From a virus (taxonomy: Duplodnaviria > Caudoviricetes), in IMG/VR virus record IMGVR_UViG_3300046171_000010, positions 1-58,923 of that record: a DNA stretch of 58,923 bases, one strand, 5' to 3'. The notes below the pieces were generated by a model. It had not been told where the DNA came from, ran no database searches, and saw only the letters and a list, made by a program, of their open reading frames with translations. Numbering within the stretch: position 1 is the first letter of the stretch; each line of letters begins with the position of its first letter. The position numbers and the translations under genes were made by a program. Of this stretch, positions 1 through 58,923 are shown one piece after another.

Positions 1-1
1 G

Positions 2-2209
2 CACTCTACCTCTGGCGGCAACTACAACGTGGTTGTGGGCGATGAAGCGGGTACGGCTTTGACTACGGGGGATGACAATGTTGCTATCGGCTATGCCGCA
101 CTGGATGCCGAAGATACTGGCACGAAATCAATTGCTATCGGCACGAATGCGTTAGGCGCACAAAATATTGATGGTGCTAGTCATAATGTTGCCGTTGGTT
201 ATCACGCAGGTACAACAATAACCTCTGGTGCGTTTAACACGTTAGTGGGGAATCTTACGGGAGACGCTTTAACCACCGGCAATGAAAATGTCGCTTTCGG
301 TTTGAGTGCTTTAGGTAGTGATGTTGCAGGGAACAAATCGACCGCTTTGGGTAGAGGTACTTTAAAGGTACAAAACTTTACTGCGTCTACAGATTCTTAT
401 AATACGGCGGTTGGGTATGAAGCAGGCGCGGCAGTCACCACGGGCGTTCAGAACACTATAGTGGGTGGTCTTGCTGGTGATGCTCTCACGGAAGGTAGTA
501 ACAATACAGCCGTAGGTATAAACGCACTTACATCTGATATTAAAGGTAGCAAATCAACCGCTATAGGCTCTGGAGCATTGGCAATTCAAGGCTTTTCTTC
601 GGCTACGGATGTTTACAATACGGCAGTCGGTTTCAACGCAGGAGTCTCAGTCACCACGGGCATTCAAAACACCTTGGTGGGTGGTCTTGCTGGGGATGCA
701 CTAACTGATGCAGATTACAACGTAGCTTTAGGTTATCAGGCTTTAACTGGAGACACTTTAGGTTCAAGAAGTGTCGCTGTAGGTCGCAGGGCATTAGCCA
801 CACAAAACTTTACTACGGCTACAGACTCTTACAATACGGCTATGGGCTACGCTGCGGGTGAATCAGTCACCACAGGAACTAAAAACACTATCCTTGGTGG
901 CGAAGCTGGCGATGCTTTTACGGAAGGCTCAGACAATGTTGCCTTGGGCTACAACGCTCTCACGGCAGATACTCTAGGAAGTCGATCAACAGCTTTAGGC
1001 AGGTCTGCACTTCAAAATCAAAACTTCACTACTGCGACAAACGCATACAACGTGGCTATTGGATACGCTGCTGGAGATGCAGTCACCACGGGAGATCGTA
1101 CAACCCTCGTTGGCGGTCTTGCTGGAGATGCGATTACTACCGCAGATGCTAACACTGCCGTTGGGTATGAGGCATTGAGCGGGGAAACAGGAGCCGAGGT
1201 AAATGTAGCAGTAGGTTTTCAAGCTTTAAAGGCTCAAAACATAGGATCTGGGTCAGGTAACAATGTCGCCGTAGGTTCAAATGCAGGTCTGTCAGTCACC
1301 ACGGGAATCCAGAACACCATAGTGGGTGGCCAAGCTGGCGATGCTCTTACGGATGCTGATGACAATACAGCTTTAGGAATATTTGCTTTAACCGCAGATA
1401 CTTTAGGCAGTAATACAACAGCTATTGGCGCTAGTGCGTTAGCTAATCAAAACTTTACATCAGCAACTGACAGCAACAATACCGCCGTTGGTTATTTTGC
1501 TGGTTTAAATGTAACCACGGGAACCGCTAACACGCTCATCGGCAATAATACTGGTCAAACTTTTACGGACGGCATACAAAATACGGCTCTAGGGTACGCA
1601 GCTTTAGGCAGCGCAACGCAAGGCGCTAGTTACAATCAATGTATCGGAACGGTTGCGGGTAATTCGATTACGTCTGGAAACAATAACATGGCTATCGGCT
1701 ATGGAGCTTTGCTGACAGGTAGGCCGGGAGGAAATGTCACAACAGGCAGTAACATAATTGGGATAGGCAATGCAGACCATACGGCAGCGCACATTCAAAT
1801 ATCGTTAACAATAGCTTCTGATGCAAGAGACAAAACAGACTTCACGCCTTTAGACCTCGGTTTAGATTTTGTTAAGTCTTTATCGCCTTTCACCTACAAG
1901 TGGGATAAACGCTCAAAATATGGTGACAACACTGCCGCTGACTATGATCTTTCAGCACAAACTCCAGATGGCACTCACAAAGAAGACTGGCTAGACATAG
2001 GTTTTAAAGCTCAAGAAGTAGAAGCCTTAGAAATTGCCGCAGGGTACAACAAAGACAACAAGACCAATCTAGTATCTAGCTGTTCTGAAGATGGTAAGCA
2101 GATGGGCCTTCAGTACGAAAAGTTCGTACCTATCTTAGTCAAAGCAATCCAAGACCAAGATGCAATCATCACAGCACTTACAGCGCGTGTCGCCGCGCTG
2201 GAATCATAA
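2..2209 (+). CDS. Tail fibre/spike, C-terminal part, with 72-aa repeats and a C-terminal intramolecular chaperone (peptidase S74-like) domain; 5' part is at 58419-58923
   Basis: The frame is open from position 2. It has YadA-like N(T/V)AxGxxAL repeats, an 'ASDARDKTDF' autocleavage-type motif and a terminal coiled coil (KAIQDQDAIITALTARVAALE). Confidence 0.85.
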   Translation, partial: HSTSGGNYNVVVGDEAGTALTTGDDNVAIGYAALDAEDTGTKSIAIGTNALGAQNIDGASHNVAVGYHAGTTITSGAFNTLVGNLTGDALTTGNENVAFGLSALGSDVAGNKSTALGRGTLKVQNFTASTDSYNTAVGYEAGAAVTTGVQNTIVGGLAGDALTEGSNNTAVGINALTSDIKGSKSTAIGSGALAIQGFSSATDVYNTAVGFNAGVSVTTGIQNTLVGGLAGDALTDADYNVALGYQALTGDTLGSRSVAVGRRALATQNFTTATDSYNTAMGYAAGESVTTGTKNTILGGEAGDAFTEGSDNVALGYNALTADTLGSRSTALGRSALQNQNFTTATNAYNVAIGYAAGDAVTTGDRTTLVGGLAGDAITTADANTAVGYEALSGETGAEVNVAVGFQALKAQNIGSGSGNNVAVGSNAGLSVTTGIQNTIVGGQAGDALTDADDNTALGIFALTADTLGSNTTAIGASALANQNFTSATDSNNTAVGYFAGLNVTTGTANTLIGNNTGQTFTDGIQNTALGYAALGSATQGASYNQCIGTVAGNSITSGNNNMAIGYGALLTGRPGGNVTTGSNIIGIGNADHTAAHIQISLTIASDARDKTDFTPLDLGLDFVKSLSPFTYKWDKRSKYGDNTAADYDLSAQTPDGTHKEDWLDIGFKAQEVEALEIAAGYNKDNKTNLVSSCSEDGKQMGLQYEKFVPILVKAIQDQDAIITALTARVAALES
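216..1521 (+). repeat. Degenerate 216-nt (72-aa) tandem repeat in the tail fibre
   Basis: The anchor CAGTCACCAC(G/A)GG occurs at 432, 648, 864, 1080 and 1293, with degenerate copies at 216 and 1509. Confidence 0.9.
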
Positions 2210-2219
2210 GGAGGACATC

Positions 2220-2480
2220 ATGTCTGAAGAAGCAGTAGCCCGTACCGACGAAGAAAAAGCCAAGATGTATCAAGCGATGCTAGATGGCGCTAATGTCATT
2301 ACCAGCGTGCTAGATGCAAACAACGAGTATGGCAATGACCTGACGAATGCTGAAAAGCAGGAAAAGGTTTTGCGTAGCTCTGGATACCTTGAATACGGCA
2401 AGGCGCTAGGCGATTGGGGGTCAGAAGACTTTTCTGCTATCGACAGTGCTGTTACCGCAGCCAAAGCATATACACCATAA
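2220..2480 (+). CDS. Hypothetical protein, possible tail-fibre assembly factor
   Basis: Strong SD AAGGAGG precedes the ATG at 2220. The gene directly follows the tail fibre. Confidence 0.7.
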   Translation: MSEEAVARTDEEKAKMYQAMLDGANVITSVLDANNEYGNDLTNAEKQEKVLRSSGYLEYGKALGDWGSEDFSAIDSAVTAAKAYTP

Positions 2481-2493
2481 GGAAAAATAGACC

Positions 2494-2676
2494 GTGCAAA
2501 TTAGCCTAGAAGAAAACGAGATCAACGCAATCCTAGCGATCCTTGGCGATATGCCAAGTAAGTCAGGCACTTGGCCTTTGATGATGAAGATTAAGGTACA
2601 AGCTGACGCGCAACTCGTTGAGCCAGAAGAGGACGAAGAAGGCGAGGAAGAGACTGAAGAAGTCGTAAATGGCTGA
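2494..2676 (+). CDS. Small acidic hypothetical protein
   Basis: AAGGA precedes a GTG start, and the stop overlaps the next start. Confidence 0.65.
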   Translation: MQISLEENEINAILAILGDMPSKSGTWPLMMKIKVQADAQLVEPEEDEEGEEETEEVVNG

Positions 2677-3379
2677 AATACAGTTTCAGATGCACCCACT
2701 GCCGTCAGTGTTTCTGATGGAGTTGGACATCCCGACAGAGTTTGTTGAGTCCTGTAACGACTACCTTGATGAGCTAGTTACACAGGACGATAAGGTTAGC
2801 GCAGCGCATACGCTGGTTGGTCAGATCAAGACAGGTGAGCAGCTTGTAATGGATCACGAAGATCCAAGGCTGGCACCGTTTTCTAGGTTCTTGTGCGAGA
2901 TGGGCGTGACGTATATTAACCAGTTTATGGCCCAATCTGGTCAGTCGCTGGACGGTAACAGAAACGTCGAAATGGATGAGCTATGGTCAGTCCACAGCTA
3001 CGAGGGCGATTACAACCCGATCCATGACCACGGCACGAAGACGGTGATGGGCATTAGCTGTACGACATGGACTAAGGTGCCGCCACAGATAGTGCAGGGG
3101 CCAAGGCCGGGATCGCAAGAATACGGGCTGTATAACGCCTCTGGTGAGTCAGATGGCTGTTTGTGCTTCAACTACGGACAGAGCAGCACATGGGATAGAG
3201 AACGGCTCAAGCCTACGCAGAATGTCGTAGTCAGGCCGCAGGTGGGACGGTTATATATGTTTCCATCGTGGATGCAGCATATGGTGTATCCGTTTCAGGG
3301 GGAAGGCGAGCGAAGGACAGTAGCCGCCAATATCAATTGTTTTCCTGTAGAGGGACAGCAAAATGGACATAAGCATTAG
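2669..3379 (+). CDS. Putative 2OG-Fe(II) oxygenase
   Basis: Motifs YNPIHDH, FPSWMQHMVYP and RRTVAAN are typical of phage 2OG-Fe(II) oxygenases. Confidence 0.8.
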   Translation: MAEIQFQMHPLPSVFLMELDIPTEFVESCNDYLDELVTQDDKVSAAHTLVGQIKTGEQLVMDHEDPRLAPFSRFLCEMGVTYINQFMAQSGQSLDGNRNVEMDELWSVHSYEGDYNPIHDHGTKTVMGISCTTWTKVPPQIVQGPRPGSQEYGLYNASGESDGCLCFNYGQSSTWDRERLKPTQNVVVRPQVGRLYMFPSWMQHMVYPFQGEGERRTVAANINCFPVEGQQNGHKH

Positions 3380-3566
3380 TGATACTGCTCAGATTAGTTG
3401 GAAGCAGATAGCCGTACAGAAACAAGAGCGGTTAAGAACAGGCGCTGAAGGCGAGACTGTGCGCGAGGCGGTGGAAACGATCATACCGACTATGTACACC
3501 AAAGAAGGTAACAAGGTAGAGGCGCAACCATTAGCGCCTACTCAACGAGTCAACATAAGCGTTTAG
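3363..3566 (+). CDS. Hypothetical protein
   Basis: ORF tightly packed in the operon, with GAGGG upstream. Confidence 0.6.
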   Translation: MDISISDTAQISWKQIAVQKQERLRTGAEGETVREAVETIIPTMYTKEGNKVEAQPLAPTQRVNISV

Positions 3567-3575
3567 GAGCTAACA

Positions 3576-3701
3576 ATGGCTGAACTCAGTGATGTACAAA
3601 AAAGGAAGCTGATAAAAGAACTTCGCGGGGCTTCCAAACTTCACGCCGGTCAAGCAGATCGAATTGAAAAGACTTTGGCGAAAAAGAAGAAGAAGAAGTG
3701 A
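3576..3701 (+). CDS. Small basic protein, 41 aa (MAELSDVQKRKLIKELRGASKLHAGQADRIEKTLAKKKKKK), missing from the ORF track
   Basis: SD TAGGAG, ATG at 3576, and the TGA overlaps the next GTG. Confidence 0.7.
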   Translation: MAELSDVQKRKLIKELRGASKLHAGQADRIEKTLAKKKKKK

Positions 3702-3886
3702 GTGACGCAGGCGAAAAAGCACTAAACGAAGTGAACGCCCATGAGCGGGAGTGTGCCTTGCGCTACCAGCGTATTGAAGAGCGCCTTGCAGAAGGCTCTG
3801 ACAAGTTTAAGCACCTAGAACATCTTATCTACGGGTTGTATGCGTTAATTGCCGCAGCGGCTTTGCCGCAGTTCTTTATGGGGTAA
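3698..3886 (+). CDS. Small coiled-coil protein with a C-terminal TM helix (lysis region)
   Basis: HERECALRY motif followed by a hydrophobic C-terminus. Confidence 0.7.
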   Translation: MSDAGEKALNEVNAHERECALRYQRIEERLAEGSDKFKHLEHLIYGLYALIAAAALPQFFMG

Positions 3887-3889
3887 GCC

Positions 3890-4354
3890 ATGATTATTGA
3901 GTCTGTTGCAGCCGCTGGCATGTTGCTCCAGCAGATCAATTCGGTCATTCAAAATGTGAATGAGGGCAAGGCTAACGTCCAGCAGGCGATGTCCTTGGTA
4001 TCGGACTTCGGTGAAGCTCTTAACACGTTTGAGATAGACCGTAAGGCTTCGACGTTTAGCCCGTTATCAAAACACGACATCTTGAAGCTACAGATGTTGC
4101 GTAGGTCGCAGGAGCGATACCAAAAAGATCTTAGGGATTTGTTACTCGTCGCAGACCCTAAGCTGTTAGAGGATTATGACAATGCCATTAGACAGCAAGA
4201 GCATGACCGAAGAGCGCACGCACAAATGCTTGTTCGTAAGCGGAAAGAGCGCGAACATCTTATTAATCAGTTTTTAGTGGGAGGCACCACTTTGATTATT
4301 GGTGGAGCGATAATCGCCGGGGGTTTTGCAATCATATTGAGACTATACGGATGA
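3890..4354 (+). CDS. Hypothetical membrane-anchored protein
   Basis: Coiled coil plus a C-terminal hydrophobic segment, translationally coupled to the next gene. Confidence 0.7.
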   Translation: MIIESVAAAGMLLQQINSVIQNVNEGKANVQQAMSLVSDFGEALNTFEIDRKASTFSPLSKHDILKLQMLRRSQERYQKDLRDLLLVADPKLLEDYDNAIRQQEHDRRAHAQMLVRKRKEREHLINQFLVGGTTLIIGGAIIAGGFAIILRLYG

Positions 4355-4566
4355 TAATGGCGTTCCTGCTAGTAGTGCTTGTTGAAGGTGAGCCGATTGC
4401 CGATCAGTTCTATTTTCGCAATATTCAACGGTGCAATCAGTTTGCACAGTGGGTCGAGTCGGGCAAGGTAGATCTGGTCAAAGACCGCAGAGTACAGCGA
4501 CAAACCAATATCAGCGCCTACTGTATACCTAAGCGTATCAATCAAAACACAAAGACATACGACTAA
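4351..4566 (+). CDS. Hypothetical protein with hydrophobic N-terminus and two Cys
   Basis: ATGA overlap upstream and TAATG overlap downstream. Confidence 0.65.
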   Translation: MIMAFLLVVLVEGEPIADQFYFRNIQRCNQFAQWVESGKVDLVKDRRVQRQTNISAYCIPKRINQNTKTYD

Positions 4567-4892
4567 TGGCAGCTAAGAAGTTACAAGAAGGCTCTGAATA
4601 CGCCGAATACGATGCGGATGGGGATGGTGTAGTCACCGACGAAGAGCTACAAACTAGCAAGGAGTTGCAGGAGCTGCGGTTACGGCATGAACGAGCCGAT
4701 GCTCAACGTGCTATGAGTTGGTTTGCCTTATGGGGGATGCTGTTATATCCCAGCTTGGTCGTGGCATCAGAGCTTTTTGGGCTGAATCAAGCAGCATCTA
4801 TTCTGGGCGATATGGCTGCGGTCTACTTTGTATCCGTTGCAGGTATACTGGCTGCGTTTTTTGGGGCGCAGGCTTGGTCAAATAGGAAATAG
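4566..4892 (+). CDS. Membrane protein with an EF-hand-like loop and 2 TM segments (holin/antiholin-like)
   Basis: DADGDGVVTDEE loop and two hydrophobic helices, next to the holin and lysozyme genes. Confidence 0.65.
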   Translation: MAAKKLQEGSEYAEYDADGDGVVTDEELQTSKELQELRLRHERADAQRAMSWFALWGMLLYPSLVVASELFGLNQAASILGDMAAVYFVSVAGILAAFFGAQAWSNRK

Positions 4893-4895
4893 ATT

Positions 4896-5279
4896 ATGAG
4901 TTTAGTCGGACAACTGATTGAGCCGGTTACAGGGCTGTTAGATAAGTTCATCGAAGACAAAGATCAGAAGAATGCGCTGGCACACGAGATCGCAACTATG
5001 TCAGAGCGCCACGCGCAGGAAGCACTCAAGGGCCAGCTTGAAATCAACAAGATGGAAGCTGCACATAAGTCGTTATTTGTAGCGGGGTGGCGACCTGCTA
5101 TTGGCTGGATCTGTGCGTTGGGCCTGCTCTACAACACCATCATCGCCAACATAATCAGCATCTGGGTAGATGTGCCAGAGGTAGATACAACGCTTCTTGT
5201 GCCCGTTATGATGGGTATGCTCGGATTGGGCGCAATGAGAAGCTACGAGAAGGTCAATTCCGTAGCACGGGAGAGGTGA
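4896..5279 (+). CDS. Holin, 3TM GTA-type
   Basis: Motifs SLFVAGWRPAIGW and GMLGLGAMRSYEK; lies directly upstream of the lysozyme. Confidence 0.8.
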   Translation: MSLVGQLIEPVTGLLDKFIEDKDQKNALAHEIATMSERHAQEALKGQLEINKMEAAHKSLFVAGWRPAIGWICALGLLYNTIIANIISIWVDVPEVDTTLLVPVMMGMLGLGAMRSYEKVNSVARER

Positions 5280-5698
5280 TGAGCAAGCTAGTCGAAATGA
5301 TAAAGCGCCATGAAGGCGTCAAGTCTAAAGTCTATAAATGCAGTCAGGGGTTTGAAACCATAGGTGTTGGCAGAAACGTCTCAGAGTCTGGCCTTGGGTT
5401 GTCTGATGATGAAATCGAATACTTGTTGGCAAATGACATAGCGCGAGTAAAAAGCGAGCTTGCAGACACATATTTCTGGTTTAATGGCATTAACGAAGCG
5501 CGGCAAGATGCCATGATCGACATGTGCTTCAACCTTGGTCTGACCAGACTGCGTGGCTTTGTGAACGCTTTAGAGGCCATGTCACGCGAGCAGTTCGATA
5601 TTGCGGCGGACGAATTCATGGATAGCAAATGGGCGAAGCAAGTTGGGACGAGGGCGCTTCGTGTAACCGAAATGATCCGCGACGGTGAGTACCAGTAA
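5279..5698 (+). CDS. Endolysin, T4-like lysozyme (GH24)
   Basis: IKRHEG...Y...TIGVGRN, DMCFNLG and SKWAKQV motifs. The start is at the TGATG overlap at 5279. Confidence 0.9.
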   Translation: MSKLVEMIKRHEGVKSKVYKCSQGFETIGVGRNVSESGLGLSDDEIEYLLANDIARVKSELADTYFWFNGINEARQDAMIDMCFNLGLTRLRGFVNALEAMSREQFDIAADEFMDSKWAKQVGTRALRVTEMIRDGEYQ

Positions 5699-7548
5699 TG
5701 CCACTACGTAAGTTAACCCTACGCCCCGGTGTGAACAAAGAAGTTACACGTTATGTAGATGAAGAAGGCTGGGCTGACTGCGATAAAGTACGTTTTCGTG
5801 CTGGGTACCCCGAAAAAATAGGTGGATGGCAGCAAATATCTGGTAATACGTTCCTTGGTGTTGCACGTTCTCTATTCAATTGGGTTACGTTAGAAGGTCA
5901 AAATCTCCTTGGTGTCGGCACTAACCTCAAGTTTTACGTAGAAAAGGGTGGAGAATACTTTGATGTGACGCCTGAACGTACGCCGTCTGGTGTGTCTCTT
6001 ACTAATCCTTTTACGACTGTTTCTGGCTCTACCACTGTCACTGTTACAGATGCCAATGGAGGCTACATAAACGGTGATTTTGTCACGTTTAGCGGAGCTT
6101 CTGCTGCGGGTGGGCTGACCCTAAACGGAGAGTTTCAGATAACGTACTCTACCGGCAACACCTACACCATAGAATCAAGCAGCGCAGCTTCATCATCTGC
6201 CACTGGTGGGGGTTCTGTAACGGCAAAATACCAGATAAACATTGGCCCAGAGTTTGTTGTGCCTTTAGTTGGTTGGGGTGCTGGTGGGTGGAATGAAGGT
6301 ACATGGGGTAATGGATCTACTTCTACAGACTCTTTGCGTTTGTTTAGCCAGTCTAATTTCGGCGAAGATTTAGTATTTGGCCCTCGTGGTGACAGTATCT
6401 ACTACTGGGATGCTTCTGGAGGTCTTGAGACCCGCGCAGTAGAGCTATCTTCTCTATCGGGCGCTTCTAATACGCCAACAAAACAAAACTTTATACTTGT
6501 ATCCGATGTAAGTCGTTTTGTGTTCTGTTTTGGAGCCAATACGCTAGGTTCTGCGGTACAAGACCCCATGCTTATTCGATGGTCAGACCAAGAAGACGTT
6601 ACTAACTGGACTCCTAGTGCTACTAACCAAGCGGGTGATCTGCGTCTGTCTAAAGGTTCTGAAATAATAGGTGCGTTGCAGTCCCGCCAAGAAATACTGG
6701 TGTGGACAAACTCTGCGCTGTACGCATTGCAGTATCTAGGCGGTACGATTGTGTGGGGGTCTCAGCTTCTTGCAGATAACGTATCTATAGCTTCTCAAAA
6801 CGCTGCTTCTTTCTCGGATGGAGTCACTTACTGGATGGGGCTTGATTCCTTCTACGTATACGACGGCACCGTCAAAAACTTACCATGTGATCTAAAACGT
6901 CATGTATTTAACGATATAAACTACGAACAGATAGAACAGGTATTTGCGGGTACAAACGAAGGGTTTGACGAAGTTTGGTGGTTTTATCCGTCAGCTAGTT
7001 CAACCACTGTAGACAAGTATGTTGTGTACAACCATGCACAAGGTATTTGGTATTTTGGCAGTTTGGCTCGTTCTGCGTGGCTTGATACAGGTATTAGGCA
7101 GTTCCCTGTTGCAGCTACATACAGCAACAACTTAGTCACACATGAAGACGGTGTAGACGACAACGAAAGCGGCACAAGAGCAGCTATTACTGCATTTATA
7201 ACCTCTGGTGAGTTCGATATAGACGATGGTGACAGGTTCTCGTTTATACGCCGAGTGCTACCTGACTTGACGTTTGATGGATCTACTGCGGACAGCCCTA
7301 CAGCTACGCTAGAACTTCTACCGCTACAGTCTTCAGGTTCGGGATACAACAGCCCTGCATCAGAGGGTGGAAGCAGTAGTGGCTCCGTCGTGAGATCTGC
7401 AACAGTACCTGTCGAAAAGTACACCACACAGATAAACACGCGAGTGCGGGGCAGGCAGTTATCCATAAAGGTGCAGTCAGCAGATTTAGGCGTGCAGTGG
7501 CAGCTTGGAGCACCAAGGCTTGATATACGTCCTGATGGGAGGCGATAG
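5698..7548 (+). CDS. Tail nozzle / DNA stabilisation protein (P22 gp10-like)
   Basis: 616-aa beta-rich protein with IRWSDQED and EVWWFYPS motifs, located before the internal virion genes. Confidence 0.7.
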   Translation: MPLRKLTLRPGVNKEVTRYVDEEGWADCDKVRFRAGYPEKIGGWQQISGNTFLGVARSLFNWVTLEGQNLLGVGTNLKFYVEKGGEYFDVTPERTPSGVSLTNPFTTVSGSTTVTVTDANGGYINGDFVTFSGASAAGGLTLNGEFQITYSTGNTYTIESSSAASSSATGGGSVTAKYQINIGPEFVVPLVGWGAGGWNEGTWGNGSTSTDSLRLFSQSNFGEDLVFGPRGDSIYYWDASGGLETRAVELSSLSGASNTPTKQNFILVSDVSRFVFCFGANTLGSAVQDPMLIRWSDQEDVTNWTPSATNQAGDLRLSKGSEIIGALQSRQEILVWTNSALYALQYLGGTIVWGSQLLADNVSIASQNAASFSDGVTYWMGLDSFYVYDGTVKNLPCDLKRHVFNDINYEQIEQVFAGTNEGFDEVWWFYPSASSTTVDKYVVYNHAQGIWYFGSLARSAWLDTGIRQFPVAATYSNNLVTHEDGVDDNESGTRAAITAFITSGEFDIDDGDRFSFIRRVLPDLTFDGSTADSPTATLELLPLQSSGSGYNSPASEGGSSSGSVVRSATVPVEKYTTQINTRVRGRQLSIKVQSADLGVQWQLGAPRLDIRPDGRR

Positions 7549-7724
7549 TGACTACTTACAATTCCATAGCACCTCGGCTACCTACACCCCCAAAAGAATA
7601 CACGCAGGTGTCGTTTGAGCAGTTTAATAACGTATTGCGTATATACTTTAATCAGCTAGATGAGAGCATAAAAGAAGCAGCCGTTTCTACTGAATCTCAA
7701 GCGCAGGTGTGGTTCCTTGGCTAA
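7548..7724 (+). CDS. Small virion-associated protein, 58 aa (MTTYNSIAPRLPTPPKEY...LRIYFNQLD...), missing from the ORF track
   Basis: The GTG overlaps the upstream TAG, GGAGG is the SD, and the ORF fills the gap exactly. Confidence 0.7.
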   Translation: MTTYNSIAPRLPTPPKEYTQVSFEQFNNVLRIYFNQLDESIKEAAVSTESQAQVWFLG

Positions 7725-8040
7725 TCAATACAAAAACGCAAAGGTAGATTTGACTACCACTAACGCAACTACGCTGTACACATGCCCAACAGCAAAGACT
7801 GCGATTGTTAAGTCTATACTCGTGTCAGAAGATTCTGGCAACGCTGATACTATAACGGTAACGCTTACCGATGCTGCTACTGCGGTGTTCAGTGTATTTA
7901 AGGTCAAGGCTGTTGGCGCTAACGCCACAGTAGAACTGCTTACTGCACCTATAGTGGTAGAAGAGTCGGAGATATTGAAAGTCACTGCCGCAACCGCTAA
8001 CAGGTTACACGTTGTAGCCAGTTTACTGGAGGTTACGTAA
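7717..8040 (+). CDS. Putative small structural protein
   Basis: Thr/Ala/Val-rich beta-type protein, coupled to its neighbours. Confidence 0.65.
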   Translation: MANQYKNAKVDLTTTNATTLYTCPTAKTAIVKSILVSEDSGNADTITVTLTDAATAVFSVFKVKAVGANATVELLTAPIVVEESEILKVTAATANRLHVVASLLEVT

Positions 8041-10721
8041 TGATAGGTAACTTCGGCCCAATTAACTTAGGTAACCTAGATTTTTCTGGGCTAGGTGGTT
8101 TTTTTGATCCTAGTAAGGTTCCTACTGCCGGAGATCTTGGTCGGTTTGGGTTAGGAGGGTTCCCCGCACCTGTTGGCGTAGCACCTCCTGTGCGTATACC
8201 CGCCCCGGCTTCTGTAGCTCCTAGACCCACACCTGTAACAAGACGCCCCTCCGCACCAACTACACCATCTCGTGCTAGTCGTGCAACGCCTAAGCCTCAA
8301 CCTGTAGTACCTGTTGGAAGGGCTTACACCTCTATAGGCCCAAATTTTGGGTCTGCTTTTGATGTTGTAGGTGGAGAAGCAACTATGTTTGGTGGCGAGA
8401 TGCCCTCGTATACACCTACTGCACCTATTGCACCACCAAACAGAGTAGGTAGACCTGTAAGCGGCGGCGAGTTTATACCTGAGACAAATTCACAGGTTGT
8501 TAAAAAACGTGTTGCACCTAAACCTGCACCAGTAACACCACCAAACAGAGTAGGTCAGCCTGTAAGTGCCGGTGAGTTTATACCCGAACCTACAGTCGTA
8601 GCGCCCAAGCCGGTAACACCTACTACGCCGGAAAGAGCGCCTACGCTACAAAAACGAATAGATGAAATTAACGCGGATGTTAAACGCAGTAATTCCACTG
8701 TGCCTGTAGTTAACGACTTATCCCAAGGCTATAGGCTTTTAGGTGGCGCGGTTGATAGCTACAAAAAGAAACTGAATGAGGGTGCAGATTACTTTGAGAT
8801 TGACAACGTTGATCGGGTAGACAGTTTCTACGATGTAGGTTTTAGAGAAATCTTACGAACCGAAAGTGGGATTCTTTCTCCTTTTGATGTTGTAGGTGGA
8901 GAAGCAACTATCGCTGGTGGCGAGATGCCTTCTGACGAAGTACGTGTTGATAGAAGGACATACTTCGACAAAGTAAAAGCCCCCGATTACCTACAAGACT
9001 TTCTATCTCCTGCTACACGAGAAGATGCTGTAGCTGCTTATTCAAGTGTTGGTGATTTACAAAAATCATCTGATATTGCATCTGCTCTTAGTGACCACTA
9101 TGGGTACGAAATAGAACCCACAGAGCAAAAGCTAGGTAGATTTGGGGGAAACCTTAAAGCGCATACAAGCTCATCTTCACAGCGTTTGGCAGAGTTTAAT
9201 TCTTTTGTAGAGCCTATCTTATCTGAACAACTACCTTACTTGCAGATAGTAGAGGGCTTTAGTTATGAAGACGCCCTACAAGAGGCTCACAAACGTGACC
9301 CAATGCTGCAAGCTCTATACGCTAAATACGACGTAACGCCTCTTAGATATGACGGTGATGGGTCTGAGTACCTATATGACCCCTTTACCTACGGTGAGAT
9401 TAGGACGTTTAAGGTAGATAAGCCTAATTTCTTTGAGAAAGTTATTAGGGTGGTGCCCGCACTATTAGCTACCGCCGTATTAGGGCCAGCAGCGGCAAGT
9501 CTTGTTGGAGCGGCAGGAGCTACAGGAGCTACGGCTACCGCATTAAGTGGTGCACTAGCAAGCGCAGGAGGGACAGCGATCACAGGTGGTGATACTAATG
9601 ACATCCTAAAGTCTGCTTTAACAGGTGGCGCGGGTGGGCTTGCGAAAGGACTTACCGCAAACGCAGCAAATTTAGCAAGCAAGGCCACTGAAGGCGCGTT
9701 TACTTTGGGTGCCGCACTACCAGACCCCGCACTATTAGAAGCCGCAAATGCCGCTGCAAAAACTGCCGATACGTTCGGCAAGGTAGTGCAAGGAGCCAAA
9801 TTTATAGACGCTGCGGTAGATGGAAACATAGCAGGCGCTGCGGTTTCTGCGTTCGGCCCCGATATTACTAAAGCAGCGATGGACAAAGCGGGGCTAGATA
9901 AAAAGTTCTTAGGTGGGTACAACATAAACCAAAACGATGCTGTTGCAGGGCTTGTTAAAACTCAGATCGAGCTAACAAAAGGCACCGATTTTGGAGATGC
10001 TATAGCTAGAGGTTTTGGTGAGTACATCATGGAAGGCGGTGCGCTAGCGCCAAACAACGTAGGTACCCCTGAGTTTATTAAAAAGATAGGCGATGTAATA
10101 AAAGAAAGCGGCAGTATGTTTGACGATGTGATCCTACAACCTGTTAAGGGCTTTGTAGAAGGCACCGTTGAGGTATTAGGTGATGTAGCAGAGCCTGTAG
10201 TTGACGTAATCGAAGATGTAGCAGGTGCGGTAGTAGATAAAGCACCACTTATAGAGGATGCAGTTAAAGCCACAGGTTCAGCGATAGAAGATGTTGTTAA
10301 GCCTATAGTCGATCCGATAATAGATGCCGCACCTGTTGTAGAGGATGCAGTTAAGGCGGTGGGTTCTACTGTGGACGACGTAATCCTACAACCAGTAAAA
10401 GAGTTAGTAGAAGACGTGATAGAGGCTGCACCTAGTGTCGATGTTGACCTACCCAAGGTTGATCTACCTAGACCTAGCGTATCTACACCTACACCTACAC
10501 CTACACAAACACCGTCACGCACCCCTTCCATCGTGCGTACTCCCGGCATTATCGAAGAGCGTGGGGCTGAATTGTTTGATCTTGGTGAGCAGCGAGGGAG
10601 AAAGGTAGACCCTGTAGCTGCATACCTAGCCAATATCACGGGTGGTATGGCAAATGGTGGTGCGGTCAGAAGTTCTTATGGTAATCTTGACGAGCTGCTA
10701 CGTATAGTCGGAGGCAAGTGA
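8040..10721 (+). CDS. Putative internal virion protein
   Basis: 893 aa with a Pro-rich N-terminus, Ala/Gly-rich hydrophobic middle, amphipathic acidic repeats and a C-terminal MANGGAV. Confidence 0.6.
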   Translation: MIGNFGPINLGNLDFSGLGGFFDPSKVPTAGDLGRFGLGGFPAPVGVAPPVRIPAPASVAPRPTPVTRRPSAPTTPSRASRATPKPQPVVPVGRAYTSIGPNFGSAFDVVGGEATMFGGEMPSYTPTAPIAPPNRVGRPVSGGEFIPETNSQVVKKRVAPKPAPVTPPNRVGQPVSAGEFIPEPTVVAPKPVTPTTPERAPTLQKRIDEINADVKRSNSTVPVVNDLSQGYRLLGGAVDSYKKKLNEGADYFEIDNVDRVDSFYDVGFREILRTESGILSPFDVVGGEATIAGGEMPSDEVRVDRRTYFDKVKAPDYLQDFLSPATREDAVAAYSSVGDLQKSSDIASALSDHYGYEIEPTEQKLGRFGGNLKAHTSSSSQRLAEFNSFVEPILSEQLPYLQIVEGFSYEDALQEAHKRDPMLQALYAKYDVTPLRYDGDGSEYLYDPFTYGEIRTFKVDKPNFFEKVIRVVPALLATAVLGPAAASLVGAAGATGATATALSGALASAGGTAITGGDTNDILKSALTGGAGGLAKGLTANAANLASKATEGAFTLGAALPDPALLEAANAAAKTADTFGKVVQGAKFIDAAVDGNIAGAAVSAFGPDITKAAMDKAGLDKKFLGGYNINQNDAVAGLVKTQIELTKGTDFGDAIARGFGEYIMEGGALAPNNVGTPEFIKKIGDVIKESGSMFDDVILQPVKGFVEGTVEVLGDVAEPVVDVIEDVAGAVVDKAPLIEDAVKATGSAIEDVVKPIVDPIIDAAPVVEDAVKAVGSTVDDVILQPVKELVEDVIEAAPSVDVDLPKVDLPRPSVSTPTPTPTQTPSRTPSIVRTPGIIEERGAELFDLGEQRGRKVDPVAAYLANITGGMANGGAVRSSYGNLDELLRIVGGK

Positions 10722-11680
10722 TGGCGGGCATATTAGATTTTCTTAATGATAAAGAAGAGTTTAACCCTCTGACTGATGACCTTGCTGCTTACATGGGTGG
10801 TGGCGGTTCTGACTATAGTTTTGATGTCACAGATTACATGGGCGATTACGACCCATTAGAAGACAACCTTGCTGACTTTTTTGGTGGTGACTCTAAGTCT
10901 GACAAAGACGGGTTTAACACAGATTTTCTTGATGATATTTTTGGCACGGATGGAGGCTTTAGTGACGATATTTTTAGCAATACTTCTAACCTAGAAGCCC
11001 TTTTAGCAGCCGCACAGAGCGGCTCTAAAGAAGACAAACCAAATGCTTTTCAAAATCTATTAGGTGCATTTCTCCCGCAAGGTAAAGGATCTGGCGGTGC
11101 TGGCGGGTTACTTGAGCTACTAGGCCCACTAGCCCTAACCAGTTTCTTAAAAGACCGTGGTGCATTTGATCCTGATATAGCACCTGTTGGCTACCAAGGC
11201 AGCATTCCCGAATACACCGCAATACGAGAACAAGTTACAGGTAGAGACGATACAGACCGTCGCCCCGGCAGTGGTGGCAGACGCTATTTCTCTGACACCA
11301 TGTACGCCAAGAAACCTGAAGGGCAGCAGCCTATGTCTGTTGAAGAGGCTCAAGCTAAAGCCAAGGCACAGGCAGCAGGGTTTATGGAAGGCGGTTCAGT
11401 GCTACAAGGCGGGGGTTACCTAGAGGGTGTTTCTGACGGACAAGCAGATCTTATACCCGCCGATATAGATGGCGTACAAGAAGCACGATTAAGTCACGGT
11501 GAGTATGTGTTGCCTGCCGATTTGGTAGCCATACTGGGCAATGGTAACTCTGATGCAGGTGCCGCAGCACTGGACGATTTTATGTCCACAGTACGTAAGA
11601 AAGCCACAGGCACGCCGAAACAACAGAAAAACATCGACGCAGATCAAGTGCTTGCGATGTTATCCAAGAGGATGGCGTAG
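10718..11680 (+). CDS. Putative internal virion protein
   Basis: FMEGGSV followed by the DGQADLIPA...ARLSHGEYVLPADLV motif seen in phage virion proteins. Confidence 0.6.
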   Translation: MMAGILDFLNDKEEFNPLTDDLAAYMGGGGSDYSFDVTDYMGDYDPLEDNLADFFGGDSKSDKDGFNTDFLDDIFGTDGGFSDDIFSNTSNLEALLAAAQSGSKEDKPNAFQNLLGAFLPQGKGSGGAGGLLELLGPLALTSFLKDRGAFDPDIAPVGYQGSIPEYTAIREQVTGRDDTDRRPGSGGRRYFSDTMYAKKPEGQQPMSVEEAQAKAKAQAAGFMEGGSVLQGGGYLEGVSDGQADLIPADIDGVQEARLSHGEYVLPADLVAILGNGNSDAGAAALDDFMSTVRKKATGTPKQQKNIDADQVLAMLSKRMA

Positions 11681-11683
11681 ACT

Positions 11684-12820
11684 ATGAGTGGACTTGAAAC
11701 AGTAGTAGATCCCAACAGCCCCGTAGGGGAACTTTCTGGGACTAATCAAGGGTTGTCCGAATTTGCTGGCCCCTATGTCGGTGAGATGCTTGGTAAAGCA
11801 AAAGCACTTGCTGATACGCCCTATCAAGCCTACGGTGGCCCACTTACTGCCGGTGCTAGCGGCCTACAAGATATGGCTTTTGCTGGCTACGCTGGTTTAG
11901 ATCCCAACCAACAAACGGGCATAGGTTCTTTTGGCGGCGACATGACCGCTGGTGGCACATTTGGTTTTGGTAGTGCAGCGGGTCAAGGATACTCACCGGG
12001 GTTTACCGCTGGTTCTGCCGATTTATCTGGCATGCAAGCAGGTAGTTTTACTGGGCAAGCTGCACAACAGTACATGAACCCCTACCTACAAGCTGCATTA
12101 GAACCACAACTGCGCGAAGCCTCTAGGCAGGCAGAAATGCAACGTATTGCAGATGCAGGTCGATTGTCTCGTGCAGGTGCTTTTGGTGGATCTCGTCAAG
12201 CTATTATGGAAGCAGAGGGCGGGCGTAACTTAGGGCAACAACTTGCCGATATTACCGGCAGGGGCTATTCCGAAGCATTTAGTCAGGCACAACAACAATT
12301 CAATACTGAACAAGACATGCGTCAGCGTATTGCTGAAGTCGGCTTAGATCAGTTTAACAAAGAACAAGCTGGCCTACGTACTGATGAAGCTGCACGTCGT
12401 GGTCAGTTTAACGTAGAAGCTGGGCGACTCTCCGAGTTTGATGAACGCCGTAGGACACAGTTTAACGAAGAGCAACGTCGAGAGATAGAACGACAAGAGC
12501 GAGAACGTGAGCAGTTTAACGAACAAGAACGCCGCAGGATCGCAGCAGAGGAAGCTGACCGTCGATACGGCCTAAGTGCACTACGTGATATGCGTGGTGC
12601 TGGACAAGAACAACGAGGTATTGAGCAAGAAGGCATTACCGCTGATTACTTGCAGTACCAACAAGAACAACAGTATCCATACGAACAGCTACAGTTTATG
12701 CAATCTATGCTACAAGGTCTGCCAATTACTGCCACATCTCGTCAGTTTGTTGAACCCGGAGGGTTCCAAGACTTATCTGGTGGTTTAGGCGGGCTTCTCG
12801 CACTACTGCGCGGTACTTAA
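11684..12820 (+). CDS. Putative DNA ejection/pilot protein
   Basis: Gln/Gly-rich, with YMNPY, GAFGGSR and QYPYEQLQF motifs and QFN repeats. Confidence 0.65.
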   Translation: MSGLETVVDPNSPVGELSGTNQGLSEFAGPYVGEMLGKAKALADTPYQAYGGPLTAGASGLQDMAFAGYAGLDPNQQTGIGSFGGDMTAGGTFGFGSAAGQGYSPGFTAGSADLSGMQAGSFTGQAAQQYMNPYLQAALEPQLREASRQAEMQRIADAGRLSRAGAFGGSRQAIMEAEGGRNLGQQLADITGRGYSEAFSQAQQQFNTEQDMRQRIAEVGLDQFNKEQAGLRTDEAARRGQFNVEAGRLSEFDERRRTQFNEEQRREIERQEREREQFNEQERRRIAAEEADRRYGLSALRDMRGAGQEQRGIEQEGITADYLQYQQEQQYPYEQLQFMQSMLQGLPITATSRQFVEPGGFQDLSGGLGGLLALLRGT

Positions 12821-12822
12821 TT

Positions 12823-14652
12823 ATGCTAGACAATCCTCTCAGTCAAATCGAACGCACGAAAGACGCTTATATGGGTAGACCCCAAGAGCTGCAAAAACGT
12901 GCCAACATGACCAAAGAACTGGTCGATTTGCTTGCTATGCAGCAACTCAAAAAAGACCTTGATGCAGTGAAGCGCAACCAAGCCATGCAAGCGCAAGGCA
13001 ACCCTGCGACGATCAAAGATCAAATGCAGCAGGGGCTTATGGGCGAGTACCGCCAACAAGCTGCCAAAGAAATGGGCGTAGGCCCAAGCGAAATGGACAC
13101 TGTAAATCGTGCACAACAAGGCATCTCTCAAGGTGGCCCACGTATGCCACAGGGCGCTCCACAACAGATGCCACAGCAGGCACAAGGTGTTATGAGCCAA
13201 GCACGTCCAGTGCAGCTAGCTGGCGGCGGTATTGTCGCGTTTAGTAAAGCTGGAAGTGTGCAAGTGCCAGAAGGGCTAGGCTCAGATGAACTAGCTGACT
13301 TCTTACGATCTACTCTTAGAAAACAGGGGGGTAGTGCTAATTATCAAGCATTAGAGTTCAAACGTCTTATGGGTGAGGGGGGCTTTGACCCGTTAGGTAG
13401 ACCTCTCGAAGAAGAAAAAACAGATCCACAAGGCTCATCAGGTACAAGACGTAGAAGAGCAAGAGCAGGTTTACCTCAACTAACGGCAGGCAACGCAACA
13501 ACGCCTAAAAGCCCTAATACTTTGGGCCTAAATGCACAAATAGACGCTGAATATGAAAAGCAAGGTATAGCAAGACCTAGATATGCGCCCGCACCTAATG
13601 TAGCTCAACGACAAGAAGAGTTTGAAACACGTAGAAGTGAGGCACAGCAAAGGGCTGAACAACGTGAGAAAGAAAAGTATGAAGCTAGCATGCAAGGGCA
13701 GCTTGATGCGGTAAGAACCTCCGGCATCGCTGCGGGTATATCTCCTTACCAGTTAGATGAAACACAACGAACCCAAGCGGAAAGCGAGCTAGAGCTAGAT
13801 GCTGACAAGAGAGGACTTGCTGCTGTAGAACGCATAAGAGGTCTGTCAAAGATGGGCGAAAACGAAAAGCTGCTTGAAAACATGCAGAAGCGTGTACAGG
13901 CAACTTATGATGAAACCGCCCCATCACGTAGAGATAACCTTATAGATTTACTTACCGCTGGTGGTAGAGGTGGTATTACTGGTGTAGGTGTACGTGATAG
14001 GCAACTACGTGACGCTGCGACAGAACGTCGTAGACAGTTAGATCAAGATGTAATGGGTATTCAAGCAACTACCATAGAGCTTAATCGCAACTTTGGTGCC
14101 GATGCCGCGAAAGCATATGCTGATGCAGAAGCCAATGTAATTGCACAGAAGCAAAACGCACGTAACTTCCTACAGAACGCTGAACAGGCAGAAGTAGCGA
14201 GCTTGATGGACAAAGCACGTCTAACGATGGACGAGCAGCAAAATGTACGTCAGTTGTTTAGTGACCAAGAACGCAATCGACTACTAGCAGAACAAATAAC
14301 CGGCGACAACATGCGAGCACTAGCCAAAGATGTGTCTACTGCAAAAGCTAGAGTTCTTGAGGCACGCAGCAAAATCTTTGAATCAGTGCGGTTACAAAGT
14401 AGATATAATGACCTTGACACGTTAGACCCATCAGATTCTGATGACGCACGTAAGAAAAAACTATTAGAAGACGAATTAGCCGCTGAAGTAGCAGCGCGAG
14501 CAGCCGACTTAGATAAACTTGGGGACGAGTTAACTGTTCGGCAACTTAAGTTAGATCAAGCGCGACAAGCGCAACAGGAGCGGCTAACTCCCCGCGAAGA
14601 AATTACACTTTCTCCTGAAGCTCAGAAGGCTATGGCAAGCGCCGGAGGCTAA
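12823..14652 (+). CDS. Putative internal virion protein
   Basis: Helical and Gln-rich with an LAGGGIVAF motif, located in the ejection cluster. Confidence 0.6.
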   Translation: MLDNPLSQIERTKDAYMGRPQELQKRANMTKELVDLLAMQQLKKDLDAVKRNQAMQAQGNPATIKDQMQQGLMGEYRQQAAKEMGVGPSEMDTVNRAQQGISQGGPRMPQGAPQQMPQQAQGVMSQARPVQLAGGGIVAFSKAGSVQVPEGLGSDELADFLRSTLRKQGGSANYQALEFKRLMGEGGFDPLGRPLEEEKTDPQGSSGTRRRRARAGLPQLTAGNATTPKSPNTLGLNAQIDAEYEKQGIARPRYAPAPNVAQRQEEFETRRSEAQQRAEQREKEKYEASMQGQLDAVRTSGIAAGISPYQLDETQRTQAESELELDADKRGLAAVERIRGLSKMGENEKLLENMQKRVQATYDETAPSRRDNLIDLLTAGGRGGITGVGVRDRQLRDAATERRRQLDQDVMGIQATTIELNRNFGADAAKAYADAEANVIAQKQNARNFLQNAEQAEVASLMDKARLTMDEQQNVRQLFSDQERNRLLAEQITGDNMRALAKDVSTAKARVLEARSKIFESVRLQSRYNDLDTLDPSDSDDARKKKLLEDELAAEVAARAADLDKLGDELTVRQLKLDQARQAQQERLTPREEITLSPEAQKAMASAGG

Positions 14653-14656
14653 TTAA

Positions 14657-17600
14657 ATGGCAACAGTAGCGCAGGCTAGAAAAGCCATAGAGGTGTTAGA
14701 AGCTCGCGGCGATATAGCCGGAGCCGCTGCTATTCGAAGGGATCTGAGTGCTGCCGGACTATCTGCTAGCACTACAGACTTTGAAGCGCAGGTTGCCGCA
14801 GAACGCCAGCAAAGGCGTGAACGAGAAAAACAACTCCGACAAGAAAGCCTAGAACGCCGTACCGAACTAGCTGAACTCGAACGCGGTTCACTTGCTAGAG
14901 GCATAGACATCGGCACCGATATTATAGGGCAGGCCACAGGCTCTACTCTTGAAGGTATTGGTGGGGTGCTTGGGCTAGAAGGGCTTGAGCAATACGGCGC
15001 TGAAGTCGCTCTTGAAAATGAAGCAGACGCACAGCGCAAAGCACGGTTCCAAACCAGATTCGACGATATTGGTGGTATCGGAGACTTTGGATCTTATCTT
15101 GGCGGTATAGCCGCAGAAAGCGCACCACAGATGGGTGCAACCCTTGCTGGTGGTATAACAGGCGCAAAACTTGGCGCTACTCTTGGCCCGATAGGTGCGG
15201 GTCTGGGAGCGTTGGTAGGCGGTGTTGCTGCTAGCCTACCGTTTTTCTATGGTATGAACCGCGAAAGACAAAAAGAAGCTATAGACCAAGGGCTAAAAAC
15301 CGAAATAGACGAAGGTGCAGCAGCGTTAACTGCCATTCCACAAGCCACACTCGATGCCATTCTTGGGCGTTTGTTTGTCGGTAAGCTAGGTCTTACGAAC
15401 CGCGCAGTAGGCGGTGGCGGTATATTTACCCGTGGTGTTAAAGGAACTGCGGCTGGTGCCGTAATAGAAGCACCTACAGAACTGGGGCAGCAAGTCTTAG
15501 AACGTGCACAAGCTGGGCTACCTCTAACCAGTGAAGATGCTATCGCAGAGTACCGTGAAGCAGCTATAGCTGGTGGTCTGTTAGGTGGTTCTATACGAGG
15601 TACCGCTACTGTAGCTGGTGGCGATGTCGCCGCTAGAGAAGACGCACAGAAAGCAAAAGAAGAAAGAGACGCTGCTGCCAGACGCGCCGAAATCGAAGCT
15701 ACACTAGCTGAAGAAACTGCTACTGAAACAGAAGCAGCGGAACGACAAGCAGAAGTAGAACGCCGCATACGAGAAGGCGAACCCGAACCCGCTGCTATCA
15801 CTAGACCCGCACCTCCTGTCGTAGAGACCACGACGGAAGAAGATGCTACTGGCTTAACCGCGAAGTTCTTTGACGACATAGGGTTTAATGAAGAGGCAGA
15901 GGTACGTAAAGAACTTGTAGGTGAAAGCCTCACAAATCCCGCTACTCGAAATGCGTTGAGAAGGGCCGCTGCTAAGATTCGTAGTGAAGAAAAGCAAAAT
16001 GTGCAGGCTAATCTGGAAAAAGCATTTAGCGAACAAGAGATAGTTTCTGAAACCGTATTTGAGCGCGAGGATCAGCCGACTGAGACAACCACGCAGACGC
16101 GGGCAGAGTTTGAAGCTGCCGTTGAGGAAGCCCAACAAGAGGCCGACGCCGCCCCAACCACCCTAACTGCAAAGTTCTTCGACGACATGGGGTTCGGTAA
16201 AACAGCGAAGATACGTAAAGAACTTACAGGTAAAGACCTTACAGACTCAGATGTTCGGGATGAGCTAAGAAGAGCCGCTGCCAAGACTCGTAGCGAAAAG
16301 AAGCTAGAAATACAGACTAATCTGGAAGAAGCATTCAAGAAACAAGAGGCAGCAGATGACCAGCAACGTGATATACCTACCGATACCGAAGGAGAGTCTG
16401 TCGCAACAGGAAGTGGAGCAGGCACTGCGGTTGATCTACAGGGCGTGGGAGTCACAGCAAGCGGTCAAGATTCCGTGGCAACTGATGCACTTGACGGAAC
16501 AACAGTGGGAGGTGTTGGAAGAGGCGTTGGACGACCTGTTACTGGAGCAGACGGACAGTCAGATACATTAACAGAGCAAAATGTAGATGAACTTCAAAAT
16601 GAGTTTACAAAACTTTTTAACATCGTTGACAGAACTCCCGAACAAGAAGCTAAACTTTTAGAGATAATTTCTGTAGCTAGAGCAGAGTTTGCCCAGCGTC
16701 AAAAGCCACCCGAAGGTACGCGAGAAGCAAGTTTAGAGCTTGAAGAAGGGGCAGCTACAGAAGAGCAGGCAGCGATAGACGCGGAGACAGAAGCAGAAGC
16801 TAACGAGATTCTTGACTACATACAAAAGCGCCGTACAGAAGAGGACGAGTTTAAGCCCACATCTGCGAAGATAGCTCCGTCATTAGCTGACCCTAATAAC
16901 GTAAGAACGCAACAGATACGCGAGTTTCATGCGGACAGGGTGGCAGAAGCAAAAGAAGATGGTGTAGAGCCTCCTACACTGGCGCAGTCAAGGGACGAGT
17001 TTACGGTACAGGAAGGCTTAGACCCTAATGTACGTAGGGTAGAAGGTACTCGCTACTCTGCCGTAGGCGATGCGGGTTTTGTAATAAACGAAGACGTAGC
17101 CGCAGGTAAAATGACAGAGCAGGAGCATGTCGCTGAATCTGACAGACTGCTAAGGGAAACAAAGGGTGGCACTCTAATTGATGCCGTCAAGAACATAACG
17201 CGCAATGCTAATAATCCGTTTGAACGGTTAATAGCGACTAATGTGTCCAAGCTGATGCAGCGCATGATAGATATGGGTTACAAATTTGAGTACAACGTCC
17301 AAGAGTTAGATTATAACAATGTAACTATAAACGGGATTAAAGGCGCTAGAGGACTAGCAAGTATTCGGAACGGCGCTATGCGGGTGTCAATTGCGCGTAC
17401 AAAAGACCCTTTGGCCCTAAACAATGGGCTTACTCATAAGACGGTACTACACGAAGCAATACATGCGGTGACTCGCCAGCTCATATCCGCAGGTAATAAA
17501 CGTTCGTTTCCAGAGGGCACTAAGTTAAGAAAAGACGTTACCGATCTGTATGACTTGACCAATGCAGTAAGAAGGTACTTCAAGGGGCGCTTGAGAGATG

Positions 17601-20600
17601 TCCGTGAAGGGCGAATGGCTGAAGAAGATCTATTGGCAGTTGAGCGAAGCATACTCAGAAAAAACGCATTGGATAATCCCGATGAAATTCTTGCGTGGAC
17701 GCTCACAGACAGAGAAGTGCAAGAATTCATGGACACTGTTCCCTACGACACACGAACTGGGGATATAGGCACTGAAGGTAAAGGCACGATAACGTTGTGG
17801 GAAGCCCTCGTAAACGCACTACGTAAGCTGTTAAACCTGCCACCTAAAGACAACACCGCCCTGAACGAACTGCTACGAGTGCAGAACAACTTACTTGCAC
17901 CTGACACAGCGGACATACAAACAGCAGGGAAACTAGAAGGTCTGCTACCTAGATTCTCACAGATTGACGACAACCCCGCTCTGGTTAGTAGGCCAGAAAA
18001 GATGGCATCTCAAGTCTTAGACGGTGGCTTGAGGAGTGTCCCCGTACTTACCTCTAAGGGCGTACAGCGAGTACGGGACGTTGTTTCCGACTCTTCACTA
18101 GCAGATTCAGCCAAGAGCTTTGCCCTAAGCATCCTCAGTCTCAACGGCCTAGAGATGGTCGCCAAGAAGTACGTACCTAAGATTAGCAAGGTCAGAGACC
18201 TAGTGTTGCGAGAGGGTGGGCGACTGCAAGAAATCAAGCGTCCTGTGGACGCAACCATCAGTAGGATTTCTGCCTTCGCTAAAGACAACAAAGACAAGGT
18301 AGATGTCCTCAACAGGATCATGCCGTATAGCTCTCTAGTCGGCGTAGACCCGTCTAAAGACAGAAAGACGTATGAAGAAGACGCTGACAAGTTAGCCGAA
18401 TACGATGCTATGCACGCCAAGGATGGTGACTGGACTGCATTGGGTGAAGACGGGCAGAAGATCTATAAGATCGTTCGCAACACATACAAAGGTCTGTACG
18501 ACGAAGTAGCTAAAGTAATAAAGGTGCGCTTAGATGCTACAGACCTAGACCCAAAGAAACGTAAGAACGTCTACGATGAACTGATTAACAAGTTATACAA
18601 AAACGTAACGATTGACCCTTACTTTCCCTTAATACGTGAAGGTTCATACAGACTAGAGTACACAGCTACTGACCCCAAAACAGGTCAGGCAGAATACTTC
18701 ACAGAGTCGTTCGAGACTAAGCGTGAACGTCGAGAAGCTATGGCAGAACTAGAAGCTATGGCGGACGAAATAAGTCTCAAGGACTTACAACCGTTTGAGG
18801 GGGACACTTCACCTAGCTACAACAATGCTCCCTCTGGGTCATTTGTAAACAATGTGCTTGGGGTGTTAAGTGCAAACAAGGTAGAAGCGGGCGTACAAGA
18901 CGAGATCATAAAACTGTTTTTGGACACACTGCCAGAACGATCATTTGCACAGTCATTCAGACGCCGTGAAGGCTACCGTGGTTTCGTAGGTGACCCCGCA
19001 AATCTGCGAGACGCCAAGTATCCTAGCCACGACATGGTACGTGCGTTACGTATCAGGACTGCTTCTGTGGCACGACAAATTGTGCGTATGGAGTTCGGGG
19101 CAGAATTTTCAAAGGTGCAAGCAGAGTTAAAAGAAGACTACAAAACCTATAACAAAAACCCAGATGTACCTGAAGGCGATAAGCAGGCGGCAAGGCAGTA
19201 CCTCGAAGAAATAGAGAAGCGAATCGCCTTCGCTAAAAACCCCGATGTAGAGGACTGGGCCAAGAACCTCACTACATTCGGTTTTGCTATGACTCTTGGC
19301 CTTAACCTGTCATCTGTACTGGTCAACTTCTCCCAGATACCTATGGTCATTGCACCGCACCTAGCCAGCACTCAAGGAGATGACGGCGAATACTTCGGTT
19401 ACAGCGATACGCTGAGTGCCATAGGCGAAGCGGTAAGGCTGTTTAAGAACGCAGGCAAAACTGACGAGAACATTAAATACTTGCCGTTCATCAAAAGGCG
19501 TGAAGCTCCAGTTGAGGCGGTGGGGCCAGACGGTACCGAGCAAACTATGGTTCCTGCTGCACCGTCTATAGATAACTACGATTTTAATGCCGAAGGTATA
19601 CCGCCAGAGATAAAAGAGTTTGAGATTCTAGCTAAAGTGGCTGAAGAAAAAGGCCAGCTAAACAGATCCATCATGTACGACACACTAGACATGGAGGAGA
19701 TTGACAGCGTACGAGGAAAGATTGGCGCAGTCTCCGGGTTCATGTTTCATCATGGTGAGCGTATGACACGTCAGGTGGGGCTTGCTGCGGCGTTCCGTTT
19801 GAAAGTGGACTCCATGAAGCGTGCCAACAACAACTTGTCTAAAGCGGACTTCAAGGCTTTGTCAGCCGAAGAGAAGGCTAACCTCAAGTTGAGTGAAGCC
19901 GAGTACCGCGAAGCTGCTGACTTTGCTATCTACGAAGTAGAGCTTACTAACGGTGGTACCGCCGCTGCCTCTGCACCGAGAATAGGTCAGAAAAACATCG
20001 GCAAAGTCGCTTTCTTGTATAAGCGATACGGTGTACAGATGATGGAGCTTCTATACAAGCTAGGCATAGGTTCCATACGAGGCACGCCAGCAGAAAAAGC
20101 ACAGGCACGTAGGCAACTGGCTGGTGTGTTTGGTGGTTCGATGCTGGTTGCAGGTGCTCAAGGTCTGCCGATGTACGGCGTGGCTGCTATGGTCTATGAC
20201 ATGTTTAAGGGTGATGAAGACGAAGATTTTGACACCGTAGTTCGTAAAACTATGGGAGAAGAACTGTTCAGTGGTATGGGTAACGCCGTACTCGGCGTAG
20301 ACGTTGCGAGTCGTATGGGCTTGTCTGACCTAGTGTTTCGAGACCGGCTTATCGAAAAAGACCAGCCGTTCTTATTTGATCTAATAGAAACCCTCGGTGG
20401 CCCTGTAGTCGGCGTGTCAATGCAGATGGAGCGAGGCTACGACAAAGCTATCGGTCAGGGAGAGCTTGCTAGGGGGGTAGAAGCAATGTCTCCCGCTGCT
20501 ATTCGCAACGTACTGAAGACGGTGCGGTTCTACGAAGAGGGCGCTAGAACTCAACGCGGCGATGCCATTGTAGATGATATATCCGCACCTCTGCTTGTCA

Positions 20601-20968
20601 TGCAATTCTTTGGTTTTGCCCCAGCGGAATACACCAGACAACTAGCAGAGAATGCTCAACTCAAGAAAATATCTGGTAGGGCTGCTAAACAACGTACTAA
20701 CTTGTTACGTAAATACTACGCAGCCGTGCGAAGTGGCGATACCTCTAGAGCACGTAGCATACGCGAGGATATGAACGAGTTTAATAAAACCTATCCTAGT
20801 GTACGTATTACGCCAGATACAATTAAACGGTCTATGGCGCAGCACATGAGAACGTCAAAAAAGATGCACTATGGCGTGACTATCAACCCAAGGATGATGT
20901 CAGACATGCGCCAAAGCGCGTCTGAGTACGATGATACTTTGACCATATGGGACAACTTGGGGATGTAA
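14657..20968 (+). CDS. Giant internal virion / polyvalent protein with a zincin-like HExxH domain
   Basis: 2103 aa. Contains LHEAIH at 17447-17464, YFPLIREGSY near 18620 and a duplicated ~60-aa TAKFFDD(I/M)GF domain. Confidence 0.75.
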   Translation: MATVAQARKAIEVLEARGDIAGAAAIRRDLSAAGLSASTTDFEAQVAAERQQRREREKQLRQESLERRTELAELERGSLARGIDIGTDIIGQATGSTLEGIGGVLGLEGLEQYGAEVALENEADAQRKARFQTRFDDIGGIGDFGSYLGGIAAESAPQMGATLAGGITGAKLGATLGPIGAGLGALVGGVAASLPFFYGMNRERQKEAIDQGLKTEIDEGAAALTAIPQATLDAILGRLFVGKLGLTNRAVGGGGIFTRGVKGTAAGAVIEAPTELGQQVLERAQAGLPLTSEDAIAEYREAAIAGGLLGGSIRGTATVAGGDVAAREDAQKAKEERDAAARRAEIEATLAEETATETEAAERQAEVERRIREGEPEPAAITRPAPPVVETTTEEDATGLTAKFFDDIGFNEEAEVRKELVGESLTNPATRNALRRAAAKIRSEEKQNVQANLEKAFSEQEIVSETVFEREDQPTETTTQTRAEFEAAVEEAQQEADAAPTTLTAKFFDDMGFGKTAKIRKELTGKDLTDSDVRDELRRAAAKTRSEKKLEIQTNLEEAFKKQEAADDQQRDIPTDTEGESVATGSGAGTAVDLQGVGVTASGQDSVATDALDGTTVGGVGRGVGRPVTGADGQSDTLTEQNVDELQNEFTKLFNIVDRTPEQEAKLLEIISVARAEFAQRQKPPEGTREASLELEEGAATEEQAAIDAETEAEANEILDYIQKRRTEEDEFKPTSAKIAPSLADPNNVRTQQIREFHADRVAEAKEDGVEPPTLAQSRDEFTVQEGLDPNVRRVEGTRYSAVGDAGFVINEDVAAGKMTEQEHVAESDRLLRETKGGTLIDAVKNITRNANNPFERLIATNVSKLMQRMIDMGYKFEYNVQELDYNNVTINGIKGARGLASIRNGAMRVSIARTKDPLALNNGLTHKTVLHEAIHAVTRQLISAGNKRSFPEGTKLRKDVTDLYDLTNAVRRYFKGRLRDVREGRMAEEDLLAVERSILRKNALDNPDEILAWTLTDREVQEFMDTVPYDTRTGDIGTEGKGTITLWEALVNALRKLLNLPPKDNTALNELLRVQNNLLAPDTADIQTAGKLEGLLPRFSQIDDNPALVSRPEKMASQVLDGGLRSVPVLTSKGVQRVRDVVSDSSLADSAKSFALSILSLNGLEMVAKKYVPKISKVRDLVLREGGRLQEIKRPVDATISRISAFAKDNKDKVDVLNRIMPYSSLVGVDPSKDRKTYEEDADKLAEYDAMHAKDGDWTALGEDGQKIYKIVRNTYKGLYDEVAKVIKVRLDATDLDPKKRKNVYDELINKLYKNVTIDPYFPLIREGSYRLEYTATDPKTGQAEYFTESFETKRERREAMAELEAMADEISLKDLQPFEGDTSPSYNNAPSGSFVNNVLGVLSANKVEAGVQDEIIKLFLDTLPERSFAQSFRRREGYRGFVGDPANLRDAKYPSHDMVRALRIRTASVARQIVRMEFGAEFSKVQAELKEDYKTYNKNPDVPEGDKQAARQYLEEIEKRIAFAKNPDVEDWAKNLTTFGFAMTLGLNLSSVLVNFSQIPMVIAPHLASTQGDDGEYFGYSDTLSAIGEAVRLFKNAGKTDENIKYLPFIKRREAPVEAVGPDGTEQTMVPAAPSIDNYDFNAEGIPPEIKEFEILAKVAEEKGQLNRSIMYDTLDMEEIDSVRGKIGAVSGFMFHHGERMTRQVGLAAAFRLKVDSMKRANNNLSKADFKALSAEEKANLKLSEAEYREAADFAIYEVELTNGGTAAASAPRIGQKNIGKVAFLYKRYGVQMMELLYKLGIGSIRGTPAEKAQARRQLAGVFGGSMLVAGAQGLPMYGVAAMVYDMFKGDEDEDFDTVVRKTMGEELFSGMGNAVLGVDVASRMGLSDLVFRDRLIEKDQPFLFDLIETLGGPVVGVSMQMERGYDKAIGQGELARGVEAMSPAAIRNVLKTVRFYEEGARTQRGDAIVDDISAPLLVMQFFGFAPAEYTRQLAENAQLKKISGRAAKQRTNLLRKYYAAVRSGDTSRARSIREDMNEFNKTYPSVRITPDTIKRSMAQHMRTSKKMHYGVTINPRMMSDMRQSASEYDDTLTIWDNLGM

Positions 20969-20993
20969 AAACCCCCCTACCGTAGGAAGGGGT
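20967..20993 (-). terminator. Intrinsic terminator ending the early/replication arm
   Basis: The minus strand reads CCTTCCTA-CGG-TAGGGGGG-TTTTT (stem with G-U pairs) at the convergence of the two arms. Confidence 0.65.
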
Positions 20994-21066
20994 GCTACGG
21001 CAGAGGGGCGGATGGAGATAAGACTCAACAGGAGGAGACCGACTGACCTTATCGGAGCGGATCGTA

Positions 21067-21297
21067 TCACACCAATCTCCAAACACGAACACCTAAAAAC
21101 GCACCTTCTAAGACGCCCTTAGCCCGTATATCCCACTCCATCTCGTCCACGCAGATGCGTTTAACTTGCTGCATAGCCTTATCTGTATCGACGCACGGTA
21201 TGAATACCGAACTGCCTACCACCATAGCTCCCCAATCTACGACGATACGTACCCCATCAGGGTTCAAGTCGCGTGTCTTGAGGGCTATGTCTGCCAC
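21067..21297 (-). CDS. Hypothetical protein
   Basis: Last gene of the - arm; its C-terminal GVRVWR resembles the GVIRVWR of 31950-32228. Confidence 0.7.
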   Translation of the reverse strand: MADIALKTRDLNPDGVRIVVDWGAMVVGSSVFIPCVDTDKAMQQVKRICVDEMEWDIRAKGVLEGAFLGVRVWRLV

Positions 21298-21575
21298 TGT
21301 GGCGCTGTTTTCTTTGCCTTGCCGTCTACTAAACGATAACGGTATGTGATGTTGTACACCGCATGAGCTTTCAGGCCGGTGGTCTTAGCTATCTCTGCAC
21401 GTTTCTTACCCTTGGCGTACAGAGCTAACACCTGCTCTATCTCGTACTGCGAGTACGTCGGCTTCTGCTTTAGGCTTCTGTTGTCGTGCGGAGAGGAAGT
21501 AACGTTCCTAAACTTCTTCCCCAGCTCCGCTGCTTTCTTCTGCGCCTGTATCGCCGCCATGAATGTTGTCGTCAT
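21285..21575 (-). CDS. Putative HTH DNA-binding protein
   Basis: GKKRAEIAKTTGLKAHAVYNI is HTH-like, and GAGGA is the SD. Confidence 0.6.
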   Translation of the reverse strand: MTTTFMAAIQAQKKAAELGKKFRNVTSSPHDNRSLKQKPTYSQYEIEQVLALYAKGKKRAEIAKTTGLKAHAVYNITYRYRLVDGKAKKTAPQWQT

Positions 21576-24477
21576 ATAGGTTGTCCTCGCTCACAGTAGT
21601 TTCTCCAAACAAGTTACAGTCAACAGCTATCACTCGCATGTTGGGTATCATTGACCCTGCATGAGTGCCCTTTCCAAGCCGCATCTGCACACGTTTCCCA
21701 CCCATGCTCTTCATCATGCCTTCCACTAAGGCACTGTAATTCACCTGATGTGTCGCACACCAAGACTTCAAAAACCTCGGTACGACATACGCCTTCTTGG
21801 TGTCTGTCTCATACCGCGCCACTAGCTTACCCTTCGGCAGTGCGTCTGGTATGACGATAGAGTCCAGCCCATTGCCAGAGTTGCTACGTAAGTCATCCGT
21901 GCTCTTGAGTATCAGCACGTTGTTGTAGTTCTCGGTAAGGTAGTCGCTCAATGTCTGCTCGATAGACACGCCCATGTCACCCACCGACTCTAGGTTGTCC
22001 TTCAGTAGCTTCACAACCCACTTGCCAAGTGCTTTCATATCGTAATCAATAAGTCCTAGTTCATTCGCAATGTACGCACCAGCTAGTGTGGTAGCGGCTC
22101 CGGCAGACCAAAAGCGGTTCTCCGCTGTAAGCCCCGCTGCTTTGTCAATTTTACGCTGCATGTGAAAGACTAAGTTCCGCACGTCTTCTAGGTTCTGTAT
22201 GACATATTGAATGTAGATCGGCCCCGCGTGCCCATAGTTTTCTGTTATGGATATATCGAACTTATCGGTCTCTCCCTTCTCCTCCGTGCTATCGAACACA
22301 CGTTGTGCTCTCCACTCCAGTATCCTCTGCGCCTCTGCTTTCGGCGCTTGCTTGTCCGCTGAAATACGTTCAATGACGCTGGCATTACCTGTAGTTACAC
22401 ATGATAAGTGCCACGGTTCCCCACGAGTGCGTTCGAGGTTAGCCCCACCAGCCATACGCCCGCGCTGTTCGCCAGAAGATATTTGATATGCTAAGTCACT
22501 TAGCTGCTCACTTTTCTCATTGGTCAATTCGTCTATGTAGAACGGTAGATTGTGCAGCACCTCTGAACGGTTAAATTTTATCGCGTCGGTATCCTTTGCG
22601 GTTATCATCATGCCCTTCTCAGCACCCCACACCGAACCCGCTACCCGTATAGCTGCTGTTTTACCGCACCCGCTAAGTGGGCTGTGTATGTGTAACGCGC
22701 AAGCCTTTTGAGGCAAGAAGGCCATTAGCGGAGAGCCAAACGCTGTACATACAACGTACTGGTGCATCACAAGTTCAGGCCGCGTGTTGTAGAAATTAGC
22801 CATCTCTTTCCACGCCTCCAACGTACCCCTCGGCTTGAGGTATGGAATTAGTGCGGCGGTAGGTGTGGACGGTGGGTTATGTTCAATACGGTCTGCGTAT
22901 ATCTCTTTGTCCCCTATAACAAAGGCATCCATGTTCTCGTCTACCCAACCGAACTGGCGACGTGCCGTGGCTGCTGTAGAAGTTGCTTGTAATTCGTTTA
23001 CCCAAGTAATCATATATTGCATCAAATCGTTTATTTGAGGGAGGGCGACACCTTGTACCGCCATTTTCTTTCTAAATTCTTCTCGTGAGGTTATCGCCGT
23101 AAGAGGCACTACAAACTCACGCACGCCGTCTTGCGGCAGGTGTATCTTACAAACTACGGACTCACCTTCTTCTACGTCTATCAACCGCTGCGTCACATAC
23201 ACGTCATGGTGGTAAATAACGTGCTCGTCAACTTCTCCGTCTGGACTTATGTCCCTGACGTACACACCGCCGTTCTGACCACGAAAGTACGGGCGTGGAT
23301 AGATAGGTATAACGTGTTGTACAGAAAGATCTTGGTTTTCCAACTTTTCAAGTAGCGTACCTTCAACTGTTTGTAGTTGCTGATCCTGAAGATCATTTGC
23401 ATATGTACCGTCTTCGGTGACCTCTGCCTCGGCAACCTTGCGCCCCAGCACAATCGGTGAACTGATCTTACCCCAGTGCGGACATTCTGTGCAGATGCTG
23501 CCCTCATTCTCGTCGAATGTTGTGCAACGGTACGGGCCTTTTATCAGGTCTAGCTTCTTGAGCGTTAGCTCTGGTGTGTACTCAGCGTGCTGTTCAGATA
23601 TTTTTTGTGCAGCTTTCTCACCGTCCTCGCAGAACTTAGCGATGGACAGACCCGCCCTCCACATAGGTTCACTCGCCTCGGCTTGGCCTTTCACTATGCG
23701 ACTTAACTGTTCGCAGCCAATCCCTTTCTGAGACTTCATAAGAATGTCTTTGAAACTATGTTTATAGTTCTGGATTATCGCGTCACGCAGACTTGCTGGG
23801 CCTTCCGCGTTCGTACGCTTGTAGGGGACTGGTATCGTGTCTATGCCCAGCTTGCTGGCAAAGAAGTCGAAATTAACCGTATCTGGCTTTTCACCTATGA
23901 CCTTCACAGGTGCAGGTGTCTCAGGCTTGTGGTTGTGTGTGCCTACTATACGCAGCACTCGCGCTATGTCGGCGGGGACTGCGGGGTCTATCTCAAGACC
24001 AAACTCCTTGCACTTGCGCTTGAAGTGATCGGCTACCGGCTTCCACTGCTCTACAGGCACGGACTCAGACAAGACCCAGTAGACGTGTATGCCACGCCCA
24101 GAGTTAACGATAAGAGGTTTTGGTAGTTCTAGCGACACGATAAACTCTTGCAGTCTACGTAACGCATCACCTTGTGTGGCAAAGCCTTTGCCTTCGGCTA
24201 CCTTGTCCTCACCGCAGTCTAAATCTAAGAAGAATGACTTTATCTGTTTAGCGTCTTCGCCCTTACGAGTGCCTTCTTCCTTGAAGTTACTCATAGCAAA
24301 GTACATGTCCCACCCTTCACTGTCGTGGTATTCGGCGGCTTCTGCTAGTTCATCTGCTGAATGAAAGTATGTTTGTCGCACTCCACCTGACGCTAGGCCA
24401 TACTGAAGAGCGACATACACACCTTCTGTGGGTAGTACCCACCGTAAAAATTCTCTTGTGTTCATGGTTGCACCCAA
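21508..24477 (-). CDS. Primase-helicase (AEP/RepB-like primase + Cys cluster + DUF927-type helicase)
   Basis: FFLDLDCG, NSGRGIHVYW, C...CxxCPH, Walker A SGCGKT and Walker B YIDE. The start may be the ATG at 24465. Confidence 0.8.
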   Translation of the reverse strand: MGATMNTREFLRWVLPTEGVYVALQYGLASGGVRQTYFHSADELAEAAEYHDSEGWDMYFAMSNFKEEGTRKGEDAKQIKSFFLDLDCGEDKVAEGKGFATQGDALRRLQEFIVSLELPKPLIVNSGRGIHVYWVLSESVPVEQWKPVADHFKRKCKEFGLEIDPAVPADIARVLRIVGTHNHKPETPAPVKVIGEKPDTVNFDFFASKLGIDTIPVPYKRTNAEGPASLRDAIIQNYKHSFKDILMKSQKGIGCEQLSRIVKGQAEASEPMWRAGLSIAKFCEDGEKAAQKISEQHAEYTPELTLKKLDLIKGPYRCTTFDENEGSICTECPHWGKISSPIVLGRKVAEAEVTEDGTYANDLQDQQLQTVEGTLLEKLENQDLSVQHVIPIYPRPYFRGQNGGVYVRDISPDGEVDEHVIYHHDVYVTQRLIDVEEGESVVCKIHLPQDGVREFVVPLTAITSREEFRKKMAVQGVALPQINDLMQYMITWVNELQATSTAATARRQFGWVDENMDAFVIGDKEIYADRIEHNPPSTPTAALIPYLKPRGTLEAWKEMANFYNTRPELVMHQYVVCTAFGSPLMAFLPQKACALHIHSPLSGCGKTAAIRVAGSVWGAEKGMMITAKDTDAIKFNRSEVLHNLPFYIDELTNEKSEQLSDLAYQISSGEQRGRMAGGANLERTRGEPWHLSCVTTGNASVIERISADKQAPKAEAQRILEWRAQRVFDSTEEKGETDKFDISITENYGHAGPIYIQYVIQNLEDVRNLVFHMQRKIDKAAGLTAENRFWSAGAATTLAGAYIANELGLIDYDMKALGKWVVKLLKDNLESVGDMGVSIEQTLSDYLTENYNNVLILKSTDDLRSNSGNGLDSIVIPDALPKGKLVARYETDTKKAYVVPRFLKSWCATHQVNYSALVEGMMKSMGGKRVQMRLGKGTHAGSMIPNMRVIAVDCNLFGETTVSEDNLYDDNIHGGDTGAEESSGAGEEV

Positions 24478-24555
24478 TGCCGAGAGACACTATGGCAGAG
24501 ATGTCGGCGCATCCTCTTCGGTAAAACCTAGCCATAGTGGAGTGATTGCTAGTAG

Positions 24556-25302
24556 TTAGTCGTCCCAACTATCAACAATGGCACTCAGATCGTCGTCATC
24601 TTCCTTGGGTGCGGGGGCAGATTTCTTCACGACCTTCTTGGGTTCCTCCACTTCGGAGGTATCTGGCGCATCGCCAAATATATCGTCAGAGTCATCGTCG
24701 TCTAATGCAACGTCGGTGCTCTTGGTATTGCTAGTGGTATCACTAAACGGGTTATCAGGTTGCGCTACAAAGCCACCTTCCACAACGCCAAAGGGCGAAC
24801 GTGACACCATAGGCTTGTATTCGATCACCTGCACACCGTTCAGACGTAGGCTAACGCCGTTGTCCCGCATAGAGTACGGCACAAAAGTGAAAGCAAGGTT
24901 CACGGTACTGCCGGTAGTTAACTGGAAGTCTGTTGGCAGCTTGTTGTTCTGCGCGTCAACTTGTAGCGGCGGCGTGGTCTTGTCGGTGCCGTAAGCACCC
25001 TTCAGCTTGCATTTGCCGATGTAGTTACCGTCATCGTCCTTCTTGAACGGTAGCGGGAACTTGTCAGGCCAGCTTTTCTCCTTCTTAGCCTTGTAAGCCG
25101 TAGCCATCCCCTTGTACAAGGTCTTAGCTTCCTTCTCAGACATCACGAAAGACATAGAGTATTCCGCACCGTCATCCAGTGGATCACACTTAACAGATGC
25201 ACCGTTCTTACCAGCCTTGTTATCGAACTTGTAAGTGGTGTCGAGTTTTGGGTAGAGGGCTTTTACGCCTTCAATTGTGTAGTACATAAAGTCTTCAGCC
25301 AT
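24556..25302 (-). CDS. Single-stranded DNA-binding protein (T7 gp2.5-like)
   Basis: GVSLRLNGVQVIE motif and an acidic C-terminal tail. Confidence 0.75.
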   Translation of the reverse strand: MAEDFMYYTIEGVKALYPKLDTTYKFDNKAGKNGASVKCDPLDDGAEYSMSFVMSEKEAKTLYKGMATAYKAKKEKSWPDKFPLPFKKDDDGNYIGKCKLKGAYGTDKTTPPLQVDAQNNKLPTDFQLTTGSTVNLAFTFVPYSMRDNGVSLRLNGVQVIEYKPMVSRSPFGVVEGGFVAQPDNPFSDTTSNTKSTDVALDDDDSDDIFGDAPDTSEVEEPKKVVKKSAPAPKEDDDDLSAIVDSWDD

Positions 25303-25966
25303 TTCGGTCTCCTAATTGGCTATTTATATTGAACCCTTCAGTTGCAGCGAAGGGCGAACCTTCGCGGTTGTGTGGAACAATGTCGAAAGCAATAGCTGCT
25401 AACGTGTCATCTGTATCCACTATTCCCCTAACTAAACGTAGTTCCTCTTCTTCTAACGGTCTTTGTGGGTAGAAGAACAGCTTTGGTACGGGGCTACCCG
25501 CATCAAAACTTATCCTCGTCACCACTGCTGCACTGGGCGTTCCATGCCCACTCAAAAACTTAGCGTAAGCCTGTAGAGGCATAGAGCTTCTACCTTGAGC
25601 CTTGCCAAATATGGATGAGGCAGGTACTTGCAGTTGATACACAGTGTCTAACGCCTTCTCTTCAACAATCGCTAGTCGCTGACTAAATCTGCAAGCCCTA
25701 CCCCCTCCAGTGCCAGATCCTCTGATGTTCTGTGAGCAATCAATACATCGCGCACTCTGTCTTCGGTCTGACGGCACATCGGGTGAAGGTCTCTGGGTAT
25801 CACTAGACCAGCATGTAGGCAGACGTTTGACGGTGGGATCGTAAGCATCTTTGTAGTACGAGCGCGATACTGCCGCTGCGTTCACGATGATTACGTCTAC
25901 CGACGACGTGTCTGTCTGAAAGTCTAACCCAGTAAACTTGTTACCCCGTAAACTGACTCGACGCAT
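25295..25966 (-). CDS. Conserved phage replication-module protein with Cys motifs
   Basis: PTCWSSD, CIDC and GRACRFSQRLA motifs; lies between the HTH and SSB genes. Confidence 0.7.
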   Translation of the reverse strand: MRRVSLRGNKFTGLDFQTDTSSVDVIIVNAAAVSRSYYKDAYDPTVKRLPTCWSSDTQRPSPDVPSDRRQSARCIDCSQNIRGSGTGGGRACRFSQRLAIVEEKALDTVYQLQVPASSIFGKAQGRSSMPLQAYAKFLSGHGTPSAAVVTRISFDAGSPVPKLFFYPQRPLEEEELRLVRGIVDTDDTLAAIAFDIVPHNREGSPFAATEGFNINSQLGDRNG

Positions 25967-26217
25967 TACACATCTTCGTCAGGATCAAACGCTGTGGGAT
26001 CAAAGTCATCCACGGTAGTTTCTTCCGCACCTTCTTCGGATGCGGTGCCTTTCAGTAAAGCCTCTGCAATGCTTGCTAAAGCAAACCGCTGAGTTTTACC
26101 TACCTTGATGTACGTATTCTCTGGAATGACCCCATCCCGTACCCATTTACGGGTCGTGGATAATGACACACCAAAGTGCTTCGCAACATCTTCTATTGGA
26201 ACTAACTGCTCCATCAC
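25966..26217 (-). CDS. Excisionase/MerR-like HTH protein
   Basis: IEDVAKHFGVSLSTTRKWVRDGVIP...KVGKTQRF. Confidence 0.8.
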   Translation of the reverse strand: MMEQLVPIEDVAKHFGVSLSTTRKWVRDGVIPENTYIKVGKTQRFALASIAEALLKGTASEEGAEETTVDDFDPTAFDPDEDV

Positions 26218-26624
26218 GCCTTCCTTATGGTCAAAGCGAACTCCGCATCTACGTTTAAGCCCTTCGGCAGAAGGTCTGGGTTTTCTTCTAAGAACTCCCG
26301 TACGTTTTTCTGATTCAGTCGCTTATCCAAGAACTCAGGTACCTTATGCTCCAAGATAAACTCGTGCATGTGTTCCCAGTCGCTAGTCCAATACTTCTGC
26401 TTAACAGTACGGTAAAACGTACCTGCATCAGTCTTGACGCTCTTCATATCGTTCTCTTTTAGATACTCCAGTAGTGCGCTTTTGATTGTGTTTTGCTGAC
26501 TAACTAGCTTGTCATCAGCCTCGTTAAATTCCGTAGATAAGCGTGCCCTTTCTTCCTTGATCTTGAGGTAAGCCCTCATCATCTTGTTCAAAGGCAAACT
26601 ACCTACGCGCTTCGCATCAGCCAT
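26214..26624 (-). CDS. Conserved phage protein
   Basis: Coiled coil plus SVKTDAGTFYR and LPKGLN motifs; GAAGGA SD. Confidence 0.75.
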   Translation of the reverse strand: MADAKRVGSLPLNKMMRAYLKIKEERARLSTEFNEADDKLVSQQNTIKSALLEYLKENDMKSVKTDAGTFYRTVKQKYWTSDWEHMHEFILEHKVPEFLDKRLNQKNVREFLEENPDLLPKGLNVDAEFALTIRKA

Positions 26625-26653
26625 GTTTTCGTCCTTCCATTGCCGAGAACTGC

Positions 26654-26682
26654 AATATAGTAGTAGGTAGTTGTTTAATCAA
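26654..26682 (-). promoter_or_regulatory. Sigma70-type promoter for the SSB/primase block
   Basis: TTGATT-17 nt-TATATT on the - strand, 30 nt upstream of the start at 26624. Confidence 0.6.
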
Positions 26683-28216
26683 GTATTTCTTTGTAAAGAT
26701 CAATAATTTTTGTATGTGTGTCTATTTTGTTATCTAGTAGTGCGTACACACGTTTTTCTATGTGAGATCCTTGTAGCTGTACCACCGTACACTTGTGATC
26801 TTGCCCCGCTCTGTGAATACGTGCGTTGGCTTGAGCATATGTTTCTACCGAACTGGTTGGCCCCCACCACACGATTGTGTTTGCAGCAGTCAGCGTAACG
26901 CCGTGTGCCGCAGCCTGTGGCTGTATGACCAGCACTCGTGGGCTGTCAGTCTCTTGGAACTCTTTGAATATGCGCGTGCGTTCAGTCGCACTGACTGCGC
27001 CGCTGATGACCTCGGTGGGTATCTTGTCTTTGCGTAGCTTCTCGGAAAGTAGCTGTATTGTGTGTTTGAACGGCACGAAGATCAGGACTTTCTTGCTGGA
27101 CTCGTCAATCACCTCACGCAACACCTTGTATCGGTGCTTGATGTCGAACTCCACTACCTCTTTGTCGTCGGTATACACCGCCCCAGAACTGATTTGTAGC
27201 AGCTTGTTCATGTTTACCGCCGCCGTAGCTGCCGTGACTGTCTCTTCAGCAGCTTCCATGACCATGCGGTTCTTCAATTCTTTGTAGTATTTATCTTGCT
27301 GGCGGGTCAGCGGTACCTCGCGAGTTGTGTATATGATGTCAGGTAGATCAAGACACTCTTCCTTGGTGAACCGTATCGCTGGCTGTAAGGCACTGAACAC
27401 TGTCTCCGTGGCGTTGGGCTTAGGCACCCACTTGAAGTTAGTCACTTTGACCATGACCTGATCGCGGAACGAGCCAAAGAAGCGTGGCACAGCCTTCGGG
27501 TTAACGAGTTTAGCCAGCCCGTACGCATCCAACGGACTCTGTGCAGCAGGGGTACCCGTCATCATCCAGAGCCATTTGTCCGGCCCAAGTAGCCTGTTGA
27601 GTGTTTTCCAGCGGTCAGTTTGTGCGTTCTTGTAGTGAGTTGCCTCGTCCACAATCACTAGGTCAAACCCACCGTTGGCTATGGCGTCCGAGACGATTGC
27701 CACACCGTCATAATTTATTATGACAAACTCTGCATCGCCTTCGATTACAGCGGTTCTTTTCTTTGCTGAACCGTGGGCTATATCTACCTTGCGGTGCATG
27801 GCAAAGCTGAACAGATCCTCTCGCCACGCTGAATCCATAATAGATAAGGGGCAGATGACCAGAGCACGCTTGATACGGCCTTGCTTCATCAAGAAGTCTG
27901 CCGCCCAGATAGCACTGGCGGTCTTACCCGTACCCTGTTCGTTGAAGCAGAACGCACGTTTGTTGAGTGTCAGAAACCCAGATGTAGTCTTCTGGTGCTC
28001 AAATGGTTTGTACTTACCCGTCCACTGATACTGCCCTTCGATGGGTGACGGTGCATGGATGTCGAGATTCTTGAGTACATGAGCCTCGTCTACCCCCCAG
28101 TTAACCACCACACGGTTACCTGATAACTCCTTACTCTTTGGTATTACGTCGGTAACTTTTGCTGGATCACGTAGCCGCAGTAGAAGCGCCTTGTTGTCTA
28201 TGACTTTCACTTCCAC
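26675..28216 (-). CDS. SNF2-family (SF2) helicase
   Basis: EQGTGKT, VDEATH, MTGTP, AHGVTL and QANARIHRAGQ motifs. Confidence 0.9.
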   Translation of the reverse strand: MEVKVIDNKALLLRLRDPAKVTDVIPKSKELSGNRVVVNWGVDEAHVLKNLDIHAPSPIEGQYQWTGKYKPFEHQKTTSGFLTLNKRAFCFNEQGTGKTASAIWAADFLMKQGRIKRALVICPLSIMDSAWREDLFSFAMHRKVDIAHGSAKKRTAVIEGDAEFVIINYDGVAIVSDAIANGGFDLVIVDEATHYKNAQTDRWKTLNRLLGPDKWLWMMTGTPAAQSPLDAYGLAKLVNPKAVPRFFGSFRDQVMVKVTNFKWVPKPNATETVFSALQPAIRFTKEECLDLPDIIYTTREVPLTRQQDKYYKELKNRMVMEAAEETVTAATAAVNMNKLLQISSGAVYTDDKEVVEFDIKHRYKVLREVIDESSKKVLIFVPFKHTIQLLSEKLRKDKIPTEVISGAVSATERTRIFKEFQETDSPRVLVIQPQAAAHGVTLTAANTIVWWGPTSSVETYAQANARIHRAGQDHKCTVVQLQGSHIEKRVYALLDNKIDTHTKIIDLYKEILD

Positions 28217-28392
28217 AACTCCATAGACAGATCTATGCCATACTTTTTCAGTTTCTTTCTGGCCCTAGCGATGTCTATATCCGTAAGATCTTCAGGTTCT
28301 TTGTCGTATGATATAGCCACCAGCGCCACCTCATGGATATACTGGATAGCATCTTCTTCGTTTTCAAAATCGTCTTTGTGTTTGACTTTCAT
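28207..28392 (-). CDS. Hypothetical protein
   Basis: AAGGGTG SD; overlaps the helicase start. Confidence 0.6.
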   Translation of the reverse strand: MKVKHKDDFENEEDAIQYIHEVALVAISYDKEPEDLTDIDIARARKKLKKYGIDLSMELWK

Positions 28393-28409
28393 TTATCACC
28401 CTTCATGCA

Positions 28410-28705
28410 AAAAAGCGCGAAGTGGGTGTCCACTACACGCGGTTAAAAAATGGGGCAGGGCAACAGGGTTAGCCTGTTCCGAGCATCCGGCTGAGACCCC
28501 TTATCACTAAAGGGTCATACCCCGAAAAGCCCCGCCTTTTGGCGCACGGACGGGAACGTGCTGTTTCAGGGATGGAGTTCCCTTGCCAACTCCGCCTTTG
28601 GGCACGAGGACGGAAACTCGCAAGGAGGGAGTGTGTAGTCTCCCTGCCCAAAAAAGTCCCAGCTTCGACCACACGGCTGGGGCGTGCCAACAGGCAGGAA
28701 TGCCT
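28410..28705 (-). ncRNA. Candidate structured RNA: three hairpin + pseudoknot units, a multi-stem domain and a terminator-like hairpin
   Basis: Pairing was read by eye. It shows compensatory changes, G-U pairs that work only on the - strand, a GTGA (GNRA) loop and U-tracts after the structures. Confidence 0.65.
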
Positions 28706-28709
28706 CGGT

Positions 28710-28796
28710 CTAATACATCATCATCAAAGTGAGAAGAAAAGACAGTAGATAGATCGTCATAATTATACCTACGCCGATCAGTATGCCTGTCTTCAC
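28710..28796 (-). CDS. 28-aa hydrophobic peptide MKTGILIGVGIIMTIYLLSFLLTLMMMY, missing from the ORF track
   Basis: GTG start after AAGGATGAG, encoding a single TM-length hydrophobic stretch. Confidence 0.55.
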   Translation of the reverse strand: MKTGILIGVGIIMTIYLLSFLLTLMMMY

Positions 28797-28807
28797 CTCA
28801 TCCTTAC

Positions 28808-29084
28808 TCACCTACGTCTTGGTCTTTGTCCGTTACGGCTGCGGTTAGCACTCTTGCTCTCTATCCGCACGCCGTCTTTGTTGCTGCCACCCTTTACTCA
28901 GCATCTTGTTGTGACTGACATCCTTACCCTCACGCTTGTCAGCTTTGCCATTCTTGTTAGCATCGCGTCCAGCCTTATCCATAGCACGCCGTGCACGCTG
29001 CCGCTCCATCCTAGCTTCGTGTGCGGGACTGCCAACTGGCGGGTTCTTCTGCTTCTTACGATCCGCTTTGTTCTTGTACGGCAT
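28808..29084 (-). CDS. HNH-like small basic protein (apparent frameshift at 28890-28892)
   Basis: Removing one base gives KDVSHNKMLSKGGSNKDGVRIESKSANRSRN, an HNH-type pattern. Confidence 0.6.
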
Positions 29085-29755
29085 CAGTTCTTTCCGTTAT
29101 GTGGGCACTCCAACACAGGGCACCATGCTTTGCACAATCCACTGGGGTTGGGATTCCACGTATCGTTCTCAAAAGCTGTCTCCATGTCGCTGTACTTACC
29201 CAGCCACTTAGTCCACAACTTCTCCTCTTCCTTTATGGTGTAGCGATCTCGTATCAGATCATTACTTACCACAAACAATAGCCCAGCCCGAACAGTCTCC
29301 ACTTCGGGGTAGTGCTTAAAAGCCGCTAGAGCCATAAGTTCTAACTGGCCTTTATCAGCGTATCTTGCCGACTTTCCTGTCTTGTAGTCAATAACCCAAG
29401 CTAATTTTTCTTCATTATTTAGTATCAATAAGTCTGCGATACCACGAAACCACACGTCACGAGCAAAGAAGCTACATGCTTCTAGGTCTTCGGTCAGCCC
29501 CATCTTGATCTCGCATAGCTTCTCGCCTTTCTTGGCGTTCAGTGCATCTAACATACCCTGTGCGTAGCTGAACCGTGGGTCAAGTTCACCACCGTCGCGG
29601 ATGTATTCTTCCGCAGCTTCGTGAAAAGCTGTTCCATACAATGTAGCCTTAGACTCCTTGAACGGGTACTGCTTGAGCACCTTCTCATGGTAGAACTGCT
29701 TAGGGCATTGCTGGAATGCCTTAATCTTACTGAACGACCACGGCGCTACGCTCAT
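29084..29755 (-). CDS. PD-(D/E)xK exonuclease (Cas4/RecB-like)
   Basis: WSFSKIKAFQQCP, GIADL, IDYKTG, QLELMA and C-terminal CxxCPxxxC-like motifs. Confidence 0.85.
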   Translation of the reverse strand: MSVAPWSFSKIKAFQQCPKQFYHEKVLKQYPFKESKATLYGTAFHEAAEEYIRDGGELDPRFSYAQGMLDALNAKKGEKLCEIKMGLTEDLEACSFFARDVWFRGIADLLILNNEEKLAWVIDYKTGKSARYADKGQLELMALAAFKHYPEVETVRAGLLFVVSNDLIRDRYTIKEEEKLWTKWLGKYSDMETAFENDTWNPNPSGLCKAWCPVLECPHNGKN

Positions 29756-30117
29756 GTTTCATTAGGCCAAAGTCGGCTACCTGATGGTTCATCGTCCCAA
29801 CTCATGTAGGTAGTCCCTTTGTGTTGGAGTATTAACAGATCAGGCACCCTACAAGAGTGTTCGCAGTTAAAACTAATCCGTATGCCATCTCTTCTTTCGG
29901 AAGGGTTCAGTACGCCAGCGTGCAATCTGGTGTGCACCATGCACTCTCCGTCTGGAGTAACTAAAAATCCTTGGCTATCCTCTCGTCTGCTATCAAAGGG
30001 GTTATGGTAAACCCCCACGGCTTGTTGATGTAAGTTATCGTTGCGGCAAATAGGGCACAGTACACGGTGTTCAAAAGGATCTGACGTTAGTTCCACGTCA
30101 CCGTCGTGGTAACTCAT
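29752..30117 (-). CDS. Hypothetical protein, possibly Zn-binding
   Basis: CPIC and CEHSC motifs; coupled at both ends. Confidence 0.6.
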   Translation of the reverse strand: MSYHDGDVELTSDPFEHRVLCPICRNDNLHQQAVGVYHNPFDSRREDSQGFLVTPDGECMVHTRLHAGVLNPSERRDGIRISFNCEHSCRVPDLLILQHKGTTYMSWDDEPSGSRLWPNET

Positions 30118-31949
30118 TATTCACAGTCTCCATATGCTTTAGCCATACCGCTCTCACACTCCAGCGGCAATCCCTTCGCCCACTTGGGCACGTATCTCAT
30201 ACACTTCTCGACGTACTTCTGGGCCTCTTCTGCTTCAGACTCAGGCACACATGCGATAACTGAGTCGTGCACTGTCAACACCGCTCGGTACTTGTTGTTT
30301 ATCAGCAACATCTGATCGCCTATCACACAACGTGCTAACGCTTGGCAGACGTTCTCTATCACCTTACCACCGTAGATCCGCGTCCGACCTTTGCGTGTCT
30401 TGTAGCTGTACTCTGTCCCCTGCGAGTTCTGCTCTCCCTTGAGATCCTCATAACGCATTAGGAGCTTAGACGGTAGACGTATAGCTTCCCGGTTTCCTAT
30501 AACTTCGATCACATCTTTCTTACCAAACTGGTAAGTGTCACCGTTCGCCATACGGCTAACCATGTTCTGAGCTTCGCGCCACACATGACTAATCTTCCAG
30601 TTCGCATCACGGTATATGTTAATGATGCGTCTTGCCTCATCCAAATCTATTTCAGTTCCAAACGATTTCAATTGTGCTTGGAATTTCAACGCGCCCATGC
30701 CGTACCCAGCACCGAGGATCGTGGTCTTGCCAACGAACCGCTGGTCTTTAGACACTTGGTCTTCTTGTATACCGTAGATCCGTGCCGCCATCTTGACGTA
30801 CACATCCTCTTTCTTACGGAATGCGTTTGTCAGGTCAGTCTGCCCCGCAAACCACGCCAGCACCCTCGCTTCAATCTGCGACGAGTCACAGTCTATGAGT
30901 GTGTATCCGTCAGGCGCGACGATGCTTCTCTTTAACATCTTACCGTTAGGCCCACGGCTGGGTAGATTTTGCAGGTTGATCTTGTCATCCCCGCCCCACC
31001 TGCCAGTGTGTGCCGCATAGTACCGCACAGGAACCGGCAGAGTGCCGCGACTTGAGATGTCGATGAACCGTTGCGTACGAGTCTCTTCCAGTGTGCTCTT
31101 GTTACCTAACCTCGCAGCCACTAACGCTTGTACGTTAGGGTTACTGTGCGTTGCAAGGCTCTTGAAACCTTCGTCGGTCTTAGCGAATGCGTAGGCTTCT
31201 TTGCCTGTGGTAGGGCTGACTTTGGTAGGCGGCTCGACACCTTTAGACCTGAGTAGCTCGGCAAACTTGTCGTTACTCATCAGCTCTTTCTTGTCGGTCA
31301 CGCCAGCATCAGATAACAACTTATCCTTATGCTTCTTGATCTCTTGCAGATGCTCTTGCAGTAAACACGAATCTAGTTCTAACAGCGGATGTATGAACAT
31401 ACGCAGCGTGCAGTCGATGATCTTGAGTTCCTTCTTAGGGAATCCCTGCTTCAAGAACCTGCTGAACAGTCTGTAGGTAAGCTCCACGTCGTTGATGCAG
31501 TAGTCACCGTAACTGTCTAACTCGTCATCAGTAAAGTCTTCGCGGCGTTTGTCTAGCGCGTTGAGTATCTCAGTGCCTTTAACACCTATATTGTATCTCT
31601 CCGCAAGTGCCTTGAGACTTCCACTAACCTCCACCCCATGTAAAGCACGGGCAATACACAGAGTATCAGCCCAAACGCGAGGACGAATATCAAAGAGCCA
31701 AGACAATATAGCGCCATCGAACATAGTGTTGTGAGCCAGTACCATGCTGTCGGCCCAGTTGAACTCGTCAAGGTACCCTTGAAGTTCCTCGCGTGTTCCA
31801 GAAGCCCATTCGGTAGCGCCATTGTTTACCTTTACCCCTACACCCACGATCTCGAAACGAGGGTCGCGGATGTATTCTTCGGTTGTCATTTTGGTCAGTG
31901 AGAAGTCCTTACTGTAGAACGTCTCAAAGTCCAAGGTTATAAGATCCAC
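30117..31949 (-). CDS. polA: DNA polymerase family A with 3'-5' exonuclease
   Basis: ExoI LDFET, motif A DSSQIEAR, motif B KTTILGAGYG and motif C TVHDS. Confidence 0.93.
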   Translation of the reverse strand: MDLITLDFETFYSKDFSLTKMTTEEYIRDPRFEIVGVGVKVNNGATEWASGTREELQGYLDEFNWADSMVLAHNTMFDGAILSWLFDIRPRVWADTLCIARALHGVEVSGSLKALAERYNIGVKGTEILNALDKRREDFTDDELDSYGDYCINDVELTYRLFSRFLKQGFPKKELKIIDCTLRMFIHPLLELDSCLLQEHLQEIKKHKDKLLSDAGVTDKKELMSNDKFAELLRSKGVEPPTKVSPTTGKEAYAFAKTDEGFKSLATHSNPNVQALVAARLGNKSTLEETRTQRFIDISSRGTLPVPVRYYAAHTGRWGGDDKINLQNLPSRGPNGKMLKRSIVAPDGYTLIDCDSSQIEARVLAWFAGQTDLTNAFRKKEDVYVKMAARIYGIQEDQVSKDQRFVGKTTILGAGYGMGALKFQAQLKSFGTEIDLDEARRIINIYRDANWKISHVWREAQNMVSRMANGDTYQFGKKDVIEVIGNREAIRLPSKLLMRYEDLKGEQNSQGTEYSYKTRKGRTRIYGGKVIENVCQALARCVIGDQMLLINNKYRAVLTVHDSVIACVPESEAEEAQKYVEKCMRYVPKWAKGLPLECESGMAKAYGDCE

Positions 31950-32228
31950 CTACTCTATCCTCCACACTCGAATCACGCCTTCATCAGCCATAACGCGCTG
32001 CGATGTTTTTTGCCCAGCTTTTTTTGCCTTGGTTATGAGAGACTGCGCTTCGAGCGAATAAGAAGACCGTTTGTCCTTTCCCGTAGTTTTTGCAACGAAC
32101 TCAAGGGCTACGCTGTCGCCTACCTCCCACGATTCGATAATCTTGTTGAGGTGTTTGTGCTTGCTGTTCTGTTTGTTGACCCTGCCCTTCGGCGGTATCG
32201 GCACATTCTTATCAATCTTTGTCTCCAC
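31950..32228 (-). CDS. Hypothetical protein
   Basis: KIDKNVPIP...GDSV...IRVWR pattern common in small phage proteins. Confidence 0.7.
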   Translation of the reverse strand: METKIDKNVPIPPKGRVNKQNSKHKHLNKIIESWEVGDSVALEFVAKTTGKDKRSSYSLEAQSLITKAKKAGQKTSQRVMADEGVIRVWRIE

Positions 32229-32419
32229 TACACTTGCTCCCTCTCAGATATAGCCGTAACAATTTTATTCGTAGTGGTAGGTATGCGAACAATCGTGCCG
32301 CGATCATCTATGGCTTGGTACTGCGCTTCCTCTTCGTTCTTCGCTTTCACCGCCACTTGCGTCGAAACAGTTTCTTCGACAGTCACATAAAACAATTTAA
32401 GATCTGTACCTTCAGACAT
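32228..32419 (-). CDS. Hypothetical protein
   Basis: AGGAGG SD and a VKAKNEEEA motif. Confidence 0.7.
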   Translation of the reverse strand: MSEGTDLKLFYVTVEETVSTQVAVKAKNEEEAQYQAIDDRGTIVRIPTTTNKIVTAISEREQV

Positions 32420-32420
32420 A

Positions 32421-33137
32421 TCAACCTCCTAGTCGCCTGATCTCAGCGTCGATGTAAAACTTGATCTTCTTCGCATCGCGTAGCTCATCGCTATGAGATG
32501 CTTCGCCCATACGATAGCACGCACGAAATATCTCACCGATCTGCGAGTTCATGTTCTTATGAGAGATTAAGTCCTGTAACTCCTGCGCTCCAGCAGGTAA
32601 CTCGTAATAGGATGCAGTGCTACCGTCACTCCGGCCTGCCAACGTCTGCATTATCGGTGCCTGTTGTGCATTGTCCGCCAGCCATACATCCGATAGCGGT
32701 GTTTCATGTACCTGTGGTTTTGGAATGTAGTCCTTGGATCTAACCACAGGAGTTGTTACACGCTCAAAGCCTAGTTCTGACAACGCAGTAGCCAGCTCTT
32801 CCATGCTCATACTGGGGTTAGTCACCACGTCCAACACTTCATCTTCCTTGTCAGCAGGAACTTCAACCTGCAACGACTCCACTTTGGGTGGAGTTTTTTG
32901 GTGAGGCTCTGGTGCCATTCCTTGAGTAGCGTCAAACTTAGCCAGCGGCAACATCGCTTCCACACCGTTCTTCGCTATGTCACTTTTCGCTTCCCACGCT
33001 ACGTTGTATGACGTACCACACGCATCTGCACCCATACGCACCGTAGCGTCAGGATTACGCAGAAAAAATCGTAAGCACTTGAGTGCTTTGCTCGGCCCCT
33101 TGCTAAACATCCTATATTCACTTGGCAATCTAGCCAT
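32421..33137 (-). CDS. Hypothetical protein with a possible DUF3310-like C-terminal domain
   Basis: AGGAG SD and a C-terminal GSTASYYELP...GEIFRACYR...DAKKIKFY segment. Confidence 0.6.
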   Translation of the reverse strand: MARLPSEYRMFSKGPSKALKCLRFFLRNPDATVRMGADACGTSYNVAWEAKSDIAKNGVEAMLPLAKFDATQGMAPEPHQKTPPKVESLQVEVPADKEDEVLDVVTNPSMSMEELATALSELGFERVTTPVVRSKDYIPKPQVHETPLSDVWLADNAQQAPIMQTLAGRSDGSTASYYELPAGAQELQDLISHKNMNSQIGEIFRACYRMGEASHSDELRDAKKIKFYIDAEIRRLGG

Positions 33138-33152
33138 CTCGGTCTCCTTTTG

Positions 33153-33476
33153 TTAAAAATCGAACGTCATCTGACGCTCATCCACTTCCCTTTCATTGAG
33201 GATGTCTGCCACTGTGTGCAGGTTGTCCTCGTTCACTACAGCAGCGATTCCACCCGCCGCTCTAATCTGGTTTATGTTCATGTCTTGCAGTGGCGTTGTC
33301 TTCCCCTTACCCGCCTTGCACTCAATACCAAAGAACTTACCGTTGTAGCACCCCACTATGTCCGGTACACCACTCCTACCGTAGCCTCCGGTCACAGGAT
33401 AGAAGTAGTAAACACCTAACTTCTTTAGTGCTTCAGCCACCTTCTTCTTTACCTTTGCCTCTGGCGTCATTGCCAT
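33153..33476 (-). CDS. VRR-NUC domain nuclease (putative resolvase)
   Basis: PEAKVK, GVPDI, IECKAG and TPLQ motifs. Confidence 0.85.
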   Translation of the reverse strand: MAMTPEAKVKKKVAEALKKLGVYYFYPVTGGYGRSGVPDIVGCYNGKFFGIECKAGKGKTTPLQDMNINQIRAAGGIAAVVNEDNLHTVADILNEREVDERQMTFDF

Positions 33477-33681
33477 TACGCATCTCCTTTAACAAGTTAG
33501 TAACACTCGTCGTGAGTTTCTTCATCTCACGTTGGTTAGACGCAATAGCTTTGGACAGAAAAGAAAAGTCTTCACACATCTCGTCTGTCGCCTTTGCCAT
33601 ACGTTCAATCGAACGTAAGCTCATCAGGATTTCTTCAAGGGACTGGTCATCCACCTCAAGCTCCACGCTTATCTTCGCCAT
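33433..33681 (-). CDS. Hypothetical coiled-coil protein
   Basis: AAGGAG SD upstream of the ATG. Confidence 0.65.
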   Translation of the reverse strand: MAKISVELEVDDQSLEEILMSLRSIERMAKATDEMCEDFSFLSKAIASNQREMKKLTTSVTNLLKEMRNGNDARGKGKEEGG

Positions 33682-33715
33682 CTGTTTCTCCTTGGGGACT
33701 GGTATCGGTGACCCG

Positions 33716-34057
33716 TCAAGCGTAAACCCAATAACTATTGTCGCCTGATCGCAACCCCACTCCCTCTATCTCTGGCTGTTGTGGCTTCAACATATTCAGA
33801 ACCGACAACTTGCTCATCAACTCGGTAGGTAAGGTCTCCGCGCCACAATAGATACCTCCATGTGGTAAGTCAATACATTCTGTACCTAAACAAGTCACCT
33901 GCCATATGTCTTTGTTGGGTTCTACCTTTACATGGTAGATGGCCCCTTTATGAGTTAACTTGTTTTGGCTACCTAATGTATCGGCTATATCCTCGATCAT
34001 GCGTAGCGTTTCCATAGGATCGCGCATACGTCGATTGTCCCACCAATTAGCAGACAT
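33716..34057 (-). CDS. Hypothetical protein (start uncertain)
   Basis: Its C-terminus is similar to that of the upstream gene. Confidence 0.6.
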   Translation of the reverse strand: MSANWWDNRRMRDPMETLRMIEDIADTLGSQNKLTHKGAIYHVKVEPNKDIWQVTCLGTECIDLPHGGIYCGAETLPTELMSKLSVLNMLKPQQPEIEGVGLRSGDNSYWVYA

Positions 34058-34883
34058 AGAACATATCCTCATCAACCTTCATACCAACACCGCTCACATA
34101 GTCACCCACAGGAGCCATGTTCAGCACGCTGACTTTACCGACCAGATCGCTGTACTTATCGTCCGTGGAGTTTTCCCAGTGGCGTGCTTGCAGAGCATCA
34201 GTCTGTATATAGTTATAGCCGATGTTGTCAATGTGCAGGGTATCCATGAACTGTGTTCCGTTAGGGATCTGCCCGATGTACACAAACGTAGGTTGACCGC
34301 CGATACCTCGCAAGTCTTCTGACTCCTGCATGTAACGTGTCACGTCCAACACTTTAGACTTCACATCCAGATCAGCTATCTGGTGCACCATGTTCTTGAG
34401 CGCGACCAACGCACGCGATTTGCTGGACAGCCCCAGATACTCAGCCCCCTCTTTCACTTTGGACTCGACCTCGCCTATCTGTAAGTCGCGCCCTTTGTCG
34501 TAAGCCTTGGAGTGAATCGAAGCCATCTCACGCACCGACCAAGGTGTTAACGCTGCCGCAGCTTTCTTGACGGCAGTAGCAAGGTTCCCACTCCCGTGCC
34601 TGTAATGCTCTTTGTTATCAGGACGGTACCTTTGGTTCTCAATCGTACGGCTCTGAACCTGCCAGTTGTCAGTATCAAGCAATTTACCCCGTACAAACGG
34701 CTCGTGCGGGTAATAGACATGACAAGAGTTGTGCATGTTTCTACTGAATTGCACGTCACGCATCTTCTTACGCAGTGCCTTTTGAAAGCGTAGCAATTCC
34801 TCGCTGGGGTCTACGTCACGGTCAAATTCATTCATAGCACTGGTACGCACTAAGAACATATCGCTTGGTTTGTGAACCCACAT
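34047..34883 (-). CDS. Hypothetical early protein
   Basis: AAAGGAG SD; 278-aa ORF. Confidence 0.75.
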   Translation of the reverse strand: MWVHKPSDMFLVRTSAMNEFDRDVDPSEELLRFQKALRKKMRDVQFSRNMHNSCHVYYPHEPFVRGKLLDTDNWQVQSRTIENQRYRPDNKEHYRHGSGNLATAVKKAAAALTPWSVREMASIHSKAYDKGRDLQIGEVESKVKEGAEYLGLSSKSRALVALKNMVHQIADLDVKSKVLDVTRYMQESEDLRGIGGQPTFVYIGQIPNGTQFMDTLHIDNIGYNYIQTDALQARHWENSTDDKYSDLVGKVSVLNMAPVGDYVSGVGMKVDEDMFYVC

Positions 34884-34884
34884 A

Positions 34885-35964
34885 TCATTCTCCTTTCGTT
34901 GTTGTTACTAGACCGCACGCTTGGTTGGCCCAGCGATTGAAACTTGCACGCACTTTCTTAGCGTCCTCTGGCGTAGTAGCGTGGTTCATATCAGATTGTA
35001 TCATAAACACAGTTAGTAGTGGCAACCGTAGTTCATGGTCACTTGTTGTGAGTATGTGTTGTACCTCGTCACCATTGTACCTGTTACTTGAAGCCCACTG
35101 TGAGCTAGTCATCACGTTGGCCTTGCGTAGCTGGTTCTTGGCATCGCGTACATACTCCCAGTCGCGTATAGGTAACATCTTTCCTACATTACACGCCCAC
35201 TGCCAGAACTCGTCGAGATGTGGCTTTAGTTCTTTCTTGCGTACTTTGTCCACACGCGACTTGGGGTTGACCGGCTTGAACTCAGGACTGATTAGCGTCC
35301 AGTCACCAAAATAAATATCACCCACTAAGGTAGCATAGCCGAGTACTTTCGATTGACGTGCGAACACCAGATGCTTTTGGTCATCCTCACGCTGAAACTG
35401 CTCAAGCCAGTGCGCCGAGGACGCGCCAGCAGTAATGTAATCCCACTGCGCTGCATCAACCGACCGACTCTTGGGCAGGTAATACTTGGTGTAGTACGGC
35501 GCTCGGTCAGTCTTATTCACCACCGCGATGTACTGCCTGCCGCCAGCGTCACCAAAGTATCGTAGACTTACAGGTAAGAACTCAGCCAGAAACTGATACC
35601 GGCTTGTGTGTGCACCGTCGCCCGTCCCATTGCGTACCTTGACCGTCTCTACATATGTCCCATCAGGTTGCACTTGGATGTCCCACACAATAGGCGACAG
35701 ATTGCGTGTATCTGCAATCGACATAGGTATCGGATCGCGCTGGTAGTAGGTGCGAGTAAAATCTGGGTCACCGTACCCACCGTCGCACAAGGCGTAGCAG
35801 GTAGGTGATAACTTAACAATGTGTTCCCACTTACGATCTCGTCTGTAAGCAGGACGTAGATCATCCTCCTTCTTGTGGTGTTTACTGACCAGTGGCTTGG
35901 TGTCGTTGTACTTGCGCTCGACGTGCCAGAACGAGTCCATACCTTTTCTAAATCCGTATGCCAT
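34885..35964 (-). CDS. Hypothetical early protein
   Basis: Likely start MAYGFRKG at 35964 after AAGGAAAAGG. The longer ORF call overlaps the upstream gene. Confidence 0.7.
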   Translation of the reverse strand: MAYGFRKGMDSFWHVERKYNDTKPLVSKHHKKEDDLRPAYRRDRKWEHIVKLSPTCYALCDGGYGDPDFTRTYYQRDPIPMSIADTRNLSPIVWDIQVQPDGTYVETVKVRNGTGDGAHTSRYQFLAEFLPVSLRYFGDAGGRQYIAVVNKTDRAPYYTKYYLPKSRSVDAAQWDYITAGASSAHWLEQFQREDDQKHLVFARQSKVLGYATLVGDIYFGDWTLISPEFKPVNPKSRVDKVRKKELKPHLDEFWQWACNVGKMLPIRDWEYVRDAKNQLRKANVMTSSQWASSNRYNGDEVQHILTTSDHELRLPLLTVFMIQSDMNHATTPEDAKKVRASFNRWANQACGLVTTTKGE

Positions 35965-35974
35965 TACCTTTTCC

Positions 35975-37270
35975 TTACATGTTGCTTGATTGAATGTGTA
36001 CGACCTTGCCCGTATCGGGAGTCGCACGCTTGTTGTCCAGAACACACCACAGAGTCGGGCACTTCCATGTACCCCAGTCACCGAACAGGTGACCATCGGT
36101 GAAGATGATCGTTGCTTGCGGCTTGATCTGATGTTGCTGCATGTACTCGACCACGCACTCAACATCGGTGCCGCCACCACCTTTGGGTCTGGTAGATTGA
36201 GCCAGCGTGTCTAGCTCGTGCGTAGCGTATGACTCGTCACCCACAACCTCGTCACCCCAGTACAGTAAGCGAACCTTATCGGGCTTGATCGTAGTGCAGA
36301 TCGACTGAACCTCGGATAAGAACAAGGCCACCGCTGTGTCACTGATAGACCCTGACGTGTCAATGGCAAGCACAAGCTCATCGACTCTCTCGCTGATACC
36401 GCTGGGCAGATACACACCGGCACCAATGTACCGGCGGTTGGGACGTTTCCATGTGGAGTAGTCGTTACCCGTACAGGTTGTCTGGATGAACTCACGCAGT
36501 ACCTCACGCCAGTTGACCTGCGGCTGCATAAGCTCATCGAACCTGCGGTTGCCGTTAGCACCCAGCTTGCCAGCCATCATGCTGCCCTGACGTATCGCCA
36601 CGTCGATGTCTTTCTCAAGCTCTTTGATCTCATCGTCCGACAGCTTGTTGGCTTCTTCCCAATCATGCTCATCAAAGCCTTGGGCGGAAGACGTACCTTG
36701 TGGGTTACTACCACCTGACCCGTTAGGTGGAACTGGATTGCCGTTGCCGGTGGGTGGTTTGCCTCTGCCAGTGGGTGGTTTGCCTCGTCCCTTCTGTTCT
36801 TCTCTCAGCTTGTGGAAGATAGCAGCCGAGTCCATCCATGCCCCATCGGGCTTGCGGAACTTCTCGTCATACAAACCTTGGTACTTGCCGGTGGGCATCT
36901 TGGCGAACCCATCCTCACGGTTGTCATCCACAATGGTGCCGTTGATGTAGTAGTCACATGCTTGGTTGGCTAGGCTCGGATCAATGTCGTACATCCACCT
37001 GTAAGTTGTTAGGTGGCGTAGTAGCTTGTGACCCTCGTCTTCGTGCAGCGCAACAAAGCGAAGCTCGGCATCGGTCAGTGCATCGACCATCTCACGTCCG
37101 AACACCACATCGCGTCCGTTGGTACATGCGGTTGGTACGTCATCGCTGACAGTCTTGGTGCCGATCATAAGAACACCAGCCAGTGCGATGTATCTGTCAT
37201 GCGCCGTGATGTCCACGATTGCCTTGGCGATCCGCTGCTCGGCGGTCAGTTGTTGGTTCAGTGCTAACAT
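35975..37270 (-). CDS. DUF2201-like metallopeptidase + VWA domain protein
   Basis: TACTNG, ALHEDEGH...RH, ANQACDYYIN, MIDAS DTSGS, GGGGT and FTDG motifs. Confidence 0.85.
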   Translation of the reverse strand: MLALNQQLTAEQRIAKAIVDITAHDRYIALAGVLMIGTKTVSDDVPTACTNGRDVVFGREMVDALTDAELRFVALHEDEGHKLLRHLTTYRWMYDIDPSLANQACDYYINGTIVDDNREDGFAKMPTGKYQGLYDEKFRKPDGAWMDSAAIFHKLREEQKGRGKPPTGRGKPPTGNGNPVPPNGSGGSNPQGTSSAQGFDEHDWEEANKLSDDEIKELEKDIDVAIRQGSMMAGKLGANGNRRFDELMQPQVNWREVLREFIQTTCTGNDYSTWKRPNRRYIGAGVYLPSGISERVDELVLAIDTSGSISDTAVALFLSEVQSICTTIKPDKVRLLYWGDEVVGDESYATHELDTLAQSTRPKGGGGTDVECVVEYMQQHQIKPQATIIFTDGHLFGDWGTWKCPTLWCVLDNKRATPDTGKVVHIQSSNM

Positions 37271-37279
37271 GTTGTCTCC

Positions 37280-38383
37280 TTACACCTTGTCCGCTGCGAA
37301 CATGTAGTTGTTGTTCATAGCCCACTGTGTGAACTGCTTGTTCTGCATGACCATAGACTGCTTGGTCTTGTTGTACTTACTGGCCCGAACACCGTTGGCA
37401 AACAGACTCTGGAACTCAGTGCCGAGGCGCAGCATGTAAGTCATCCACGCATCCATCCACTCACGCTCAACCGTTGACAGTGAACGGAACACCACCATGC
37501 AGGTAGCTGATGCCGATGTCGGTATCTTGGCGTTCTCTGGATCAGTCTTGATTGACTCCAATGTGGGTAGCTGGTCAGCCAGCTTGAGGAATGCCATGAA
37601 GTCCATAGCTGCGCGGGCACCGATAGTACCAATGAGTGCTGCTGTTAACGTGTCATCGTCAAGCCCATCACGGTTCTGCAAGATGTCACTCGCTGCATGC
37701 AGTGAACGTGGCGTACAGAACGCAGTCCGACCTGTTGCTTGTGGGTGGAAGATGTACTGGTTGTCATCTGGATTCGGCACATCACGGAAGTCTTGCATGA
37801 CCTGCGGATTGTCTTTGACCCAGCCGAGTATCGTGTGATCGACACCGTTGCTGATGCCCCACTCCACCCAGTCCATAGCGTCGGGCTTCTTGGTCTCAAC
37901 AACCGTCAGGCGATTCAGTTGGTGTGGCAGTAACAAGTCACCCACACCCTCACTGCCGAGGTTAGTCGTGGCGAACACAATAGAGTCTTTGTGCAGTGTG
38001 TAGCTGCCGATCTTGCGCTCCAGCATCAAACGCATCAGGGCGTTCTTCACTGCGGGGTTGGCCTTACCTAGCTCGTCGATCATCAGGATGATGGGCTTGT
38101 GATTGTGTACACCAAGCTCTTCGTTGGTCAGGTATGTCACATAGCCGGTGCCGTCATCCATCTTGGCGATGTTGGGTATCGTGATGTCACCCAAGTCCTT
38201 AGTCGTACCATCAAAGTAGCAGGGCATGTGGCTCGGCTTTGCCGCTGCGATCTCTTGCAGCATTGATGATTTACCAGAACCCATCGGCCCTTGGGCGAGG
38301 ACTGTGCGGTGTGCACCAATACCCAAGATGAGGCTGACAGTCTGATCGTTACCCAGTGCGTACATTGCTTGTGCATAGCTCAT
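37280..38383 (-). CDS. MoxR-like AAA+ ATPase
   Basis: Walker A GPMGSGKS, Walker B MIDELGKA, ATTN and TPRS motifs. SD AAAGGAG precedes the ATG at 38383. Confidence 0.85.
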   Translation of the reverse strand: MSYAQAMYALGNDQTVSLILGIGAHRTVLAQGPMGSGKSSMLQEIAAAKPSHMPCYFDGTTKDLGDITIPNIAKMDDGTGYVTYLTNEELGVHNHKPIILMIDELGKANPAVKNALMRLMLERKIGSYTLHKDSIVFATTNLGSEGVGDLLLPHQLNRLTVVETKKPDAMDWVEWGISNGVDHTILGWVKDNPQVMQDFRDVPNPDDNQYIFHPQATGRTAFCTPRSLHAASDILQNRDGLDDDTLTAALIGTIGARAAMDFMAFLKLADQLPTLESIKTDPENAKIPTSASATCMVVFRSLSTVEREWMDAWMTYMLRLGTEFQSLFANGVRASKYNKTKQSMVMQNKQFTQWAMNNNYMFAADKV

Positions 38384-38411
38384 GGCTATCTCCTTTCGTT
38401 GTGTTGTTGGT

Positions 38412-38434
38412 TTTGTGTATAAGTCATACACAAA
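38412..38434. promoter_or_regulatory. Palindrome TTTGTGTAT-N5-ATACACAAA, copy 1
   Basis: Perfect 9-bp arms; four copies in the region. Confidence 0.75.
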
Positions 38435-38475
38435 GTTGGTTAGTGATAGGCGGTATTGCCCTGTTGTGTGTAACC

Positions 38476-38504
38476 ATTATACATGGTATTTCGTGTTATG
38501 TCAA
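38476..38504 (-). promoter_or_regulatory. Consensus sigma70 early promoter
   Basis: TTGACA-taacacgaaataccatg (17 nt)-TATAAT. Confidence 0.9.
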
Positions 38505-38518
38505 AGTACCCAACGCCC

Positions 38519-39439
38519 CTAGATGTCTAGGGACGGTAAGTTGCGGATAATATCTTTGACCTCCTGTTGCTTCTCAAGACGTAGGCTCTCGCTGTTCTTG
38601 AGCGCGTCGGTGTTCACACCGTATAGCGTGTTCTCCAGTTGGTCAGCGATTGCGGTCATGCGAGTGTCGCCGGTCACATTGAAGTCACGCATCATACGTA
38701 TCAGCTCCAGCGACGTATCGAAGACGCTATCGTATAACCTGTTATACTTCTGATTACCGTTGGCATCGAACTCGTCCTTGGGCGATAGCTGACGCAGTAC
38801 AGTCTCAAGGTTCTTCTTGAGCCGCGACCAGATGTCGTTGGATACACCTTGTATCTGGGCACCGTAGAACTCGTCATACTCTTGCTTGAGTATTTCCTGC
38901 TGCTCGTTGGGTATGTCCAGAGCGAAGTGCCCAGACTCAGGTACCGGCTGTTTGGATAGCGACCACCCGAACTTCCTGCGTATCTCGTCAACCGGCGGGT
39001 ACTCGTTGTGATCGAACATGTTGCCTAGCTCTGCCATCGCAGTAGACGTGCGCCACTGGTACGCATCCTCGAACAGTTTGTAGAGCCTCCAGAACTCTTG
39101 CTCCAAACCTGTCATGTGGTTGATGTAGTCAAAGAACACAGACGTTGGTATGAACCGTAGCCCCATGTCAGACCACGGCGCAGTCATCGCGTAGTGCTCG
39201 TTGCGTGCATTGCCCACAAACTTCTTGAGATCCTCAAGCTCGGTGCACCCAGCAAGCAGGTTCTTGTTGTAGTTGCCAGCCTTGGTGGACGCACCGCTGT
39301 CACGAGCGACCTTGGCAGATGCTACCTTGTCCTTCTTGCGTGCTGTCCACACAGAGACATTGAGTTGAACCAGTATGCCGCCTGATCCGATGCTAGGTAT
39401 GTTGGCTACGTCAGGTGTAGCGGTTAGTGCTTGTTCCAT
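38519..39439 (-). CDS. DUF3150-like early protein
   Basis: LNVSVWTARKKD, PWSDMGLRF and YPPVDEIRRKF motifs; adjacent to the AAA/VWA pair. Confidence 0.65.
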   Translation of the reverse strand: MEQALTATPDVANIPSIGSGGILVQLNVSVWTARKKDKVASAKVARDSGASTKAGNYNKNLLAGCTELEDLKKFVGNARNEHYAMTAPWSDMGLRFIPTSVFFDYINHMTGLEQEFWRLYKLFEDAYQWRTSTAMAELGNMFDHNEYPPVDEIRRKFGWSLSKQPVPESGHFALDIPNEQQEILKQEYDEFYGAQIQGVSNDIWSRLKKNLETVLRQLSPKDEFDANGNQKYNRLYDSVFDTSLELIRMMRDFNVTGDTRMTAIADQLENTLYGVNTDALKNSESLRLEKQQEVKDIIRNLPSLDI

Positions 39440-39486
39440 TGGGAACTCCTTATCGTTGGTTTGTTATAGGTTCCTATAACTTTGGT

Positions 39487-39939
39487 TTAGTGAATCGTTT
39501 GCTTAGATCTGGGCAAGTACTCTGAGTAGTCACCTGCTGCGTCCAATAGTTTATGCAACCTGTCCCGCCAAGAACTTGCGGATCTACTCTCCCACTGATA
39601 CACAAGCACCGCGCTTTTACGCAATGCCATGAGGTTGACGGTGCCATAGCGTGAACTGTCGAGATACTGAACATGGTTCTTGGTGTACACACGCTCAGGC
39701 ATGTCGAGCAAACTGAACAGCGCATTGAGCCGTGACTGCGTGGTACGAGTAGGCCAGCCAGCATTGCTTACCCATAACCTCTTAACCCCATCTCGATTCG
39801 ACATGGTGGCAATACGGTTGCCGTGCAGTAACAGGTCTAGGTCACGAGTCGTGGGGTTGATCGCTGACGCGGTGTTAGCGATTGCCTTGGTGTCGCCGTT
39901 GATGAACGCACCGATAACTTCTTTCTCTATCTTACGCAT
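39487..39939 (-). CDS. Hypothetical early protein
   Basis: GAGGAG SD; LHGNRIA and GWPTRTTQSRLNAL motifs. Confidence 0.75.
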   Translation of the reverse strand: MRKIEKEVIGAFINGDTKAIANTASAINPTTRDLDLLLHGNRIATMSNRDGVKRLWVSNAGWPTRTTQSRLNALFSLLDMPERVYTKNHVQYLDSSRYGTVNLMALRKSAVLVYQWESRSASSWRDRLHKLLDAAGDYSEYLPRSKQTIH

Positions 39940-40321
39940 TACTCTTCTCCTCTAATGCTGAATTGATTACATGGTCTGTGGGCATGTTGCGCCGTGCCTC
40001 GTAGTGCAGTCGCTCGTGCTTAACAATGAACTTAGCAATCCTGTTCACGTCATCTTCGGTGTAAGTTCTTTTCCTTTCGCAAGCCGCGTCGAGCAGGTCA
40101 TCCCTAAAAATTATGGTCATGGTTACGATCATGCCGATACCGGCGACGATCATTAGTGGGCCGCAGAAACTGAACACCCAGTGCGTTGGCAGATCTGTGA
40201 CGTAGTAGCTCCACGTTCCGTAGGCACCGCCCAAAAGAATGACGGCACCCGCGAGGCTGAAGGACAAGAATTTAAGAAACGCGAGTAGGACTAGGAATAG
40301 TGTCTTTACTACATTACCCAC
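39932..40321 (-). CDS. Hypothetical membrane protein
   Basis: Two long hydrophobic segments; GGAG SD. Confidence 0.65.
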   Translation of the reverse strand: MGNVVKTLFLVLLAFLKFLSFSLAGAVILLGGAYGTWSYYVTDLPTHWVFSFCGPLMIVAGIGMIVTMTIIFRDDLLDAACERKRTYTEDDVNRIAKFIVKHERLHYEARRNMPTDHVINSALEEKSNA

Positions 40322-40544
40322 CGTATTCTCCCGACAACTTAGATGCTCTGTCCTCCAACAGCTCAGACATAGTGTCTAGCCGACCTTCTAATCCAACGCG
40401 CTCTTCGTATGACGCATCGAGGCAGTAAACGGCACTACGCATCGCGGCTACTTCTTTGAGCAGGTTGCCGATCAAGTCTAGATTCTCGGCGTTGCCCCGC
40501 ATTAGTAGAGCTTCCTGACATAGTTGCTTTCCAAGTTTTGACAT
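40314..40544 (-). CDS. Hypothetical early protein
   Basis: SD AAAGGAG precedes the ATG at 40544. Confidence 0.7.
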   Translation of the reverse strand: MSKLGKQLCQEALLMRGNAENLDLIGNLLKEVAAMRSAVYCLDASYEERVGLEGRLDTMSELLEDRASKLSGEYGG

Positions 40545-40566
40545 TGCTGTCTCCTTTCGTTGTTGG

Positions 40567-40591
40567 TTTTGTGTATAGGTCATACACAAAA
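40567..40591. promoter_or_regulatory. Palindrome TTTTGTGTAT-aggtc-ATACACAAAA, copy 2
   Basis: 10-bp arms. Confidence 0.75.
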
Positions 40592-40632
40592 AGTGAGTGA
40601 GTCGGGCAGGGATCTCCCCACCGACAAGAGAT

Positions 40633-40661
40633 ATTGTCTCACATATAACGTGTTATGTCAA
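40633..40661 (-). promoter_or_regulatory. Sigma70 early promoter
   Basis: TTGACA-taacacgttatatgtga (17 nt)-GACAAT with an extended -10 TG. Confidence 0.75.
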
Positions 40662-40685
40662 GTAGTGGTGTTTGGTGGTAGGGCG

Positions 40686-41040
40686 TGTAATGTAGCGTAA
40701 TGTAACGCAATGTAACACCGCGTGGGTCTGTAGGTCATTGAATATACAGTAAAATCCCAATATAGCTTTTTTGGGGAAATTGAATGGGTCTCAGCGTTTG
40801 TGTGGAGAGAAGGTTACATTCGCAAAAGAAGCCTTCTTTTTCCCACCCTATATATATATTTTTATAAAAAAGATACATTACATATAAATATAGAAAATTA
40901 GTCTTTTTCGCATAGTGCGTTCGTGCGATCTCGCGCCAGTTACCATTAGATACCACCAAACTAATGTAACATTTCGACCCTCAAAAAACGTTACATTAGG
41001 GGGACAAAGCGTTACAAACGATACAAAAGAAAGTTACATT
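40686..41040. other. Putative replication origin
   Basis: AATGTAAC/GTTACATT repeats in both orientations flank an AT-rich core at 40849-40900. Confidence 0.6.
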
Positions 41041-41044
41041 ACCC

Positions 41045-41153
41045 CGCACCTCTAATCTAGGAACTGGTTTCGTGGTAACGTGTTAGTTTGTGTATGATCT
41101 ATACACAAAACGTATCATCTCGTGGCGCACCTCTAATATAGGAACTGGTATCG
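41045..41153 (+). repeat. 28-bp direct repeat pair enclosing TAACGTGTTA and palindrome copy 3 (41087-41109)
   Basis: CGCACCTCTAAT(C/A)TAGGAACTGGT(T/A)TCG at 41045 and 41126. Confidence 0.85.
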
Positions 41154-41166
41154 AAAAATTCGAGAC

Positions 41167-41192
41167 AAAAAAAAGCCCCCTTGCGGGGGCTT
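41167..41192 (-). terminator. Intrinsic terminator
   Basis: GCCCCC-GCAA-GGGGGC-T8 downstream of 41213-41980. Confidence 0.9.
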
Positions 41193-41212
41193 CGGTTGGT
41201 GAGGTTGGTGGG

Positions 41213-41980
41213 TTACTTGTTACGGTGGCTCAGAGTGCGGGTTAGTCCTGCAAGTAATCCCTGCACTGATTTGCTCTCCGCGATTACAGCCTGTTCTGCC
41301 ACATCGAATGCCGCCAGCTTGTTCACCAATTCAATCAGCGTGGGGTGCTGAATCGAGCGCGGTGCTGGTGAGGTTTTGACCTCGGTTACTGGGCCGGATT
41401 CAACGTGCGTATCAGTTGAGACGCCGCCGGTTTGGGTATCCTTACCCTTGGCAGTCTGCGCCTTGGGCGCTTTGTTCGGCTTTTCTACTTTAGGCACACC
41501 CAACATGCTGTTGACTGATCCGCGAAGATTAGCCATGCCAGTGCTGATACGGTTATCGGTAGTACGCTGCGCCTTAATGAAAGCCGCCAGCGCCTTTTTC
41601 TGCGCCGCGTTCACCGGCTTTTTATTGCCTGCGCATAGTTTTAGCTTGTGCGCCTTTACCGCGTCCCTATCCATTCCAAACAATTCCAGCGTGCTAAATC
41701 CGGCGAGGCCGACGGTACCGAATCGCTCGGTGTTAGCTAACACGTATCCGCGTTGAAGCGCGTGGAATTTGGTGTTGTCGGCATACTGCGCCTTGTTGAA
41801 TGATAAATCGCCGGTATTAATCATAGGCCTTGCGCCCTTGGCCTTGATATATTGCGCCGTCTTTGGCGACCATATTAGGCCTAACAGATTAGCGCAGGCG
41901 TCCTTCTGACTGATAGCGCCAGACGCGAACGCCTGTGACTGTTCTTCGATCCCCGCGATGTTGTAGTTTGAGTTTGACAT
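41213..41980 (-). CDS. Stand-alone early hypothetical protein
   Basis: Has its own promoter, SD (TAGGA) and terminator; basic and Ala/Lys-rich. Confidence 0.75.
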   Translation of the reverse strand: MSNSNYNIAGIEEQSQAFASGAISQKDACANLLGLIWSPKTAQYIKAKGARPMINTGDLSFNKAQYADNTKFHALQRGYVLANTERFGTVGLAGFSTLELFGMDRDAVKAHKLKLCAGNKKPVNAAQKKALAAFIKAQRTTDNRISTGMANLRGSVNSMLGVPKVEKPNKAPKAQTAKGKDTQTGGVSTDTHVESGPVTEVKTSPAPRSIQHPTLIELVNKLAAFDVAEQAVIAESKSVQGLLAGLTRTLSHRNK

Positions 41981-42037
41981 GTTGTCAGTTCCTATTTTGT
42001 TGATTTACGTTGACAGAATTGCCCGCCAACGCCCCAA

Positions 42038-42066
42038 ATTATAGCGCGATAACGTGTTACATGCAA
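42038..42066 (-). promoter_or_regulatory. Sigma70 early promoter
   Basis: TTGCAT-gtaacacgttatcgcgc (17 nt)-TATAAT. Confidence 0.8.
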
Positions 42067-42099
42067 GTAATACGTGTCATATGGCGTCAAATAGTGGTT

Positions 42100-42124
42100 T
42101 TTTGTGTATAAGTCATACACAAAA
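42100..42124. promoter_or_regulatory. Palindrome TTTTGTGTAT-aagtc-ATACACAAAA, copy 4
   Basis: 10-bp arms, about 35 bp upstream of the -35 box. Confidence 0.75.
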
Positions 42125-42599
42125 CCGGCAAATCAGACCCTACCGCCCCCCTACCACCCGCGCACGTCTTGTGACTCCCGTGCATGCCTAGTATTACTAA
42201 TACGCTCAAATAATCCCTATTTCCCTGAATTTGCCTACCTTTCTTGAGGCCGTTCCCTACTAATCTCCACACAGGAAACCCCCCACCCCAAAAATAAAAG
42301 TCCCCCTGAAAAAATTTTTTGTACAGTTTTTTAGATTTTGGGCTTGAAACGTACCCTGTCCTTTTTGCCGCAAACCCACGTTTTTAAAGGGCTGTGCGGT
42401 TATTCGGGTTATTCATACCCCCCGGCACACCCGGCACGTAAATACTTGTAGAAAATTTGGTTACACAGAAACACCTACACTGGGGTGTCCAGAAAATCAC
42501 ATACATAGTGTTTTGGACTTTTTGGACTTTTCATTTGTTTGTCCTCCGTGGTTTTTGGTGTATATTCGCGCCAACGGCTACTAGCCAGCGATACAATCC

Positions 42600-43217
42600 G
42601 TGCCTATGACTTTGTTCGTCGAACCTGAAATCGGTGTACCCCTTGTGGAAGACGTACCCAATGTAGATTTGAAGGAGCGTGCGGAGGCAGCGTGCAATAC
42701 GGCGTTGCAATTAGCTGAACACGGATTAGATTTAGAGCCTACGGTAGAAGATGAAGACACCGCTGCGAGACTTGCTATCGCTTACGCTGACGATCCTGAA
42801 AAAACTTCTAAGAAGGTTACTGCAAAGAAGGCGGCGAAACTTACCCCTGCCTCCATTGTTCTAACCAACAACATCCTGCAAGAGTTCGGACATTCTGTTG
42901 CAGAAAGTGCAACGCAGATCAGATACCTAGTTACCAACAAACTGCTGTTGGAGTCAGAGAACGATGACCCACGCATACGCATACGTGCGCTGGAACTTCT
43001 GGGTAAGATCTCAGATGTAGGTTTGTTCGCGGAGAAGACAGAAGTCACGGTTACACACCAGTCTACGGAAGACCTACGTAATAAGTTACGAGGTAAGCTG
43101 GAGAAGCTGGTACAGCCTGTAGACGACATAGCAGAGGGCGACTACGAAGATGTAGTGCTTGATGGCTCAGTGTTGAATATAGAAGAGACATTCGGTCTTG
43201 AAGAATACGATGATTGA
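42600..43217 (+). CDS. Putative terminase small subunit
   Basis: RIRALELLGK motif; lies immediately upstream of TerL. Confidence 0.65.
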   Translation: MPMTLFVEPEIGVPLVEDVPNVDLKERAEAACNTALQLAEHGLDLEPTVEDEDTAARLAIAYADDPEKTSKKVTAKKAAKLTPASIVLTNNILQEFGHSVAESATQIRYLVTNKLLLESENDDPRIRIRALELLGKISDVGLFAEKTEVTVTHQSTEDLRNKLRGKLEKLVQPVDDIAEGDYEDVVLDGSVLNIEETFGLEEYDD

Positions 43218-44764
43218 GGCCGTTCCCGACTTTAGCGAAGAAGAAGTCCAGAATATGCTGGATAACCTCGACGCTTTTTCTGATGACGAGGTTGTAGAGA
43301 TAAATCGTATCGTCGATGAGCTTGCAGCACGGCAGGCTAACCAAGCGGCGTACGATGACCTGATAGAATTCTGCAAACGCATGCAGCCAGACTACATTGT
43401 GGGCAAGCACCACCGCATGTTAGCTGACATGTTGATGGATATTGAGAAGGGTAGGAAGGATCGCATCTGCGTGAACATCCCACCACGCCACGGCAAGTCC
43501 CAACTTGTCTCTATTTTCTTCCCAGCATGGTTTTTAGGGCGAAATCCCGGCAAAAAGGTGATGATGGTGTCGCACACCACCGACTTGGCTGTAGATTTTG
43601 GTCGTAAGGTGCGAAATCTCATCTCTACAGACGCCTATCAGGCCATTTTCTCCACTGTACAGCTTGCAAGCGACTCAAAATCGGCTGGTAGATGGAATAC
43701 CAACTCCGGCGGCGAGTATTATGCGTGTGGTGTTGGCTCTGCACTGGCTGGTCGTGGTGCTGACTTACTATTAATTGATGACCCACACTCAGAACAAGAC
43801 GTGATTAACGGTAATTTTGCTGTTTTTGAGAAAGCATACGAGTGGTTCACGTTTGGTGCCCGTACTCGCCTGATGCCGGGAGGCCGTGTAGCCATAATTC
43901 AGACCCGATGGCACATGGATGACCTGACTGGGCGTGTTGTACGTGACATGACGCAGAATGAAAGGGCGGATGAGTACGAGATCGTCGAATTTCCTGCGAT
44001 ACTGGAGGTTGAGGACGAGGAGACGGAGGAGATCGTCGAGAAACCCCTCTGGCCTGAGTTTTTTGACCTAGAGGCACTACTGCGGACTAAGGCATCTATG
44101 CCTACATTCCAGTGGAACGCGCAGTATCAGCAGACACCCACGGCGGAAGAGGCTGCGCTGGTCAAGCGGGAGTGGTGGCAGATCTGGGATCAGGAACGGC
44201 CTCCGAGTTGTGAGTACATAATCATGTCACTGGACGCAGCGGCAGAGAAGCACAACCGTGCTGACTTTACGGCACTGACTACGTGGGGCGTGTTCCTGTA
44301 CGAAGAGACGGGCAACTACAACATCATCCTGCTCAACAGCATCAAGCAGCGGATGGAGTTTCCAGAGCTAAAAGACATGGCACTGGAGGAGTATAACGAG
44401 TGGGAACCCTGATGCGTTCATCGTGGAGAAGAAGTCATCGGGTACGGCGCTGTACCAAGAGATGCGCCGGATGGGACTGCCTGTTTCAGAGTATACCCCT
44501 CACAGGGGATCAGGTGATAAGTTAGCACGTCTGAACTCAGTATCTGATATTGTAGCGTCTGGTTTGGTGTGGGTACCTCCCACACGGTGGGCGGAAGAGG
44601 TAGTTGAGGAGATTGCCGGGTTTCCGTTTATGAGCCATGATGACTTGGTTGACTCTACAGTCATGGCACTCATGCGCTTCAGGCAGGGTGGGTTTATACG
44701 ACTACCGACAGATGAGCCTGAAGAACAAAGATACTTTAAGTCGCGGCGGGGCGGCTTCTACTAG
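43210..44764 (+). CDS. terL: Terminase large subunit (apparent frameshift at 44407-44409)
   Basis: PPRHGKS, LLIDDP, QTRWH, SLDAA and HDDLVDS motifs. Removing one C restores WEPDAFIVEKKSSG. Confidence 0.92.
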
Positions 44765-44773
44765 AGACAGATT

Positions 44774-58923: not shown

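What the first reader, a model, noticed from the sequence alone, without database searches (positions are those of the whole stretch)
28531..28705. Non-coding array of three hairpin + H-type pseudoknot units, conserved in structure rather than sequence
Seen on the - strand (S1a-L1-S2a-S1b-L3-S2b). 28687-28658 reads GCACG c CCCAGC CGTGT ggtcgaa GCTGGG. 28621-28591 reads GCGAG tt TCCGTC CTCGT gcccaaa GGCGGA. 28561-28531 reads GCACG tt CCCGTC CGTGC gccaaaa GGCGGG. All three have a 5-bp S1, a 6-bp S2, L1 of 1-2 nt, L2 of 0 and L3 of 7 nt, and the substitutions are compensatory or G-U. Each is preceded 4-6 nt earlier by a hairpin (AGGCA/TGCCT, AGGGAG/CTCCCT, AGGGA/TCCCT), and the period is 60-67 nt. 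Established: type III toxin-antitoxin antitoxins (ToxI) are tandem H-type pseudoknots, phage phiTE uses pseudo-ToxI repeats against ToxIN, and T-even gene 32 mRNA uses a similar pseudoknot for autoregulation. Inference: this is a phage RNA decoy array, possibly anti-defence, or a protein-binding or nuclease-blocking element. I see no cognate toxin nuclease in the window.
Basis: partly seen in the sequence, partly recalled or inferred. Interest (0 to 1): 0.9.

Follow-up and report, generated by a model that had tools for sequence, protein, structure and literature searches.

The report
Tandem pseudoknotted RNA modules in phage
A marine phage carries three tandem copies of a small, intricately folded RNA (three helices plus a pseudoknot) that recurs in more than a hundred viral contigs and matches no described RNA family, so it is probably a new functional RNA whose job is still open.

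Summary
Window 28528-28710 (- strand) holds three 56-62-nt units, each a hairpin followed by an H-type pseudoknot. The first 4-5 nt of his "L3" pair with the 4-5 nt just 5' of the hairpin. Each unit is therefore a three-way junction (P1, P2, P3) whose P3 loop pairs over 6 bp with the 3' tail.

Covariation supports this in 119 distinct units from viral contigs: 97.9% of cells are paired and 13 of 15 pairs change on both sides, against 36-47% paired in slid controls. Units occur only on the gene-coding strand, in 1-4 copies, at one locus per complete phage genome. A strict core pattern hit a single, phage-like contig among 185,579 species genomes.

Rfam, tRNA and tandem-repeat searches found nothing, and the genome has no ToxN or reverse transcriptase. 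A ToxI-type antitoxin is therefore not supported.

Function is unproven. My leading guess (about 0.3) is a cis-acting roadblock that stabilises the RNA, with an xrRNA-like topology. A host-factor sponge or decoy and RNA-mediated antitermination are close rivals.

The parts
28655..28710 (-). Unit 1. P1 is 28710-28707 (GACC) with 28670-28667 (GGTC). P2 is the hairpin 28705-28692. The linker GAA is 28666-28664 and the 3' ACT is 28657-28655, followed by a T6 run.
   Evidence: Sequence. R1 match of 36.7 bits. P1, P3 and pseudoknot covariation. The G of the peptide ORF's TAG stop (28710) is the first base of P1.
28588..28649 (-). Unit 2. P1 is 28649-28646 (GGGC) with 28603-28600 (GCCC). P2 is 28645-28626. 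P3 is 28621-28617 with 28608-28604. The pseudoknot is 28614-28609 (TCCGTC) with 28596-28591 (GGCGGA). The linker is AAA.
   Evidence: Sequence. R1 match of 40.7 bits. R2 match of 59.8 bits, E 2.8e-15.
28528..28589 (-). Unit 3. P1 is 28589-28585 (TTGGC) with 28543-28539 (GCCAA). P2 is 28583-28568. P3 is 28561-28557 with 28548-28544. The pseudoknot is 28554-28549 (CCCGTC) with 28536-28531 (GGCGGG).
   Evidence: Sequence. R1 match of 43 bits. R2 does not list it, probably because its modelled flanks overlap the higher-scoring unit 2 (my inference).
28710..28811 (-). Associated gene: a 33-aa single-pass membrane peptide ORF whose stop codon abuts unit 1.
   Evidence: ORF. Homologues lie directly beside the array, upstream or downstream on the same strand, in 30 of 124 array loci, plus 6 more found. 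No Pfam family. The PHROG hit is only E 0.12.
28445..28524 (-). Neighbouring 'element B': a predicted four-way junction (outer stem plus three hairpins) followed by a T6 run. Whether it belongs functionally to the array is unknown.
   Evidence: RNAalifold on 7 sequences gives 26 pairs, 6 of them with compensatory changes. It occurs without pseudoknot units in L020-L024.
28409..28440 (-). Terminator-like hairpin (28440-28415) plus T6 run (28414-28409), 10-20 nt before the SD and ATG of the next ORF (28392).
   Evidence: The same or a covarying hairpin follows the array in many helicase-type loci, such as L004, L008 and L039.

Best explanation
Each unit is a self-contained structured RNA module of about 56-70 nt. 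It is transcribed as part of the long leftward replication-gene transcript. Its fold is a three-way junction (P1 of 4-5 bp, a variable P2 hairpin, P3 of 5-6 bp), and the P3 loop (consensus CCCGUC) forms a 6-bp pseudoknot with the tail just 3' of P1 (GGCGGG) across a conserved GAA linker. This part is shown; my confidence is about 0.9.

The mechanism is inferred. The compact, knotted fold acts in cis and without a dedicated phage protein as a mechanical roadblock to processive RNA decay. That decay could be 5'->3' by an RNase J-type enzyme, 3'->5' by PNPase or RNase R-type enzymes, or both. The array would then stabilise or partition the flanking cistrons and may leave stable unit-length RNAs, with extra copies adding robustness. 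The stated confidence applies to this mechanism.
For: - Fold: 97.9% of 1741 cells are paired in 119 distinct units and 13 of 15 pairs change on both sides. No shuffle out of 500 reaches this, and slid controls give 36-47%. A MAFFT alignment of 25 units gives 99.2%.
- P1 independently of any alignment: 117 of 131 units carry the exact complement of their own P1 3' strand upstream, against 43 +/- 5 (maximum 60) in 2000 permutations.
- P2: 98 of 112 distinct units fold into a hairpin of at least 4 bp, median z -2.5.
- RNA strand: the conserved U.G (103 of 119) and G.U (74 of 119) pairs would be C.A mismatches on the other strand. All 60 matches in the helicase loci lie on the coding strand.
- Topology: P1 enclosing P2 and P3, a P3-loop to 3'-of-P1 pseudoknot of 6 bp, and tandem copies all match flavivirus class 1 xrRNAs. 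There this pseudoknot (PK2) is 2-7 bp, long PK2 makes the fold robust, and the RNAs also stop bacterial RNase J1 (passages read in PMC8374639, and PMC8571300).
- Independence of neighbours: the module sits at different gene junctions in at least two unrelated replication modules, and no protein family is common to all loci. That fits a portable, protein-independent element.
- First units begin at the upstream stop codon, and last units end 8-20 nt before the next SD or before a terminator hairpin. The array is therefore intercistronic RNA.
Against: - No RNA ends or decay intermediates were seen. The only expression data are low-depth contigs from RNA libraries, which may contain DNA.
- There is one array per complete genome, and one complete relative has none. 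A general stabiliser would be expected at several junctions.
- The pseudoknot helix, the UU loop, GAA and the 3' RCU are almost invariant in sequence. That could equally mark a specific binding surface or a catalytic core.
- The second xrRNA pseudoknot (5' end with the junction) shows no covariation: observed pairing equals expectation.
- The host and its exonucleases are unknown.
- No phage or bacterial xrRNA was found in the searchable literature.
Confidence: 0.3

Rival explanations
1. Sponge or decoy for a conserved host factor, such as a defence nuclease, RNA chaperone, RNase or ribosome-associated protein. The repeated, sequence-invariant pseudoknot core would be the binding site, and copy number would set the titration capacity.
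For: - The core (CCCGUC/GGCGGG, UU, GAA, RCU) is near-invariant while P1 and P3 covary freely.
- Arrays have 1-4 units, with gain and loss between close relatives.
- The locus is a single accessory one in a hypervariable island. Close relatives differ by inserted ORFs, and a complete relative lacks the array.
- The same core is shared by unrelated phage lineages.
Against: No partner is known. No cellular RNA with the same core was found that it could mimic. No promoter or high expression is shown. The elaborate P1 and P2 scaffold is not needed for a simple binding site.
Confidence: 0.22
2. Cis-acting processive antiterminator RNA, working like HK022 put or the Bacillus EAR element (both recalled). 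The nascent module would modify host RNA polymerase so that it reads through the terminator-like hairpins between the array and the helicase and downstream replication genes.
For: - In the window three structures carrying T6 runs (unit 1, element B and the 28440-28409 hairpin) stand between the upstream genes and the helicase block, with only 10-20 nt left before the SD. Downstream genes must therefore be reached by read-through.
- A terminator-like hairpin follows the array in many helicase-type loci.
- There is a single locus in the middle of a 20-kb co-oriented gene block.
- An invariant core fits a conserved target such as RNA polymerase.
Against: In the DUF669-type loci the array runs straight into the SD and start of the next gene with no nearby terminator. 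Tandem copies are not known for put or EAR (recalled). No experiment supports it, and the hairpins may simply be weak attenuators.
Confidence: 0.13
3. Self-cleaving or otherwise catalytic RNA that cuts the polycistronic transcript into unit-length pieces.
For: The motif is small and pseudoknotted, with about 15 near-invariant nucleotides. It occurs in tandem copies in phage intergenic DNA, the kind of setting in which several ribozyme classes were found (recalled).
Against: No Rfam ribozyme model matches even at E<=10. No conserved candidate cleavage dinucleotide stands out. The helix order differs from HDV-like, pistol, twister and hammerhead folds (my comparison, recalled).
Confidence: 0.08
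4. Regulatory partner of the adjacent small membrane peptide. The array would sit in the peptide mRNA's 3' or 5' UTR and control its translation or stability, forming a toxin-like peptide plus RNA module.
For: A conserved 29-33-aa single-pass peptide gene lies at most 130 nt from the array in 30 of 124 array loci, on either side and on the same strand. All 30 peptide genes found in those loci are next to an array.
Against: Most arrays (94 of 124 loci, some of them truncated) have no such gene nearby. Six peptide genes (L017-L022) are followed by a different structured stretch. Toxicity of the peptide is unknown, and it has no family.
Confidence: 0.07
5. Translational operator bound by a phage replication protein, an autoregulation of the gene 32 or gene 43 kind.
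For: The array lies inside replication and recombination modules, directly after a DUF669 SSB-like gene in one lineage. In several loci the last unit ends 8-12 nt before an SD.
Against: No protein family co-occurs with all arrays. In the window about 135 nt of other structure separate the array from the next SD. The neighbouring genes differ between lineages.
Confidence: 0.05
6. Type III antitoxin (ToxI-like) or pseudo-ToxI decoy.
For: The locus has an array of pseudoknots followed by a terminator-like hairpin and then an ORF. This resembles the type III locus plan read in PMC3401426.
Against: TRF finds no repeat. There is no ToxN family gene in the genome. The ORF after the terminator is not constant. 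Units are 56-70 nt three-way junctions, not 31-62-nt near-identical repeats. No cellular counterpart of the core was found.
Confidence: 0.03

Closest known systems
Flavivirus class 1 exoribonuclease-resistant RNAs (xrRNA1/xrRNA2)
   Same: Both have a three-way junction in which P1 encloses the P2 and P3 hairpins. In both, the P3 apical loop forms a pseudoknot with the sequence just 3' of P1 (PK2, 2-7 bp there, 6 bp here). Both occur as tandem copies in untranslated viral RNA.
   Different: No Rfam xrRNA model matches. No PK1 covariation and no invariant J2/3 cytosine were seen. Here P3 and the pseudoknot form a classical H-type knot with no intervening loop. The virus is a DNA phage, its host has no Xrn1, and function is untested.
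ToxI / CptI / TenpI antitoxin arrays of type III toxin-antitoxin systems
   Same: Both are tandem pseudoknotted RNA units followed by a terminator-like hairpin and an ORF.
   Different: The units here are diverged (TRF finds none), larger, and built on a three-way junction. There is no ToxN-family toxin, the downstream ORF varies, and the element is carried by phages only.
UG27 reverse-transcriptase-associated ncRNA arrays of phages (bioRxiv 10.64898/2026.09.22.753630)
   Same: Both are phage-encoded arrays of units that are diverse in sequence but conserved in structure. Both have a pseudoknot and show gain or loss of single units between relatives.
   Different: Those units are about 135-167 nt and sit beside an RT and two accessory genes. 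Here units are 56-70 nt, and no RT is found in the genome at E<=1.
T-even gene 32 mRNA pseudoknot (recalled; mentioned in PMC10690425)
   Same: Similar H-type geometry: a 5-6-bp stem 1, a 6-7-bp stem 2 and a 1-2-nt loop 1.
   Different: The element here is not in the leader of an SSB gene. It is repeated and embedded in a three-way junction, and most of 'loop 3' is paired.
Processive antiterminator RNAs: HK022 put and Bacillus EAR (recalled)
   Same: Both are cis-acting structured RNAs inside long operons, upstream of intrinsic terminators, with a conserved core.
   Different: There is no sequence or Rfam relation. Tandem copies are unknown for those elements. Terminators are not adjacent in all loci.

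Membership tests
Type III TA antitoxin (ToxI/CptI/TenpI) | Tandem array of near-identical direct repeats (31-62 nt) detectable with Tandem Repeats Finder | tested here: not met
   TRF returns 0 rows at minimum score 30 on 28300-28900. The criterion was read in PMC3401426.
Type III TA antitoxin (ToxI/CptI/TenpI) | Array followed by a palindromic terminator and then an endoribonuclease toxin gene (ToxN/CptN/TenpN) | tested here: not met
   A terminator-like hairpin is present. However, PF13958 finds nothing in the genome at E<=1, the neighbours have no such Pfam domain, and the downstream ORF differs between relatives. CptN and TenpN profiles were not searched separately.
Type III TA antitoxin (ToxI/CptI/TenpI) | Each repeat folds as a pseudoknot | tested here: met
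   P3 and the pseudoknot are supported by covariation.
Type III TA antitoxin (ToxI/CptI/TenpI) | Repeats are cut out by, and inhibit, the cognate toxin | not testable with these tools
   Needs biochemistry, and no toxin candidate exists.
Flavivirus class 1 xrRNA | Three-way junction of P1, P2 and P3 | tested here: met
   P1 and P3 covary. A P2 hairpin is present in 98 of 112 units.
Flavivirus class 1 xrRNA | PK2: the P3 loop pairs with the sequence 3' of P1 | tested here: met
   A 6-bp helix, 98.7% of cells paired, with 4 pairs changed on both sides. The definition was read.
Flavivirus class 1 xrRNA | PK1 (5' end with the junction, 1-2 bp), conserved J2/3 cytosine, and a base triple | tested here: inconclusive
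   Pairing between the 4 nt 5' of P1 and J2/3 equals expectation, and no invariant C is seen in J2/3. A 1-2-bp contact is hard to detect, and J2/3 is poorly aligned.
Flavivirus class 1 xrRNA | Match to the family's covariance models | tested here: not met
   No xrRNA model matches the - strand at E<=10. The only hit is an insignificant one (E 2.3) on the + strand at 28449-28517.
Flavivirus class 1 xrRNA | Halts a 5'->3' exoribonuclease just 5' of the fold | not testable with these tools
   Needs an enzymatic assay or end-mapping. Contigs cannot show RNA ends.
UG27 RT-associated ncRNA array | Adjacent UG27 reverse transcriptase with two accessory genes | tested here: not met
   PF00078 finds nothing in the genome at E<=1. 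The definition was read.
T-even gene 32 translational operator | Pseudoknot in the 5' leader of the SSB gene it regulates | tested here: not met
   The next genes are a 61-aa ORF and an SNF2 helicase. The T7-like SSB gene is about 3 kb further on.
Any Rfam 15 family / tRNA | Score at or above the gathering threshold; ARAGORN call | tested here: not met
   The only gathering-level hit in the window is Mu-gpT-DE at 50866-50918. The region scan at E<=10 gives only insignificant hits. There are 0 tRNAs in the window and in 60 array loci.
Intrinsic terminator | GC-rich stem directly followed by a U-tract | tested here: not met
   A T-run of at least 4 within 10 nt after the unit occurs in only 35 of 134 distinct units. 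It is true of unit 1 of the window.

The most novel reading that the evidence does not exclude
These modules are the first xrRNA-type mechanical roadblocks found outside eukaryotic RNA viruses. On this reading a DNA phage uses a knotted three-way-junction RNA, in tandem, to stop bacterial exoribonucleases and so shape the decay of its replication-gene transcript or make stable small RNAs. A still bolder variant that the data do not exclude is that the array and the adjacent 33-aa membrane peptide form a new kind of RNA-peptide module.
Probability: 0.13. Interest if true: 0.9.

Novelty: new variant of a known kind. Interest (0 to 1): 0.68.

Why it matters
If the fold is confirmed, this is a compact new RNA architecture with unusually clean covariation. 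It is a three-way junction locked by a 6-bp pseudoknot, and it is abundant in uncultured marine phages yet absent from Rfam.

Its topology is the one flaviviruses use to stop exonucleases. A bacterial or phage counterpart would show that mechanical RNA roadblocks are not confined to eukaryotic RNA viruses, and it would provide a small portable RNA-stabilising part.

If it is instead a sponge or an antiterminator, it would add a new RNA-only way for phages to handle a conserved host machine. In either case the single accessory locus, the variable copy number and the link to a tiny membrane peptide give concrete, cheap experiments.

Tried and rejected
1. Known families. Rfam at gathering level and at E<=10 gave nothing relevant. 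ARAGORN found 0 tRNAs in the window and in 60 loci. blastn against 50,697 phage records gave no match. The nearest cultured phages share only about 41% helicase identity.

2. Tandem-repeat view. TRF returns 0 rows.

3. Terminator view. A U-tract follows only 35 of 134 units. The simple scan calls no - strand terminator in 28000-29300 because the loops exceed its limit.

4. Promoter for an independent sRNA gene. No convincing sigma-70 site lies upstream. A TATAAT at 28767-28762 lies inside the peptide ORF and has no -35 element (my reading). First units abut coding sequence.

5. xrRNA PK1. No covariation between the 5' flank and J2/3.

6. Constant protein partner. Clustering 3821 ORFs within 3.5 kb of 124 arrays gave none. 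The largest families reach 51 and 47 loci.

7. Replication origin. Cumulative GC skew follows gene orientation and has no turn at 28.5 kb.

8. rRNA mimicry lead. In E. coli rrsH, CCCGTC occurs once (1402-1407) and GAAGTCGTAAC at 1491-1501 resembles GAA+GGCGGG+AC. However, a second, equally good 9-mer match (CGAAGGCGG, at about 726-734) lies elsewhere in the same rRNA. Such matches therefore arise easily, and I give the lead under 0.03.

9. RNA evidence. Four RNA-library runs hold only short contigs. X17 covers 28638-28814 and X20 covers 28399-28552, at depth 2-6, and DNA carry-over is not excluded. Uncovered parts allow no inference.

Earlier findings of this scan returned nothing.

11. CRISPR-repeat mimicry was considered only by eye. 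No Rfam CRISPR-DR family hit at E<=10.
Full report
WHAT IS THERE. It holds three units, each a short hairpin followed 4-6 nt later by S1a-L1-S2a-S1b-L3-S2b, with a 5-bp S1, a 6-bp S2, an L1 of 1-2 nt and no L2. MAFFT aligns the three pseudoknot cores with one gap and 82% mean column identity (A1). The array fills the first 183 nt of a 317-nt gap between a 33-aa ORF (28710-28811) and a 61-aa ORF (28207-28392) that overlaps the start of an SNF2 helicase gene (26675-28216). DNA polymerase A and a PD-(D/E)XK nuclease lie upstream, and a Mu Gam-like and a T7-type SSB gene lie downstream, all on the - strand. The window is a whole IMG/VR virus record, about 94% complete.

NOT CHANCE. The helicase protein retrieved 80 related viral loci at 73-100% identity. 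A covariance model built from the three cores alone, with only S2 given as structure (R1), found 60 matches at E<=1 in 31 of the 81 sources searched. Every match lies on the helicase-coding strand and upstream of the helicase, with 1-4 per locus. R1 then found 140 matches at E<=0.1 in 100 of those loci; L182-L200 were not searched. The same pattern also hit 120 stretches of cellular genomes, and these serve as a chance control. S1, which neither the pattern nor the model constrains, is fully paired in 125 of 135 viral matches and 19 of 19 helicase-locus matches, but in only 5 of 120 genome matches. A stricter 23-base core pattern occurs once in 185,579 species-representative genomes. That contig, from a MAG, is at least 95% identical to viral contigs of this set. 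The element is therefore phage-specific as far as these collections show.

THE FOLD IS BIGGER THAN REPORTED. The pairs seen are GACC/GGTC, GGTC/GACC, GGCC/GGCC, GGGC/GCCC, TGGC/GCCA, GATC/GATC, GTAC/GTAC, GGAC/GTCC, GGGT/ACCC, GGCT/AGCC, GACT/AGTC, and a 6-bp TTAGTC/GACTAA.

An alignment-free test confirms this helix. In 117 of 131 units the exact Watson-Crick complement of the unit's own 3' strand occurs 8-70 nt upstream, against 43.1 +/- 5.0 (maximum 60) when the 3' strands are permuted among units 2000 times.

On a MAFFT alignment of 25 units, the three helices give 99.2% paired cells and 11 of 15 pairs with changes on both sides. Slid controls give 36-45%. I chose those units knowing P1, so P1 is favoured by selection in that alignment. 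A second model with only P1 and P3 as structure (R2) was run on 88 of the roughly 200 sources and aligned 130 matches, 119 of them distinct. On that alignment 97.9% of 1741 cells pair, compared with 84.7% after shuffling, and no shuffle out of 500 reaches the observed value. Thirteen of 15 pairs and 206 cells change on both sides, and slid controls give 36-47%. The pseudoknot was not in that model, yet it is 98.7% paired. The alignment is fitted to P1 and P3, so those two lean towards the structure, and one search is the independent check for P1.

The top seven pairs by corrected mutual information are six of the P1 and P3 pairs, with one pair of neighbouring 3'-flank columns among them. The stretch between P1 and P3 folds into a hairpin of at least 4 bp in 98 of 112 distinct units, with a median z of -2.5 against shuffles.

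Each unit is thus 5'-A-P1-A-[P2 hairpin]-J-P3-UU-[CCCGUC]-P3'-P1'-GAA-[GGCGGG]-RCU. That is a three-way junction whose P3 loop is knotted to the tail just 3' of P1.

RNA, NOT PROTEIN OR DUPLEX DNA. The conserved U.G pair in the pseudoknot (103 of 119) and the G.U pair closing P3 (74 of 119, replaced by A-U in 27) would be C.A mismatches on the other strand. Relatives that are 94% identical differ by 1-nt indels inside units, for example GCACGCCCCAGC versus GCACGCCCCCAGC and CATTCC versus CATTTCC. Unit lengths and copy numbers vary. TRF sees no repeat. Of 124 arrays, 110 have a same-strand ORF ending at most 110 nt upstream or starting at most 100 nt downstream. ORFs of more than 80 aa spanning the array occur in 14 (same strand) and 17 (opposite strand), and I regard these as spurious.

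WHERE IT SITS. There are two main contexts.
- Context A (51 loci): polymerase A, PD-(D/E)XK nuclease, a basic 106-aa protein (phrog_4590), then often a 29-33-aa membrane peptide, then the array, often a terminator-like hairpin, and finally the helicase.
- Context B (23 loci): a Sak4-like ATPase (my reading of its sequence), a DUF669 SSB-like protein, then the array, then an unknown protein.

Other upstream or downstream neighbours include HNH endonuclease, an HTH protein and a DUF3799 exonuclease. No protein family is common to all arrays. First units start at the upstream stop codon. Last units end 8-20 nt before an SD or before a hairpin with a T-run. In four complete or nearly complete genomes the model finds one array in each of three (plus one weak hit in a fourth), and none in a 100%-complete helicase relative. 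The window has only this one array. Close relatives differ in unit number and in inserted ORFs at this spot. It is thus a single, accessory, hypervariable locus.

KNOWN FAMILIES.
- Rfam and tRNA: there is no Rfam family and no tRNA.
- Type III toxin-antitoxin loci: these are defined by TRF-detectable repeats, a terminator and a toxin gene (passages of PMC3401426). Here TRF fails, no ToxN family gene exists in the genome, and the ORF after the hairpin varies.
- UG27 arrays of phage ncRNAs: these share the 'diverse sequence, conserved structure, unit gain and loss' behaviour, but they sit beside a reverse transcriptase and have units of about 150 nt (section 9 of the preprint). No RT is present here.
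- Flavivirus class 1 xrRNAs: these are the closest topology. They have a three-way junction, a P3-loop pseudoknot with the sequence 3' of P1 (PK2, 2-7 bp) and tandem copies, and they also block bacterial RNase J1 (passages of PMC8374639 and PMC8571300). Their second pseudoknot and conserved J2/3 cytosine are not detectable here, and no xrRNA model matches. The phage element works like nothing proven and is a member of no described family.
- The IMG/VR screen: a 2023 screen of IMG/VR intergenic regions lists 8,495 unnamed candidates (passages of PMC10690425).
- Literature searches: full-text searches for phage or bacterial xrRNAs and for tandem pseudoknots in phages found nothing relevant.

EXPRESSION. 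Twenty of the 24 listed runs hold part of the stretch, and four of them are on record as RNA with small shares. When laid, an oligo-dT library contig covers 28638-28814 and runs on into a variant unit 2. Another covers 28399-28552 and runs on into the 413-aa ORF that some relatives carry after the hairpin. Depth is 2-6, DNA carry-over cannot be excluded, and contigs show no ends. This is compatible with transcription through the array and proves nothing more.

HOW IT MOST LIKELY WORKS. The following are shown: a strand-specific, knotted, modular RNA fold; tandem copies; an intercistronic position; one accessory locus per genome; independence from any one neighbouring gene; and an almost invariant pseudoknot core. 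The rest is inference.

I rank first (0.3) a protein-independent roadblock to processive RNA decay. That is what this topology does elsewhere, it explains portability between unrelated modules, and extra copies would add robustness. Against it stand the single locus per genome, the sequence-level invariance of the core and the lack of end data.

A sponge or decoy for a conserved host factor (0.22) explains the invariant core, the copy-number variation and the accessory, hypervariable setting, but it has no known partner. Put/EAR-like antitermination (0.13) explains why three structures bearing T-runs stand directly before the helicase block with no room for a promoter, but not the loci without terminators. 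The remaining readings are a ribozyme (0.08), regulation of the neighbouring membrane peptide (0.07), a replication-protein operator (0.05) and a ToxI-like antitoxin (0.03).

VERDICT. The ToxI and gene 32 analogies are not supported, and the broader 'nuclease-blocking or protein-binding' guess is still open. This is a well-supported new structured-RNA family of marine phages with an xrRNA-like topology and unknown function.

Noticed in passing
window 28710-28811 (-), and loci L002-L015, L032-L045, L088, L096, L097, L105, L132, L138, L145, L163, L178: A conserved 29-33-aa single-pass membrane peptide gene lies directly beside the RNA array on the same strand. It is upstream in the helicase-type phages and 17-21 nt downstream in other lineages. 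It was found in 30 of 124 array loci, and all 30 copies are at most 130 nt from an array. It has no Pfam or PHROG family.
   Followed up: partly
window 28445-28524 (-): A second structured element lies right after the array. It is predicted to be a four-way junction (7-bp outer stem and three hairpins) followed by a T6 run, with compensatory changes in 6 of 26 pairs over 7 sequences. It is present without pseudoknot units in L020-L024. No Rfam match.
   Followed up: partly
window 28207-28392 (-): The 61-aa ORF looks like an insertion that re-uses the helicase gene's SD, ATG and first three codons (compare L004 and L008, where the helicase starts there). Contigs of run X15 join 28209 to 28399/28404 and so lack it.
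   Followed up: partly
window 28808-29084 (-), about 28890-28893: The basic 106-aa protein gene (phrog_4590 in relatives) is split by a frameshift at a G-run in this record. Contigs from two other runs lack one base there, so this may be an assembly or sequencing error, or a strain variant.
   Followed up: no
window 50866-50918 (+): Rfam Mu-gpT-DE RNA, 70.4 bits (gathering threshold 49). It is the only gathering-level Rfam hit in the window.
   Followed up: no
L002, L005, L006, L015 (after the terminator hairpin); L090, L177 (after the array): A 389-413-aa ORF with no Pfam family is inserted right after the array and hairpin, in both phage lineages. The shared N-terminal motif is '...QKPY(L/V)R...G'.
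   Followed up: no
L017-L022, L038, L041, L045 downstream of the peptide gene or unit: Another recurring structured stretch, with a hairpin of the GTCGGGTGAGTG.TGGC.TCCGAC type followed by an AAAGAAAGGGTG SD region, replaces or follows the units.
   Followed up: no
units, consensus core; L321 (E. coli rrsH) 1402-1407 and 1491-1501: The invariant CCCGUC ... GAA-GGCGGG-AC resembles the two strands at the top of 16S helix 44 (CCCGTC and GAAGTCGTAAC in the tool-given rrsH). A second 9-mer match elsewhere in rrsH shows that such matches are easy to get, so I treat this as a weak lead only.
   Followed up: partly
L124 and L167, about 10-80 nt after the array: This stretch contains a T-arm-like GGTTCGAACCC hairpin, but ARAGORN calls no tRNA there.
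   Followed up: partly
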